From the NCBI GenBank assembly GCA_020723935.1, contig DYHY01000007.1, positions 1 through 53,297 on the forward strand: a DNA stretch of 53,297 nucleotides, given 5' to 3'. The notes under the pieces were generated by a model. It did not search any database. It saw nothing but the letters and a program-made list of their open reading frames with translations, and was not told the origin of the DNA. Position 1 is the stretch's first letter. Every line of letters begins with the position of its first letter. Position numbers and translations under genes: made by a program. The DNA is from Candidatus Micrarchaeum sp. Its GTDB lineage: Archaea > SpSt-1190 > DYHY01. Shown here piece after piece: positions 1 to 53,297 of the stretch.

Positions 1-1
1 C

Positions 2-772
2 TGCTTCCTCTGGATGCTCCCGTTCGGCAGGAGGAAGGTGATCACCTTCCATGGATACGAGAGGGACCCCGTCGACCCGCTGCACTTCTGGCTGCACAGG
101 ATCGCCGAGCGCGGGACGCGGGACAACTTCTGCGTCGGAAGCTACCTCGTCAAGCACTACAAGACACGCTGCCGCCGGGAGAATGTGTTCGTCGGCGCCG
201 TCGACTCGGGGAAGGTGAGGCGAAACGCCCTCCCCCTGGGGAAGAAGCACGCCAGCAGGATACTGTTCCTCACCCGCCTCGCCTGGGACACGCAGATACG
301 CGAGTACGCAGAGGCGATGCGCGGCCTCCCAGGCATGCGCCTGGACGTCTACGGCGACGGCCCCCTGAGGAAGGAGATAGAGGAGAGGGTGAGGAAGGAG
401 AAGCTCCTTGTGAGGGTCTTTGGCTCGTGGCCAGGGGACAGCAACGACCTCATGAGGAAATACAGGTTTGTCTTCGCATCCAGGTACCTCACGCTCCTGG
501 AGGCCCTCGCTAACGGCGACATCGTCTTCTCCGTCTACAACACACCCGTCATGAAGGACGTCCTGGAGTGCGTCGGGGCGCCGGCCAATTCTCTTGTGAT
601 ATGCAGGACGCCGGAGGAGATAGCGGCGCGCCTGAAGGGCCTTGCGGCGAGCAAGAGGTCCCTGGAGAAGGCTTCGCAGGACGCGAGGAAGTTCGCGCTC
701 CCGCTGACATGGGAGAGGATCGCAGGGACCTATCTTGTTACCTACCAGAGGGTCATTGGCGGGGACCTATAG
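2..772 (+). CDS. Glycosyltransferase family 4 (GT-B), 5'-truncated by window edge
   Basis: Frame open from base 2; ITFHG, 'LDVYGDGPLRKE', 'LTLLEALANG' and C-terminal 'TWERIA' are typical GT4 elements. Confidence 0.8.
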   Translation, partial: CFLWMLPFGRRKVITFHGYERDPVDPLHFWLHRIAERGTRDNFCVGSYLVKHYKTRCRRENVFVGAVDSGKVRRNALPLGKKHASRILFLTRLAWDTQIREYAEAMRGLPGMRLDVYGDGPLRKEIEERVRKEKLLVRVFGSWPGDSNDLMRKYRFVFASRYLTLLEALANGDIVFSVYNTPVMKDVLECVGAPANSLVICRTPEEIAARLKGLAASKRSLEKASQDARKFALPLTWERIAGTYLVTYQRVIGGDL

Positions 773-1697
773 AGACGGGCTTGCCCTTGCGCATCGACTT
801 CACGCAGGCCTCGATGACCTCCACTATCTCGGCTCCGACCTTCCCGTCCGCGGACGACACCGTCTTGTCCTGTATGCAGGAGAGGAAGTGGGAGAGCTCG
901 TCGCCTATCGTGTTGTTTGGCACAACCGGTACCGCGGCGGCCGCCTTGGACGCGACGTCGTATTCCTCTATCGCCTGGGAGAGGCAGTCGACGAAGACGG
1001 ACTTCTTTGACCCTATCAGGGCGAAGCGCCTTATCTTCCTGGGCGTGACCCAGGAGACGTTGAGGTTCACGAGCATCCGCCCCATCTTCGCGTGCACGTA
1101 GGCGGCCTCCTCGCCGACATCCTTCCTGCAGGTGTTCCCGATGCAGAAGACCCAGTCGGGGTTCCTGCCGAAGATGTTGTTTATGATGTCGAAGGGGTGC
1201 GGTGCGAGGTCGAAGAGGATGTCTCGCCCCTGGAACACGGGCTCCAGGTTCGTCCAGGTGAGCTCGGTTAGGTATATTTCCCCCAGCTCCCCGCGCCTCG
1301 CCATCTCGCGGGCACGCTTGATCGCGTTGTTGAACCTGAAGACGTGGCCGACCGCCAAGAGGAGCTTCCTCTCCTCGGCCAGGGCGACGAGCTTCCTCGC
1401 CTCCCTGCCAGAGAGCGTCATGGGCTTCTCGAGGAGGACGTGCTTCCCCTTCTTGAGCGCCTTCCTGCATATCTCGTAGTGTGTCTCGTTGGGCGTGCAG
1501 ATGCTCACCGCCGAGACCGACCTGTCAGAGAGGATCCTTGCGTAGTTCTCGGCCGTCTTGACGTGGAATTTCTCCTCGCAGGCCTTCCTGTTCGCCTCGA
1601 GGAGGTCGGAGATTACCACTTCGGTCCCCGGGATCGCGAGGTATTCGGCTACGTGCTTCTTGCCCCAGTATCCGGCGCCTATCACCCCGACCTTCAT
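753..1697 (-). CDS. Gfo/Idh/MocA family oxidoreductase (WbpB/WlbA-like nucleotide-sugar 3-dehydrogenase)
   Basis: GxGxWG Rossmann motif, 'HVLLEKP', 'GHVFRFN', 'DLAPH'; next to aminotransferase and acetyltransferase genes. Confidence 0.88.
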   Translation of the reverse strand: MKVGVIGAGYWGKKHVAEYLAIPGTEVVISDLLEANRKACEEKFHVKTAENYARILSDRSVSAVSICTPNETHYEICRKALKKGKHVLLEKPMTLSGREARKLVALAEERKLLLAVGHVFRFNNAIKRAREMARRGELGEIYLTELTWTNLEPVFQGRDILFDLAPHPFDIINNIFGRNPDWVFCIGNTCRKDVGEEAAYVHAKMGRMLVNLNVSWVTPRKIRRFALIGSKKSVFVDCLSQAIEEYDVASKAAAAVPVVPNNTIGDELSHFLSCIQDKTVSSADGKVGAEIVEVIEACVKSMRKGKPVSIGPRQ

Positions 1698-1704
1698 GTC
1701 CAGA

Positions 1705-2883
1705 TCACTTCCTGAAGAACTCGAGGATCTTGTCCGAGATGCGCGAGACGTCCTTGGACGAGAGCTCGGCGTACATCGGCAGGCATATCACGTCCTTCGA
1801 GAGGCGCTCGGCCCTGGGGAAGCTGCCCTCGGGGTATCTCCCAGGGAAGAGGTCCTTGTAGAGCGGCTGGAGGTGTATCGGTATCGGATAGTTGGTCCCG
1901 CAGAATATGCCGCCTTCGGCGAGGAACCCCTTGAGCTTGTCCCTCTCCGCAGTCCTTGCCGCGTAGAGGTGGTAGTTCCCGAACGTGTTCTCCGAGGGCC
2001 GCTCCTGCATGGGGAGGGCGAGCTTGTCGGCCACCTTGCCCAGCTTCCTGCGGTAGATCGCCGCAAGCTTCCTCTTTGCCCTGTTCCATTTGTCCAGGTT
2101 CCTGAGCTGCACGAGGCCTATCGCCGCGTTCACCGTGTTGAGGCGCGAGGTGTAGCCGAGGGTGTCGTGCTCGTACTGGCTCTTCCTCCCGCAGTCCCGG
2201 AGCTTCTCGACTGCCTTTGCGAGCTTGTCGTCGCTCGTCGTGACGGCCCCGCCGTCGCCCCCGACCGTGAGGTTCTTCGTCGAGTAAAACGAGAAGGCCG
2301 CCGCGAGGCCCAGGGACCCGCACTTCCGCCCCTTGTACACGGAGCCGTGGGCCTGGCATGCGTCCTCTATCACCAGGATCCCCGCCTTCGCGGCGGCATC
2401 CAGGATCGGGTCCATGTCCGCAGGCATCCCGTAGAGATGGACGGGGAGCACGGCCTTGGTGCTCGGCGTCAGCGCCGCGGGAATCCTGGACGGGTCCAGG
2501 CACAGGTCCGCCTCGGCGATGTCGGAGAATGTGGGCGTCGCGCCGGCGTGCAGCACCGAGTTGGACGTCGCTATGAAGGACGCAGGGGTTGTGAGGACCT
2601 CCTGCTCCTTGGACTTTATCCCGAGGGCCATCATCGTGAACTGGAGGGCGAACGTGCCCGAGCTCGTCGTCACGCAGTGGGTGACGCCGCAATACTTGGC
2701 GAACGCTTCCTCGAACTTGTAGACGCTATCGCCCATCACCATTTTCTCGTTCTGCAGCGCGGAGACGGTGGCCTTGGCCATTTCCTTGTCAAAGACGGGC
2801 CGCGACACGAATATCTTCTTCCCCGCAGCCGCCTCTGCCTTCCCCTTCTTGCCAGCCGTTTTCGTCTTGTTCTTTCCAGCCAT
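1705..2883 (-). CDS. DegT/DnrJ/EryC1/StrS PLP-dependent sugar aminotransferase (WbpE-like)
   Basis: 'SSGTFAL', 'PVHLYG', 'IEDACQAHG', 'FSFYSTKNL' (PLP Lys); ATG 2883 preferred over GTG 2895. Confidence 0.93.
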   Translation of the reverse strand: MAGKNKTKTAGKKGKAEAAAGKKIFVSRPVFDKEMAKATVSALQNEKMVMGDSVYKFEEAFAKYCGVTHCVTTSSGTFALQFTMMALGIKSKEQEVLTTPASFIATSNSVLHAGATPTFSDIAEADLCLDPSRIPAALTPSTKAVLPVHLYGMPADMDPILDAAAKAGILVIEDACQAHGSVYKGRKCGSLGLAAAFSFYSTKNLTVGGDGGAVTTSDDKLAKAVEKLRDCGRKSQYEHDTLGYTSRLNTVNAAIGLVQLRNLDKWNRAKRKLAAIYRRKLGKVADKLALPMQERPSENTFGNYHLYAARTAERDKLKGFLAEGGIFCGTNYPIPIHLQPLYKDLFPGRYPEGSFPRAERLSKDVICLPMYAELSSKDVSRISDKILEFFRK

Positions 2884-2895
2884 TGTTAGCCTCAC

Positions 2896-3378
2896 CTAGA
2901 ACTCCGCTTCGCCAGCGACCTTCGCCGGGCATCCGACCACGATCTTCCCTGCGGGGACGTCCTTTGTCACGACCGCTCCCGCGCCCACGACCGCCCGCTT
3001 CCCGATCCTCACGCCGCACACGATCGTCGCGTTCGCCCCTATCGCGGCCCCGTCCTCGACGACCGTCTCCGTCACTTTCCAGTCCGCGCCCGACTTTATG
3101 TTCCCGTCGGGGTTCGCGGCGCGCGGCTTCTTGTCGTTCGTGAAGACCACGTGCGGGCCGATGAACACACCGTCGCCTATCGTGACGCCCGTGGGGATGA
3201 ATGCGAAGGGCTCTATCTTGCAGTTCTTCCCTATCCTCACGGTCTTCTGGATCTCGACGAAGCAGCCGACCTTCGTGTTGTCGCCTATCTCGCATCCGAA
3301 GATGTTGACGAAATCCCTGATGGTGACGTTCTTCCCGAGCCTGCAGTTCTCTATTACCTTCGTGGTTCCCTCGGCCAT
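2896..3378 (-). CDS. Hexapeptide-repeat N-acetyltransferase (WbpD-like)
   Basis: Left-handed beta-helix repeats, 'FIGPHVVFTND', 'GAGAVVTKDVP', 'GCPAK'. Confidence 0.9.
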   Translation of the reverse strand: MAEGTTKVIENCRLGKNVTIRDFVNIFGCEIGDNTKVGCFVEIQKTVRIGKNCKIEPFAFIPTGVTIGDGVFIGPHVVFTNDKKPRAANPDGNIKSGADWKVTETVVEDGAAIGANATIVCGVRIGKRAVVGAGAVVTKDVPAGKIVVGCPAKVAGEAEF

Positions 3379-3404
3379 ATCGGGGGGAGTGCGGCCGGCC
3401 GGGG

Positions 3405-3411
3405 TTTTAAA
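3405..3411 (-). promoter_or_regulatory. Putative TATA box for the acetyltransferase-aminotransferase-dehydrogenase operon
   Basis: Isolated TTTAAAA in GC-rich context, 26 nt upstream of ATG 3378. Confidence 0.5.
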
Positions 3412-3444
3412 GAATGCCGGGCCCGCCGTGGCGGCCCGCCGGAC

Positions 3445-4218
3445 CTACCAGACCTTCCAGCCCGCCCGCCCCTCGTTCCACTCCTTGTTCAGGAGCTCGT
3501 TGTCGCGCAGGGTGTCCATGCATTTCCAGTATCCCTTGTGGAGGAAGGCCATAAGCTGCCCGTCCTTGGCAAGGTTCCGCAAGGGCTCCAGCTCGAAATG
3601 CGTGAGATCCCCCTCTATGTAGTCCAAGACCTTGGGCTCGAGGGCGAAGAACCCGCCGTTTATGGCCCCGGTCCCGACCTGCGGCTTCTCCGTGAAGGCC
3701 TCCACCTTCGTCCCGTCCATCACTATCTCGCCGAACCTGGAGGGCGGCCTCACCGCCGTGACGGTCGCCAGCTTCCCGTGGGCCCTGTGGAACTTCAGGA
3801 GCTCGGCGATGTTGACGTTGGAGACCCCGTCCCCGTAGGTCGCAAGGAACGTCTCGTTCCCGAGGTACTTCCTCAGGCGCTTGATCCTCCCGCCCGTCTG
3901 GCTGTCGGCGCCGGTGTCCACGAGCGTTATGTCCCAGTCCTCCTTCGTGAAGCCGTCGTGCACGTCGACCCTGTTCCCTGAGAGGTGGATGGTTATGTCG
4001 TTGTTCAGGTTGTAGTAGTTGAGGAAGTACTGCTTCACCATCTCGCCCTTGTACCCGAGGGCGACGACGAAATCCTTGAAGCCGTAGTGCGAGTACGCCT
4101 TCATTATGTGCCAGAGGATCGGGCGCCCCCCGATCTCCACCATCGGCTTGGGCTTGATGATCGTCTCCTCCTTGAGGCGGGTCCCCAGGCCTCCGGCAAG
4201 GATCGCGACCTTCGTCAT
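3445..4218 (-). CDS. rfbF: Glucose-1-phosphate cytidylyltransferase
   Basis: 'LAGGLGTRLKEET..KPKPMVEIG', 'VDTG...QTGGR', 'TYGDG', 'H.GYWKCMDTLRD'. Confidence 0.93.
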   Translation of the reverse strand: MTKVAILAGGLGTRLKEETIIKPKPMVEIGGRPILWHIMKAYSHYGFKDFVVALGYKGEMVKQYFLNYYNLNNDITIHLSGNRVDVHDGFTKEDWDITLVDTGADSQTGGRIKRLRKYLGNETFLATYGDGVSNVNIAELLKFHRAHGKLATVTAVRPPSRFGEIVMDGTKVEAFTEKPQVGTGAINGGFFALEPKVLDYIEGDLTHFELEPLRNLAKDGQLMAFLHKGYWKCMDTLRDNELLNKEWNEGRAGWKVW

Positions 4219-4241
4219 AATGCCGCGTTACATCGGCGCGT

Positions 4242-5378
4242 TTATAAAATGTTCTTCTGGAGAAACGAGACGATTTCGCGCGCGGCCCGCCCCTCACCGA
4301 AGACGTTCGCAGCCGGCGCGGCCTTGCCGCCGAAATGCCCCGCCTTCTTGTTCCTGAGGGATTCGAGGGCGGAAAGTATCTTCCGGTCGTCGGTCGTGCG
4401 GATGGACGCGCCGGAAAGCTCGGACTCTTGGCGCTCGCTTCTCTCCCTGAACTGGATGCAGGGGACGGAGAGGTACGCGGCCTCCTCGGTCTCCCCTCCG
4501 GCGTCGGTTATTATGGCGCGGGCGCCCCCGAGGAGTGAGAAGAACCTCCTCTGCGGGAGGAACCCGAGGACCTGGACCTTTCTGGGCGGCTCCAGCGAGA
4601 ACCTCTTGAGCATCCGCGCTAGGTTCTCCGTCATGAGGAGCTTCGCCCTGAACGGGGAGCGCTCCAGGACGCGCAGGAACCTCTCGAGGCGCTTCCTTGA
4701 GTGTATGTTCTCGTGGCGGTGGAGCTTGGCGATTATGTAGTTCCGGAGCTTCCGCCGCCCCGCCTTTCCCGGGCGCCCCAGGGAGAGCACGTCGATGTTC
4801 GTGTTCCCCGTGACGACGATCCTGTCGCGGGGTTTCCCCTCCGCGAGGAGGTTTCCGGCGGCGTAGTATGTCGAGGCGAAGAACCAATCGGAGAGGGAGT
4901 CGGCCACCCGGCGCGAGATCTCCTCCGGGAAGGGCTCGGAAAGCGAGCCCGAGCGCAGGCCCGCCTCGACGTGGGCGAGGAGCGGGCGCGGGAAGATCGT
5001 CCTCACGGCCAGGGCTCCGGCCGCGGTGGTCATCGTGTCGCCGTGGACGAGGACGATCCTGGGCTTGATGGCAGAGAGCCTTTCGCGCAGCCACAGGAAG
5101 GCCGAGAAGGACCAGGCGGACGCGGAAAGCCTGGAGGAAAACCTGCCCCTCCCCTTTGCGGAGGCATCGAAGACGAAGTCGGGCGCGGGAATGCCGTGCT
5201 CCCTGAGCTCTGCTTCTATGTTGTGCTGGCCCGTGTACACGAAGGAGTACGCTATCCTGCGGCGCGCGAGCTCGTGCATGACTGGGGACATCTTGATGAG
5301 CTCGGCCTTGGTCCCCAGGACGATTGCGACGCGCGCGGGCCCGCGGCGGCGTCCTCCTCCTTCCTTCCTTGCGGCCAT
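4242..5378 (-). CDS. wecB: Non-hydrolysing UDP-N-acetylglucosamine 2-epimerase family protein
   Basis: 'GTKAELIK', 'TGQH', 'HGDT', 'HVEAGLRS', 'FPEE', 'LHRHEN'; start ATG 5378 or 5420. Confidence 0.88.
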   Translation of the reverse strand: MAARKEGGGRRRGPARVAIVLGTKAELIKMSPVMHELARRRIAYSFVYTGQHNIEAELREHGIPAPDFVFDASAKGRGRFSSRLSASAWSFSAFLWLRERLSAIKPRIVLVHGDTMTTAAGALAVRTIFPRPLLAHVEAGLRSGSLSEPFPEEISRRVADSLSDWFFASTYYAAGNLLAEGKPRDRIVVTGNTNIDVLSLGRPGKAGRRKLRNYIIAKLHRHENIHSRKRLERFLRVLERSPFRAKLLMTENLARMLKRFSLEPPRKVQVLGFLPQRRFFSLLGGARAIITDAGGETEEAAYLSVPCIQFRERSERQESELSGASIRTTDDRKILSALESLRNKKAGHFGGKAAPAANVFGEGRAAREIVSFLQKNIL

Positions 5379-5449
5379 CTCGCTGCGGGAATCTCGCCGC
5401 GGATAAATAATGATTGGCATTTATTAACTAGGAGGCGGGCCCATCTAAG

Positions 5450-6139
5450 ATGGCCGCCCTCAAGAGGCCCCTTGTCGCCGTGATACCCGCCCACAACGAG
5501 GAGGGGCGCGTCGGAAGGGTCGCACGCGGGGCGGCCGCGATCGCGGACTGGGTCGTGGCCGTGGACGACGGCTCGGCCGACAGGACGCTCCACAACATGC
5601 TGTCCACGGGCGGGCGCAACGTCGTCGCCCTGAGGCTCCCGACCAACTGCGGCAAGGGCGCCGCGATGAGGGCGGCATTCAGGTACGCCCGCTCGGCCCT
5701 CGGGGCCAAGACGGTGATTGCCCTGGACGCCGACGGCCAGCACGACCCGCGCGAGATGCGCGCCCTGATATCGGCTTTCGAGAGGGGAAACTACGACCTC
5801 CTCGTCGGGTGCAGGAGCGGGCGGGACGGGAGGATGCCCCTTGTCAAGCGGCTGGGGAACTGCACGTTCCGGGGGATGTCGCGCCTCCTCTTCGGCGTCA
5901 CCGTATCTGATCCCCTCTCGGGCTTCCGGATCTTCGGCGGGCGGGCGCTCGGAATCGAGTGGAAGTCCCCGGGATATTCCGTGGAGATGGAGGTCCTTGC
6001 CGAGGCCGCGAGGAGGGGCCTGAAGGTCGGCGAGTGCCCCGTATCCACAATCTACAACGACAAATATAAGGGGACGGACGTCCTGAGCGGCGCGAGGATC
6101 ATGCTAGACATGGCCAAGTGGAGGGTTTTCGGATGGTGA
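5450..6139 (+). CDS. Glycosyltransferase family 2 (Dol-P-Man synthase-like)
   Basis: 'IPAHNEE', 'VDDGSADRT', 'GKGAA', 'DADGQHDP', 'D.LSGFR'. Confidence 0.9.
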   Translation: MAALKRPLVAVIPAHNEEGRVGRVARGAAAIADWVVAVDDGSADRTLHNMLSTGGRNVVALRLPTNCGKGAAMRAAFRYARSALGAKTVIALDADGQHDPREMRALISAFERGNYDLLVGCRSGRDGRMPLVKRLGNCTFRGMSRLLFGVTVSDPLSGFRIFGGRALGIEWKSPGYSVEMEVLAEAARRGLKVGECPVSTIYNDKYKGTDVLSGARIMLDMAKWRVFGW

Positions 6140-6492
6140 CCTTTTTCGGGATACAGATTGTCGGGATCGGCTTCGGCCTCCTCATGGGATACCTCGCCTT
6201 CGTCTCGCTCAAGAAGGGCGAGCTTTCCAGGGTGGGCTTCGGCCTGTGGGGGCTCATCTGGGCCTCCTTCCTCTTCGCGGTCGTCTTCCCCGACGCCCTC
6301 TCCGGGATAGTCGGGAGGCTCAACATCATAAGACTCATGGACTTCCTGACTATAGGGTCGTTCATGCTCCTCTTCGGGATGAGCTTCTGGATGTACAAGG
6401 TGGTGGGGAAGCTGGAGAAGCGCGTGACGGAGATGGCGGTTGATCGGGCCGTCGCGGACGCCCCGAAGAAGGGGCCGGGCCGCCGGCGCTGA
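6133..6492 (+). CDS. DUF2304-like small membrane protein
   Basis: Three hydrophobic helices, 'FPD..S.I...LNI.R.MD' pattern, basic coiled tail; coupled to the upstream GT2, its usual partner. Confidence 0.75.
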   Translation: MVTFFGIQIVGIGFGLLMGYLAFVSLKKGELSRVGFGLWGLIWASFLFAVVFPDALSGIVGRLNIIRLMDFLTIGSFMLLFGMSFWMYKVVGKLEKRVTEMAVDRAVADAPKKGPGRRR

Positions 6493-6497
6493 AGATA

Positions 6498-8132
6498 TCA
6501 GGCGCCCTTGCCCAGGTACCTCAGGACGAGCGAGCCGCCCGTCGCCTCCGGGTTGATGAACTGCTTCTCCACAAAGAACCTCGTCGGATAGTCGGAAGGC
6601 AAGCTCAGGGCGTATTTGGGCTGCGCCCAGTCGTAGTTGTCGATCTCAAGGTACGTTGCCCTGGTGGAGTCCAGCTCGCGGAAGAGATCATCGGCGGTCG
6701 CCGGCATCGGGCGCACGTCCCGCGCGGAGAAGAGGCCCACTATCCTGTGCGCGCCCGCGAAGACGACGTCGCCCGCCTCCGTGTTCTGCCCTATCCACTG
6801 CGCGGAATACTCGATTTCAAGGTATCCCCCTTTCTTGGAGTTGAAGAGGGCCGTCCCGGCCGGGATCGAGAGGAGGCAGAAGACGCAGACTATCGCAAGC
6901 GGCCCCGCCATCCGCGCCCAGGAGGGGGCTTTCAGGGAATCGAGGGCCCGCCCGGCCGCCCAGTGCAGGAGCGCGACGAAGAGAATCGCGCAGACGGGGA
7001 GTATCGAGAGTAGGTATCTTGCGTCGTAGGGGACCCCCGGGAGGCGCGTGAGGGGGCCCACTATCAGGACTGTTGCGAGGGGCGCGATCTCCCTCCTCGA
7101 GGGGAGGGCGAAGAGGCCCAGAGCCACGAGGATAAGGAGGAGCCAGCCGCCGAAGAAGGGACCCAGGGTCTGGACAGCCGCGGGCCCGCCGAAGAAGTAC
7201 TGCAGGGACTGGAGCATGTTGGGGATGTTGGGGAGGACGGTCTTCTCGACAAGGGCCCTGTCGACGACGCTGTAGAAGCCCATCACCGAGCCGGCCGAGA
7301 GGAGGATCCATGCGGCGACGGGGAGGCAGAGGGCGGCGGCGCCAGCCGCGATGGATTTGATCGGGAAAGGCCCCTTGCGCGAATCCATGAGGACGCTTGC
7401 GATCGCCGCAAGGGCTGCGGCGCACAGGACGATCGCGTTGGGGACGCGCACGAAATAGGCGAGCGCGGCGGCCACGCCGAAAAGGGCGCCCTTCGCGACG
7501 CTCCCGGGGGAATCCATCCATGCGACGAGGGCGAGGAGGCCCAGGGCTATCGCCGCCGCGTCGTAGACGTCCAGGAGGATCCTTGCGGAGTAGAAGAGGA
7601 ATATCGAGTTCGCGGCGACGAGGGATGCCGCCATCAGGGCGAACGGGCCGGAGCCGCCGAGGAGGCGCTTTGCCAGGAAGAATGTGGCGAGGATCGCGGA
7701 GCATCCGGCGAGGAGCGTGCCGGTGTAGAACGGCGCCTTGGAAAAGCCGGTGAAGAGCGAGAGGGCCCCCGAGACGATGGGAAGTGCGGGGAAGACGCCG
7801 CCCTCCACCCCAAGGACGAGGCCCTTTCCCGCGAAGAAGTTGCGGCTCGCGCCCATGTAAAAAGCCTCGTCGGGCCAGAGGCCGTGCGGGGTGAAGGCCA
7901 TGGAGCCGGCGATCGCGAGGTATGCGGCGAGGAGGATGAGCAGCGCCTGCCCGGCGGGGAACTGGCAGTCCTTCACCTCAAGAGGGCGGTGACTGTGGCG
8001 GCTGATGTGGGCTGCGGGCTCCTCGCTCCTGGCTTGGCGGATCGGCGCGGCCGGCGCGCTCCTATCTACCTCGCCTTCGTCTTCTTGGCTTTCTTGCGCC
8101 GCACCGGTTTTGGCCTCGGAGGAGTCTGTCAT
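6498..8132 (-). CDS. GT-C (ArnT/GT39-like) multi-pass membrane glycosyltransferase
   Basis: 'WPDEAFY' loop after TM1, about 12 TM segments, 'RYLLSILP', soluble C-terminal domain. Confidence 0.78.
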   Translation of the reverse strand: MTDSSEAKTGAAQESQEDEGEVDRSAPAAPIRQARSEEPAAHISRHSHRPLEVKDCQFPAGQALLILLAAYLAIAGSMAFTPHGLWPDEAFYMGASRNFFAGKGLVLGVEGGVFPALPIVSGALSLFTGFSKAPFYTGTLLAGCSAILATFFLAKRLLGGSGPFALMAASLVAANSIFLFYSARILLDVYDAAAIALGLLALVAWMDSPGSVAKGALFGVAAALAYFVRVPNAIVLCAAALAAIASVLMDSRKGPFPIKSIAAGAAALCLPVAAWILLSAGSVMGFYSVVDRALVEKTVLPNIPNMLQSLQYFFGGPAAVQTLGPFFGGWLLLILVALGLFALPSRREIAPLATVLIVGPLTRLPGVPYDARYLLSILPVCAILFVALLHWAAGRALDSLKAPSWARMAGPLAIVCVFCLLSIPAGTALFNSKKGGYLEIEYSAQWIGQNTEAGDVVFAGAHRIVGLFSARDVRPMPATADDLFRELDSTRATYLEIDNYDWAQPKYALSLPSDYPTRFFVEKQFINPEATGGSLVLRYLGKGA

Positions 8133-8153
8133 CGGCGAAAACCTGCAAATCTC

Positions 8154-8160
8154 TTTTAAA
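8154..8160. promoter_or_regulatory. Putative shared bidirectional TATA box
   Basis: TTTTAAA midway between divergent starts 8132(-) and 8187(+). Confidence 0.5.
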
Positions 8161-8186
8161 GAGTTTTTGAGGCGGGCCGGGTGCAT

Positions 8187-9611
8187 ATGGACGAACTAGG
8201 CAAGGAGGGCCCGGCGGCGCGGCAGATCCTGGAGCTTGCGCTTCCCCAGAGGAGCGCCCTTCCGGTCCTCGTGGACCAGGAGCTGATACGCTCCGAGGCG
8301 CAGAAGTGCGGCCTCGTCCCCCTGATAGTCACCTCCACCAAGCCCGATTTCTACAAGCAGTGGCCGCTCATACCCGCCGCGGGGCGCGCGGGGATGCCCG
8401 CCCTCGTGATGAACACGGGCCAGCATTTCGACTCGCTCCTGGGCCATGGCCTGGACGAATTCGGGATAAGGAAGAGGCTTGCCATCGACCTGCAGATACG
8501 TGGGGACCTCTCGGAGAAGACGAGCGAAGTGGTCCTCAAGCTCAAGCTCGTCGCAGCCTACCTTTCTGGAGAGTTCCCGGACAAGGTGTTCCTCCCAATA
8601 GTCCACGGGGACACGCACGCGGCGGGGATCGTCCCCCTCGGCTGGATGTTTGCGACGAATCAGAAGGCCGCGCAAAACGAGGCGGGCCTGCGGGCGATGT
8701 CGCCCAGCTTCAGGAACGTGAAGGACCAAAGGAGGTTCATCTCCGACCAGCTTGACGCGCGCAAGTGGGCCATCAACCGGACGGAGCCCTTCCCCGAGCA
8801 GTATGACACGTTCATAGGCGGGGCGGCCTGCCACCACCATTTCGCGCCGACTGGCCTCAACAGGGAGAATCTCGAGCGGGAGGGCTACCTGGCGAGGAAC
8901 ATCCCGGTCGTCGGGAACTCCATCGTCGAGGCGCTCAGGGAGAAGATGAAACGCGGCCCCTCAGTGTCCGTCTTCTCGGACATGCCGGCCCTCGAGAAGG
9001 GCGAGTGGGTGCGCGTTGACGTCCACCGCAGGGAGAACATGCTCGGCGACAGGTTCAGGGCGATAGTCTCAGGCGTGAAGCGCCTCGTGGACGCCGGCGA
9101 GAACGTCGTCTTCATAGAGATGAATGCCAACAGGTTCGCGATAGAGCAGGAGGGCCTGGGTCCCGAGATCGAGAGGCTCAAAGAGAGGAAGAACTTCCTC
9201 TACACGCCGCTCTGGCGCGAGTACGGGCAGGTGGTGGAGTTCCTGACGAGCGGCAGATGTTCCGCTATACTCACGGACAGCGGGAGCATGCAGGAGGAGT
9301 TGAACGAGCTGCGCCGCGGCCCAGCATGCATAACGTGCAGGTTCAGCACGGACCGCCCCGAGAGCGTCTTTGAGGGGCGCTCCAACATCCTCGCCCCGCC
9401 GATCTCGGGGGAATACCTCGGCGGCTTCGTGCGCCTGGCGCTGGGGGGGCGGACCGCGGGGGGGCGGCGCAGGCTCTACGGCAAAGATCCCAGCGACAGG
9501 ATCATGCGCTTCCTGAAGAGGAGGAAGGGCGAGTTCCCGTTCGAATGGGCGCACGAGAGGGCCGGCGTGAAGTACGCAAAGCTCTCGCAGGGCCGGAGGT
9601 TCTTCCTCTAG
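8187..9611 (+). CDS. Second, divergent UDP-N-acetylglucosamine 2-epimerase family protein
   Basis: 'TGQH', 'HGDT', 'NEAGLR', 'EPFPEQ', 'HRREN', 'TDSGSMQEE'; has an N-terminal extension and an internal insertion. Confidence 0.85.
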   Translation: MDELGKEGPAARQILELALPQRSALPVLVDQELIRSEAQKCGLVPLIVTSTKPDFYKQWPLIPAAGRAGMPALVMNTGQHFDSLLGHGLDEFGIRKRLAIDLQIRGDLSEKTSEVVLKLKLVAAYLSGEFPDKVFLPIVHGDTHAAGIVPLGWMFATNQKAAQNEAGLRAMSPSFRNVKDQRRFISDQLDARKWAINRTEPFPEQYDTFIGGAACHHHFAPTGLNRENLEREGYLARNIPVVGNSIVEALREKMKRGPSVSVFSDMPALEKGEWVRVDVHRRENMLGDRFRAIVSGVKRLVDAGENVVFIEMNANRFAIEQEGLGPEIERLKERKNFLYTPLWREYGQVVEFLTSGRCSAILTDSGSMQEELNELRRGPACITCRFSTDRPESVFEGRSNILAPPISGEYLGGFVRLALGGRTAGGRRRLYGKDPSDRIMRFLKRRKGEFPFEWAHERAGVKYAKLSQGRRFFL

Positions 9612-9615
9612 CCCG

Positions 9616-10299
9616 ATGGCTCCCGGGGAAAAGGAAGGGGCGCGGGGCAGGAGGAGGCGCGGCCTCCTGCGCAAGGCGGTCGATTTCCTGACATTCCCCG
9701 TCCGTGCTTTCACGCTGTTCCACGACGACTTCCTGTTCCTCTCGTCCCTCGCGGCCGAGCGCTTCGACTACGTCGCGGGGGAGGTGCGGGGCAGGTGCCT
9801 TGACGTCGGATGCGGCAGACACAACAGGTTCATAGCCGAGCACCTCGGGGGGGAGGGGGTTGGGGTGGACGTCTACAAGTACAAGGGCCTCAGGGACGCC
9901 CAGATACTGAGGAACCCGGCCAGATTCTCCTTCAGGTCGGGCGCGTTCGGGACCGTCACGTTCATAGCCAACATCAACCACGTCCCCGAGCGCCTGAGGG
10001 ACGCGGAGCTCTCCGAGGCTTACCGGTGCCTCGCTCCCGGCGGCAGGATCGTCGTCACGATGGGGAGCCCCCTCGCTGAGATCATCGTGCACAAGGTCGT
10101 CTATCTCTACGACAGGATCCTGGGGACTGACCACGACGTGGACACCGAGCGCGGGATGGAGGAGGAGGAGGCATACTACCTCACGGATTCCGAGATAGTT
10201 TCGAGGCTGCGCAAAGCCGGCTTCGCGAACATCAGGAAGAAGATGTTTTTCACCCAGTGGTGCCTCAACCACATGTTCGTCGGGGAGAAGGGGAGCTAG
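9616..10299 (+). CDS. Class I SAM-dependent methyltransferase
   Basis: 'CLDVGCG' motif I, 'LSEAYRCLAPGG'. Confidence 0.85.
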   Translation: MAPGEKEGARGRRRRGLLRKAVDFLTFPVRAFTLFHDDFLFLSSLAAERFDYVAGEVRGRCLDVGCGRHNRFIAEHLGGEGVGVDVYKYKGLRDAQILRNPARFSFRSGAFGTVTFIANINHVPERLRDAELSEAYRCLAPGGRIVVTMGSPLAEIIVHKVVYLYDRILGTDHDVDTERGMEEEEAYYLTDSEIVSRLRKAGFANIRKKMFFTQWCLNHMFVGEKGS

Positions 10300-10309
10300 T
10301 CTAGTCCTG

Positions 10310-11029
10310 TCAGCGCGCCGGCTTCGCGGACAGGATCTTCCGCACTTTGATGACTGATGTCGAGAGCCTCGTCAGGATGGGCGCCTGCCTGACCTGCACC
10401 GCCGAGGTCTTCTTGGAAAGGATTGCGGACCTGAGGGCCGCGAGGGCCTTTTGCGCCGGGAGGCTCTCGGGGATCTGCGCGATCGTGGCGGCGTTCCCTA
10501 TCTCCCCGTAGGTGTGCGCGTCGCTCCCGCCCGTGACGGGCAGGCCCGCTTCGGACGCGTAGAGGAGCGCCTTCCTGTTCGCGCCCCCGCCCAGGCACCT
10601 TGCGTTGAATATCTCGACTGCATCGAAGAGGTCTGCTTCGCCCGTCTGCGGCTTCACAGCGTCCCTTCCCGCGCTGTCGAAGGGGTGGGGGACGAGGACT
10701 AGCCCCCCCTGCGACCTTATCTTGGCCGACACCTCGCAGAGTGGCCCGCGCGCTATCTCCTTCTTCAGGAACAGGCCTATTACGTCCCCCCGGTCGGTCG
10801 TCTTCACCTCTTCGGCAGGTATGAACGAGAACAGGGAGTCGCTCAGGCGCGCCTCCGGGAGCGTGAGCCTGCCGTGGTCTGCAATGGCGACGCCCGAAAG
10901 GCCGCGGGAGATGGCGGCAGCCCTTATCCGGGAAGGCTCCATCGCGCAGTCGTGGGACGCCTCCGAATGGACGTGCAGGTCGAAGAAGCGCAGGATGCGC
11001 GGGCGGGCCGCGGCGGCCTCGCGGGTCAT
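10310..11029 (-). CDS. PHP-domain metal-dependent phosphoesterase
   Basis: 'DLHVHS', 'IADH', 'EEVKT', 'PHPFD', 'GGSDAH'; true start is ATG 11029 inside the longer listed ORF. Confidence 0.9.
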   Translation of the reverse strand: MTREAAAARPRILRFFDLHVHSEASHDCAMEPSRIRAAAISRGLSGVAIADHGRLTLPEARLSDSLFSFIPAEEVKTTDRGDVIGLFLKKEIARGPLCEVSAKIRSQGGLVLVPHPFDSAGRDAVKPQTGEADLFDAVEIFNARCLGGGANRKALLYASEAGLPVTGGSDAHTYGEIGNAATIAQIPESLPAQKALAALRSAILSKKTSAVQVRQAPILTRLSTSVIKVRKILSAKPAR

Positions 11030-12039
11030 GGCGCGCGCTCCCTTCCCCGGGACTGGACGCCCCCAACCCTGCGGACTGCCTCGAGCGAGAGCAGGGCGCC
11101 AGCTATTATCACGGGCCAGAAGCCGAAGAGCCTGTCGAGGATGAGGGCCGCGGACGATATGTAGGAGGGAACTGAAAACAGGGAATAGAGGGCGATCGCC
11201 GCCACTTCCGAGCTCCCGATCCCTCACGGGATCGTGGAGACGACGCCCGCGACGATCGAGATCGCCCCGACCTGCGCCACCTGCGGGAGGGTTATCGCGG
11301 GGAAGCCTAGGACGTACCTTATCAAGAAGTATATCCTCCCGAAATCCAGGGCCCAGGCGGCCCACGATATTAGGAACGCGAGGTAGAATTCCTTCCTCGT
11401 GTGGATCCACGAGACCGACCGCGGGACCTCGCTGAACTTCCCCCTGAGGAGGCGCCTGAAGACCAGGGAGGAAATGGGGGGGAACCAAAGGACCGCCGCG
11501 CAGGCCAGGAATATGGCGAGGACCGCCGCGAGGGAGAGGAGGACGGATGTGGACGTCTTTCGCACGGAAAGGAGGAAGGTCGCGGCGCACGAGAGGAGGA
11601 TGAGGAGGTCAAAGAGCCGCTCGATGAAGAGGGAGCCTATCGTCCTCTTCGGGGAGATGCCTGTCTTCCTTTCGAAGAAGAAGCAGCGCAGGAGATCGCC
11701 GGCCTTCGCCGGCGTGACTAGGGACGCGGCGAGGCCCGAGATGAGCGGCGCCGCGCTTTGGCGCTTCCGCGAGGGGACTCCGGAGGCGCGCAGGAGCAGG
11801 TTCCACCTGACGACGCGCACGAACACGGATGCGCACGTCATCGCGAGGAGCGCGGCGACGTGCCAGGGCCGCACGGAGAGGAGGGCCTCGCCGAGCTTCT
11901 TCGAGTCAGTCAGGAGGAACATCCCGGCGACGACCGCCATGAACAGGACGACTGCTCCCGCGGCGAAGGCGACCTTGAGGGCCGCCGACCCCGCCCGCGC
12001 GGGCCTACTGGGGGAATTCCTTGGAGACCGCTTCCGCAT
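11026..12039 (-). CDS. Lysylphosphatidylglycerol-synthase TM / flippase-like (UPF0104) membrane protein interrupted by in-frame TGA at 11224-11226
   Basis: 'RW..LL', 'TPAKAGD..R', 'ERLFD'; motif 'IP[TGA]GIGSSE' continues 66 codons in frame to a TGA overlapping the PHP start (ATGA). Confidence 0.8.
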
Positions 12040-12793
12040 CCTTCCCCTCTTCTATCGGGATCCACTTCCCGGACACGACGCAGCCAGAGAGCCGGTTGGT
12101 CGCGATGAGCCCTGGGAACACGTCCTTCTCCAGGCTCTTTGCGCTCTCGGGGATTGCGGAGAAGATCTTGGAATCGAACACAAGGACCCCAGCGCTCACG
12201 AGGTAGCTGTCCGATTTCGAGGGCTTCTCGTTGAAACCGACGACCTGGCGGCCCTGCAGCTCGACGACGCCGTATTTGGTGGGCGTGCGCACGGTCGTGA
12301 GCGCCATCGTCGCGATTGCGCCGGTCTGCTTGTGGAAGCTCACGAGTTCCTGCAGGTCGAAGTTGAAGTAGTTGTCCCCGTAAATGAGGAGGAAAGTGCT
12401 CGTAAGATGGTTTTTGGCCTTCCTCAGAGTCGCGGCGGTTCCCACCCGCTCCTTCTGCTCCATATACCTGATTTCAAGGCCTGTCTTGGTGCCGGAGCCG
12501 AAATAGTCCGAAACCGTCTTCCCGCCGGGCGAAAGGGTACCGAGGAGGACCTTTTCGAACTTCTGGTCCCGTAGGAGGGCGAGGGTCCTCGCGAGGAGGG
12601 GTTTGTCCCCTATCCTGACCATGCAGTCCGGATCCCCCGCCAGGATGAACGCGTCCACCGTTGAGGACGTGAATTTCTCCTCAAGGAGGCTTTCCACGGC
12701 GTGGGAGCGGTTCCTCACGCGCACGTTGTCGACCGTCGAGTCCAGCTTTCGCAGTAGGTCGTCCCGAATCGTTATGGATATCCGCTTACGCAT
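12005..12793 (-). CDS. Ribbon-helix-helix domain fused to a degenerate sugar-phosphate nucleotidyltransferase domain
   Basis: N-terminal 'RISITIRDDLLRKLD...NRSHAVE' (NikR/CopG-like RHH); C-terminal 'GTA..L', 'YGD', 'YGVV', 'FNEKP'. Confidence 0.82.
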   Translation of the reverse strand: MRKRISITIRDDLLRKLDSTVDNVRVRNRSHAVESLLEEKFTSSTVDAFILAGDPDCMVRIGDKPLLARTLALLRDQKFEKVLLGTLSPGGKTVSDYFGSGTKTGLEIRYMEQKERVGTAATLRKAKNHLTSTFLLIYGDNYFNFDLQELVSFHKQTGAIATMALTTVRTPTKYGVVELQGRQVVGFNEKPSKSDSYLVSAGVLVFDSKIFSAIPESAKSLEKDVFPGLIATNRLSGCVVSGKWIPIEEGKDAEAVSKEFPQ

Positions 12794-12809
12794 GTGAGTA
12801 TGGCTGCGC

Positions 12810-12848
12810 CTTCCCTATTTGCGGGGAAGCAATCTATTTATTTATAAA
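12810..12848. promoter_or_regulatory. Divergent promoter: inverted repeat CTTCCC-N8-GGGAAG plus TATA box TTTATAAA
   Basis: Repeat arms at 12810-12815 and 12824-12829; TATA at 12841-12848; lies between the RHH fusion and the NDP-sugar synthase. Confidence 0.45.
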
Positions 12849-12868
12849 GGGGCACCAAAATGCTCCAC

Positions 12869-13951
12869 ATGAAGGCGGTAATTCTGGCGGGCGGCAAGGG
12901 CGAGGAGATGCTGCCGCTCACGCTGACCCGCCCCAAGTCGATGCTCCTCGTGATGAACCAGCCGATCCTGAAGAGGATAATGGAGAGCCTCCCGAAGGTC
13001 GTCAACGAGATCTTCGTGACGACGGACTACGGGGCGCCCTACATAAGGAAGTATTTCCAGGACTCCAAGAAGAAGCTCGGGCGCAAGGTGACGATAATCG
13101 AGGAGGAGAGGCCCCTTGGCACCGCCGGCTCGATAAAGACCCTGGAGAAGGAGCTGACGTCCACCTTCTTCGTCCTCCAAAGCGACGTGGTGTCCTCCGT
13201 CGACTACTTCAAGATGCTCGAGTTCCACAAGGAGAGGAAGGCGAAGGTGACGATGTCCACCTTCCGCGTCCAGAACCCGGTGGAATACGGGATAATCGGC
13301 GTCAACCAGGACGGCAGGGTCATGAAGTTCCTGGAAAAGCCCAAGATTGATCAGGTGTTCTCGACGATGGTGAACGCCGGGACGTACGTCTTCGAGCCGT
13401 CAATCTTCGAGGAGATCCCGCACCACGGGATCTGCGACTTCTCCAACGACGTGTTCCCGAGGATCATCAGGAAGGGCGAGAACGTCTCGGCCTTCGAGTT
13501 CCGCGGGATGTGGACGGACATCGGGTCCTTCCAGAACTACCTGCACGCGCACAAGCAGCTCCTCGAGCGGTCGATGACCTTCTCGATACAGAGCAAGTCG
13601 GGCGCCCGCACAGTCCCCCCGGCCCTCGTCGGTCCGGGAGGCAAGATCGGGGCCGCCATGTTGGGGCCAAACATCTGCGTCGCGGACAAGGTGACGATCG
13701 GGAAGGGCGCAAAGGTCTACGACTCGATAATCTACGACAACGCCAAGATCGGCGACGGGTGCATAATCAAGGGGAGTATCATCGGGGGCGGGTGCAAGAT
13801 CGGGAAGGGAGCAGTCATAATAGACGCGATGCTCGGGGACAAGGTGAGCGTGAAAGACCGCGTCAAGGTGAGCTCCTACAGCCGCATCTGGCCGGGCAAG
13901 AAGGTCGCAAAGGACGTCTCCGAGAAGGAGTGGCTGGGCTTTGTGGGCTAG
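12869..13951 (+). CDS. NDP-sugar synthase (mannose-1-phosphate guanylyltransferase-like) with C-terminal left-handed beta-helix
   Basis: 'MKAVILAGGKG..M.PLT..RPK', 'PLGTAG', 'FLEKP', 'NAG.Y', 'WTDIG', hexapeptide tail. Confidence 0.88.
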   Translation: MKAVILAGGKGEEMLPLTLTRPKSMLLVMNQPILKRIMESLPKVVNEIFVTTDYGAPYIRKYFQDSKKKLGRKVTIIEEERPLGTAGSIKTLEKELTSTFFVLQSDVVSSVDYFKMLEFHKERKAKVTMSTFRVQNPVEYGIIGVNQDGRVMKFLEKPKIDQVFSTMVNAGTYVFEPSIFEEIPHHGICDFSNDVFPRIIRKGENVSAFEFRGMWTDIGSFQNYLHAHKQLLERSMTFSIQSKSGARTVPPALVGPGGKIGAAMLGPNICVADKVTIGKGAKVYDSIIYDNAKIGDGCIIKGSIIGGGCKIGKGAVIIDAMLGDKVSVKDRVKVSSYSRIWPGKKVAKDVSEKEWLGFVG

Positions 13952-13968
13952 GCAGGCCCAGCGAATTA

Positions 13969-13977
13969 TTTTATAAA
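13969..13977 (+). promoter_or_regulatory. Putative TATA box of the phosphomannomutase gene
   Basis: TTTTATAAA 25 nt upstream of ATG 14003. Confidence 0.55.
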
Positions 13978-14002
13978 CCGAAAAACCCTCATACGCCGTA
14001 AT

Positions 14003-15400
14003 ATGGGGAATTCCAAGATCAACCCCGGGATTTTCCGGGAATACGACATCCGCGGCCTGATAGGCGAGGACCTGGACGAAGGGAAGATGAACCTCATGGG
14101 CAAGGCCTTCGGGGCGTACCTTCGCTCCAAGAAGGTCTCCAAGATGGTTGTGGGGCGGGACAACCGCGCCACCTCGGCGCCCTACCAGAAGGCCCTCACG
14201 GACGGCCTCATGTCGACCGGCGTATCGGTAGTCGACATCGGGGAGATAACGACCCCGTGCATGATCTTCGCCAGCGTCTTCCTCGGGGCGAAGGCCGGCC
14301 TCTCGGTGACGGCGAGCCACAACCCGCCCAAATACAACGGCCTGAAGTTCGTTCTCAACGGTCGCGACGTCGGGGGCGAGGTCATACGCGGGATCTACAA
14401 GATAGCCGATGCCGGGGAGTTCCCGTCGGGAAAGGCAGGCACGTACGAGAAAAAGGACATTTCCAAGGACTACCTCGCGGCTCTCGCAAAGGACGTGAAG
14501 CTGAAGCGGAGGTTCCGGGTCGCGGTGGACGCTGGGAACGGGATCGCCGGAGGCTTCGCCGTCGCGCACCTGAGGAACCTCGGCTGCGAGGTCTTCCCGG
14601 TCAACTGCGAGAGCGACGCTAGCTTCCCGAACCATCTGCCCGACACAGTCAAGCCCGAATACTACCCGCAGCTGATAGACGCGGTGAGGAAGAACAAGGC
14701 CGACTGCGGCCTGATGTTTGACGGGGACGGCGACCGGGTCGCGGCGGTGAACGAGTTGGGTGAGATTGTCTGGGCAGACATGCTCCTCCTCCTCTTCGCG
14801 CGCGAGATCCTGGAGAGGGCGAAGGGGGCCAAGGTCGTCGTGGAGATAAAGTGCTCGCAGGGAGTCCTTGACGACATCAGGAACCACGGCGGGGTCCCGA
14901 TACTCTGGAAGACCGGGCGCACCAACATCGAGGACAAGATGTTTGAAGAGGGTGCGGTCCTCGGGGGCGAGATGAGCGGGCACATGTTCTTCAACCACGG
15001 CGGCGTGATGTGGTTCTCCGAAGCGCTCTACGCGGCGGGCAAGCTCCTGCAGATAATGGACAAGAAGGGGCGGCCGCTCTCCGAGCTCCTCGGGGACGTC
15101 CCAAAATACCACACGAGCCAGGAATACCGCGTCGCGTACACGGGAGAGAAGGAGGAGGGCAAGTTCGCCCTGATGAAGACGATACTCTCCGACTTCAAGA
15201 AGGAGTGGGGCAGGGGGGTCATTGACATTGACGGCGCGCGCGTGGTCCTCCCGAACGGCTGGGCGCTTGTGCGCGTGTCCAATGGCGAGCCCGTCTTCTC
15301 GATGAGGTTCGAGGGGAAGACCGAGGAAGACCTCAAAGGCATAACGGCAATCTTCAAGGAGTTTCTCGCGAAATACCCGGAGATCAAATTGCCATTTTAA
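14003..15400 (+). CDS. Phosphomannomutase/phosphoglucomutase
   Basis: 'FREYDIRG', 'TASHNP' phosphoserine loop, 'FDGDGDR' metal loop, 'GEMSGH'. Confidence 0.95.
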   Translation: MGNSKINPGIFREYDIRGLIGEDLDEGKMNLMGKAFGAYLRSKKVSKMVVGRDNRATSAPYQKALTDGLMSTGVSVVDIGEITTPCMIFASVFLGAKAGLSVTASHNPPKYNGLKFVLNGRDVGGEVIRGIYKIADAGEFPSGKAGTYEKKDISKDYLAALAKDVKLKRRFRVAVDAGNGIAGGFAVAHLRNLGCEVFPVNCESDASFPNHLPDTVKPEYYPQLIDAVRKNKADCGLMFDGDGDRVAAVNELGEIVWADMLLLLFAREILERAKGAKVVVEIKCSQGVLDDIRNHGGVPILWKTGRTNIEDKMFEEGAVLGGEMSGHMFFNHGGVMWFSEALYAAGKLLQIMDKKGRPLSELLGDVPKYHTSQEYRVAYTGEKEEGKFALMKTILSDFKKEWGRGVIDIDGARVVLPNGWALVRVSNGEPVFSMRFEGKTEEDLKGITAIFKEFLAKYPEIKLPF

Positions 15401-15410
15401 GATAGTGAAA

Positions 15411-15808
15411 ATGGCAAATATTAAAAGGGTGTGCGGCGAGGCCCGCCTCCAGATGGCCGATGCACCGGAGCCGACCGCCGAGCACGAAGCCCTGTATTTG
15501 CGGGCCTACCGGGCGGCGAGGGGCGCAGTCGCCGCGTACATCAGCGGGCGCGAGAGCGTGCACGCTCCGAAGCTCTGGGGCACCGCGGGGGATTCCCGTC
15601 CGAGTGGAGCCTCGGCGGGACGGAGGCGATGCTGTGCGAGGCGCACAGGTACGGGGAGATCGCCGGAATAGCCCCGGAGGACGAGGCCGCGAAATATCTG
15701 ATATGGGTCTTGACCCTAAAGGGCCCCGAGAGGGAGGAGCTCTCGCACAAATGCAAGGCCTACGTCATAGAGCACGGGCTGCTAGGCAAGAGCGCGCGGG
15801 CGCCCTGA
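15411..15808 (+). pseudogene. Hypothetical protein, apparently frameshifted at the G5 run 15587-15591
   Basis: Protein-like sequence switches from the 15405 frame to the 15431 frame at ACCGCGGGGGATTCCCG. Confidence 0.45.
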
Positions 15809-15820
15809 GAGGGGCCCTTC

Positions 15821-16099
15821 CTAGACGATGTCCTCTTCGGAGACGATGAGGAAGTCTCCGACCGATATCACGGCGCTGAAGGGCACGCGGAAGACGCCCG
15901 ACTTGTCGCCGGCGATGATGCTGCGGCTGTAGTCGGTGGGCTTTGCTATGAGTATGTCGATGAGCTCGCCCGTGCGGGGGTCGAAGCGGATGTCGCCGAC
16001 CTCGCCAAACTTCCTGCCTTCCTTGCTCACAATGACCTTCCCAAGGAGAGTCCTTGAGTGCTTCTGTATTTCCTCGTTTCCTGCCTGCGGGGGTGCCAT
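15821..16099 (-). CDS. PRC-barrel domain protein
   Basis: 'LLGK.IVS.EG...G.V.DI.FD..TG.L', 'VPFSAV.SVGDF.IV'. Confidence 0.85.
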   Translation of the reverse strand: MAPPQAGNEEIQKHSRTLLGKVIVSKEGRKFGEVGDIRFDPRTGELIDILIAKPTDYSRSIIAGDKSGVFRVPFSAVISVGDFLIVSEEDIV

Positions 16100-16231
16100 C
16101 TTGAAGTTTCACCTAGATGCTTGAATGCAAGACCGCCGCTTTCTATATAAATGTTTTTGGCCCCGATGCGGGTTTAATCGTTTTTCGTCGCAATCGGCAT
16201 CCTTCCGGCCGCTTGCGGGGGTTTCGGCGTG

Positions 16232-16885
16232 TCAGAGGCCGAACAGCAAGACTGCGAGGACCCCGCCGAAGACGGATGCCAGGAAATTCACACCGTGCTT
16301 CGTGAGGTGGCCCCTGTTCTCCAGGATCGCGCCGAGGAGGCTGTCGAAGTTCGCCCCGCTGAAGCCTATCGCCGCGCCGACGAGGAGGTATTCGGACACC
16401 GGATGCCCGCGGAAGAGAACGAAGGCCAGGGCCCCGAAGAAGACGCCCGTCGCGGTCGCCGAGACCTCGCCCAGGAACGAGACGCCGCCGTTGGTCCCCG
16501 GGACGACCCTTCGCTTCAGGTCTGTTATCATCCTCGGGTGCGCCGTGGAGGTCTGCCCGACTTCGCCCGCCATCTTGTCTGCGGCGACCGCGCACATCGC
16601 GCCGAAGAATATCTCGGGCCTGCCGAATATCGCGGCAATTGTGGCGAAGGATCCGTTCGCCACCACGTTCTCCCATCCGCGCGGCCCGTGCACGCCCTTC
16701 CTCCTCTCGCCGAAGCGCGTGAAGAAGGCGGAGAGCAGGAAGAACACAAGCATCAGGAGGAAATAGGGAATCCCGGCGAGCCAGACGAGGATCGCGCCCA
16801 TCGCCGCGGCGGCGAGGAGGCCCCGCAGGTCAAGCGTCCTGAAAGCCAAGTTCCCCAAGGCTTCTTTCGTCGACTGGCGAGCCAT
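16232..16885 (-). CDS. DUF92/TMEM19 family membrane protein
   Basis: 'R.WENVVANG', 'AD..A.EVG', 'PGTNGGVS..GE', 'DSLLGA', 'VNFLA'. Confidence 0.88.
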   Translation of the reverse strand: MARQSTKEALGNLAFRTLDLRGLLAAAAMGAILVWLAGIPYFLLMLVFFLLSAFFTRFGERRKGVHGPRGWENVVANGSFATIAAIFGRPEIFFGAMCAVAADKMAGEVGQTSTAHPRMITDLKRRVVPGTNGGVSFLGEVSATATGVFFGALAFVLFRGHPVSEYLLVGAAIGFSGANFDSLLGAILENRGHLTKHGVNFLASVFGGVLAVLLFGL

Positions 16886-17291
16886 CGACCGTCCTTGGCG
16901 CGAGATGGTTTATAAAATCGGGGAATGTGGCCGTTTTGATCCAGATGCGCACGGCGCCGAGCGGGCTTTCCGAGTCCGTGTCGACTATGGCCACCTTCCC
17001 CGCGCAGAGTGCCTGCTTGTGCAGGAGGAGCACCGCGGCGCCCCCCGACAGGGATTGGAAGAGGCGCGCGCGCGTGGTGTCCAGGATCCTCCTTTGCGAA
17101 AGGAGGCCCTTGAGCTTCTCCAGGTCCTGCGGGCTTTCGGACGAGCCGGCGAGCCGGTGGGGCCCGCCGGCGTCCCGCGCGTCGAAGGTCATCGTCGGAA
17201 ACACCAAATAGAGTGCCGCCCTCACGCGGTCCTCGGATTCCGTCGGGTGGAGCGGGACGGATACCTCGAGGGAGAAATCCGGCGGGCCCAT
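16830..17291 (-). CDS. DUF54/UPF0201-like RNA-binding protein
   Basis: 'PTESE.RV..A', 'RILDT.R', 'HKQA...G', 'SPLG', 'APRT'; follows the UPF0200 kinase, a known archaeal pairing. Confidence 0.8.
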   Translation of the reverse strand: MGPPDFSLEVSVPLHPTESEDRVRAALYLVFPTMTFDARDAGGPHRLAGSSESPQDLEKLKGLLSQRRILDTTRARLFQSLSGGAAVLLLHKQALCAGKVAIVDTDSESPLGAVRIWIKTATFPDFINHLAPRTVDGSPVDERSLGELGFQDA

Positions 17292-17293
17292 CT

Positions 17294-17848
17294 TCAGAGG
17301 GCCGAAAGGACCGCCCTTGCCCTGGCCTTGAATTCGGCGAGGGTCCCCCTGTTCTCTATCCTGACGTCCGCCATTTCGAGGAGCTTGGGTATCCCCCATG
17401 CGCCCCCGGCGTTCTCCTTGTGCTCGAGTATCTCGACGGTCACGTTGTCGTCCCAGCGCTTGCGCGCGAGGATCCTCTGGAACCGCAGGGGCTTGTCGGC
17501 GAAGATCCCGACGAGCTTCAGGCGCGGGAACTCCTTCCTGAGGCACGCGACCTCCTCCTCTGTGCGCGAGTCGTCGAAGCACACGAGCCCTGCTCCGGAG
17601 GCGCGGGCGGCCTTCGCGGCCTCGACAGCTATCCAGTCGGGCCCTATCTCCTTGCGCATCTCGTCGCCGACGTGCTTGAGCGTGAGGGGCCCCTTGTCTA
17701 TCTTGAGCTCCTTCGCCTTGCGCTCGACCATGTCCCTGAAGGCGAAGACGGACCAGCCGCCCTCGCGCGCCGCGTCGCAGAAAGTGCCCTTGCCGCTCCC
17801 GGGCATCCCAACGACGGCGATAACCTTCGCGGGCTCAGCCGTCGACAA
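17294..17848 (-). CDS. P-loop nucleoside/nucleotide kinase (UPF0200, dephospho-CoA-kinase-like)
   Basis: 'VVGMPGSGKG', 'D..R...EV', 'RF.R...R...DD', 'AD..IEN.GT'. Confidence 0.8.
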   Translation of the reverse strand: MSTAEPAKVIAVVGMPGSGKGTFCDAAREGGWSVFAFRDMVERKAKELKIDKGPLTLKHVGDEMRKEIGPDWIAVEAAKAARASGAGLVCFDDSRTEEEVACLRKEFPRLKLVGIFADKPLRFQRILARKRWDDNVTVEILEHKENAGGAWGIPKLLEMADVRIENRGTLAEFKARARAVLSAL

Positions 17849-18548
17849 CAGTCCCCGCCTTCCCTTCCATCGCCGCGGGCAGATCCTCGAACCTGCAGAG
17901 CGTCGTCTTTATCCTGGAGCGCGATATCACCTTCGCGCCGACGAAGTCGAATATCGGGTAGTTGCCCGCCTTGCTTTCGAGGCCCTCGCAAACCTTTATC
18001 ATGTCAGAGAAGGACAGCCTCCTGATGAGCTTCGCGTCGGGAAACTTCTTGGGGTCCTTGTCGTAGACGCCCCCCACGTCCGTGAGGATGTAGAGGTGGT
18101 CGGCGTCTAGGTATTCGGCGACGACGGATGCGACCGCGTCGTGGCTCTGCCCGGGGATGAGCCCGCCCATCACGGGAAGGATGCCCTCCTCGACGACGTA
18201 CCTCGCTTGCTCAAGCGTCTCGACGAACCGGCCGTTCGCCATCTTCGCGACGACCCGCGCGTTGAGGCGGCCGATGAGGATCCCCAGCTCGTCCAGGAAC
18301 GCCTCGTTGACGCCCGCGCCGCGCAGCTCCGCGACGTACTGGCGCACGAGCAGGCCCCCGCCGATGACGACTGCGCACCGGTGGCCCTTCCTGCGCAGCA
18401 TCTCCAGGTAGCCTATGAACTCCTGGATGACCTTCGGGTCGGGCTTCCCGGGGAAGCCGACGGAGCCTCCCAGCTTTATCACGACAGTCTCGCCCTTCCC
18501 TTCCGCTCCCGCTTCCCTGCCCGCCTTGCCAGCCGTGTCCTTCGCCAT
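17835..18548 (-). CDS. pyrH: Uridylate kinase (archaeal type)
   Basis: 'VIKLGGS', 'VIGGG', 'D.LGI', 'MGG..PGQS.D', 'TDV.GVYDKDPK'. Confidence 0.93.
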   Translation of the reverse strand: MAKDTAGKAGREAGAEGKGETVVIKLGGSVGFPGKPDPKVIQEFIGYLEMLRRKGHRCAVVIGGGLLVRQYVAELRGAGVNEAFLDELGILIGRLNARVVAKMANGRFVETLEQARYVVEEGILPVMGGLIPGQSHDAVASVVAEYLDADHLYILTDVGGVYDKDPKKFPDAKLIRRLSFSDMIKVCEGLESKAGNYPIFDFVGAKVISRSRIKTTLCRFEDLPAAMEGKAGTVVDG

Positions 18549-18576
18549 CCTAAAAACGCTAGGAATTCCGAACCCC

Positions 18577-18584
18577 TTTTATAA
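18577..18584. promoter_or_regulatory. Putative shared TATA box between divergent pyrH and thpR-like genes
   Basis: TTTTATAA between starts 18548(-) and 18601(+). Confidence 0.45.
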
Positions 18585-18600
18585 TTTCCCGGGCGGGGGG

Positions 18601-19117
18601 GTGTGCTGCTTCGCGTGCATTGAGCCCGACGGGGTGGTGAGGAACGCCGTGTCCCGCGCCGCGCAGGGCCTGCGCGCCCCCGCGCTCCTCCCGGCGGCCC
18701 TGGCAAAATACGCGCCGCCCGAGCAATACCACATAAACCTGGAGTTCTTCGGCGACCTTTCGGACGCCGGGCTTTCCGCCGCCAAGGAGAGATGGGCTGG
18801 TCTCGCCGCGCGGACGGCGCCTTTCCGGAGGGCGGGAGGCCGAGGGTCGTCTTCGCCAGATGCTCCAGCAAGGAGAGGATCCTGGAGGGGCTGGGCGTCT
18901 CCGAGAAGGGTGGGACGTACCCGCCCCACCTGACGATCGCAAGGATCAGGGACCCGGGGCGGGCGCACTTCCTCCTGCGGTCCGCGCCCGAGGACCTGCG
19001 GACGGCGGTTTTCGGCGAATTCCGGGCGAGCGAGATACTATTAAAAGAAAGCATGCTGAGGCCCGGCGGCCCGGTGTACGAAACTATCGGGCGCTTCCCT
19101 TCTTCGGAGGGCAGTGA
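18601..19117 (+). pseudogene. thpR: RNA 2',3'-cyclic phosphodiesterase (2H family, ThpR/LigT), frameshifted
   Basis: First 2H motif 'YHINLEFFG' in one frame; 'GAFP...PRVVF', 'PHLTIAR' and 'L.ES.L.P.GP.Y' in another; switch at 18816-18825; 3' end ambiguous. Confidence 0.75.
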
Positions 19118-19146
19118 AGAACGTGGTAGGAAAGGGATCTGGCGGG

Positions 19147-19665
19147 ATGCAGCAGCAGGCGCAGCCGGGAGCCGGGCCCAGCAACTACTATCCCCCCTCC
19201 CCGCAGGGCTGGGGGCAGCAGAGGCAGACCGGGCCCTACTGGAGCCAGAGCGGCTACACCGGATACTATTCCCTCCCCTCCAGGCAGGTCGTGAGGCCGG
19301 GCCAGGAGAGGAAGGCTTCGAGGAAAGCCCTCTACGCCGTCGCGTTCCTCATACTCGTCCTCGGCGTGTTCCTGATCTACAAGGGCGTCACCGCGACGCC
19401 CCCCAAGCTCAGCACGGAGCTCTCGGCAAAGATCGTCGCGATGTCCCCAGGGGACTCGGTCATCATCGGCGCGGTGTGCCTCCCGAACCTGTGCGGCGCG
19501 ACGCAGGAGGCGAGCCTCGTCGCGGTCGTCGGGAAGGACAACTACAAGGGGACTGTCAAGAACCAGGTCGGGCAGGAAGTCATGATCGCGAAGGCCACGG
19601 CGAGCCAGGTGCAGGCGCTGACCGAGAAGGATTGGATAACCTACATCGCCGTCGTCCCGCAGTGA
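19147..19665 (+). CDS. Hypothetical single-pass membrane protein with Q/Y/P-rich N-terminus
   Basis: Genome-typical codon usage, one TM segment ('ALYAVAFLILVLGVFLIY'), small C-terminal domain; start 19147 or 19114. Confidence 0.65.
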   Translation: MQQQAQPGAGPSNYYPPSPQGWGQQRQTGPYWSQSGYTGYYSLPSRQVVRPGQERKASRKALYAVAFLILVLGVFLIYKGVTATPPKLSTELSAKIVAMSPGDSVIIGAVCLPNLCGATQEASLVAVVGKDNYKGTVKNQVGQEVMIAKATASQVQALTEKDWITYIAVVPQ

Positions 19666-19723
19666 TGGCCGTCTCTCCTCTTCCTAGCCGAAGCTCTCGG
19701 ACGAAGTCTTGCCTCCCGGCGAT

Positions 19724-20476
19724 TCAGCCGTAGACCGACGGGTATGCCTGCTGGTCCTCGAGGGAGCGCTTGGTCTGGCGCATGAGCTCGTTTATCTTCT
19801 TCTCGAGCTTCTCGGACGTCTTCAGGAGCGACGCCGTGTCCACCTTGATGTCTAGCTCCGCCGCGACGGCCGTGACGACGTCGGCCGCGGCCTTGGGGTC
19901 TGGCGTGTCGATCGAAGCGTCCGTCAAGTAGGCGTGGGCAGGCATCTTCTCCTCGCTGCAGTGGAGGAGGAGGATCCCGAGCAGGCCAGTGAGGAATCCC
20001 AGCTTTATGACCTTGAAATCGCTCTCCTTCTTCGCCGCGAGCTTGGCGACCTCGTCCTCGTCGGAGCCCACGACGTATATCTTGCTGGGGCCTGCCGGCT
20101 TCTCGCCGTCCTGGCGCGCTATCCCCCCGACCAAGATTATCTTGGACGCGTTGTGTTTCTTCGCCCAGCCGACGATGGACCTCGCGAGGTCGTACGTCAG
20201 GAACTCGGGGATCGCGGTGTCGGAGACGAAGACGACGACGTTGTCCTTGGCGTAGATCCTTATCGGGGAGCGCGGGCCGCCTTCCTTCACGATCGTCACG
20301 GGGGGGAGCTTGTCGGACTGGATGAACCCTATCTCCGCCATCTCCAGCTTCGTCGCTATGTATTCCGTCGCTATCGAGCCCACGAGGCCCACCGACGGGA
20401 AGCCCTCGATCACGACGGGCCTGTTCAGTGTCACGAACGACGTCTCTATTATCTCGACCTGGGACGCTTTCGCCAT
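19724..20476 (-). CDS. PAC2 family proteasome assembly chaperone
   Basis: 'IEGFPSVGLVG.IA..YI', 'PIRIY', 'G...G.LL', 'PDP.AA', C-terminal 'VYG' HbYX-like tail. Confidence 0.9.
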   Translation of the reverse strand: MAKASQVEIIETSFVTLNRPVVIEGFPSVGLVGSIATEYIATKLEMAEIGFIQSDKLPPVTIVKEGGPRSPIRIYAKDNVVVFVSDTAIPEFLTYDLARSIVGWAKKHNASKIILVGGIARQDGEKPAGPSKIYVVGSDEDEVAKLAAKKESDFKVIKLGFLTGLLGILLLHCSEEKMPAHAYLTDASIDTPDPKAAADVVTAVAAELDIKVDTASLLKTSEKLEKKINELMRQTKRSLEDQQAYPSVYG

Positions 20477-20545
20477 ATCGCTATCAGGGGGAGCGCGGCT
20501 AGGGGTGTATTTATGCTTATTACCGCCGCGGACGGGCCCTCTTCG

Positions 20546-20815
20546 CTAGAATTCCTCGTCTATCTCGCGGCCCAGGTTCACGACCTCGGCGCCGCCGACG
20601 CCCGGGAGAGCCCTCAGCTTCGTCTCGATGTCCTCCGTGCCGCCCTCCCCGTCGGGGACGGCGAAGATCGCCTCGATCGCCTTGAGGCCGAATGCGACCT
20701 CCCTCACCTGGTAGCCCCGGCAGCCGAGCTTCTTGACTTCCGAAACGAGCTTGTCTATGTCGACCTCTATGCCCTCAGGCATGACGCGTATCTGCGCGAT
20801 CACGGTTCCGCCCAT
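20546..20815 (-). CDS. ef1b: Translation elongation factor 1-beta
   Basis: 'IRVMPE..EVD', 'VAFGLKA', 'DGEGGTE..E'. Confidence 0.92.
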   Translation of the reverse strand: MGGTVIAQIRVMPEGIEVDIDKLVSEVKKLGCRGYQVREVAFGLKAIEAIFAVPDGEGGTEDIETKLRALPGVGGAEVVNLGREIDEEF

Positions 20816-20822
20816 GCGCAAA

Positions 20823-20993
20823 TCACGGCCCCGTGAACCCGCAGGACGGGCATGTGTACGTGCGTCCGGCCTTGCGGCACTTGGCGCACCGGCTTATCTC
20901 CAGCTCCGCGCAGGAAGGGCACTTGAAAGACAGGCTCCCCGCGATGGCCCCGATCTTGAGGCCGCAGGAGAGGCAGCTCTTGTCGCTTTGCAT
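20823..20993 (-). CDS. Small zinc-ribbon protein (DUF1610/HVO_2753-like), 56 aa; absent from ORF track
   Basis: Own translation MQSDKSCLSCGLKIGAIAGSLSFKCPSCAELEISRCAKCRKAGRTYTCPSCGFTGP; four CxxC motifs; usual position upstream of ef1b; TATA at 21019-21026. Confidence 0.9.
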   Translation of the reverse strand: MQSDKSCLSCGLKIGAIAGSLSFKCPSCAELEISRCAKCRKAGRTYTCPSCGFTGP

Positions 20994-21140
20994 TGTGGAT
21001 TTTTCGCCGGGAAGGGCGTTTATAAATGTTCTCGGAAGCTGCGCATCGGGCCGGCCCGCGCTCCTCCCGGCGGCCCAGGGGAATACTTATAATATGCTGG
21101 TTGGTGGTGGATTTTCCGCAAAAGGGAAGTTTCAGCACAC

Positions 21141-21214
21141 GGGCCTGTGGTATAGTTTGGACAGCATGGGGGCTTGCGGAGCCTTTGACCTGGGTTCAAA
21201 TCCCAGCAGGCCCA
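21141..21214 (+). tRNA. tRNA-Arg(GCG), intronless, CCA not encoded
   Basis: Acceptor GGGCCTG/CAGGCCC, anticodon arm GGGGC-TTGCGGA-GCCTT, T arm CTGGG-TTCAAAT-CCCAG. Confidence 0.93.
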
Positions 21215-21256
21215 CTCGGGCTTCCTTCCTTATTCTCTTCCTTGTGCGGCTCCGCG

Positions 21257-21616
21257 TCATTTCATGGGGACCCAGTTGTACCCGTCGGTCCCCTCGAAGA
21301 TGGCCAGGATGTCTGGGGGAAGCTCGCAGAGGAAGACATTCCTTTTAAACAGGACTTCCTCGGCCTGCTTCGTCCCGATCGTGTTGTAGCCGCGCACCAA
21401 TACGCACGAGAACTCGTAGAGGGGGGTTTCCGGAGACTGCAGGGCGTATTCGGAATAGTCGGGCCCCTCTTTGTTGTAGTCGATGCGCTTCGTCACGCGC
21501 AGGATCTGGAACGGGTGCCCATTCCCCGCGTCTTCCCCATTCGCCGTCTCCCAGGCAGCGGGGAGGCTGGTCCTGTAGACGCTCGTCCCCTTGGAAACCC
21601 GGGCCTGCTCAGTCAC
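21257..21616 (-). CDS. Hypothetical protein
   Basis: Protein-like ORF; GTG 21616 preceded by GAGGAGG; no recognisable motif. Confidence 0.55.
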   Translation of the reverse strand: MTEQARVSKGTSVYRTSLPAAWETANGEDAGNGHPFQILRVTKRIDYNKEGPDYSEYALQSPETPLYEFSCVLVRGYNTIGTKQAEEVLFKRNVFLCELPPDILAIFEGTDGYNWVPMK

Positions 21617-21768
21617 CGCCCTCCTCACCCCCACAGAGGGCGGATGCGCGGGGCCTTTTTATCTCTTTCAGTGGGGCGGGCCGAGCAGTGGCGAGGTCCG
21701 CGGCCGGGAACTGGCGGGATTCCGGGCCACGGGAAATGCTTTTATATCCCGCAAACCGGGCCGGTAGC

Positions 21769-21885
21769 GTGTCCAAAACATCGCACCCGTGGAAAAAGCG
21801 GCACGGAAAGAAAAGCCGCTGGAAATGGCGCAAAAAACGCAGGCGCCGGATGAAACGGGCGAAGCGCCAAAGGGTAGGGCTCTAG
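21769..21885 (+). CDS. rpl41e: Ribosomal protein eL41 (eS32)-like, 38 aa
   Basis: MSKTSHPWKKRHGKKSRWKWRKKRRRRMKRAKRQRVGL contains the 'R.KW.KKR.RR.KR' signature; GTG start 21 nt after TATA 21740-21747. Confidence 0.8.
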   Translation: MSKTSHPWKKRHGKKSRWKWRKKRRRRMKRAKRQRVGL

Positions 21886-21991
21886 TTCGGCCGCCCTTTC
21901 TCTGTTTTCCAACGCTCCGGGCTCCGCCCCTGCGGGTTTCTGCCCTGCGCTCGGCACAGGCTCGGGAAATGCTTCCCAGCGCCGCGGGAAA

Positions 21992-22570
21992 TCACGCGAG
22001 GAAGCGCAGCACGACGCTCACCGCGAGGGGGATCGTCACGTTGTCGTCTATCGGGCTGAGGATCTCCGTGACAGTCCCGACGAGCGCCGTGAAGACGGCC
22101 ACCCAAGGCGAGAGGCTCGTGGCGAGGAAGAGGGGGACGAGGCTCGCGAGGAAGAAGCCGATCGCGCCCTCCAGGCTCCTCCCGGCGAGGAGCTTGTGCC
22201 TGCCGAAATACACACCCACGACAGTCGAGGCGCTGTCCCCCCAGCCGAGGACGAGTATCGGGATGTAGGCGCGCGAGCCCAGGAACACGACGGAGAGGCC
22301 TATCCCCACCATCCCGAGGATCGCGCCGTAGAAGGGGAACTGTTTGTCCTTGTCCCTGTCCGCGACCTTCTTGATGTACTTGGCTATCCGGAGGGATGGG
22401 GGGAGTATCTTCTCCTCCAGGCCGCTCACTATCGCGGCCGAGACGAACACCAGGCCTGCGAGGAGGATCGCGAGGACTGCCGCGGAAATGTGGAGGGGCA
22501 GGTAGAGGAGGAGGACAGCAAAAAGGCTGAAGGAAACGAGATGGAACGCCTGGCGCCGGAGCTCAAGCAT
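21992..22570 (-). CDS. CTP-dependent dolichol/phytol/diacylglycerol kinase family membrane protein
   Basis: 'ELRRQAFH', 'WGD.A...G...G', 'RSLEG', 'DDN.TIP'. Confidence 0.87.
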   Translation of the reverse strand: MLELRRQAFHLVSFSLFAVLLLYLPLHISAAVLAILLAGLVFVSAAIVSGLEEKILPPSLRIAKYIKKVADRDKDKQFPFYGAILGMVGIGLSVVFLGSRAYIPILVLGWGDSASTVVGVYFGRHKLLAGRSLEGAIGFFLASLVPLFLATSLSPWVAVFTALVGTVTEILSPIDDNVTIPLAVSVVLRFLA

Positions 22571-22578
22571 CCAGCTTC

Positions 22579-23253
22579 TCAGCCCTCCGGGGCCGGGGAG
22601 GCGGAGAGGCGCATCTCCAAGCCCCCCATGGGGACGAATCCTGCTAGCGGCTCGCCATCCACGACAAGGAACGGGTATTCGGTCACGTTGTATGCCTCCA
22701 CTATCCCCGACACCACGGGGATCCCCAGGTCCGTGTCCACCGGGAAGACGAGCAGGCCCTGGCCCATGCGCCGCTTCTGCGCGTCCAGGACTATCCCCTG
22801 GCTCGTGCATACGGGGCAGTTCCTGTTCGTGTAGAGGTAGAGGACGGTCCTTGCCGAGGGGTTCCCGCAGACGGAGATCGCCTTCCTCGCGAAGAGCCAT
22901 TCGCGGACCAGGAGCGACGTGTACTGCTCCTTGAGGACGGTGAAGGATTCCCCGAACTTGCGCGACTCCTCGTACTGCATGAGCCGCCCGGCCATCTCGT
23001 CGGCGGCCTTGCCGGAGACCTCTATCTGCCTGAGGAGGAACGGGCAGGCGCGTTCGGAGCCGAGGACGTCGAGGAGCAGGCCCTCCGCCTCCAGGCCGTC
23101 GGTGCTCGCGCGCAGGGACGAGATGTCGGACTCCAGTGCCGAGACCTGCTGGCGGTTGAGGAGCGAGCCTATCGCTATCCCTGACAGGAAGACGAGGACC
23201 GTCAGGGCCAGGACTAGGAGGTGTCGCGAGATTTCAAACTCTTTCCCTGCCAT
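22579..23253 (-). CDS. Membrane-anchored protein with coiled coil and C-terminal thioredoxin-like CxxC domain
   Basis: N-terminal TM, 'YLYT..NCPVC..QG.VLD', 'YNVTEYPFLVVDG'. Confidence 0.7.
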   Translation of the reverse strand: MAGKEFEISRHLLVLALTVLVFLSGIAIGSLLNRQQVSALESDISSLRASTDGLEAEGLLLDVLGSERACPFLLRQIEVSGKAADEMAGRLMQYEESRKFGESFTVLKEQYTSLLVREWLFARKAISVCGNPSARTVLYLYTNRNCPVCTSQGIVLDAQKRRMGQGLLVFPVDTDLGIPVVSGIVEAYNVTEYPFLVVDGEPLAGFVPMGGLEMRLSASPAPEG

Positions 23254-24518
23254 TTGAACCTTGTTCCTTTCCTCCTGCGGAACGCGAGATAGTACGCGAC
23301 GGACATTAAATAGAATGCGGAAACGAGCGGGAAGTAGAAAATGGTGTACAGGACGAAGTCCCAGAGGTTGTCCCCCTTCCCGAGGATCGACTCCTTGGAC
23401 ATCCTGAAGCTAGCGTAGATCACGAAGAGCGAGAGGAAGCTGAACATCAGGAAGAACACGTTGAGGACGTTGAAGGAGTAGAACACCTTGTCCAGGCGCG
23501 GCATCCCGAAGGAGAACACGTCGAGGCCGACGAGCGAGAGGTCGCGCAAGAAGTCGCCGGCGTCCCTGACCGTGTCGAAGGCGGTGTTGAAGAGGAGGAA
23601 GGACATCGCAACTATCAGGATGAAGTTCACGGGGAGGATGAAGAGGCCCAGTTCCGAGAACTTGGGGTTGAGGAGGAAGTTCCGGTGCTTCTCGACGTTC
23701 TGGAAGTAGCCCACATACCAGCGCATCCTCTGCCTGAGGAGGCCGCCTATGTCCCTGGGGGCGACCGTCGTCGTCAGGCCGTCGGCGGAGCTGGAGATGG
23801 TCCAGCCCCTCTCCTTTATCCTGAACGCGATGTCCATGTCCTCGGTGAGGTTCCCCTCGTCAAAGCCTCCTATCTCGCGAAGGACGGCCGTCCTGTACAC
23901 GCTCCCCGGCCCCGGGACAACGTAGAGCGCGTCGAGGCGGCTCATGAGCTCGCGCAGGTATATCGAGAAGAAGTATTCGAGCCTCTGTATGCGCTCCAGG
24001 ACCGATCGCGGAGCGTCCACCTTCATGTTGGATGCCACGGCACCCACGCCGCCGTCCGTGAAGGAGGATATCAGCGCCTTCATCGAATGGGGCGCAAAGA
24101 AGCTGTCCGCGTCCAGGCAGCAGGCGAAGGGCGTCCTCACAAAGGGTATCGCCTGGTTGAGGGCGGCGGCCTTGCCCCCGTTCCTGCTGCGGCGCAGCAC
24201 CGAGATCCTGCCCTTGAAGGGGGTGAGGGCAGAGAGCGTCGCGTCGGTCGAGCAGTCGTCGATGACGAATATTCTGAGCTTCTCAGGGGGATAGTCGAGG
24301 GCCAGGCACGATCGGACGCAGCGGGCGACCGTGTCCTGGACGTTGTACGCGGGGATGAGGATTGTCACCGCCGGCCAGCCGCCCTTCTTCGGCTCGCGCG
24401 CGGCTTCCCTGCCCTTGGAGGGCGCCCGCTCGAAGAGCACGACTATCCAGTAGATCGCGCAGTAGAGGAACACAAAGTAGCAGACGAGGACGACTGCCGA
24501 GGGCATGGAAAATGCCAT
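23214..24518 (-). CDS. Processive-type GT2 membrane glycosyltransferase (PgaC/CesA-like)
   Basis: 'DD.STD', 'GKA.ALN', 'DAD', 'TED', 'QRMRW' (D,D,D,QxxRW). Confidence 0.92.
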   Translation of the reverse strand: MAFSMPSAVVLVCYFVFLYCAIYWIVVLFERAPSKGREAAREPKKGGWPAVTILIPAYNVQDTVARCVRSCLALDYPPEKLRIFVIDDCSTDATLSALTPFKGRISVLRRSRNGGKAAALNQAIPFVRTPFACCLDADSFFAPHSMKALISSFTDGGVGAVASNMKVDAPRSVLERIQRLEYFFSIYLRELMSRLDALYVVPGPGSVYRTAVLREIGGFDEGNLTEDMDIAFRIKERGWTISSSADGLTTTVAPRDIGGLLRQRMRWYVGYFQNVEKHRNFLLNPKFSELGLFILPVNFILIVAMSFLLFNTAFDTVRDAGDFLRDLSLVGLDVFSFGMPRLDKVFYSFNVLNVFFLMFSFLSLFVIYASFRMSKESILGKGDNLWDFVLYTIFYFPLVSAFYLMSVAYYLAFRRRKGTRFKWQGKSLKSRDTS

Positions 24519-25912
24519 CAGGAGGGGGCCGAAGAGGCCAATTTTAAGACTTTGGAGTAGCCGTTGTCGAGGACCGGCGGGCCGGCCGTGACGTTCCTCC
24601 CGAGGAGCCGGGCTTCCGCGAGGTCTGTGAAGACGTACGCGGCCCCGTACTTTTCCCCAAGAAGGGAGAAATCCCCCGAGGAGTAGGCGCCGCCGATGTC
24701 GCGCTGCCGCTGCACCGAGTCCGCGATCCCCTCAGAGTAGCCGTCGATTATCGTCCTCGCGTGGCCGAGGAGGAACACCGAGGAGAAGTCAGTGTGGCCC
24801 GCGACGACGGCGCGGCCCTGTAGGTTCTCGTCAAGCCAGGAGACCGCCTGCGCGTCCTGCCTCTGGAGGATCGGGGAGACGTATCTGAGGGTCGGGGAGA
24901 CGAAGAGGGCGAGGGCGAGGATGAGGGCGATCGGGAGGGCCGCCCTGCGCGGGTCCCACCTCGAGGATGCGAGTGCGAGGGGGAAGGGAAGGAAGATCAC
25001 GAACCTCAGCGGGAGGAACGGGAACCAGAGGGAGGCGGCGAGGAGAAGGAGGAACGCGAGGCTTGCGGACGCCGAGAGGGCGAGCAGCGGAAAGGCTGCG
25101 AGGTGCGCGGGCGAGAGGGCGCCGGAAAGGATGGAGTGGAGGGTCCCCCTCGCGCCCCACGAGGGCGCGGTCGTCGGGAGGAGAAAGTACCAGGCGGCGG
25201 GGACGGCGAGCGACAGGAGGCCGAGGAGCAGGAGTGGGCGCGGGTTCCTTCGCGCGATCAGGATCGCAGCGCACACGAGGGAGAGGGCCGCGGCGGAAAG
25301 CGGATGGAGTGCGCCGAGCGCGAGAGCGAGGATGGCGAGGACGGGCCCGGGGAGGGACGCGTCCCTCCCCGTGAACGCCGCTGCGGTGAGGAGGGCGAGG
25401 GGGAAGAGGCTTGCGACAGACGGGAGGCCGGCCGAAGCCGAGAACATCAGGACCTCGGGGGATGCGGCGATCACCATCGCGCCGACGGCGGCGCCCCATC
25501 CCCTCCCCAGGAAGACGAAGGCCGCGACGCAAGCCAGGAAGAGGAAGGCTGCCGAGGATGCGCGAAGGAGGGCCTCGATCGGAAGGCCCGTCGAATCGTG
25601 CGCGGCGAGGATGAGGGAATAGTAGAAGGGGAGGTAGGTGTGCGTGCGCCCCCCCGCCGAAAGGGGGTCGTAGGGGAGGAGCTTCCCCTGGGAATCGGAA
25701 AGCGCGAGGACCCGGGCGTGGTAGAAATAATCCCAGCCTGAGGGCGCGCCCATCATGAGAGCGATCCTGGCGCAGACGAGGACCGCGAAGACCAGGCTAG
25801 GCAGAAGAATAGACCACGGATGGACCCTCGTCTTCGGAAGCGGGAATGCGGAAGCGCTCGATCCAGGGGGCGGGAAGGAGGATGTCGCCGGGGCCCTTGA
25901 CGCGGTAGGCAT
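24518..25912 (-). CDS. GT-C/STT3-like multi-pass membrane protein (paralog 2); start uncertain
   Basis: 'GWDYFYH', 'D..S.GGR..Y.P', many TMs, C-terminal 'A..W..EN', 'R..IDG'. Confidence 0.65.
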   Translation of the reverse strand: MPTASRAPATSSFPPPGSSASAFPLPKTRVHPWSILLPSLVFAVLVCARIALMMGAPSGWDYFYHARVLALSDSQGKLLPYDPLSAGGRTHTYLPFYYSLILAAHDSTGLPIEALLRASSAAFLFLACVAAFVFLGRGWGAAVGAMVIAASPEVLMFSASAGLPSVASLFPLALLTAAAFTGRDASLPGPVLAILALALGALHPLSAAALSLVCAAILIARRNPRPLLLLGLLSLAVPAAWYFLLPTTAPSWGARGTLHSILSGALSPAHLAAFPLLALSASASLAFLLLLAASLWFPFLPLRFVIFLPFPLALASSRWDPRRAALPIALILALALFVSPTLRYVSPILQRQDAQAVSWLDENLQGRAVVAGHTDFSSVFLLGHARTIIDGYSEGIADSVQRQRDIGGAYSSGDFSLLGEKYGAAYVFTDLAEARLLGRNVTAGPPVLDNGYSKVLKLASSAPS

Positions 25913-27155
25913 CGAATTCCCCGGCCGACCTCTCAGTTATTAAGAAATACCCTGCCGAAAGGGCGGTTCTCGCGTAGGCTGCGTCCCCCGCCGCGCGCTT
26001 GGACGCGGCGAGCCTCTCATCGGAATCGCGCCTCCCGACGAAGTGGCCGTCGATGACGTCCTTCCTGTGCGCGACGTAAGCGACAAGATACCCGTCGCCC
26101 ACGGAGGAGGCGATCGTCGCCGAGGCGGGGGTGTTCTCGGCGGTCCATGCGAGCGCGGACATCGTCCCGGGCCGCAAGGGGGCCCAGGAGAGGGCGGAGA
26201 GCTTCAGGATCGCCCAGATGACGCAGGCGGTTATCATCCAGGCCTGCGCGAACTTGCGGCGCCTCGAGAGGAACGCCGCGCCCGCAACCACCGCCGCAAG
26301 CGAGGTTATGGTAAGGACCCGGTCCAGCTCGACCAGCCCCGCCGCGGCCGGAAGGAGGGGGAGGATCAGCTGCGGGAAGCCGGCGGGGAACGCGAGAGCC
26401 GCAAAGCCCAGGGCCGGCCCGCCCCGCGAGACGACGGTCAGGGGGTTTGCGCCCTCGAAGATCTGGCTCCTGAACGACGCGGGGACGTCCTGGTGGATGT
26501 CGGTGGGGCGCTCGGTCCCCGCATACGCATAGAACGCCAGGATGAGGGCTGCGGAGATCACGACGAGGAACACTCTGAACCGCGACTTGGAGAGGAGGAG
26601 CGCGAAGAGGGACGTGAAGAAGGCGATCGGATGGACAAGGGGGGCGGCGAGGAGGAGGACCGCGAGGACGCCGGCGCCCCGGTTGAGCTGGCTCGCGAGG
26701 AACACGGCGACGAAGAGGAGGAACAGCCAGAGCGAATCGGGGAGGAGGACCATTGTCGTCTTCCACACTAGGACCGGGACCGTCGCGAGGAGGGCGCAGG
26801 GCAGGACCGGGTTGACCCCCTGGCGGATCGCGTACGCGTACGCGGCGAGGAACGTGAAGGCGAAGAAAAGAGGCCCGAGGAAGGGGAGGACACTTTCAGG
26901 AAGGCCGGTCGAGAGGAGCGCCGATGCCGCGAGGAGGTGCAGGCCGGGGGGGTAGCTGAGGGCGCGGCCGCCCCAGGAGAACTGGTCGAACCGCGGGAAG
27001 CTTCCGGCCGAGAGGATCCCCTTGATTATGGACTCGTGGAAGAAGCTGTCCGCCCCGATGAGGCCGGGGTTCCCCTCGAGGATGAGTGGGGAGAGGCGCA
27101 GGGCGAGGCCCACGAGAAGGAACAGGACGACGAGCGCGCCCCTGAGCTTCACCAT
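25797..27155 (-). CDS. GT-C/STT3-like multi-pass membrane protein (paralog 1)
   Basis: 'GADSFFH', 'D..SWGGR..YPPG', many TMs, C-terminal 'AL.W..ENTP..ATI.S..DG', 'R..VIDG'. Confidence 0.7.
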   Translation of the reverse strand: MVKLRGALVVLFLLVGLALRLSPLILEGNPGLIGADSFFHESIIKGILSAGSFPRFDQFSWGGRALSYPPGLHLLAASALLSTGLPESVLPFLGPLFFAFTFLAAYAYAIRQGVNPVLPCALLATVPVLVWKTTMVLLPDSLWLFLLFVAVFLASQLNRGAGVLAVLLLAAPLVHPIAFFTSLFALLLSKSRFRVFLVVISAALILAFYAYAGTERPTDIHQDVPASFRSQIFEGANPLTVVSRGGPALGFAALAFPAGFPQLILPLLPAAAGLVELDRVLTITSLAAVVAGAAFLSRRRKFAQAWMITACVIWAILKLSALSWAPLRPGTMSALAWTAENTPASATIASSVGDGYLVAYVAHRKDVIDGHFVGRRDSDERLAASKRAAGDAAYARTALSAGYFLITERSAGEFDAYRVKGPGDILLPAPWIERFRIPASEDEGPSVVYSSA

Positions 27156-28420
27156 GCCTTCGTAACCTCCCTGAGGACTTCCGTCGCGTAGGCCCCCTTC
27201 TCGAGGAAGAAGGAGAGGATGATTATTGAGCTTTCGGCCCCCTCCCGGACGGCCGGCTCAACGAGGCGCGCCCTCAGGCGCCTCCTCGCGCCCTCGAACG
27301 AGAGGCCTGGGCCCGCCGCCTTGGCCCTGAAGACGGAAAGGTCCTGTATCCCCGCCGCCGCGAGGGCCTGGAGCTCCATCTCGCCGGCGGTCCCGTCGGC
27401 AAGCTGCGCCTTGTAGCCGACGATCGGCCCGGAGGGCGAGACCTCGAAGGACGCTAGGCGCGGGTCGCCGGGGACGGCCTTCCTGAAGAACGTCGCGCCG
27501 CCCGAGAACATCCCGATGTCCCCGTCGATGAACCTGTCGAGGGAATTTATGCGGCCGGCGAGGACGCGGTTGAAGACGTCGGACTGGACGGCGGAGATGA
27601 AGAGGCGCAGGAGCTTGCGGGGGAAGACGGAGCGGAAGATCCACTCCGGATTCCTGGAGGAGAGCATGTCGGAGACGATGCGCCGCTCGAACGACGCTCT
27701 GGACGGGAAGGCGTCCAGGGCCTCGGCGAGCCTCCCTTCCGAGAAGAGCCTCCTCGCGGCCCGCGTCTCCTCGGGCTCCCCCGCGCCCTCGACGGAGACG
27801 TATGCGCCGATCGCCCCCGCAAAGTCGCCGAGGAGTAGGGCGCGCCCGACGATCGCTGAGACGTTCCGCCCCCCGCCGAACCTCTGCTCGCCGAAATAGT
27901 TGGGGATGCCGCGCCGCGAGAGGACCTCTGTTATGGGCGCGGCGTTCTCCGGATGATCGCATCCGCGCACGGTTATCGCGAACCTGTTCCCGGAAAGCAT
28001 CCCCGCGCGAAGCTTGTGCGCATGCCTCGAGACGGAGAGGACCTTGCCGTCCGGGAGGGAGATCGAGCGGACCGCGTCCTCGCCCACGCCCGCGACGGAG
28101 AGGAACTGGCGGGAGATCGCAGCCGCGTCCTTGAGGCCGGCGTATCCGATCTCGTCGCGCGCGACGCCCAGGGCCCGGGAGATGCGCTCGATAGCGGCGA
28201 AGGTCGGGATCCCGCGCTTCTCTATCTGGAAGATCAAATGGTCCCCCGCGCCCGAGAAGGGGAATGCTGGGACCTCCTCGACGACGAAATCCTCCGGGGA
28301 ATTCTTGATGGAGCCGCCCGTCCCGGGGAGGCTCGCCGTGAGAAGGGGCTTGTCCGGCGGCAGAATGGCCCCAGACGGGGATCTGGAGGTGGAAGCGTCA
28401 GAACTCAAGACCACAGTCAT
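27149..28420 (-). CDS. truD: tRNA pseudouridine(13) synthase
   Basis: 'EDFVVEE', 'YAGLKD..A...Q', 'GNRF.I', 'PNYFGEQRFG', 'F.L.KG.YAT.VLRE'; start approximate. Confidence 0.93.
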   Translation of the reverse strand: MTVVLSSDASTSRSPSGAILPPDKPLLTASLPGTGGSIKNSPEDFVVEEVPAFPFSGAGDHLIFQIEKRGIPTFAAIERISRALGVARDEIGYAGLKDAAAISRQFLSVAGVGEDAVRSISLPDGKVLSVSRHAHKLRAGMLSGNRFAITVRGCDHPENAAPITEVLSRRGIPNYFGEQRFGGGRNVSAIVGRALLLGDFAGAIGAYVSVEGAGEPEETRAARRLFSEGRLAEALDAFPSRASFERRIVSDMLSSRNPEWIFRSVFPRKLLRLFISAVQSDVFNRVLAGRINSLDRFIDGDIGMFSGGATFFRKAVPGDPRLASFEVSPSGPIVGYKAQLADGTAGEMELQALAAAGIQDLSVFRAKAAGPGLSFEGARRRLRARLVEPAVREGAESSIIILSFFLEKGAYATEVLREVTKAW

Positions 28421-28517
28421 CCAACTCCGAAAAGCCGTCCTGTGCGCTTCCTCATCATCCGCTTCCTCCAAGGGCCCCTTGCGAAGGAATAAAAGCCTTG
28501 GGTTAGTGGGACCTGGA

Positions 28518-28928
28518 ATGAAACGAATACTCCTCCCGGTCAAGGGGTCGAGGAACGACACGAAGGCCGGCGAGATTGCGGGGATAATAGGGCAGGAGCT
28601 CAACGGGGAGGTCACGATATTCCACGTAGAAGGCAGCGACCTCCTCACGCCGGAGCAGGCCACTGCGATAACGCGCATAAAGAACCGCCTGGATGACCTC
28701 AACGGCCTGGAATGCAGGATGGTCTCCGCGACGGTCAGCCCGGACGCGGCGGGCGCAATACTTTCCGAGGCCGCGAAGGGGGGGTATTCGTACATAATAA
28801 TGGGCGCGAGGCAGGACGCGGTCAACGGGACGAAGATCGTCGGGAGCACGAGCAGGTTCGTCCTCGAGAAGGCGCCCTGCCCGGTCATGATAGTCAAGGA
28901 TGTCGAAGAGGCGAACCTGAGGAAATGA
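28518..28928 (+). CDS. Universal stress protein (UspA family)
   Basis: 'KRILLPV.GS', 'IIMGA', 'VGSTS..VL..APCPVMIV'. Confidence 0.9.
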   Translation: MKRILLPVKGSRNDTKAGEIAGIIGQELNGEVTIFHVEGSDLLTPEQATAITRIKNRLDDLNGLECRMVSATVSPDAAGAILSEAAKGGYSYIIMGARQDAVNGTKIVGSTSRFVLEKAPCPVMIVKDVEEANLRK

Positions 28929-29272
28929 CGCTGGACGTTAGGAACCTGCAGCGGATGATGAAGCAAATGAACACGCAGGAGATACCCGCCGAGAAGGTGG
29001 AGTTCCACCTGTCGGGCGGGAGGAAGCTGGTGATCGAGAAGCCCTCCGTCGTGAAGATGGAGGTGATGGGGCAGATAAACTACCAGGTCAGCGGGAACGC
29101 TAGGGAGGTACAGATAGACATCGGCCCCAGCCCCGCCTCCTCTGCGGCCGCCGAAGAGGGCGATGCGGATCTGGTCTCCTCGGCCACCGGCTCGTCGAAG
29201 GAAGACGCGCGCGCCGCGCTGTCGGAGACCGGCGGGGACATCGCCGCGGCGATACTGAAGCTCAAGAAGTAG
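28925..29272 (+). CDS. nac: Nascent polypeptide-associated complex protein
   Basis: 'MMKQM...EI.A..V', 'P.V..M.VMGQ..YQV.G', UBA-like 'A..AL....GD.A.AI..L'. Confidence 0.9.
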   Translation: MTLDVRNLQRMMKQMNTQEIPAEKVEFHLSGGRKLVIEKPSVVKMEVMGQINYQVSGNAREVQIDIGPSPASSAAAEEGDADLVSSATGSSKEDARAALSETGGDIAAAILKLKK

Positions 29273-29316
29273 AGGGGGCCGCGGGCCCCAGGAGAAAGAG
29301 GCAGTCTTCCCGCAGG

Positions 29317-30741
29317 CTATTCCTTGGGTTCCAAGGGGTCCTCGGAAGGCGGCGCCGTCTCGCCAGCTCCCTTCTCCTGCGCCCCGGCCGCTCCTTCTGG
29401 GGAGGGGCCGTGCGCGGGGGCGGGATGGGCCGGAACCGCGGCAGCGGGGACGGGTTCCGCTGCCTTGGCCGCCATCAGCTCCTCGAGCATGACAATGAAC
29501 GCGGGCCTGGTTATGAAGACGCCGCTGGCCATGCCGATGAGGGTCGTTATCGCAAAGCCCCTGACCGCGCCGAGACCTATGAAGAAGAGTGGGAGCATCG
29601 CCGCGATGCCGCTGCCGAAGGCGGCGAAGATTATGAAGGACGCGTTCTTTATCTGCTCCTTGAAGGAGAGCTTCTTTTTGTCAAGCCCGTACTTAAGGAA
29701 CTCGTCGGTCATTATTATCTCCTGGTTGACGCCCGTACCCAGGGACACTATTATCCCCGCAATGGCCGCGAGGTCCAGCTGCCAGATCCTCTTCATCGCG
29801 ACGGCGAGACCCAGGACGAGGAGCGCTTCGGCGACGACGGTGCTCAGTATCAGAAAGGCGATCCGTGGATCGCGGTACCTCAAGAAGACGACGAGGGCGA
29901 CCGCGAGGACCGCGATGAGGCCCGCGAGGAGCGTCCCCGACAGGAGGCGCTCGCCGAGCTTGGAGGAGACACGCTCGACGGACGAGAGCTCGATCTTGAC
30001 TGGGAGAGAGCCAGACTGGAGGATTGCCTTCATCTGGTTCATCCGGGAGAGGGTGGCTGTCCTGTTCTCGGCGCCCCCCTGGACGACGGGGTTGTTGAAG
30101 ACGCGGCCCTTGAGGTCGGCGGCTATCCTGAGGGAGTCGACGACCTTGTCGTCGATGAGGAGGTCTAGGCTCTCGTTGAGGAAGGACTCGGCGCCCGCGA
30201 TGTCGTCGAAGGTGAGGGAAAGGCGCGACGTCTCCGCCGCGAACTTGTCGGCGGCGGCGGGATCGGTTATCGTCAGGGGTATCATGAAGAGGTACCCCTT
30301 GTCCCGGGCCTGGATCCTGCTCTGGTAGACGTCGACCATTATCTGGGCGCCCGTGAAGATTGTGGCGTTCCCGATCCTGGCCTCGAACTTGCCCTGCCTC
30401 GCGACGACCTGGCGCACGTCGTCCTCGGTGAGGCCCGCGGCCTCCACGACGATGTACTTCTTCCCCGCGAGGTCGCTTTGGGAGAACACGCGCGTGTCCG
30501 AGAGGCCGAAGATGTTGAGGCGCGCGCGCATGATCTCCATCGACTCGTCGACCACCTTCGCGTCGCTCGTATCTGGCGAGAGGACGGCGCGCACGCCGCC
30601 CTTTATGTCGAAGCCCTAGGGGATGTTGGTCTGCCAGCCGTCGGGCGTGTAGCGCGGGGCGACCATCACGAGGGCGCCGACGAGGAATGCGACGACAAGT
30701 ATTATCTGCCACTTGCGGGCCAGAGCGAAGTCCATCGCCAT
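29317..30741 (-). CDS. secD: Preprotein translocase subunit SecD with in-frame TAG at codon 42 (30616-30618)
   Basis: MAMDF...TM1...'TNIP[TAG]GFDIKGG', 'RLN.FGL.D', 'L.SGSLP', 'GTGV..QEI..TDE', 'GFA.TT..G', 'ITRPA'. Confidence 0.88.
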
Positions 30742-30742
30742 C

Positions 30743-31690
30743 TCAGGCCGCCGCCTTCCCCGTCTTCTGGCGTCTCTCGGCGGTCAGGAGGAGGACGCCG
30801 AGGTTCGTGAACCAAGTGTGTATCACGTCGAAGAACAGGCCGCCCAGGAGTATTATCGTCATGTCCTGCAGGAGGGCCGAGCCCGAAAGGAAGGTTATCG
30901 CGAGGAGCGCGGCGGCCGCGGTGCATATCATCGTCACCCCGGTCTTCATCGAGTGGAAGGCGCGGTCCATGACGTGGCCCTCGTGCCGGTTGAGGGTCGC
31001 GGTCGTTATGAGGATGTCGCTGTCTATCGAGAAGCCTATCAGGGTGAGGAGCGCGGCGAGGGTCATCGGGGAGAGCGCTATGCCGAAGAGGTTCATGACT
31101 GCGAGACCCCCGAGGAAGTCGAAGAAGATGCATGAGAGGACCGTCGCGACCGCGACGGGCGTCTTGAAGAGGAAGAGTATCATCAGGCCCATGAAGAAGA
31201 ACCCGAGGGCGAGGGCGATGTAGGCCCTGTTGAGGAACTCCTCCCCGACCGCGGGGCCGACGGTCTTCATGTTGTAGTCGGACTCGGCGGTCTGGAAGCC
31301 CTGGGCCGAGAGGGCGTCCTTGACGGCGGAGACGAGGGCCTGCGGGTCCGTATTTGGACCCGCCTCGAAATCGAGCGCCGCGAGGGACAGGCCTGTCGAG
31401 GAGTATGCAGAGGTGCCCGCGATGTGGACGGACGCGCCCCCGACGCTCCCGGATATCTTGGAGTGCAGCTTCGCGAGGTCCGGGCTGCCCGCCGCGGCCC
31501 AGTCGACAGTGACGATCGTGCCGCCCTTGAGGTCAATCCCCCGCTCGACGATCTCGCCGGTCCTCGCGTAGTTCGCGCCGAGGACGAGGAGGCAGAAGAG
31601 GACCGCGAGGGCTGGGACGATGAAGAACCGCTTGTAGTGCTTCTTGTAGAAGTCCTTAGCCTTCTCGATGAGAGGATGTTCGCCAGGCAT
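30743..31690 (-). CDS. secF: Preprotein translocase subunit SecF
   Basis: 'GIDLKGGT', 'VGP.VG', 'LIGFSIDSDIL.T', 'TG.TM', 'TW..N'. Confidence 0.92.
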   Translation of the reverse strand: MPGEHPLIEKAKDFYKKHYKRFFIVPALAVLFCLLVLGANYARTGEIVERGIDLKGGTIVTVDWAAAGSPDLAKLHSKISGSVGGASVHIAGTSAYSSTGLSLAALDFEAGPNTDPQALVSAVKDALSAQGFQTAESDYNMKTVGPAVGEEFLNRAYIALALGFFFMGLMILFLFKTPVAVATVLSCIFFDFLGGLAVMNLFGIALSPMTLAALLTLIGFSIDSDILITTATLNRHEGHVMDRAFHSMKTGVTMICTAAAALLAITFLSGSALLQDMTIILLGGLFFDVIHTWFTNLGVLLLTAERRQKTGKAAA

Positions 31691-31839
31691 TGTGTGAATC
31701 GCCGGTTTCGGAAGCGAGAATTGGGGTTTTTATTAGTGCCCCAGGACGAAAGGATATATATTTGGTTCGGGGATGGGCCAAAGCTGGGCATAATTTAAAA
31801 TATGCAAAGAAACCATTACTGATAGGTGATAAATTCCCC

Positions 31840-32085
31840 ATGTTCTGGATAATAATCGTCGTCCTCATTATGCTCGCCCTCATGTTCTTCGGCGAGGGGG
31901 CGAACGGCGCGTTCCTGGAGATGGCCTCCTTCGTGATACTCGCGGGGATGATAGCGCTCATCCTCGCGTCCGGGGACTTTTTGATAATCGCCCTCGCGCT
32001 CCTGCTCCTCGCAAAGAAGCTCCTTCCAAAGCGGGCCGTCGAGCACGAGTACGACGTGGACTCGGGCGCCTGGGGCCTCAAGTAA
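31840..32085 (+). CDS. Small hydrophobic membrane protein (81 aa)
   Basis: Three hydrophobic segments; AT-rich promoter-like tract upstream (31790-31803). Confidence 0.6.
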   Translation: MFWIIIVVLIMLALMFFGEGANGAFLEMASFVILAGMIALILASGDFLIIALALLLLAKKLLPKRAVEHEYDVDSGAWGLK

Positions 32086-32203
32086 AATCCCGGACGGATC
32101 GGAGCCTCGGTTGGGCGGCGAGCCTTTTCCGGACCCCTCGGGAGCGCATTTGCGGCAACAGCATAGCATAAAAAGGGTGACCTGGCCGCCTTTCCTCAGG
32201 CTA

Positions 32204-32380
32204 ATGGGCAGAAAGCACAGCAAGCCGCTATCCGCAATTGTTTCGCAAACCAAAAGACTCGCCCAGAAGAAGAGGATGACCTTCGGGATGGTCTATTGCT
32301 CGAACAAAGCCTGCGGATGGGGCTGGGAAACTCGGGAAGGGGAGACTTGTCCGAACTGCGGGTCGCCCCCCGCCGAGTAG
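32204..32380 (+). CDS. Small basic zinc-finger protein (58 aa)
   Basis: 'YCSNKACG...CPNCG' C4 ribbon after a K/R-rich N-terminus. Confidence 0.6.
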   Translation: MGRKHSKPLSAIVSQTKRLAQKKRMTFGMVYCSNKACGWGWETREGETCPNCGSPPAE

Positions 32381-32455
32381 AGGACAGGAAATCTCCCTGG
32401 GAGGAGAGAGCTCAGTGAGACCTGGCTCGTTATTGATGCCGGCCCGCCTCCGCCC

Positions 32456-35400
32456 TCAGGCGGCGGGGGAAAAGAAGGTGTCGAGGTTCTTCTGGTTCTG
32501 CTTGCCGAACATCGCGGAGAGGCGCTTCTGCAGAATCAGGAGCTCCTGCTGCATGTACGCTGGGACGTCGTAGTGCTCGGCGATCCTCTTGGACGCCTCC
32601 ATGTATTTCTCGATCGTCCCTTGGTGGACCGTGAGGATGAGCTTCCCCCTGCACGCAGGGCATCTCCCGATGAGGGGCACGCGCCGGTACTTCGCGTTGC
32701 ACTTGATGCAGCGGAACGACTGGCGGCAGAAGGTCCTCATGTTCCCCTTGATGTCCTTGATGAAGTGGGTCGAGAGCACGAGGTTCGCCACGTCGTCCTC
32801 GTTCACCGCCGTCAGGCGCTCGGCGAGGAGGAGCTGGGCTGCGACCTTGTCCACCATCGTCCCGAGCGAGCGGTATTTGGTGATCGACTCCGCGTTGAGG
32901 ATGCTCGCCGTCGCGTGGGTGAAGAGCGCGCCCTCGAACTGGGAGGGCTTGCCGAGGCGATCCTTCAGGCGCTCGATCGGGGTCGCGAGCGCGGTAGGCG
33001 GGGTGGTGTATTCGGCGGCCTTCTGGTAGAGCTCAAGCGTGTAGGAGGGACAGATGTCCAGCTCATGCACCTGGTTGTCGACCTCCGCCGGGTCAAGGAG
33101 GGTCGTGAGGACGAGCGGGACGTCCATCGTCGAGGAGCCGCGGCTGGAGGGGAGGAAGTCGCGCGAGAAGTTGAGGAGCGCCTCCATCAGGAGGAGGACC
33201 GAGTCCTCGTCCCCGTCGCAGTCGCGCCTCTTCGCGGCGTGGAACATCGGGTGAGCGTAGCCGACGCGGGCGCGGTTGAACCCGATGACCCTGCCGACGA
33301 TCCCGGCCGAGGTGTGCGGGGCGAGGCCTATCACGAGGTGGCCGACGAGGTCCTCCTTGGAGAGGATGTTGTAGTAGGGCTCAAGGCCGTAGAAGTCGGA
33401 GAGCAGCTCGTCGGTGAAATTCGCCACCTTCACGAAATAGTCCGCGCCGCTGATTATCCCGCGCTTGTCGTCGTGGAAGTCGGAGAGGAGGACGTCCTGG
33501 GGCTTGATCTCGAGGACCTGGTCGTCGCTCGAAAGCGGCTCTCCGTAGATGTCGTGCGTGTACCCTAGGGAGATGAGCCTCTCGGGCTTCACGTTTATCT
33601 CCTTGGGCTTGAAGTGAGTGAGCGGCGCGTCGGTCGAGTCGAACCTTATGGTGCCGTCCTTGTTGACGTAGAGGCCGTGCTTGGCGCGCAGGAACCCCTT
33701 CTCAACGCGCTCGGGGACCTTGGATTCGCTCGAAAGGCCCCTGACGCCCTTGACGAGCTCGGGCGTGCGCATCTTGAGCGCGGCCTCCGCCTGGCGGAAG
33801 TGACGGTCCAGGCTCACGTCGGCCATGGAATACTTGCGCGTGGGCAAGCCGCAGTGCATCTCCTCGTCCGTTATCTTCTGGCAGAGAACGCAGACCTGCT
33901 TTGCCAACGTCCTCCCGCCACAGGAGCAGCGCAGGAAGATGTTCCTCTTGCCGCAGAGGGAGCAGATGCGATACGCCAGCTGGGCGTTGTAGATCTTCTT
34001 CGCGGCCTCGTTCAGGGAGCGCAGCCTTCCGCCGGCCTGGCCTATCGGGAAGAGGATCTGGGGGCGGCCGTCCAGCAGGCGCCTTTCCGCCTTCTCCGGG
34101 CGGCCCATCCTGGCGCCGATGTAGGTCCCGCCCTTGTTCCTCACCTCGATCTTGGAGAGCCTGTTCACGAACTCTAGGGCCGGGAGGCCGGAATCCAGGG
34201 CCTTGTGCGCTTCCGGGTCTGTCGGGAAGCCGAGGGTGAAGAGGAGGGCGCGGCCGGGATTCCCAAGGGAGACTATCGTCCCCCCGTCTATCCTGTGCGG
34301 GACGCAGAGGAGCTCCAGGGTGCGCTTGATCTCCTTGGTGATCGGGATGGAGAGGTTGGCGAAGTTTCCCGAAAGCGAGATCGCCTCGCAGAGGCTCTTG
34401 AGGTCGGCCGTCGGGACGCGGTCGAAGAAGGGTGTGTGCGCCGGCGCCAGGGGGAGCTTCATCTTGGTCCCGAGGAGGACGGATTCGTCGAAGGAGACGG
34501 AGCCGGGCCTGTCCAGGATCTCCAGGAACCTGAGCGGGGGGATCCCGACGAACGTCGCGGCGGTCTCCGGGACGAGGGCCGCCAGCTCCATCGCCTTCCG
34601 GAGCTGCAGCGTCCATTCCTCCTCGCAGTAGCCAGCGGGGACGAGCTTGTGGCCGTTCGACACGAAGTCGCCGTAAGCTATCAGTATGTCGCCGACGAGG
34701 AGGATCTCCTCGAGCTGGTTGTCCCTGATGATCGCGTGCGCCTGCTCGGGCGTTGCGACGCGCATGACCTCGCCGGTCTTCAGGCGCGCGACGGGGGGCT
34801 CAATGGAATCGACGACCGCCGCCGTCGCGCCCTTGCCCGGGCGCTCCATTTTGAGTTGCGTCCCGATCGCTATGAAGTCTGAGAGGAGGGCCATAGTCGC
34901 CGGATGGATGCCGACGGTCGAGAAGCCGGTGTTCCTCGCCCTCCCGTAGCGCAGGCGGAAGCCCCCAGCGGTCGAGGGGAAGGAGAAGATGGGCCTGCCT
35001 CCTGGGACGTCCTCCATGAAGGTGAAGTTAGGGACTAGCTTTAGCTCCGCCGTCGCGGCCGTGGACGCGCCCGCCTTCTCGGCGTCCTCGGCGTGCAGCT
35101 TCTTCTTGAGCGCCTCGTATTCCTCCAAGAACAGCCAGTCGGAGAGGAGGAACTCCTTGCCGAACTGCTTCACGCGCTTGATGAGCTTTGCGGCCTTCTG
35201 GCCGATGGAGGAGACTACGAGGCACATCCCCCCGCGGATGCGGTTGCCCTCCAGGCGCGGGAGGTCCTTGAACGCTATCACTTCCATCTCCTCGGTGGGG
35301 TCCCCCGACACCTCGACGGGGATCCGCCTCACGAGGAACTTTATCTCCTCGCCCTTGATGCGGTACTGGAGGTTGACGACGCGCGTGTCGTAGTCGTCGA

Positions 35401-36007
35401 TCTCGGCGGCGAACCGCTCGACCTCCTGCTCGTCCGGATCGTACTCGCCGAAGCCCGCCAGGCGGCGGAGGTAGTCGGCGATGAGGACCGTGAACGCCGC
35501 GGCGGTTCCGCCGGCGGAGCGGATGGGCCCGGAGAAATAGACTGAGACGTACTTGCCTCCGTCGCGCCTCTGCTTGCTCTTCACTTCCGTGAGGCCTTCC
35601 AGGGGCGCGGTGACGATGCCCAGGGTGAGATAACCGATGCCGACACGGACGCCGGCTTCAATCCTCTCCTCAGGCGTCTTGAAGGCGATGAACCGCTCGT
35701 CGTAGACCTCCTTCGCGATCTTGAGGGAGGTCTTCTCCGAGCCCTTGCCGTTGTCCTTTTCGAGCTCCCGGATGCGCTCGGCGAGGCCCGAACCCTCGAG
35801 CTCCGGATATATCGTGGAGAGGAGCCCCTCGACGCGCGCGGCCGTGTCGTCGGCGAGGGCGATCTCGACCTTGTCTATCGGGTCCAGGAGCTTGGCGCGC
35901 GCCGCCTTGGCTATCGCATAGGCCCTGTCAACCTCAGCACGGATCTTGGTGAAATATGTGAGGGTGCCGGGCGAGGCTGCGAGCTTGATCGCTCCGGGCT
36001 CAGGCAA
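32456..36007 (-). CDS. polC: DNA polymerase D large subunit DP2 (no intein)
   Basis: 'GPIRSAGGTA', 'GGFRLRYGR.R', 'GARMGRPEKA', 'GLAPHTSAG', 'HAAKRRDCDGDED', C-terminal zinc finger and PIP-like 'QKNLDTFF'. Confidence 0.97.
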   Translation of the reverse strand: MPEPGAIKLAASPGTLTYFTKIRAEVDRAYAIAKAARAKLLDPIDKVEIALADDTAARVEGLLSTIYPELEGSGLAERIRELEKDNGKGSEKTSLKIAKEVYDERFIAFKTPEERIEAGVRVGIGYLTLGIVTAPLEGLTEVKSKQRRDGGKYVSVYFSGPIRSAGGTAAAFTVLIADYLRRLAGFGEYDPDEQEVERFAAEIDDYDTRVVNLQYRIKGEEIKFLVRRIPVEVSGDPTEEMEVIAFKDLPRLEGNRIRGGMCLVVSSIGQKAAKLIKRVKQFGKEFLLSDWLFLEEYEALKKKLHAEDAEKAGASTAATAELKLVPNFTFMEDVPGGRPIFSFPSTAGGFRLRYGRARNTGFSTVGIHPATMALLSDFIAIGTQLKMERPGKGATAAVVDSIEPPVARLKTGEVMRVATPEQAHAIIRDNQLEEILLVGDILIAYGDFVSNGHKLVPAGYCEEEWTLQLRKAMELAALVPETAATFVGIPPLRFLEILDRPGSVSFDESVLLGTKMKLPLAPAHTPFFDRVPTADLKSLCEAISLSGNFANLSIPITKEIKRTLELLCVPHRIDGGTIVSLGNPGRALLFTLGFPTDPEAHKALDSGLPALEFVNRLSKIEVRNKGGTYIGARMGRPEKAERRLLDGRPQILFPIGQAGGRLRSLNEAAKKIYNAQLAYRICSLCGKRNIFLRCSCGGRTLAKQVCVLCQKITDEEMHCGLPTRKYSMADVSLDRHFRQAEAALKMRTPELVKGVRGLSSESKVPERVEKGFLRAKHGLYVNKDGTIRFDSTDAPLTHFKPKEINVKPERLISLGYTHDIYGEPLSSDDQVLEIKPQDVLLSDFHDDKRGIISGADYFVKVANFTDELLSDFYGLEPYYNILSKEDLVGHLVIGLAPHTSAGIVGRVIGFNRARVGYAHPMFHAAKRRDCDGDEDSVLLLMEALLNFSRDFLPSSRGSSTMDVPLVLTTLLDPAEVDNQVHELDICPSYTLELYQKAAEYTTPPTALATPIERLKDRLGKPSQFEGALFTHATASILNAESITKYRSLGTMVDKVAAQLLLAERLTAVNEDDVANLVLSTHFIKDIKGNMRTFCRQSFRCIKCNAKYRRVPLIGRCPACRGKLILTVHQGTIEKYMEASKRIAEHYDVPAYMQQELLILQKRLSAMFGKQNQKNLDTFFSPAA

Positions 36008-37649
36008 GGGCAGAGCCGCCCTCCTCTTCAGTCCTCATGAGGTCAAGGATCTCGATCGAGCCGGTGCCAAGTTCCACATAGGGGATTTTCCCCGGCTGCG
36101 GATGATGGCCGATCTTCACCTGGAATGCCGTCCTGTCCTGGAAGGTCCCCGAGTTTATGACCCGTATCCCGCGGTAGACGGAATAGCCGAGCTTGTGGAC
36201 GTGGCCGGAATGGAAGACGTTGGGGACGCGCCCTATCACCATGTGGTCCTCGTTCTCCGGGAACATCCTCGTGTGCTCGTTGTAGAGGGGGATGAGGTGG
36301 CGCTTCCTGAGCTGCTGGATCATCGCCTGGTGGGGGTTGTCGTAGCCGGTCTTCCTCAGCGAGGGCACGGCCGCGATGATGCTGTCGAGAGCCGTCCCGT
36401 GGTACATCAGGAAATTGACGCCGTCTAGGGACAGGCTCGAGGGGGAGGAGGTCATGGTGAGGTTGCCCATGTTGTAGAGCGAGGGCGCGAACTGCTCCGG
36501 GATGATCGGCTGGGGGTCCGCGTCGCGCGAGGCGTCGTGGTTGCCCGGGCAGGCGAAGATCCTCACCCGCTTCGTTATCTTGTCTATCTGGTTCGCGAAC
36601 GCGTCGTACTGCTTCACGATGTCGGTGATCGCCAGGTCCTTCTGCTGGCCCTTGTAGACCCCGACGCCGTCGACGAGGTCCCCCGCGACGAGGAGGTATT
36701 TCACCCTGCGGGCGATGGCGTCGTTGCTGTTCATCCAGACGGCGAAGCGGTCGAAGAGGTCCTGCATGAACTGCTTGGAGCCGACGTGGACGTCGGAGAT
36801 GAGGACTGCGATCCCCTTGCTCTTGGAAGGCCAGCCGGAGGCCTGGGGGACGTCGGGGAAGAGTATTTCCTCGGCAAAAATCATCTCTCGGGAGGCCTGG
36901 CCGCGGACGGCGATTATCTCGTCCTCGACTATCTCGTCCGCCTTCTTGATGACGGACCCGTTCTTGGAGAGGAGGACCTTGGTCATCCCCGTCTCGTCCT
37001 CGATCTCCAGGATTATGTGCCCGCTCCTCGTCTGGCGCTTGGAGGTGACGAGGCCGATGATCGAGAGCTCCTCGCGCGGCTGCATGGAGGGAATCCTGTT
37101 GGCCGAGGCCAAGCTGCGCAGTTCCGGGCGGATGCGCAGGATCGCGGAGAGCTTCTTGTACCTGCTCGTGAAATGGTTGACAAAGTCGGAGACCTCCCCC
37201 TTCATGTCGAAGAGCTCATGGTATTCGTCCAGGATCCGCGTGCCCTCGTCCGAGGAGGACATCGTCGCCGGGCCGTTGCCGCCGACGCCCAAGCCCGTGT
37301 CTATCCCGGAGCCGCCCTCGAGGCGCCCGCCCATTTCGCCGGGAATGGCCTTGAGAATCGTGAGGGTGAGCCTGCCGCCGGAAATCGCCGAGACGTCCAG
37401 ACCCCGGAGGAAGTGGGGGTTCGTCTTCAGGAAATCCAGGGCCTGGGGCTCGATCATGACGCCCTTGTCGAGGAGCGAGACGACGACCTGCTCAACTGTC
37501 GGCAGGCTCTCCGAGCTTCCCGCCACCCCTATTTCCGTACCATCCATCTGCCCAAAACCCCTAAAGCCGGCTCGGCTCCGCCTTGGCGTGCCTTGCCGTC
37601 GCCTTCTTCGTCCTTTTTCCGCTGCCCAGTGTCCCTGCTGGGTTCCCAT
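36000..37649 (-). CDS. polB: DNA polymerase D small subunit DP1 (proofreading exonuclease)
   Basis: OB fold; 'SDVHVGS', 'GDLVDG.G.Y', 'PGNHD', 'YHG', 'GHVH', 'NSGTFQ'; start 37649 or 37547. Confidence 0.95.
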   Translation of the reverse strand: MGTQQGHWAAEKGRRRRRQGTPRRSRAGFRGFGQMDGTEIGVAGSSESLPTVEQVVVSLLDKGVMIEPQALDFLKTNPHFLRGLDVSAISGGRLTLTILKAIPGEMGGRLEGGSGIDTGLGVGGNGPATMSSSDEGTRILDEYHELFDMKGEVSDFVNHFTSRYKKLSAILRIRPELRSLASANRIPSMQPREELSIIGLVTSKRQTRSGHIILEIEDETGMTKVLLSKNGSVIKKADEIVEDEIIAVRGQASREMIFAEEILFPDVPQASGWPSKSKGIAVLISDVHVGSKQFMQDLFDRFAVWMNSNDAIARRVKYLLVAGDLVDGVGVYKGQQKDLAITDIVKQYDAFANQIDKITKRVRIFACPGNHDASRDADPQPIIPEQFAPSLYNMGNLTMTSSPSSLSLDGVNFLMYHGTALDSIIAAVPSLRKTGYDNPHQAMIQQLRKRHLIPLYNEHTRMFPENEDHMVIGRVPNVFHSGHVHKLGYSVYRGIRVINSGTFQDRTAFQVKIGHHPQPGKIPYVELGTGSIEILDLMRTEEEGGSALA

Positions 37650-37748
37650 GCCGGGTTTCTTCTTCTTCTTCGCAGGTGCCCGCCCGGCTCCCTTCGGGTT
37701 TTTATCCCTATTGACGCGCGGGGCCCGCCCGCGCTTCCCGCTCCTCCC

Positions 37749-38957
37749 TCAGTACGCCGCGACCACTTCGGCCCGCAGGGTCGCTGATATCTTGACAAGG
37801 GTCTGGTTGTTGACAAGGAGGTCTATGGTCTTGCTCCTCCCGTACCTGCCCTTGGAGACGACGTCCGCCGAAAGGATCCCGGTGCTCGCAAGCTCGTTGA
37901 TGAGGTCCGAGACCCTGCGCTGGGTCAGGCATTTCTGGCCGAAAAGGGGACAGACCGCCTTGTATTTCGTGTAGATGTCGCCCGTTGTGAAGTCCGGATG
38001 CGTCTCCTTGAGGGCGATTATGGTGTAGAGGACCGCCTTGGATTGGAGGGGCTGGTTCTTGACGAACTCGACCGCCGTCTCGGTGTCAAGCTTCTCGACG
38101 GCCATGTCGACGTGGGTCGCGTCGATCCTGGGCGCGCCGGACCTTTCGGCGACCTCCCCCGCCATCCTCAGGAGGTTGAGGGCGCGCCTTGCATCGCCGT
38201 GCTCCCTCGCCGCATACGCAGCGCACTTGGGTATCACCGACTGGTCTATCACCCCTGGCTGGAAGGCGACGGACGAGCGTGCCTCCAGGATGTCGCTCAA
38301 TTGGGTCGCGTCATAGGGGGCGAAGACGAGCTCCTCCTCGGAAAGGCTGCTCCTGACGCGCGAGTCCACTTGCTTCAGGAGGTTGAGGTCGTTCGTTATC
38401 CCGATTATGCTGACGCGCGAGCTTTTCAGCTCCGAGTTGATCCTCATCAGGTTGTAGAGGAGCTCGTTCCCGCACTTCCGTACGACGTTGTCTATTTCGT
38501 CGATGACAATCAGGACGAGGGATTTTTGGGTGTCGAGGGCCGAGCTGAACGCCTTGTAGATCTTCCCCGTCGGGAGGCCCGTCGCAGGGAGGGTCACCCC
38601 GAAATGGGATGCCAAAGTCGATATCAGTCTGTATTCGGTGTCCGCAACCTTCTTGAGCTGGGCATTGACATAGACCACCTTGAGCGGGAGCCTCTTTTCC
38701 CTAGCGAAGGACTCCATCTCACTGCAGACGAACCTCGTGCCGATGGTCTTCCCCGTTCCGGTCTTGCCGTAGATGAAGAGGTTGGACGGCTTGTCGCCCC
38801 GGAGGGCCGGTAGGAGGACGTTTGCGAGCATCTTCTGCTCCCTTTCCCGGTGCAGGAGCGCCTGAGGGCGGAATTCGTCCGAAAGGGCGCCCTTCTCCGC
38901 AAAGAGGGAGTCCCTCCTCAAGTATGTCTCGAACATTTCACGGAGGGAGGACTGCAT
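37749..38957 (-). CDS. cdc6: Orc1/Cdc6 replication initiator
   Basis: Walker A 'GKTGTGKT', Walker B 'IDEID', 'RVRSSL', 'GDARRA', wHTH 'SKGRYGR'. Confidence 0.96.
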   Translation of the reverse strand: MQSSLREMFETYLRRDSLFAEKGALSDEFRPQALLHREREQKMLANVLLPALRGDKPSNLFIYGKTGTGKTIGTRFVCSEMESFAREKRLPLKVVYVNAQLKKVADTEYRLISTLASHFGVTLPATGLPTGKIYKAFSSALDTQKSLVLIVIDEIDNVVRKCGNELLYNLMRINSELKSSRVSIIGITNDLNLLKQVDSRVRSSLSEEELVFAPYDATQLSDILEARSSVAFQPGVIDQSVIPKCAAYAAREHGDARRALNLLRMAGEVAERSGAPRIDATHVDMAVEKLDTETAVEFVKNQPLQSKAVLYTIIALKETHPDFTTGDIYTKYKAVCPLFGQKCLTQRRVSDLINELASTGILSADVVSKGRYGRSKTIDLLVNNQTLVKISATLRAEVVAAY

Positions 38958-38987
38958 TATGGGTTGTCACCTGAGGGAGTAAGCGAT

Positions 38988-39160
38988 GTTTCCAGGCGAA
39001 ACAGGGGTTTTTATTGTTTGTTGCTGCCTGTCCCCTGCTTCCGGTGGAACTCTTTCGGAAAACCTTCGTTTCCGGTGGAACTCTCCCGTGTTTTTCCTGT
39101 GGAGGGATTTTTTCAAATGGCTTACTTACTTATCTTTTCTATATGGAAAACTATATAATT
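38988..39160. promoter_or_regulatory. Chromosomal replication origin (oriC) with ORB repeats and AT-rich tract
   Basis: ORB-like boxes: + GTTTCCAGGCGAAACAGGGGT (38988-39008); - GTTCCACCGGAAGCAGGGGA (39031-39050); - GTTCCACCGGAAACGAAGG (39063-39081); - TCCACAGGAAAAACACGGG (39085-39103); AT-rich 39107-39160; directly upstream of cdc6. Confidence 0.85.
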
Positions 39161-39207
39161 GAACGAGGTGGCTGCCAGAAACCCGAAAACCGAAGAGAAG
39201 CCAAGGG

Positions 39208-39961
39208 GTGAGTTCAAACGGGAGAAAACAGCGCAGGAACCCGAGAAGAGGGGGCAAGATCAAGGAAGGACAAGCTCTTCTTCCGGGGCGCCTTCGACCA
39301 CTGGCACAAGGGACACGACCATTTCCTCGCCTCGGTCGCCGGCTTCGGCAAGCCGGTCGTTGCCGGGCTCCTTGATCAGGAGAATGCCGCGACCCAGGAC
39401 ATTGACACCCGCAAAGCCGCCCTCGAGAAGCACCTCGCCACCCTCGGAGTCCCGCATGAAATCGTCCCATCGGGCCCGGAACTGAAAGCAGCCCTGCGCG
39501 ACGACCTCCAGTTCTTCGCCTTCGCGCCCGACGAAAAATCCTTCGCCGAGGAGGTCAACTCCCGCCGGGCAAAGGCGAGCAAAGCCTCCCTGATTTTTAT
39601 CGAAATCCCGCCCTACCTGGCCGAGGACAGGCAGCCCCTTTCCTCCACGCGAATTAGGGAGGGGATAATCGACAAAGAGGGCAAGGTCGTCAGGACGCAC
39701 AAGCTCCCCAAGACCAAGAGTACAATAAGGAACAATTTCGTCGAGCTCTTCCTCGAGGCTGACGGGCCCATCTACGGCTACCAGATCAACAAGAAGTACG
39801 TTCGCAGGTACGGCAGGATTTCCCTGCGCCTGACCTACTACCACCTGGCAAAGGGCGTCAAGGAGGGCTTGTTCCGGATCAGGGAGACGAAGACCCATTC
39901 CGGCGGCTATTCCTGGGGACCCAACTCCGAGAGGGTGTATTACGAGCTCGCCGGCGCCTGA
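39208..39961 (+). CDS. Phosphopantetheine adenylyltransferase (CoaD)-like domain fused to a C-terminal winged-helix domain; no in-frame start; absent from ORF track
   Basis: Stop-free frame 39212-39958: 'GAFDHWHKGH' (HxGH), 'EEVN..R', 'LAEDRQPLSSTRIREGIIDKEG', then 'IRNNFVELF...YGYQINKKY...SLRLTYYHLAKGVKEGLF...GYSWG...ERVYYEL'. Confidence 0.78.
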
Positions 39962-40028
39962 CCCCAAACAAGAACGGGAAACTCCCCCTATTCAAGCATA
40001 AATATCCCCCTTCCCGCCCGGGCGGGCA

Positions 40029-41399
40029 GTGGAACTGGAACTCAAACTGAAGGGGGCGCTTTCCCGCACGGCCGAAGCCCTCCGCGTGCTGGAAAACCCC
40101 CGGGTGATCACCCACCTGGACGCCGACGGGGTGACGAGCGGGTCGATAGTCTTCAAGACTCTCCAGCTTCTCGGCAAGAACCCCAAAATCGTCGCTATCC
40201 GCCAGCTCGACCCGGGCACTCTTTCGAGCGTTCCCGCCGAAGGCACATTCGTCCTTGTCGACCTAGGAAGCGGCCAGCTCCCGCTCCTCCAGCATGTCAA
40301 GGGCCCCGGAGTGATACTCGACCACCACGAGCCGGCAGGCCAAGTTCCGCCGGGAATAACCCATTTCAACGCCCACGAGCAGGGCCTCGACAGCTCCAAG
40401 GAGATCTCCTCAAGCGGCCTCGCATACCTAGTCTCGCGCGAGCTCGTTGATGCGCCTGAATTAATCCCCTTGGCGATAACGGGCGCCGTCGGCGACGTCC
40501 AGGCCCATAACGGCCTGGTCGGCCTCAACAGGAAGATCCTTGAAGAGGGGGTGAAAGCGGGGATTGTCCAGGCACGCCACGGCCTCCCGTTCTTCGGCAG
40601 GGAAACCAAGCCCGTGGAAGTGTTCCTGAGCTATGCCGCGGACCCCTACCTCCCGGGCCTAACCGGAAGCCTTTCCGCCTGTAGGGAATTCCTCGAAAAG
40701 CTTCGCATTGATCCCTCATTCCCCTACAATTCCCTCCCCTCTTCCGACGTCTCGAGGCTCGTCACGGCGCTGCACGAGCACGCCATCCAGACAGGCCTTG
40801 AGCCCTGGAAGATGAAGCGTCTCGTCTCGGAATTCTACATCTTCCCGCGGGAAACCGAGCGGACGGAAGTGCGTGACGCGACCGAGTTCGCAACCCTTCT
40901 CAACGCCTGCGGGCGTAACGAGGACTGGAGGACTGCCATCGACATATGTCTGGGCGATCGGGGCGATGCCTATGCGCGCGCAAAAACCCTCCTCGCCCAG
41001 CACCGGGAAAACCTCAAGCGCGGCCTCTCCGAGCTTGTCGAAAAGGGCGCAAAACCCGTCGGAAAGCACGTCCAACTCTTCTTCTCCCCCTTGACGAAGG
41101 CCACGATCATAGGAGTCGTCATTGGGATGGCAATCGGCGGCCGCCTCGTCGACCACGACCGAGTGATCCTCGGAGCCGCCGAGCAAGACGAGAAGACCCT
41201 GAAGATTTCCGCGCGCGGGACAGCAGACCTGGTCCGGACGGGCCTGAATCTCTCCTCAGCCGTCCGGGAGGCCGCGGCGACAGTGGGCGGCGTCGGCGGA
41301 GGCCACAACATCGCGGCCGGCGCCACGGTCCCCAAGGGCAGGCTGGACGAGTTCGCGGAGAGACTGGACGAAGCAATCGGGAAACAGATGAGATACTAG
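40029..41399 (+). CDS. RecJ-family DHH phosphoesterase (archaeal RecJ/GAN-like)
   Basis: 'HLDADG', 'DLGSG', 'DHH', 'GAVGD', 'LLNACGR', DHHA1 'GGGH.IAAG'. Confidence 0.92.
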   Translation: MELELKLKGALSRTAEALRVLENPRVITHLDADGVTSGSIVFKTLQLLGKNPKIVAIRQLDPGTLSSVPAEGTFVLVDLGSGQLPLLQHVKGPGVILDHHEPAGQVPPGITHFNAHEQGLDSSKEISSSGLAYLVSRELVDAPELIPLAITGAVGDVQAHNGLVGLNRKILEEGVKAGIVQARHGLPFFGRETKPVEVFLSYAADPYLPGLTGSLSACREFLEKLRIDPSFPYNSLPSSDVSRLVTALHEHAIQTGLEPWKMKRLVSEFYIFPRETERTEVRDATEFATLLNACGRNEDWRTAIDICLGDRGDAYARAKTLLAQHRENLKRGLSELVEKGAKPVGKHVQLFFSPLTKATIIGVVIGMAIGGRLVDHDRVILGAAEQDEKTLKISARGTADLVRTGLNLSSAVREAAATVGGVGGGHNIAAGATVPKGRLDEFAERLDEAIGKQMRY

Positions 41400-41476
41400 G
41401 AAAAGCTTTCCATATCCAGCCAAACATCGGCAAACTTGAAACTAACCTTAAAAGCCGCATTTTCTCTACCTCAAAA

Positions 41477-41839
41477 ATGGACGAACAAATCACTATTACT
41501 GAACTTAAGCAGAAAATCAAACTATTTTGTGAGGAAAGAGACTGGGACCAATACCACAACGCGAAGGAGCTTGCAATAGGCGTAATAACCGAGGCTGCGG
41601 AGCTTCTCGATCCATTCCGATTCAAGTCGCCTCAAGAAGTAGACGCCATGTTCAAGGATTCACAGAAACGCGAACAAATATCCGAGGAAATGGCAGCTGT
41701 CTTCTATTTCCTCATCAGGTTGGCACAAAAATATGACATAGACCTTTCATCTGAGCTTGTCAGAAAGCTCGAGAAGAACCACAAGAAATACCCTGTCAAC
41801 AAGGCCAAAGGATCAAACAAGAAGTACACGGAGCTGTGA
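41477..41839 (+). CDS. MazG-like nucleotide pyrophosphohydrolase (DCTPP1/RS21-C6 type)
   Basis: 'F..ERDW.QYH..K.LA....EAAEL', 'EEMA.V..FL', 'K..KN..KYP', 'KY.EL'. Confidence 0.88.
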   Translation: MDEQITITELKQKIKLFCEERDWDQYHNAKELAIGVITEAAELLDPFRFKSPQEVDAMFKDSQKREQISEEMAAVFYFLIRLAQKYDIDLSSELVRKLEKNHKKYPVNKAKGSNKKYTEL

Positions 41840-41842
41840 CTA

Positions 41843-43719
41843 ATGAGTCTCCAAAAAGATTCTATTATATTATATGAAGGCTCAATTGAACAGTTCAAAC
41901 AAGATGTCTTGTGCAGTCGGTTGATCGATATCTTAAGCGAAAACTATCGGAGATTCTACGGAGGAGTGAACCCTAGAGAGGCCCGCGCTTGGACAAATTC
42001 CTTACGCTGCGTGAAGGATGCATTCGAGATAGCTGAACTATCTAGAAATTATGTTGTCGTTGAGTACTGCCTTCCACACGCTTCCGGTAGAATAGATGTG
42101 CTTGTCTTCGGCAAAGACAGAACAGATTCTGAACACGTTGTACTCTTGGAGTTAAAACAGTGGTCGAATGACAGCATTTCGTCGTCTCCTATAGAGAAGA
42201 ATCTAATTGTCAACTACGGAACGTTCAAAAAGCCGTCGGAACATCCAGCACTTCAAGTCAAGTCCTAAGATACGACAGTTACCTTCGCAATTTCAAAGAA
42301 GTCTTTCAAGACAACTCAATATATCTCAGTTCCTGTGCGTATCTCCACAACTATTCGAGAACCACAGACAAGTTAATCTTTACGAAGCAGTTTGAAGAGC
42401 CGTTAACTAAGTTTCCCGTTTTTGCCAAAGAGGATGTAAAAATACTAGGCCAGTTTCTGAAACAACGACTTGAAGCAGGCTCCGGTCTGGAAGTTTTCGG
42501 CAAGTTCTCGAAGAGTCCGACAAAACCTTCGATGTATCTCCTAGACAACACAGCGAAGCTTCTCAAACGACAACGCCTTTTCACATTGATTGATGAGCAA
42601 GGCGTTGTCGAAAATACCATAATCCAAAAGGCCAAAGAGCTGGCAGGCACGCAAAAGAAAAGCGTAATTATAGTGAAAGGCGGGCCCGGAACTGGAAAGT
42701 CTGTGATTGCACTAGATGCAATGGCGGAAATAATGAAGATGGGTATTGAAGTTTACCATGCAACCGGGTCCTCTGCCTTCACGAAAAATGTCAGAGACAT
42801 AGTCGGACCCACCGCCTCGCCCTTCTTCAAGTTCTTCTATAATTTCACAAAAACGTCCGACGACCAGATCCCCGTTTTAATCTGCGACGAAGCCCATCGT
42901 ATCAGAAAAAACAGTAGCGACTGGGGTGTTCCGCTCCAGTTCAAGTCTAAGGTACCCCAAATTAACGACCTAATTAGACCCGCCCGTCTTTCAATATTCT
43001 TTCTGGACGAACGCCAAGTTGTCAGGCCGAACGAAATAGGGAGTATTGAACTCATCAAAACTGCAGCGAAGAATCTCGGCGTAGCGAACGAAGAGATTTT
43101 TGAATTTGAATTAACCACCCAGTTCAGGTGCGGAGGATCCGTTTCATATCTCCAATGGCTAGAGAATGTACTCGGAATGAATGAAAGTGACAAAACATAC
43201 TTGACCAAGGAAGACCGTATTCAGTTCACTATAGTGGACAACCCAGTCGAATTGAAACGACTAATGGATGAAAAGAACAATGAACTTAAAAATTCTGCTC
43301 GGATTGTTGCCGGATTCTGTTGGCCATGGAGCGAGCCGAGACCAGATGGAACACTTGTGGATGATGTTGTCATTGGAACTTTTAGAATGCCTTGGGAGAA
43401 GAAAGACGAGTTTTGGAGGTGGGCCCGGCACGATTCAGGCATGGAACAAGTAGGGACCGTTTACACCGCGCAAGGATTCGAATTCGACTACATTTTTGTG
43501 ATTTTCTCCGACGACTTGACATACAACAGCAAAACTCTTTCTTGGGAAGCGCATCCCGAGAAGTCGTATGATGCTATGGCCAAACGCGGGAATGACAGAT
43601 TCGACGAGCACCTGAAAAACATTTATCGCGTCCTTCTCTCCCGCGCCCATAAGGGTGTCTACGTATATTTTACCGACAAAGAGACTGAATCATTTTTCAA
43701 ATCAAGAATTTCAAATTAG
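41843..43719 (+). pseudogene. DUF2075 (Schlafen-like SF1 helicase/ATPase) with N-terminal PD-(D/E)xK-like nuclease; split by a 5-nt insertion at 42266-42270
   Basis: 'EY.LP....RID', 'ELKQW', 'HP..QV', 'AYLHN', Walker A 'GGPGTGKS', 'DEAHR', 'TAQGFEF', 'YRVLLSRA'; removing TAAGA gives one 623-aa ORF. Confidence 0.82.
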
Positions 43720-43763
43720 TTGACGCCGTCATGAAGTTTGTTCGCAGCCGTTCGAGCTCAGTT

Positions 43764-44717
43764 CTATCTCGACTCTATCTCCATCCGCTCGAACCCGGCC
43801 GCCGCCGCGGCGAGGAGGATGACCGCCATCCCGGTCCAGAGGAGCAGGGAGACCGCCGGCGCGACGTAGGCGACGGGGGAAAGAGGAGTCCTTGACATCG
43901 CCCCGATGTCCTTGTCGTAGAGGGTCCCACCGCCGAGGGGAAGACGCCCGTGAACTGCCCGATGATCGACTGGATATCTAGAATTATGCGCATCGTCTTG
44001 ACGCCGTCCAGGAGGGAGAAATAGGCATTCCCCCTGTGATATTTCAGGTCCACCATGTAGAGGCTGCGGCTCCCGTAGAGCGGTCCCAGGAACCCCCGCA
44101 TCGTCCCGAAGCCCAGGAAGACGAAGAGGGCGATCCCCGCCAAGAACACGATCGCATTCGTCCTGTTCCGGAGCAGGGCGGAAAGCGAGAGGGAGAGCGC
44201 GCCGAAGACAAAGGAAGGCGACGAAGAGCGAGTGCAGGAAGACCCCCGGCACGAGCGAGAGGAGCTTCCCTAGGACCAGCATGTCCGTCCCGAGGATCGA
44301 GTGCATCTTGAGCGCGGAGAGGAGGATTGCCGCAAGCTCGAGAACGGCCGCGTTCAGGAGGAAGGCGAGGAACTTGCCGAGCAATATCTCGTGCCGCCGG
44401 ACGGGCTTGCTCACCAGGAGGAGGAGGAGCGTCCCGTCCTCCTTCGCGACAAAGCAAGCCGCCGCAGGTGACCGCGGAGAGGATCGCGAGAGGCACCCTG
44501 GCCGTCCAGAGGAAGGAGAGCACGATGAAGATCCCGGAAACGAACTGCGCCTGCATCGCGAGCAGGAGCTTCGCGAACGGGACTCCCGCAACGCCCGATC
44601 CGGCCAGCGCGGCGGAAGCTATTGCCGGCGCAACGAGGAGGATCGCCAAGTATGCGAGCGGCCTCCTGGCCGACGAGATGTCGCGGAGGGTCTTGGAGAA
44701 TATCACGTGCGCCCTCA
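43764..44717 (-). pseudogene. ABC-2 type transporter permease with multiple frameshifts
   Basis: Fragments in three frames: 'VIFSKTLRD', 'AKEDGTL.LLVSKPVRR.EILLGKF', 'FERMEI'. Confidence 0.7.
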
Positions 44718-45023
44718 GTTCTTCCCCCCCGTCCCCGAATGCGACGCCGGTCACGGGGCTAGCAGTCTGGACGAACGTCCGCAAGGTCTTCCCAATTCCG
44801 AAGACATACACCCCCGCCGAAGTAAGTCCCGACAAGGACGTCCTTCTCGCCCGGCGCGAGCTCCTCGACAGCCAGCCCTTCCGCCGTCAGGCAGGCGCCC
44901 GGAAATCCTGGTCTGGACGAGCTCCTTGCTGGCGGCAAGCGCGGGCGCCGCCGGAAGGACCAGCACGCAGGCAGCAAAAACGGCACAAGTAAGAAGCAGA
45001 ACCGATTGCCTGGTGCCCCGCAC
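44718..45023 (-). pseudogene. Remnant of a secreted protein (signal peptide plus beta-propeller-like start), frameshifted and truncated
   Basis: Signal-like 'LLLTCAVFAACVLVLPAAPALAA', then fragments 'GEKDVLVGT' and 'GVYVFG' in shifting frames, running into the permease. Confidence 0.4.
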
Positions 45024-45070
45024 CCCGCCCAAGCGGTCCCGCCGATATATAAACAAACTGCGACAGCCCG

Positions 45071-45766
45071 CTATTTCCGCGGCCGCTTCAGAACCAGTTC
45101 CTTTTCAGGGGCGTCCGCCTTCAGGTTCGCCACGATCTTCTCCGCGACATCCGCGGGATCCATGAAATCCTCCCAGTCCGCGGGCTTCTTCTCGTCGTGG
45201 AAGTTCGTCCGCATCCCGCCCGGATAGACCGCGATCACGCGGACGCCCTCCCGCTCCGCCTCCAGGGCGAGCAACTTGGTGTAGCCGTCCGCCGCGAACT
45301 TGCTCGCGCAGTATGCGGGCGAGCGCTCCTGGCCCTTGAGGGCGACGGTCGATATTATGTTCACTATCGTCCCGCGGTTGTCCTGCCCGGCCATCCGCGA
45401 AAGCGCCGCCTTGGATCCGTTCATCAACCCGAAGACGTTCACCCCGAACATGTCCCGCACGCGCGCCATGTCGAGGTCCTTCGTCCCCTGGGGGATCCAG
45501 ACGCCGGCGTTGTTGACCCAGATGTCGATGCAGCCGAACCGGGATACTGCCTCGTTTGCGAGCTTTTCTACATCCTTTTCAACCGAAACGTCGGCGACGA
45601 AGAAGAAGGGAAAGACGCCAATTTTCGCCGCGGCTGCTTCCAAATCCACCCGCCCCCGGGAGGAAATGACGACCCGGGCGCCTTCCTTGACGAGCTCCTC
45701 GGCAAGGCACAAACCGAGGCCCTTGCTCGCGCCGGTGACGACCGCGACCTTTCCCCGAAGCTCCAT
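45071..45766 (-). CDS. Short-chain dehydrogenase/reductase
   Basis: 'TGASKGLG', 'NNAG', 'YCASK'. Confidence 0.92.
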   Translation of the reverse strand: MELRGKVAVVTGASKGLGLCLAEELVKEGARVVISSRGRVDLEAAAAKIGVFPFFFVADVSVEKDVEKLANEAVSRFGCIDIWVNNAGVWIPQGTKDLDMARVRDMFGVNVFGLMNGSKAALSRMAGQDNRGTIVNIISTVALKGQERSPAYCASKFAADGYTKLLALEAEREGVRVIAVYPGGMRTNFHDEKKPADWEDFMDPADVAEKIVANLKADAPEKELVLKRPRK

Positions 45767-45787
45767 CAGAACAAGCCTCTCCTTCTT

Positions 45788-46447
45788 TCAAGCGAGGAAC
45801 CCGAGCGCCTTGGCCCCTTCCTGAACGCCCACGAAGATGAACTGTACCGCTATCCCCGCTAGCATCAGGCCCATCACCCGCGTGAAGACCTTGCTCGCTA
45901 TGGGGCCGATCCTCTCGAAGAAGCCCTGCCCGAACTCCAGGATGAGCCAGGATGCGACGAAGACCAAAGGCAGGCACACGAGGACGACAGTCTTCTGCTC
46001 GACACTCGAAGCCGAGTCAAAGAGCACTATCCCCGTCGTTATCGCGCCCGGGCCCGTGAGCAAGGGGATTGCTAGCGGCGTCACGACCACGTCGTCCATC
46101 TCCTTTGCCACCTCCTTGTCGTCGTGGGAGTGTTCCGTCTTGGATTTCTGCCCGTAGAGCATCTCTATCGACACGAGGAAGAGGAGAATTCCTCCCGCTA
46201 TCCTGAACGCGTACATCTGCACGCCCATGAGGGAGAAGACGGCCTTGCCTGCGAACGAGAGTATGAAGAGGACGAGGCCCGCGACGAAGACGGCCTCCCT
46301 GATTATCCTCTTCCTGTCACCCTCTTTCTTGCCGGCGAGGATTGCCTGGAAGATGGGGACGTTCGCTATCGGATCGACTATCAGGAAGAGCATCGTGAAG
46401 GCGTAGAGCGCGAAGCCGAAATCGACCATTCTGGCGTCGATATGCAC
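45788..46447 (-). CDS. MarC family membrane protein
   Basis: 'IVDP..NVP.F', 'FRIAGGILL', 'PLAIPLLTGPGAI', 'RVMGL.L..IAVQ'. Confidence 0.92.
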   Translation of the reverse strand: MHIDARMVDFGFALYAFTMLFLIVDPIANVPIFQAILAGKKEGDRKRIIREAVFVAGLVLFILSFAGKAVFSLMGVQMYAFRIAGGILLFLVSIEMLYGQKSKTEHSHDDKEVAKEMDDVVVTPLAIPLLTGPGAITTGIVLFDSASSVEQKTVVLVCLPLVFVASWLILEFGQGFFERIGPIASKVFTRVMGLMLAGIAVQFIFVGVQEGAKALGFLA

Positions 46448-46461
46448 CTCCGAAGCTATAT

Positions 46462-46925
46462 TTAGTGCTTTGTGCGGCCCTCTCCCGCCGCCGCAGCGAG
46501 CTCCACCACCGTCCCGGGCGCCCCCCGGAACGGCGCGACCGAGACGGAGAGCACCCTGAACAGGCCGCCCTTGCGCTTCAGCATTGCCTCCGCGGTCCTG
46601 GGGTAGAACATCGCGTTGTCGTAGATGAAGACGTGCTCCTTGACGGACGATCCGACCTTCGCGCCCAAAAGGCGAGGTCGTCTTGGATCTCCGCCACGCC
46701 CGTCGGGTCGTCCGGAATCTTGCCCTCGGCAGCCTCTCGCGGGGTCGCGGCGCATGTCAGATACCAGTACACCCTGTATCTGTCGTACTTCTCGAGAAGA
46801 TGGCACATCCTCGTCTTCCCCACCGCGTTCGCCCCGACCAATTGGACTGGCCCCTTGCGGGAGTCAAGGACCCTCACGACCGCTTCCCAATCGTCCGGAC
46901 CCACTAAAACACGTTCCTGAGCCAT
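46462..46925 (-). pseudogene. Small P-loop NTPase-like protein, frameshifted near 46667-46670
   Basis: Walker A 'GANAVGKT' in one frame, Walker B-like 'VFIYD' in another; switch at a T4 run. Confidence 0.5.
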
Positions 46926-47034
46926 GCAAGCAAACGCGCGTTTTTCGGTTTTAGGATTTCCGCGACCCTTCCGCCGTGGCTAGGAAGCGTCCCCCTCCCG
47001 CCAGAACGAAGGGAATGCTCCGCGCGCCGGCCGC

Positions 47035-47736
47035 TTATTTCGCGACTGTGGAGGAGGGCGAATCGGCGCCGGATTTTCCCGGCCTGTCCGTCCACCAAAG
47101 CCAAGTGAGCCAGGCAAGCAGGATCGCCGCTATCATCCCAAACTTCCAGAGGATCGCGTGGACGAGGCCCACGAGTTCCGGACGGGCCACCCCGTAGAGG
47201 AGTATGACGACGAGCCGGGCGATGTTGGTTGCGTAGATCACCGGAACGCCCACGACAATCCCAGCAAGCCTCTTCCAGCCGTTCCGTCCGGGGGTGGCGA
47301 GGACGAGCGCGGCGAAGGCGAACATGTCCTTCCAAGCGACGCAGGCCTCGATGATCTCAAGTATCACCGTCCCAGCCCGGACAAGGTACCCATCCGCGAC
47401 CGCCTGGACGCCCAAATAACCCGAAATCGCCGCGACCTGCCGGGCGATTGAGACCTGCGCCCAGGTGAAATCGGCCTTCATATAGAGGAGAAGGTAGACT
47501 GGCAGGGAAAGGAACGTGAACTTGATCAAGAAGAGGGAAATCGTCCTCCACTCGGCAAGTATCCTCCTCCTCCCCCTCCTCCTCGCCGCCGAAATGCCGT
47601 CACGGACGTCCTTGGGCCCCGGAAGCTTGGAGAAGGGAGGAAAGAGCAGTACCCTGACGAGATCAGCTCGAGGAGGCGACGAACCTGAGGTAGGCCTGGT
47701 TCCAGCGCCTTTCCTCGTCCCTCGAGAGCATACCAT
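47035..47736 (-). CDS. Exosortase/archaeosortase family membrane protein
   Basis: TM segments with 'IIEACVAW' (Cys), 'NIARL' (Arg), 'VHAILW' (His); start uncertain. Confidence 0.8.
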   Translation of the reverse strand: MVCSRGTRKGAGTRPTSGSSPPRADLVRVLLFPPFSKLPGPKDVRDGISAARRRGRRRILAEWRTISLFLIKFTFLSLPVYLLLYMKADFTWAQVSIARQVAAISGYLGVQAVADGYLVRAGTVILEIIEACVAWKDMFAFAALVLATPGRNGWKRLAGIVVGVPVIYATNIARLVVILLYGVARPELVGLVHAILWKFGMIAAILLAWLTWLWWTDRPGKSGADSPSSTVAK

Positions 47737-48724
47737 CCTCCTCCGATACGAGCGCGAATTCCCCTTCAAATAGGCTTCGCCCGCCGGCGACCCTCACCTG
47801 CTTGCAGGGGAGGAGCGGGTTCGCCTGTCCGCGTTCGTAGAAGACCGCCTTGACCTTTCGCGCAAGGATTTCCTGCGCCCTCAATCCAGACGTCTCCCGC
47901 ACGAGGAGGAGCATCCCCACCTGCTCGCCGAGCTTGAGAATCACAACCCTAGAGCCGGAAAGCTGCCCGATCGAGCGCTTCACGCCCTCGGAGGAGACGG
48001 ACGCGCGCTCCAAAGCGGCCCTGTTCTGGACGAGGACCACTGGCTTTAGGAGATGCGTTTCCACGCTCCTCGGACGTTGGAAAGCCTCGGCCCGCCTTTT
48101 CCGGAGCTCCTCCTTCTCGCGTTCCGTTTCCTTGAGCCTCTCGACGCTCTCCTCCAGGGCCCGCACGCGCTCCTTGAGCAGGCGTATCCTCAGGAAATCC
48201 GGCTGCTTCACCCTGGCCGGGACGGGCTCGGGCTCAAGGACCCGTTTCTCCTCCTCGGAGACGTTCTTGGCGAGGCCCTTCAGGACGAGATAGACCCTCT
48301 CCTTCCAGCCCTCCGGGAATTTCCGCCGCGCCCGGTCGATCACCTGGCTCGTCGAAAAGAGGCAGAAAAGCGCCGCGGCCGCGGCGTCGCGCTCGTGGAC
48401 GTCCAGGCCCCCCGCGGTGTTCTCGAAGACAATGCGCTTCTTCTCCAGAATCGAGAGCGAGGTTTCCGGCGCCCACGTCCTGCAGCCGAAAGCGGCCGCA
48501 AGCTTCCTCGTCGCATCCTGCGCGGGCGCGACATCGGATGCGAAAGCCGCGGGGACGCAGTGATCCCCTATCAAGCTCACGGCGTCCTCAAAGGACATCC
48601 CGGCCCGGCTCCGGGCGAGGATCAGCCGCCCGTCGAAATCGACCGCGGCGACCGCCGAGGTGTTTCCCGGGTCGAAGCCGACGATTGCATATTCGCGGCC
48701 GTCCAGGTTTTCTTGCGGGACCAT
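47663..48724 (-). CDS. DUF460-domain protein (RNase H-like N-terminus plus coiled coil)
   Basis: 'IVGFDPG.T.AVA..D..G', 'ASDV.P', 'HERDA.AAA'. Confidence 0.82.
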   Translation of the reverse strand: MVPQENLDGREYAIVGFDPGNTSAVAAVDFDGRLILARSRAGMSFEDAVSLIGDHCVPAAFASDVAPAQDATRKLAAAFGCRTWAPETSLSILEKKRIVFENTAGGLDVHERDAAAAALFCLFSTSQVIDRARRKFPEGWKERVYLVLKGLAKNVSEEEKRVLEPEPVPARVKQPDFLRIRLLKERVRALEESVERLKETEREKEELRKRRAEAFQRPRSVETHLLKPVVLVQNRAALERASVSSEGVKRSIGQLSGSRVVILKLGEQVGMLLLVRETSGLRAQEILARKVKAVFYERGQANPLLPCKQVRVAGGRSLFEGEFALVSEEDGMLSRDEERRWNQAYLRFVASSS

Positions 48725-48728
48725 CAGC

Positions 48729-49223
48729 TCACCCTTTGATCAGGCGCCTTGCACGCGCCTTCCTGGTCTGGGTTATCCCCATTATGCACATGCCCTTCTT
48801 CGGGATGCCGTAGATCAGGATCGAGCCGACCGGGGCGAGCGCGATCACCGCAAGGCCGGCGAGGTCCTCCTCGCCCTCCACGGCGACGGAGCAGGGCTTC
48901 CTTACGGAGAGGTCCACCGCCTTCCAAAGGGCCTCGGTTATCGTCCCCGCTGGATTTTTCGCGCGCACTTTCGCCTTGCCGACGGAAGCCTTCCCGATTG
49001 CAGCCAGTTCGCTCCTTGGAATCCTGCGCCTGCGGGTCCTGCCGTCGTGGAAGATGCTCCAGGTCGCCCCAGCCGGGACGGCGAGGATGCTCGCGTCCCC
49101 GACCACGAAGACCTTGCCCTTGGTGCGCCAGCCCGCCGGAAGATCGCCCCGGACGATCCTGCCGCGCCGCTTCGCGCGCAGGAAGCGCAGATGCTCGTCC
49201 TTGAGGATGTATTTGAGCTTCAT
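48729..49223 (-). CDS. DUF359 GTP-dependent dephospho-CoA kinase family
   Basis: 'VGD', 'DG.T.R', 'NPAGTIT', 'VEGEEDL', 'YG.P..G'. Confidence 0.85.
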   Translation of the reverse strand: MKLKYILKDEHLRFLRAKRRGRIVRGDLPAGWRTKGKVFVVGDASILAVPAGATWSIFHDGRTRRRRIPRSELAAIGKASVGKAKVRAKNPAGTITEALWKAVDLSVRKPCSVAVEGEEDLAGLAVIALAPVGSILIYGIPKKGMCIMGITQTRKARARRLIKG

Positions 49224-50104
49224 TTCCCGGCCCCCTCTCCCTTCCCCGTTTTGCCGCCGGCCTCCCACGCCTTCACCAGGTCCAGGCACCTGACAAGGGT
49301 CCTGTCCGACACCTTCTCGACGGGCCCGCGGGCTTCCTTGAGGACCTCAATCGTCATGAATTTCGCGCGCGTCTTCTTCTTGAGGAGCTTCATCTGGGCC
49401 GCGAGGTCCAGCTCCCCTGAGAAGACCGGATAATGGTCTATCCCCTTCTTGATGTTGTGGAAATGGACCGCCGCCATCCTCTTCCCTAGCGCCGAGACCC
49501 ACTTGGAAAGGTGCCTGTCGTCCTTCCCGACGGCTTCGTTCGTCACCCAGTTGATTATCCCGGCGTGGCCGACGTCCAGGCAGAAATTCACCTTGGACGA
49601 ATTCACTATGGCCTCGACATACGCGCCCATCCCGAAAAGCGGCTCCGGCGTGTTCTCGAAGGTCGCGACGATGCCCAGCTTCTTCCCGACGGCCGCGATT
49701 TCTCCGCAGCTCTGGACCGACGCCCGCAGGACCGCCATTTCGACTTCCTCCTCGGACAGGCCCGAGAAATCCTCCCCCGCGTCCCCGTGGAAGTTGAAAT
49801 AGAGGGGCGAGAACTGCCTCGTCCAGGAAAGGAGGTTCGCCATGAACTCGACGGAAGCCATCCTTATCAGTTCCCGCGGGCTCCCTATCTCCATCCCGGC
49901 CGGCGGGGCGTGGAAGGAGAAGGCAATCTCGTTCTTCCTCGCGGCCGAGAAGATCTTGCGGAGTTCCGTCTTCCCCAAAGTCTCCGGCCAGGGGAAATCC
50001 AGGCTCACCTCGACGTAATCGAAGCCGAGGGTTGCCGCCCGCTCCACCTCGTCCTCAATCGACGAGATATTGCCGTGCCAGACAGGAAGGCCGTACCGGA
50101 ACAT
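49220..50104 (-). CDS. Sugar phosphate isomerase/epimerase (AP endonuclease 2 TIM barrel)
   Basis: 'GFDYVE', 'HAP', 'FENT', 'CLDVGHA', 'HFH', 'DH.P...G'. Confidence 0.85.
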   Translation of the reverse strand: MFRYGLPVWHGNISSIEDEVERAATLGFDYVEVSLDFPWPETLGKTELRKIFSAARKNEIAFSFHAPPAGMEIGSPRELIRMASVEFMANLLSWTRQFSPLYFNFHGDAGEDFSGLSEEEVEMAVLRASVQSCGEIAAVGKKLGIVATFENTPEPLFGMGAYVEAIVNSSKVNFCLDVGHAGIINWVTNEAVGKDDRHLSKWVSALGKRMAAVHFHNIKKGIDHYPVFSGELDLAAQMKLLKKKTRAKFMTIEVLKEARGPVEKVSDRTLVRCLDLVKAWEAGGKTGKGEGAGK

Positions 50105-50236
50105 CCTTTCGCGCGCAAATGCGCGCCCCTTTTCACTCTATCGCTTTCCAGGAGGCCCCCGAATCCGGGCTTTTTGTCCGAAGACAGTTTTAAAAAGGGA
50201 CCAAATGGCCGGCAGCGCGAAGGCGAACGAGAGAAG

Positions 50237-50683
50237 ATGCACAAAGGCGTCGACTCCAAGATAATCGCCCTCCTTGAGGAGAACGCAGCGCTCACGAACT
50301 GGGAAATAGGGGAGAAGCTGAAGCTTCCGACGACGACGGTGCACAACCGCATCAAGAAGCTCGAGGAACGGGGGATTATCAAGAAGTACAAGGCAGTCCT
50401 TGACAAGTCGAAGATGGGGAAGCCGATAACGGCGGTTGTCCACGTCAACCTTGACTTTTCCGGGTACAGCGGGAAGGACAAGATGTCCCAGGAGGACGTC
50501 TGCAAGAAGATCAAGAAGGTGGCGGGAATCGAGGGCGTGATGATAATCACGGGCGACTACGACATAATCGCCAAGGCTTCCGTCGGCACGAAGGAGGAGC
50601 TTTCCGGCCTCGTATCCGAGATACGGAGCATGGACGGCGTCACGAAGACGGTGACGAGCCTGGTCCTTCAGGAGTTCGACTGA
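50237..50683 (+). CDS. Lrp/AsnC family transcriptional regulator
   Basis: HTH 'TTVHNRIKKLEE.GII..Y', 'TGDYD', 'GV..T.T'. Confidence 0.93.
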   Translation: MHKGVDSKIIALLEENAALTNWEIGEKLKLPTTTVHNRIKKLEERGIIKKYKAVLDKSKMGKPITAVVHVNLDFSGYSGKDKMSQEDVCKKIKKVAGIEGVMIITGDYDIIAKASVGTKEELSGLVSEIRSMDGVTKTVTSLVLQEFD

Positions 50684-50782
50684 TTTTTCTGGGTTAATTC
50701 AATTACAGAATATCAGGTTGACTTCTGATTTCCTTCTTTTTAGAGTTCATTAGAGTCAAAAAAACCCATATTTTTGTTCTTT
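50684..50782. terminator. T-rich tract between convergent lrp and lhr genes, putative archaeal terminator(s)
   Basis: TTTTTCT directly after the lrp stop and further oligo-T/oligo-A runs. Confidence 0.35.
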
Positions 50783-50887
50783 CTGAATTCCAGTAACGAA
50801 CATCGGTTCTTTCGTGGCCACCACGCGCGCCAGAGGCGCGAAAATATGAACTTCCTCTATCCACCTTCCGGCCGGTTTATGCGTCCG

Positions 50888-53297
50888 CTACGCATCGCTC
50901 CAATAGATCCTCGTCCTTGCGTACGTTTTTTCGGCCTTAATTATCTCGCCAAGCAGTGCTTCCTCGTCCTTCCTCCCGACTTTCGCAAGGACGCGCCCCG
51001 CCGTTTCCGGCCCTATTCCGTAGCCGGCGAGGACGAGGAAAGCAGTCTTTCCGTAGCTCAAGTAAAGGTCGGCCGTCTTCCTCGCCTGCCTAAGAGTCCT
51101 CTTCTCGGTTTCCGTCGGATCCGTCTTCGCAAGGAGCTGCTGGCTCTCCTTCCGAAGAACTCCTATCAGCTTCGCGCCGCAGGAGGGGCATGCGAAGCCC
51201 GTGTTCTTGACGGTCACTTCCGACTTCCATTTCTTGCAGTTGAAGCAGACGAGGGGCATGCGCCTGTCCTCGAGGCGCGATTTCACGATTTCCAGGACCT
51301 TCTTCCTCGGGTATCTCCCGAAGACAATCTCGGGGTTGTACTTGTCAATCATGCGCTCCGAGAACCGGGTGACCTTGTCAAGGAACCTTATTTTGAGCTT
51401 TCCTTCCTTCAAACGCTTTGAAATCTCCTTCGTCTTCGGGACGTCCATCTTCTCGAAGAGATATTCGTTCATCGTCTCCTCGAAGACGACCGAGCCGAAA
51501 TACACGTCAACGAGCTTCTGGATGGATATCTTGGAGAAGACCGCGTCGCGCGAAATCACCCCAAACTTCTTCGCTATCTGCAGGAACCTCTGCTTGAAGG
51601 AGGGGCTGTTCTTGAGGATGGAACGAAGGGACATCTCTATCTTCTCCTCGTCCATCGAAACGAGGATCTCGCGCAGGAACGCCCGGTCGTAGCCCGTCCC
51701 CGGGAACTTGATGAAGATCCTGTACGGATCCGTGCGCAGGCCGACGCTTTCGCCGTATTTGAGGGAAAGGTAGGAGGCTAGAAGCCTGCCAAGAGTCTCG
51801 TTCGTCTTGTTCCCGAAGAAGGCCCGGATGACGACGAAATCCACGCCGCATTCTATTCCGAGCTCATCTTGGGGAAAGGCGCCGCATTTCCTGACGTCCT
51901 CCTCAACAAGATCCCTCGTTTCCTCGTCCCAGAAGCGCGAATACCTGGATTCAAGGCCCGAGAAATCCTCCCGCAGATTCCCGACCTGGCTTGCGACGAT
52001 GTATTCGACGGGCATGAGTTCCCCCGACCATTCGGGCACGTTGTACGCCTTTTGTGCCTCCTCAACGAAGATCTTCTTTTCCTCCTTGGAAATCACGCGC
52101 CAGGAAAGGCCGCGGCAGATGAAGGAGCTGCCCAAGTCGAGCTCCGCCCCGAATTCCTCGTCGATTTGGGCTATTTTCTCCTTGCTATCCAATTTCACGA
52201 CGTCGAATTTCTTGATGTCCTTGATCATTGACAGGTTGTGGAAAAAAAACTCGAATGCAGGCCGTTTTATCCCGAGCGTCCCATCTTCAGCCACTTTCAG
52301 GAGCCGCAGGCGCAACATCAGTTCCAAGACGTCCTGGAATTCGGCGGCCGTCAGGAGCTCGAAGTGCTTGGTCTTCCTGAACGTCTCGAAAGCGCGCGCC
52401 GGGGTATAGCCCCTCTCGAAAGCCATGGCAGTCAGCTGGTTTGCCAATACATCCAACGGCTTGTTCTCGACCTCGAAGGGCTCCAGGACCCCCGACACGG
52501 CGAAATCGGCTATTACCGTCGCCTCAAGGGCGTCGTCAGGATCGACGACAAAGATTTTGCCTTCGGAAACCTGGGCGAGGGTGTGTCCGGCCCTTCCGAC
52601 ACGTTGGGTTATGGCATCGACGCGCCTGGGGGACATATATTGAACGACCAAATCGACATGTCCTATGTCTATTCCGAGTGCCATGGACGATGTCGCGACA
52701 ATTGCGCTCAATTCTTTGCTTTTGAAGTCCTTTTCAGTCCTTATTCGCGAATCTTTTGAAAGCGATCCGTGATGGACACTCACCCGTTCTTCTAGCTTCT
52801 TTAAACGAAAACCAAGGATTTCTGCAGTTTCTCGCGTGTTTACAAAGACAAGAATTCCCTTTTTTACATTGATAAGCTCATAGAGACGTTTTATTCTCGA
52901 GTAGGTGCTCGGCGTCGTGCTTATTTCGTCGGCTATTTCCTCGTCCTCTTCGGAGCTTTTCGGCGCTTCTATTTTTATTTCGAACTTTTTTTCGTCTTTG
53001 GGATTTATTATCAACACTTCCTTGCTGGAAGAGCCGCGCATGTATTTTGACACTATTTCCGGATTAGAAACAGTAGCCGAAAGACCTATCCTTACAAAAT
53101 CACGGTTTATTCGGTTTTTTAGCCTTTCCAACCCCACCATGAGCTGGCAACCGCGCTTGTCGTTGATGATTTCATGGATTTCGTCTATCAATACGAACTC
53201 GACGTTCTTCAGATGCTCCTGCATCCTCTTGCCGATGAGAATTGCTTGGAAGGTTTCGGGCGTCGTGATGAGGACGTGTGGCGGATCCTTCGCTTGG
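50888..53297 (-). CDS. Lhr-like DEAD/DEAH-box helicase, 5' end beyond window
   Basis: 'TTPET', 'IDEIH', 'GLSATV', 'FVNTR', 'HHGSLS', 'LGIDIG', 'QRVGRAGH', C-terminal zinc finger and 'GIGPETA'. Confidence 0.92.
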   Translation of the reverse strand, partial: QAKDPPHVLITTPETFQAILIGKRMQEHLKNVEFVLIDEIHEIINDKRGCQLMVGLERLKNRINRDFVRIGLSATVSNPEIVSKYMRGSSSKEVLIINPKDEKKFEIKIEAPKSSEEDEEIADEISTTPSTYSRIKRLYELINVKKGILVFVNTRETAEILGFRLKKLEERVSVHHGSLSKDSRIRTEKDFKSKELSAIVATSSMALGIDIGHVDLVVQYMSPRRVDAITQRVGRAGHTLAQVSEGKIFVVDPDDALEATVIADFAVSGVLEPFEVENKPLDVLANQLTAMAFERGYTPARAFETFRKTKHFELLTAAEFQDVLELMLRLRLLKVAEDGTLGIKRPAFEFFFHNLSMIKDIKKFDVVKLDSKEKIAQIDEEFGAELDLGSSFICRGLSWRVISKEEKKIFVEEAQKAYNVPEWSGELMPVEYIVASQVGNLREDFSGLESRYSRFWDEETRDLVEEDVRKCGAFPQDELGIECGVDFVVIRAFFGNKTNETLGRLLASYLSLKYGESVGLRTDPYRIFIKFPGTGYDRAFLREILVSMDEEKIEMSLRSILKNSPSFKQRFLQIAKKFGVISRDAVFSKISIQKLVDVYFGSVVFEETMNEYLFEKMDVPKTKEISKRLKEGKLKIRFLDKVTRFSERMIDKYNPEIVFGRYPRKKVLEIVKSRLEDRRMPLVCFNCKKWKSEVTVKNTGFACPSCGAKLIGVLRKESQQLLAKTDPTETEKRTLRQARKTADLYLSYGKTAFLVLAGYGIGPETAGRVLAKVGRKDEEALLGEIIKAEKTYARTRIYWSDA

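Follow-up and report, generated by a model that had tools for sequence, protein, structure and literature searches.

A cdc6-adjacent archaeal gene joining a PPAT-derived domain to a predicted PadR-like winged helix, with a palindrome upstream

Archaeal replication-initiation control beyond Orc1/Cdc6 is little known, and a stretch of DNA beside the cdc6/orc1 gene of a Candidatus Micrarchaeum sp. raises the question of whether an origin-linked regulator is missing from its list of open reading frames. A sequence-only reading of the window (the whole 53,297-nucleotide stretch analysed) had pointed to a hidden 249-codon frame at this position, and had proposed that a domain resembling phosphopantetheine adenylyltransferase (PPAT) is fused there to a PadR-like winged helix-turn-helix (wHTH) domain. 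Here we call this frame gene X, and we consider whether it is a gene, where its domains come from and what its product might do next to an origin.

A reading frame without a canonical start

Translation of 39143-39961 on the forward strand gives one in-frame layout, in which ATG 39143 opens a run of 22 codons that ends at TGA 39209-39211, and the 249-codon frame follows directly.

39205-39211, forward strand: GGGGTGA, Shine-Dalgarno-like, containing GTG 39208 and the in-frame TGA 39209-39211
39212-39958, forward strand: gene X, 249 sense codons, then TGA 39959-39961
39218-39220, forward strand: ACG, the sole in-frame near-cognate start candidate, 6 nt past the Shine-Dalgarno-like element

Because this frame has no ATG and its first GTG or TTG is TTG 39869 at codon 220, gene X is absent from the standard list of open reading frames; both the translation and the list agree with the earlier reading on this. 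In its place the list gives an antisense shadow frame at 39260-39967, which has no Pfam match. Stop-free frames are common by chance in a window of 62% G+C, as exemplified by 390 codons without a start at 36043-37215 on the reverse strand. The open frame alone is therefore not beyond chance, and gene X is taken as real because of homology. Its product shares 67% identity with P0003, a 240-aa metagenomic protein (E 9.8e-99), its N-terminal part matches the archaeal PPAT model NF001985 and the structure 3do8, as described below, and 11 further fused homologues of 234-273 aa were found (12 in all). Based on these comparisons, gene X is confirmed as a real gene.

As for the start, the sequence-only reading had favored GTG 39208 with a +1 shift near 39262-39266. 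However, the N-terminal residues are alike in the window (VQTG), P0003 (VQEG) and the related locus L001 (QQTG), so that the residues of frame 2 match those of relatives from 39212 on. Frame 2 is thus probably coding from 39212, which argues against the proposed shift. The 5' region at 39183-39300 showed no notable RNA structure (fold z 0.16), no slippery site was seen by eye in the 5' region of the gene, and the search for a recoding RNA element gave no Rfam match. The Shine-Dalgarno-like GGGGTGA aligns with the GGGTGA-N5-ATG of L001, and other genes of the same genome have GGGTGA-N4-ATG and AGGTGA-N9-ATG. Judged by its position, the ACG at 39218-39220 may be a non-canonical start of gene X. 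A second related locus, L002, is also without a canonical start, as no ATG, GTG or TTG occurs in any of the three frames between the upstream stops and the domain, and rescue of its start by a single indel is ruled out on the same ground. Without a canonical start, expression of gene X may be weak or absent in this organism's genome.

The missing start would say nothing about biology if gene X were a recent pseudogene here, or if the assembly were in error near 39208-39220, for example by an extra base after GTG 39208, by a change of GTG to GTT at 39212-39214 or by a change of ATG to ACG at 39218-39220. Such an origin would suit the 219 codons without a canonical start and the TGA immediately upstream; dropping one base after GTG 39208 restores an in-frame GTG start, and P0003 starts with V at the homologous codon. 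Nevertheless, the frame is intact over 249 codons, at the identity to P0003 given above, and keeps all family-invariant residues, while the other genes of the window have canonical starts and ends that reach conserved termini. The independent lack of a canonical start in L002 also hints at something shared. We regard a damaged gene or a misassembly as possible but rather doubtful.

The PPAT-like and PadR-like domains

The product of gene X divides into two parts, for which the following features were identified.

39272-39697, forward strand: diverged archaeal PPAT-like (nucleotidyltransferase) domain, residues 21-162, from profile matches
39305-39316, forward strand: HKGH, the (T/H)xGH nucleotide-binding motif, residues 32-35, within RGAFDHWHKGH
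39641-39658, forward strand: SSTRIR motif, residues 144-149, within LAEDRQPLSSTRIREGIIDKEG (LSSTRIR is residues 143-149)
39701-39958, forward strand: predicted PadR-like winged-helix domain, residues 164-249 (the last 86 aa), from the family profile and a homologue's model

The N-terminal part scored 61.9 bits (E 7.2e-17) against the archaeal PPAT model NF001985 (NCBIfam, COG1019-type CoaD), below the membership cut-off of 104 bits, and 19.5 bits against Pfam CTP_transf_like, for which the threshold is 21. The family profile matched PDB 3do8 with an E of 7.5e-24, and the domain aligns end to end with archaeal PPAT, keeping both HxGH and SSTRIR. Among 13 aligned fused proteins, H32 and G34 are invariant and H35 is nearly so (Q in P0006); S145, I148 and R149 are likewise invariant, and SSTRIR aligns to ISSTRIK of 3do8. 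In contrast with archaeal PPAT, the canonical GGTFD, VTSD and VV(S/T)EET segments are missing, with RGAFD, LLDQE with a 9-residue gap, and FAFAPDE found in the window (FAFAPDEK stands where canonical PPATs have VVTEETK), and an 86-aa domain predicted to bind DNA is added. The domain is PPAT-derived and degenerate, as the sequence-only reading had held, and the strings quoted there (HxGH, the SSTRIR tail, GAFD and those of the wHTH) are all present. When fused relatives were scored, all eight type-1 fusions tested passed the PPAT cut-off (134-164 bits vs 104), and none of the seven type-2 members, to which the window belongs, did so (55-72 bits). The N-domain descends from archaeal phosphopantetheine adenylyltransferase, having lost family-level similarity in this clade and kept both nucleotide-binding motifs.

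The C-terminal part of the window protein reads YGYQINKKY...SLRLTYYHLAKG...GGYSWG...RVYYEL. It has no Pfam hit, staying below the gathering threshold of PadR (PF03551), and no Pfam or NCBIfam model covers the domain. A profile search of 1.84 billion proteins gave 184 representatives with E<=1e-3, of which 140 reach <=1e-10; the family seems to be confined to DPANN, and its members carry the source name 'hypothetical', with one named PadR. Sub-threshold PadR matches, with a best Pfam E of 2.7e-4, were found in 4 of 39 and in 3 of 76 relatives. In the PDB, PadR was the top but non-significant match of the domain profile (best E 0.11), and a larger profile of 82 sequences was still non-significant (best E 0.18). 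The ESM Atlas predicted model of P0167, a homologue 42% identical to the window's domain, has PadR-family neighbors, which make up 6 of the 7 structural-neighbor rows outside the family (TM 0.62-0.70). The fold evidence thus consists of the model of this homologue and the non-significant profile matches, and not of the window's own protein. Taken together, the sub-threshold profiles and the model neighbors support a PadR-like winged helix, in agreement with the first reading of the sequence. When compared with PadR factors (PF03551; PDB 6abt, 5x11 and AphA 1yg2), the product of gene X is predicted to share the helix pattern, with a GY(E/Q)I helix, a recognition helix and a beta wing, and the gene has a putative dimer-type palindromic site at its own promoter. 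On the other hand, no member of the family reaches the Pfam threshold, the family has its own motifs, SLRLxYYHL and GxYSWG, and the gene is tied to cdc6/oriC. A motif screen of 80-220 aa reading frames in the window and the loci for PadR paralogues gave only members of the gene X family. A preprint (10.64898/2026.05.13.725050) names a 'winged-HTH regulator OG0000296' among the single-copy core genes of Nanobdellota; OG0000296 could be this family.

The C-domain is mostly found as a stand-alone protein of ~110 aa, and is also fused to a canonical, diverged or vestigial PPAT domain. In 31 of 38 related loci the wHTH occurs without the PPAT part and in 4 loci with a vestigial PPAT only, the truncated forms keeping a PPAT remnant. 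While the fusion stressed in the sequence-only reading does exist, the conserved core of the family is the wHTH and not the fusion. In a tree of the C-domain, 19 stand-alone forms split from 20 fusions and truncated forms with support of 97/90, and each architecture class needs one change. The fused forms stop right after the wing with no further tail, whereas the stand-alone forms have one.

The cdc6 side and the 14-bp palindrome

Gene X lies between cdc6/orc1 and a DHH-family gene, in the following arrangement.

37749-38957, reverse strand: cdc6/orc1, divergent from gene X (Pfam Cdc6_lid, Cdc6_C, AAA)
38989-39007, forward strand: ORB-like element with G-string TTTCCAGGCGAAACAGGGG by the cdc6 start, read from the sequence; aligns with GTTCCAGTGGAAAAAGGGG of L001
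39039-39049, forward strand: mini-ORB core TTCCGGTGGAA, from repeat D3 and a core scan
39070-39080, forward strand: mini-ORB core TTCCGGTGGAA, from a repeat and the core scan
39094-39105, forward strand: mini-ORB-like core TTCCTGTGGAGG, from the core scan
39106-39165, no strand: AT-rich segment, candidate unwinding element (G+C 26.7% at 39110-39169 vs 62% in the window)
39136-39149, no strand: 14-bp palindrome TTTCTATATGGAAA, putative operator of gene X, containing ATG 39143
39151-39158, forward strand: TATA-like box CTATATAA directly past the palindrome, read from the sequence, with a presumed promoter role
40029-41399, forward strand: DHH / DHH-CID / DHHA1 protein (Pfam) downstream of gene X, presumably RecJ/Cdc45 (GAN)-like

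The 255-bp spacer between cdc6 and gene X contains three of the window's five TTCCNNTGGA ORB-like cores. The region resembles an origin in having these ORB-like repeats, a G+C minimum and a peak of cumulative GC skew near 36-39 kb, and gene X faces cdc6 across the repeats as first described. The DHH-family gene holds the same place in L001 and L002. In the related loci, cdc6 is present in 27 of 38 and lies within 600 bp of the gene X family in 24, so the family stays by cdc6 in fused or stand-alone form, a check that the earlier reading had called for. Fused and truncated members form a divergent pair with cdc6, and stand-alone members are directly upstream of it on the same strand. The family member is away from any cdc6 in 10 loci, and locus L004 ends at a contig edge. 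The strict core TTCCNNTGGA is ruled out as a universal marker, being absent from the spacer in 15 of the 28 cdc6-linked regions (27 loci and the window).

The palindrome at 39136-39149 is the sole match in the window at <=1 mismatch, with 0.03 expected. About 20 kb per genome was scanned, 652 kb in total, and all 23 exact copies of TTTCNATATNGAAA are located just upstream of a gene X family member or cdc6, with none at metabolic genes. The zone defined as the 150 nt before X and the 400 nt before cdc6 makes up 2.45% of the 652 kb and contains all 23 exact copies and, at <=1 mismatch, 40 of 50 copies, an enrichment inflated by shared ancestry and AT-rich intergenic composition. The palindrome is therefore position-specific, although it is not found in every locus: upstream of X, 20 of 39 loci (the window included) have no palindrome at <=1 mismatch, and allowing 2 mismatches still gave none in either zone of L006, L008 and L029. 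In L035 and L036, where X and cdc6 are 3 kb apart, each has a separate palindrome. Relatives also have an A/T box just after the palindrome.

The palindrome could instead be a Cdc6/Orc1 site or another origin element, with X as no more than a Cdc6-regulated neighbor that is an ordinary transcription factor with other targets or works through protein partners. The half-site of the palindrome, TTTCCA, is identical to that of the ORB core, with one more base between the two halves (TTTCCA-G-TGGAAA vs TTTCCA-TA-TGGAAA). It also sits among ORBs in L017, in the middle of an AT-rich gap that has three ORBs on one side and an inverted ORB on the other, with L018 looking alike, and it occurs at <=1 mismatch upstream of cdc6 in 22 of the 28 regions. 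However, the palindrome persists at the X promoter in 6 loci without a nearby cdc6 (L010, L011, L013, L015, L016 and L021), and between L001 (T...A) and L002 (C...G) the change is symmetric and the dyad is kept. A symmetric dimer such as PadR would account for a perfect dyad whose two arms change in a compensatory way; Orc1 binds DNA as a monomer. Nor is the C-domain of X specifically related to the winged helix of Cdc6 (PF09079), the hhalign probability being 1.2% (E 0.045). We consider a site belonging to Cdc6 unlikely.

A candidate regulator and its parallels

We lean, if only slightly, towards gene X being an autoregulated, origin-binding regulator that carries a PPAT-derived domain and has a PadR-like wHTH as its core. 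Its product would probably bind the palindrome TTTCNATATNGAAA as a dimer. Since the palindrome abuts the TATA box of X and lies in an AT-rich stretch beside the ORBs, the protein would control its own transcription and also act on the origin, whether via unwinding, helicase loading or cdc6 expression. The N-domain would most likely mediate dimerization and bind a ligand, either an adenine nucleotide or a compound related to CoA.

A bolder form of this proposal, which we hold to be improbable, is that X, together with its stand-alone relatives, serves the DPANN origin as a dedicated accessory factor, a functional counterpart of UBP of Sulfolobus or of the bacterial IciA and CtrA. By occupying the dyad in the unwinding region, the protein would gate melting or MCM loading, and in fused lineages the PPAT-derived domain would add a response to ATP, dephospho-CoA or CoA. 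If true, this would be a direct metabolic checkpoint on archaeal replication initiation. In bacteria, IciA/ArgP, CtrA and Spo0A are oriC-binding regulators of transcription-factor type, which have sites in or beside the unwinding region and gate initiation; they belong to a different domain of life and act with a different initiator, and we claim no homology. In the literature searched, the sole accessory origin-motif binder found was UBP of Sulfolobus, published in 2025. According to that report, UBP is a basic protein of 111 aa that binds the short ucm motif in the origin with a footprint between ORB3 and ORB2, and has a saddle-shaped beta-rich fold, monomer binding and hundreds of genomic sites (PMC12141716). 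The X palindrome lies in a place equivalent to ucm as described there (L017 and L018), but X is predicted to be PadR-like and to have a dyad as its site, and in the 652 kb scanned exact copies of the palindrome occur only in the upstream regions of X and cdc6. Profiles of the X family gave only PPAT-type, PadR-like and other weak matches in the PDB. The present finding offers a small unannotated family widespread in DPANN, with a cdc6-tied gene position and a 14-bp site in putative origins, and even where a lineage is uncultured, recombinant protein and oligonucleotides would allow the hypothesis to be tested in vitro.

X might also be a bifunctional enzyme-regulator with a working PPAT, whose wHTH acts on CoA-pathway or transport genes and whose position at the origin is incidental. 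BirA and NadR are the bacterial analogues of enzyme-regulators of the RbkR type. RbkR itself is an archaeal precedent, in which a cofactor-pathway enzyme, riboflavin kinase, and a wHTH share one chain and DNA binding is reported to be tuned by the ligands of the enzyme (PMC5397151). Operator autoregulation, predicted for X, is a further likeness, and an enzymatic role would accord with the type-1 relatives passing the curated PPAT cut-off (8/8) and with HxGH and SSTRIR being kept in the window protein. Against this, the window's domain reaches 62 bits instead of 104 and is without the VTSD and VVTEETK segments, the enzyme part is missing from most relatives, and exact palindromes within the ~20 kb scanned per genome occur only at X or cdc6 and not at metabolic genes. 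There is no CoA gene in the window, and neither the window nor the related loci gave another PPAT-like gene. Unlike RbkR, the predicted targets of X are its own promoter and the cdc6 origin rather than pathway genes, and the enzyme part is present in some relatives only and decays from lineage to lineage. A working enzyme-regulator is thus quite unlikely in our judgment. Archaeal enzyme and PadR fusions of another kind occur in the ESM Atlas (PALP/threonine-synthase-like; Thorarchaeota and Thermoproteota), in which an enzyme is likewise joined to a PadR-like domain (TM 0.62-0.63), but the enzyme differs, the labels are automatic only and there is no known link to an origin. The literature searches found no description of a PPAT-wHTH fusion or a cdc6-linked PadR-like family, as the sequence-only reading had anticipated. 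The PPAT series from canonical through diverged and vestigial to absent would be a clean natural case of a DNA-binding regulator that acquired an enzyme domain and later lost it.

Finally, translation from ATG 39143 with read-through of TGA 39209-39211, the option ranked second in the sequence-only reading, seems very improbable. In its favor, this ATG shares the frame of gene X, a corresponding arrangement with TAA occurs in L002, and the annotation of P0006 begins at the same MENYI without an intervening stop. Against it, the ATG lies inside the palindrome, so that "MENYI" is most simply operator and TATA box rather than coding; L001 reads ATA at this place, in a different frame, and its own start is an ATG farther downstream that is preceded by GGGTGA; the only tRNA in the window is for Arg; and neither an Rfam match nor a notable RNA structure was found. 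This ATG had been doubted before, for which its place at the center of a conserved palindrome and the ATA of L001 are the better reasons. Recoding of TGA, including as selenocysteine, was rejected, as TGA ends polD DP2, DP1 and cdc6 at conserved termini. Gene X is invisible to start-codon-based callers of open reading frames in both the window and L002, and P0006 is probably annotated from an ATG inside an operator.

An open frame without a canonical start beside cdc6

Translation from ATG 39143 gave MENYIIERGGCQKPENRREAKG, the stop TGA 39209-39211, and then 249 sense codons ending at TGA 39959-39961. The open part, denoted as X, contains no in-frame ATG, and neither GTG nor TTG occurs in it until codon 220 (TTG 39869), so that the start-codon-based ORF list passed over X and instead reported an antisense ORF covering it (39260-39967, minus strand, 235 aa, TTG start), for which a Pfam search gave no match. 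Start-less open frames reach 390 codons in the window, and at 62% G+C an open frame by itself means little as evidence of a gene. X is regarded as a real gene because of its relatives, which include 12 fusions 234-273 aa long, the top one showing 67% identity over 93% of the query (E 9.8e-99). Judged by these homologues, X is real, as is its architecture, and the hidden gene proposed in the sequence-only reading was recovered together with every motif string listed for it.

Features of X and its surroundings (window coordinates unless stated)
37749-38957, minus strand: cdc6
38989-39007: fuller origin recognition repeat (ORB) with G-string, in the cdc6-X spacer
39136-39149: palindrome TTTCTATATGGAAA, upstream of X
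39151-39158: A/T box CTATATAA, directly after the palindrome
39212-39958, plus strand: X
residues 21-162 of X: PPAT-like N-terminal part, NCBIfam NF001985 match
39305-39316: HKGH motif, retained in X
39641-39658: SSTRIR motif, retained in X
41549-41839: MazG-like gene, in a low-G+C island

The gene order around X is polD DP2, DP1, cdc6, X and a DHH/DHH-CID/DHHA1 protein, which we take to be RecJ/Cdc45-like. The cdc6-X spacer of 255 bp holds three of the window's five TTCCNNTGGA cores, which resemble the ORB consensus, and a 60-bp stretch at 27% G+C, while the cumulative GC skew of the window has its maximum at ~36-39 kb. We compared 38 related loci taken from species-representative genomes. 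The window's proteins, used as tblastn queries, located cdc6 in 27 of them, and by ORF coordinates X and cdc6 are no more than 600 bp apart in 24; the gap widens to 1.5 kb in L033 and to ~3.3 kb in both L035 and L036. The expectation that the fusion or the stand-alone winged-helix (wHTH) protein adjoins cdc6 was thus borne out, and the link between X and the origin is conserved. As in the window, cdc6 and X point away from each other where X is a fusion or a truncated form; where it stands alone, X shares the strand of cdc6 and is flanked by polD-DP2 and cdc6. In the 11 loci where tblastn found no cdc6, L004 is at a contig end and the other ten have unrelated neighbours (24 flanking ORFs from seven loci were scanned, with 88 listed; the remaining four share the L010/L011 layout). 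The L032 cdc6 (1330-2943) and the L033 polD DP2 (18673-20069) were each matched as two separated pieces, which points either to an assembly problem or to an inserted element, perhaps an intein.

A constant predicted winged helix with a variable PPAT-like domain

The N-terminal part of X matched the archaeal PPAT model NF001985 with E 7.2e-17 and 61.9 bits, below the curated cut-off of 104, and Pfam CTP_transf_like slightly below threshold; the family profile matched the archaeal-type PPAT structure 3do8 in the PDB (E 7.5e-24). X retains the HKGH and SSTRIR motifs, whereas the GGTFD, VTSD and VVTEETK segments of canonical PPAT are all absent, in agreement with the degenerate archaeal PPAT described earlier. 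The C-terminal part, the last 86 residues, had no match among Pfam or NCBIfam models. Its profile collected 184 cluster representatives at E ≤1e-3 and 140 at ≤1e-10 among 1.84 billion proteins, named 'hypothetical' or 'uncharacterised' at source apart from one 'PadR family' and the fusions, which are named PPAT. PadR was the recurrent top match of this family at non-significant levels, both in Pfam (4/39 and 3/76 members) and in the PDB (E 0.11-0.26 against family profiles), where five of eight weak matches are presumably PadR-type entries. The ESM Atlas model of P0167, a stand-alone member 42% identical to the C-domain of X, has a pTM of 0.71, and its structural neighbours were three rows of its own family followed by PadR in 6/7 rows (TM 0.62-0.70). 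The PadR-like winged helix suggested previously for X is therefore supported through the model of a homologue rather than proven for X itself. hhalign gave no sign of a specific relationship between the X wHTH and the winged helix of Cdc6 (probability 1.2%).

The 38 loci are nearly all DPANN by title (Undinarchaeota, Altiarchaeota, Woese-, Pace-, Parv- and Nanoarchaeota). Full fusions among the matched ORFs occur in L001-L003, ~165-aa forms with a short N-part lacking HxGH in L004, L005, L007 and L009, and stand-alone proteins of 97-188 aa in 31 loci. Fused forms stop right after the wing, whereas stand-alone forms carry an extra tail of ~15-90 residues. On NF001985, all eight tested fusions with a canonical PPAT domain scored 134-164 bits, above the cut-off, and none of the seven diverged ones passed it (55-72 bits; window X, P0003-P0006, L001, L002). 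The short N-parts align by hhalign with fusion residues 92-138 with the SSTRIR segment deleted, and on this alignment they are vestigial PPAT remnants. In the C-domain tree, 19 stand-alone proteins separate from 16 fusions and four truncated forms with support 97/90, and one change suffices per architecture class, the root being arbitrary. Because of these classes and the tree, we regard the wHTH as the conserved core and the enzyme part as accessory; by these comparisons the PPAT part is canonical, diverged, vestigial or absent while the wHTH is constant.

Two database matters were also observed. Except for its first residue, P0039 (174 aa) is identical to the last 174 residues of the fusion in L001; its annotated start is internal and the HxGH part is missing, which makes it another mis-called start in the family. 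Contigs L006 (titled Bdellovibrionaceae), L010, L013 and L016 (titled Methanosarcinales) carry a DPANN-type wHTH gene, and in both gene layout and X protein they come close to loci under Woesearchaeota titles. An ERCC4/XPF-type nuclease is also encoded on L006, and G+C is ~32% in the L010 group. These contigs are probably mis-binned or mislabelled.

A conserved palindrome upstream of X and cdc6

The main new result is a conserved palindrome: when the DNA upstream of X was lined up over all loci, TTTCNATATNGAAA appeared with an A/T box immediately after it. The window copy is unique in 53 kb at ≤1 mismatch (0.03 expected). We scanned the window and the 38 loci (652 kb), defining as target zones the 150 nt before X and the 400 nt before cdc6, together 2.45% of the sequence. 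All 23 exact copies and 40 of the 50 copies at ≤1 mismatch were inside these zones; the binomial figures of 9e-38 and 3e-55, respectively, are overstated, given the shared ancestry of the loci and the AT-richness of DNA between genes. Between L001 (TTTCTATATAGAAA) and L002 (TTTCCATATGGAAA), a symmetric pair of changes preserves the dyad. The larger Woesearchaeota clade has the palindrome between the X stop codon and cdc6, L035 and L036 have separate copies at X and at cdc6, and in L017, and similarly L018, it lies mid AT-rich gap between three ORBs and one inverted ORB. At ≤1 mismatch it was not found upstream of X in 20/39 loci (window included) nor upstream of cdc6 in 6/28 (27 loci and the window), the latter falling to 1/28 at ≤2 mismatches; L006, L008 and L029 lack it in both zones. 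Some 2-mismatch hits come from the Walker-A codons for FIYGK, ~180 nt inside cdc6, which in AT-rich L020, L023, L027 and others read TTTATATATGGAAA-like, 1-2 mismatches from the palindrome; this resemblance is a coding coincidence that regulon scans should filter out.

Concerning function and ligand, we infer that, in the simplest reading, X would bind the palindrome as a dimer and regulate its own promoter, given that the palindrome abuts the X TATA box, with a further action at the origin or on cdc6. In fused forms, dimerisation would come from the PPAT-derived domain, whose retained motifs may also bind a ligand, either an adenine nucleotide or a CoA-type compound. The main alternative is that Cdc6 or another origin factor, not X, binds the dyad, and the palindrome and the ORB share their half-site, the palindrome spacer being one base longer; the palindrome persists at the X promoter in six loci without cdc6 nearby (L010 group). 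With the palindrome, the hypothesis of DNA binding by X takes a precise, testable form. Neither a PPAT-wHTH fusion nor a cdc6-linked PadR-like family was found described in the literature searched. RbkR (PMC5397151) and Sulfolobus UBP/ucm (PMC12141716) are closest to X in logic, the fold of UBP being different from the X wHTH. A 2026 preprint reports a core wHTH regulator in Nanobdellota (10.64898/2026.05.13.725050), which may be the X family.

The start of X and the neighbouring island

Since ATG 39143 falls inside the palindrome, and L001 reads ATA in another frame at this position and starts at an ATG 5 nt after GGGTGA, the simplest view of MENYI, with which annotated P0006 also begins, is that it reflects an operator and a TATA box and does not belong to the coding sequence. 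P0006, a relative of the L002 protein, is probably annotated from the ATG of this putative operator. Recoding of TGA was considered and rejected: TGA terminates DP2, DP1 and cdc6 at conserved termini and is an ordinary stop in the window. The earlier doubt about ATG 39143 with read-through was well placed. Searches found no tRNA-Sec, no Rfam element and no notable RNA structure in the X 5' region. The +1 shift formerly suggested near 39262-39266 is disfavoured, because the frame-2 residues VQTG of X already match the N-termini of its relatives (VQEG in P0003, QQTG in L001).

X may start at a weak non-canonical codon, the sole near-cognate codon in frame at Shine-Dalgarno (SD) distance being ACG 39218; P0003 starts with V at the codon matching GTT 39212. 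GGGGTGA (39205-39211) aligns with the SD-like element of L001, and similar elements precede the ATG of two other window genes. A point or indel difference at 39208-39220 or a recent inactivation of the gene could also explain the start. In L002 (9881-9958), an in-frame ATG (MENYIY...) is followed by TAA 9953-9955 and then ATC, with no canonical start in any frame before the PPAT-like domain; by this comparison, L002 shows the anomaly independently.

Because 39190-39211 loosely resembles the ORB right half with G-string, GGGGTGA could derive from an ORB, whether or not it also acts as an SD element. The plus strand at 39170-39270, where X has its presumed 5' leader and the codons for a charged, variable N-terminal tail, is strongly purine-rich (AT skew up to 0.78, GC skew up to 0.39). 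Further downstream, 41400-43800 is a low-G+C island (~50% vs 62% overall), in which ORFs 41843-42265 and 42532-43716 match the N- and C-terminal parts of one candidate defence model, PDC-S41, the second also matching Nhi, AbiO and Schlafen-like helicase. From these matches, a single defence gene seems to have been acquired beside the origin and to be split or frameshifted.
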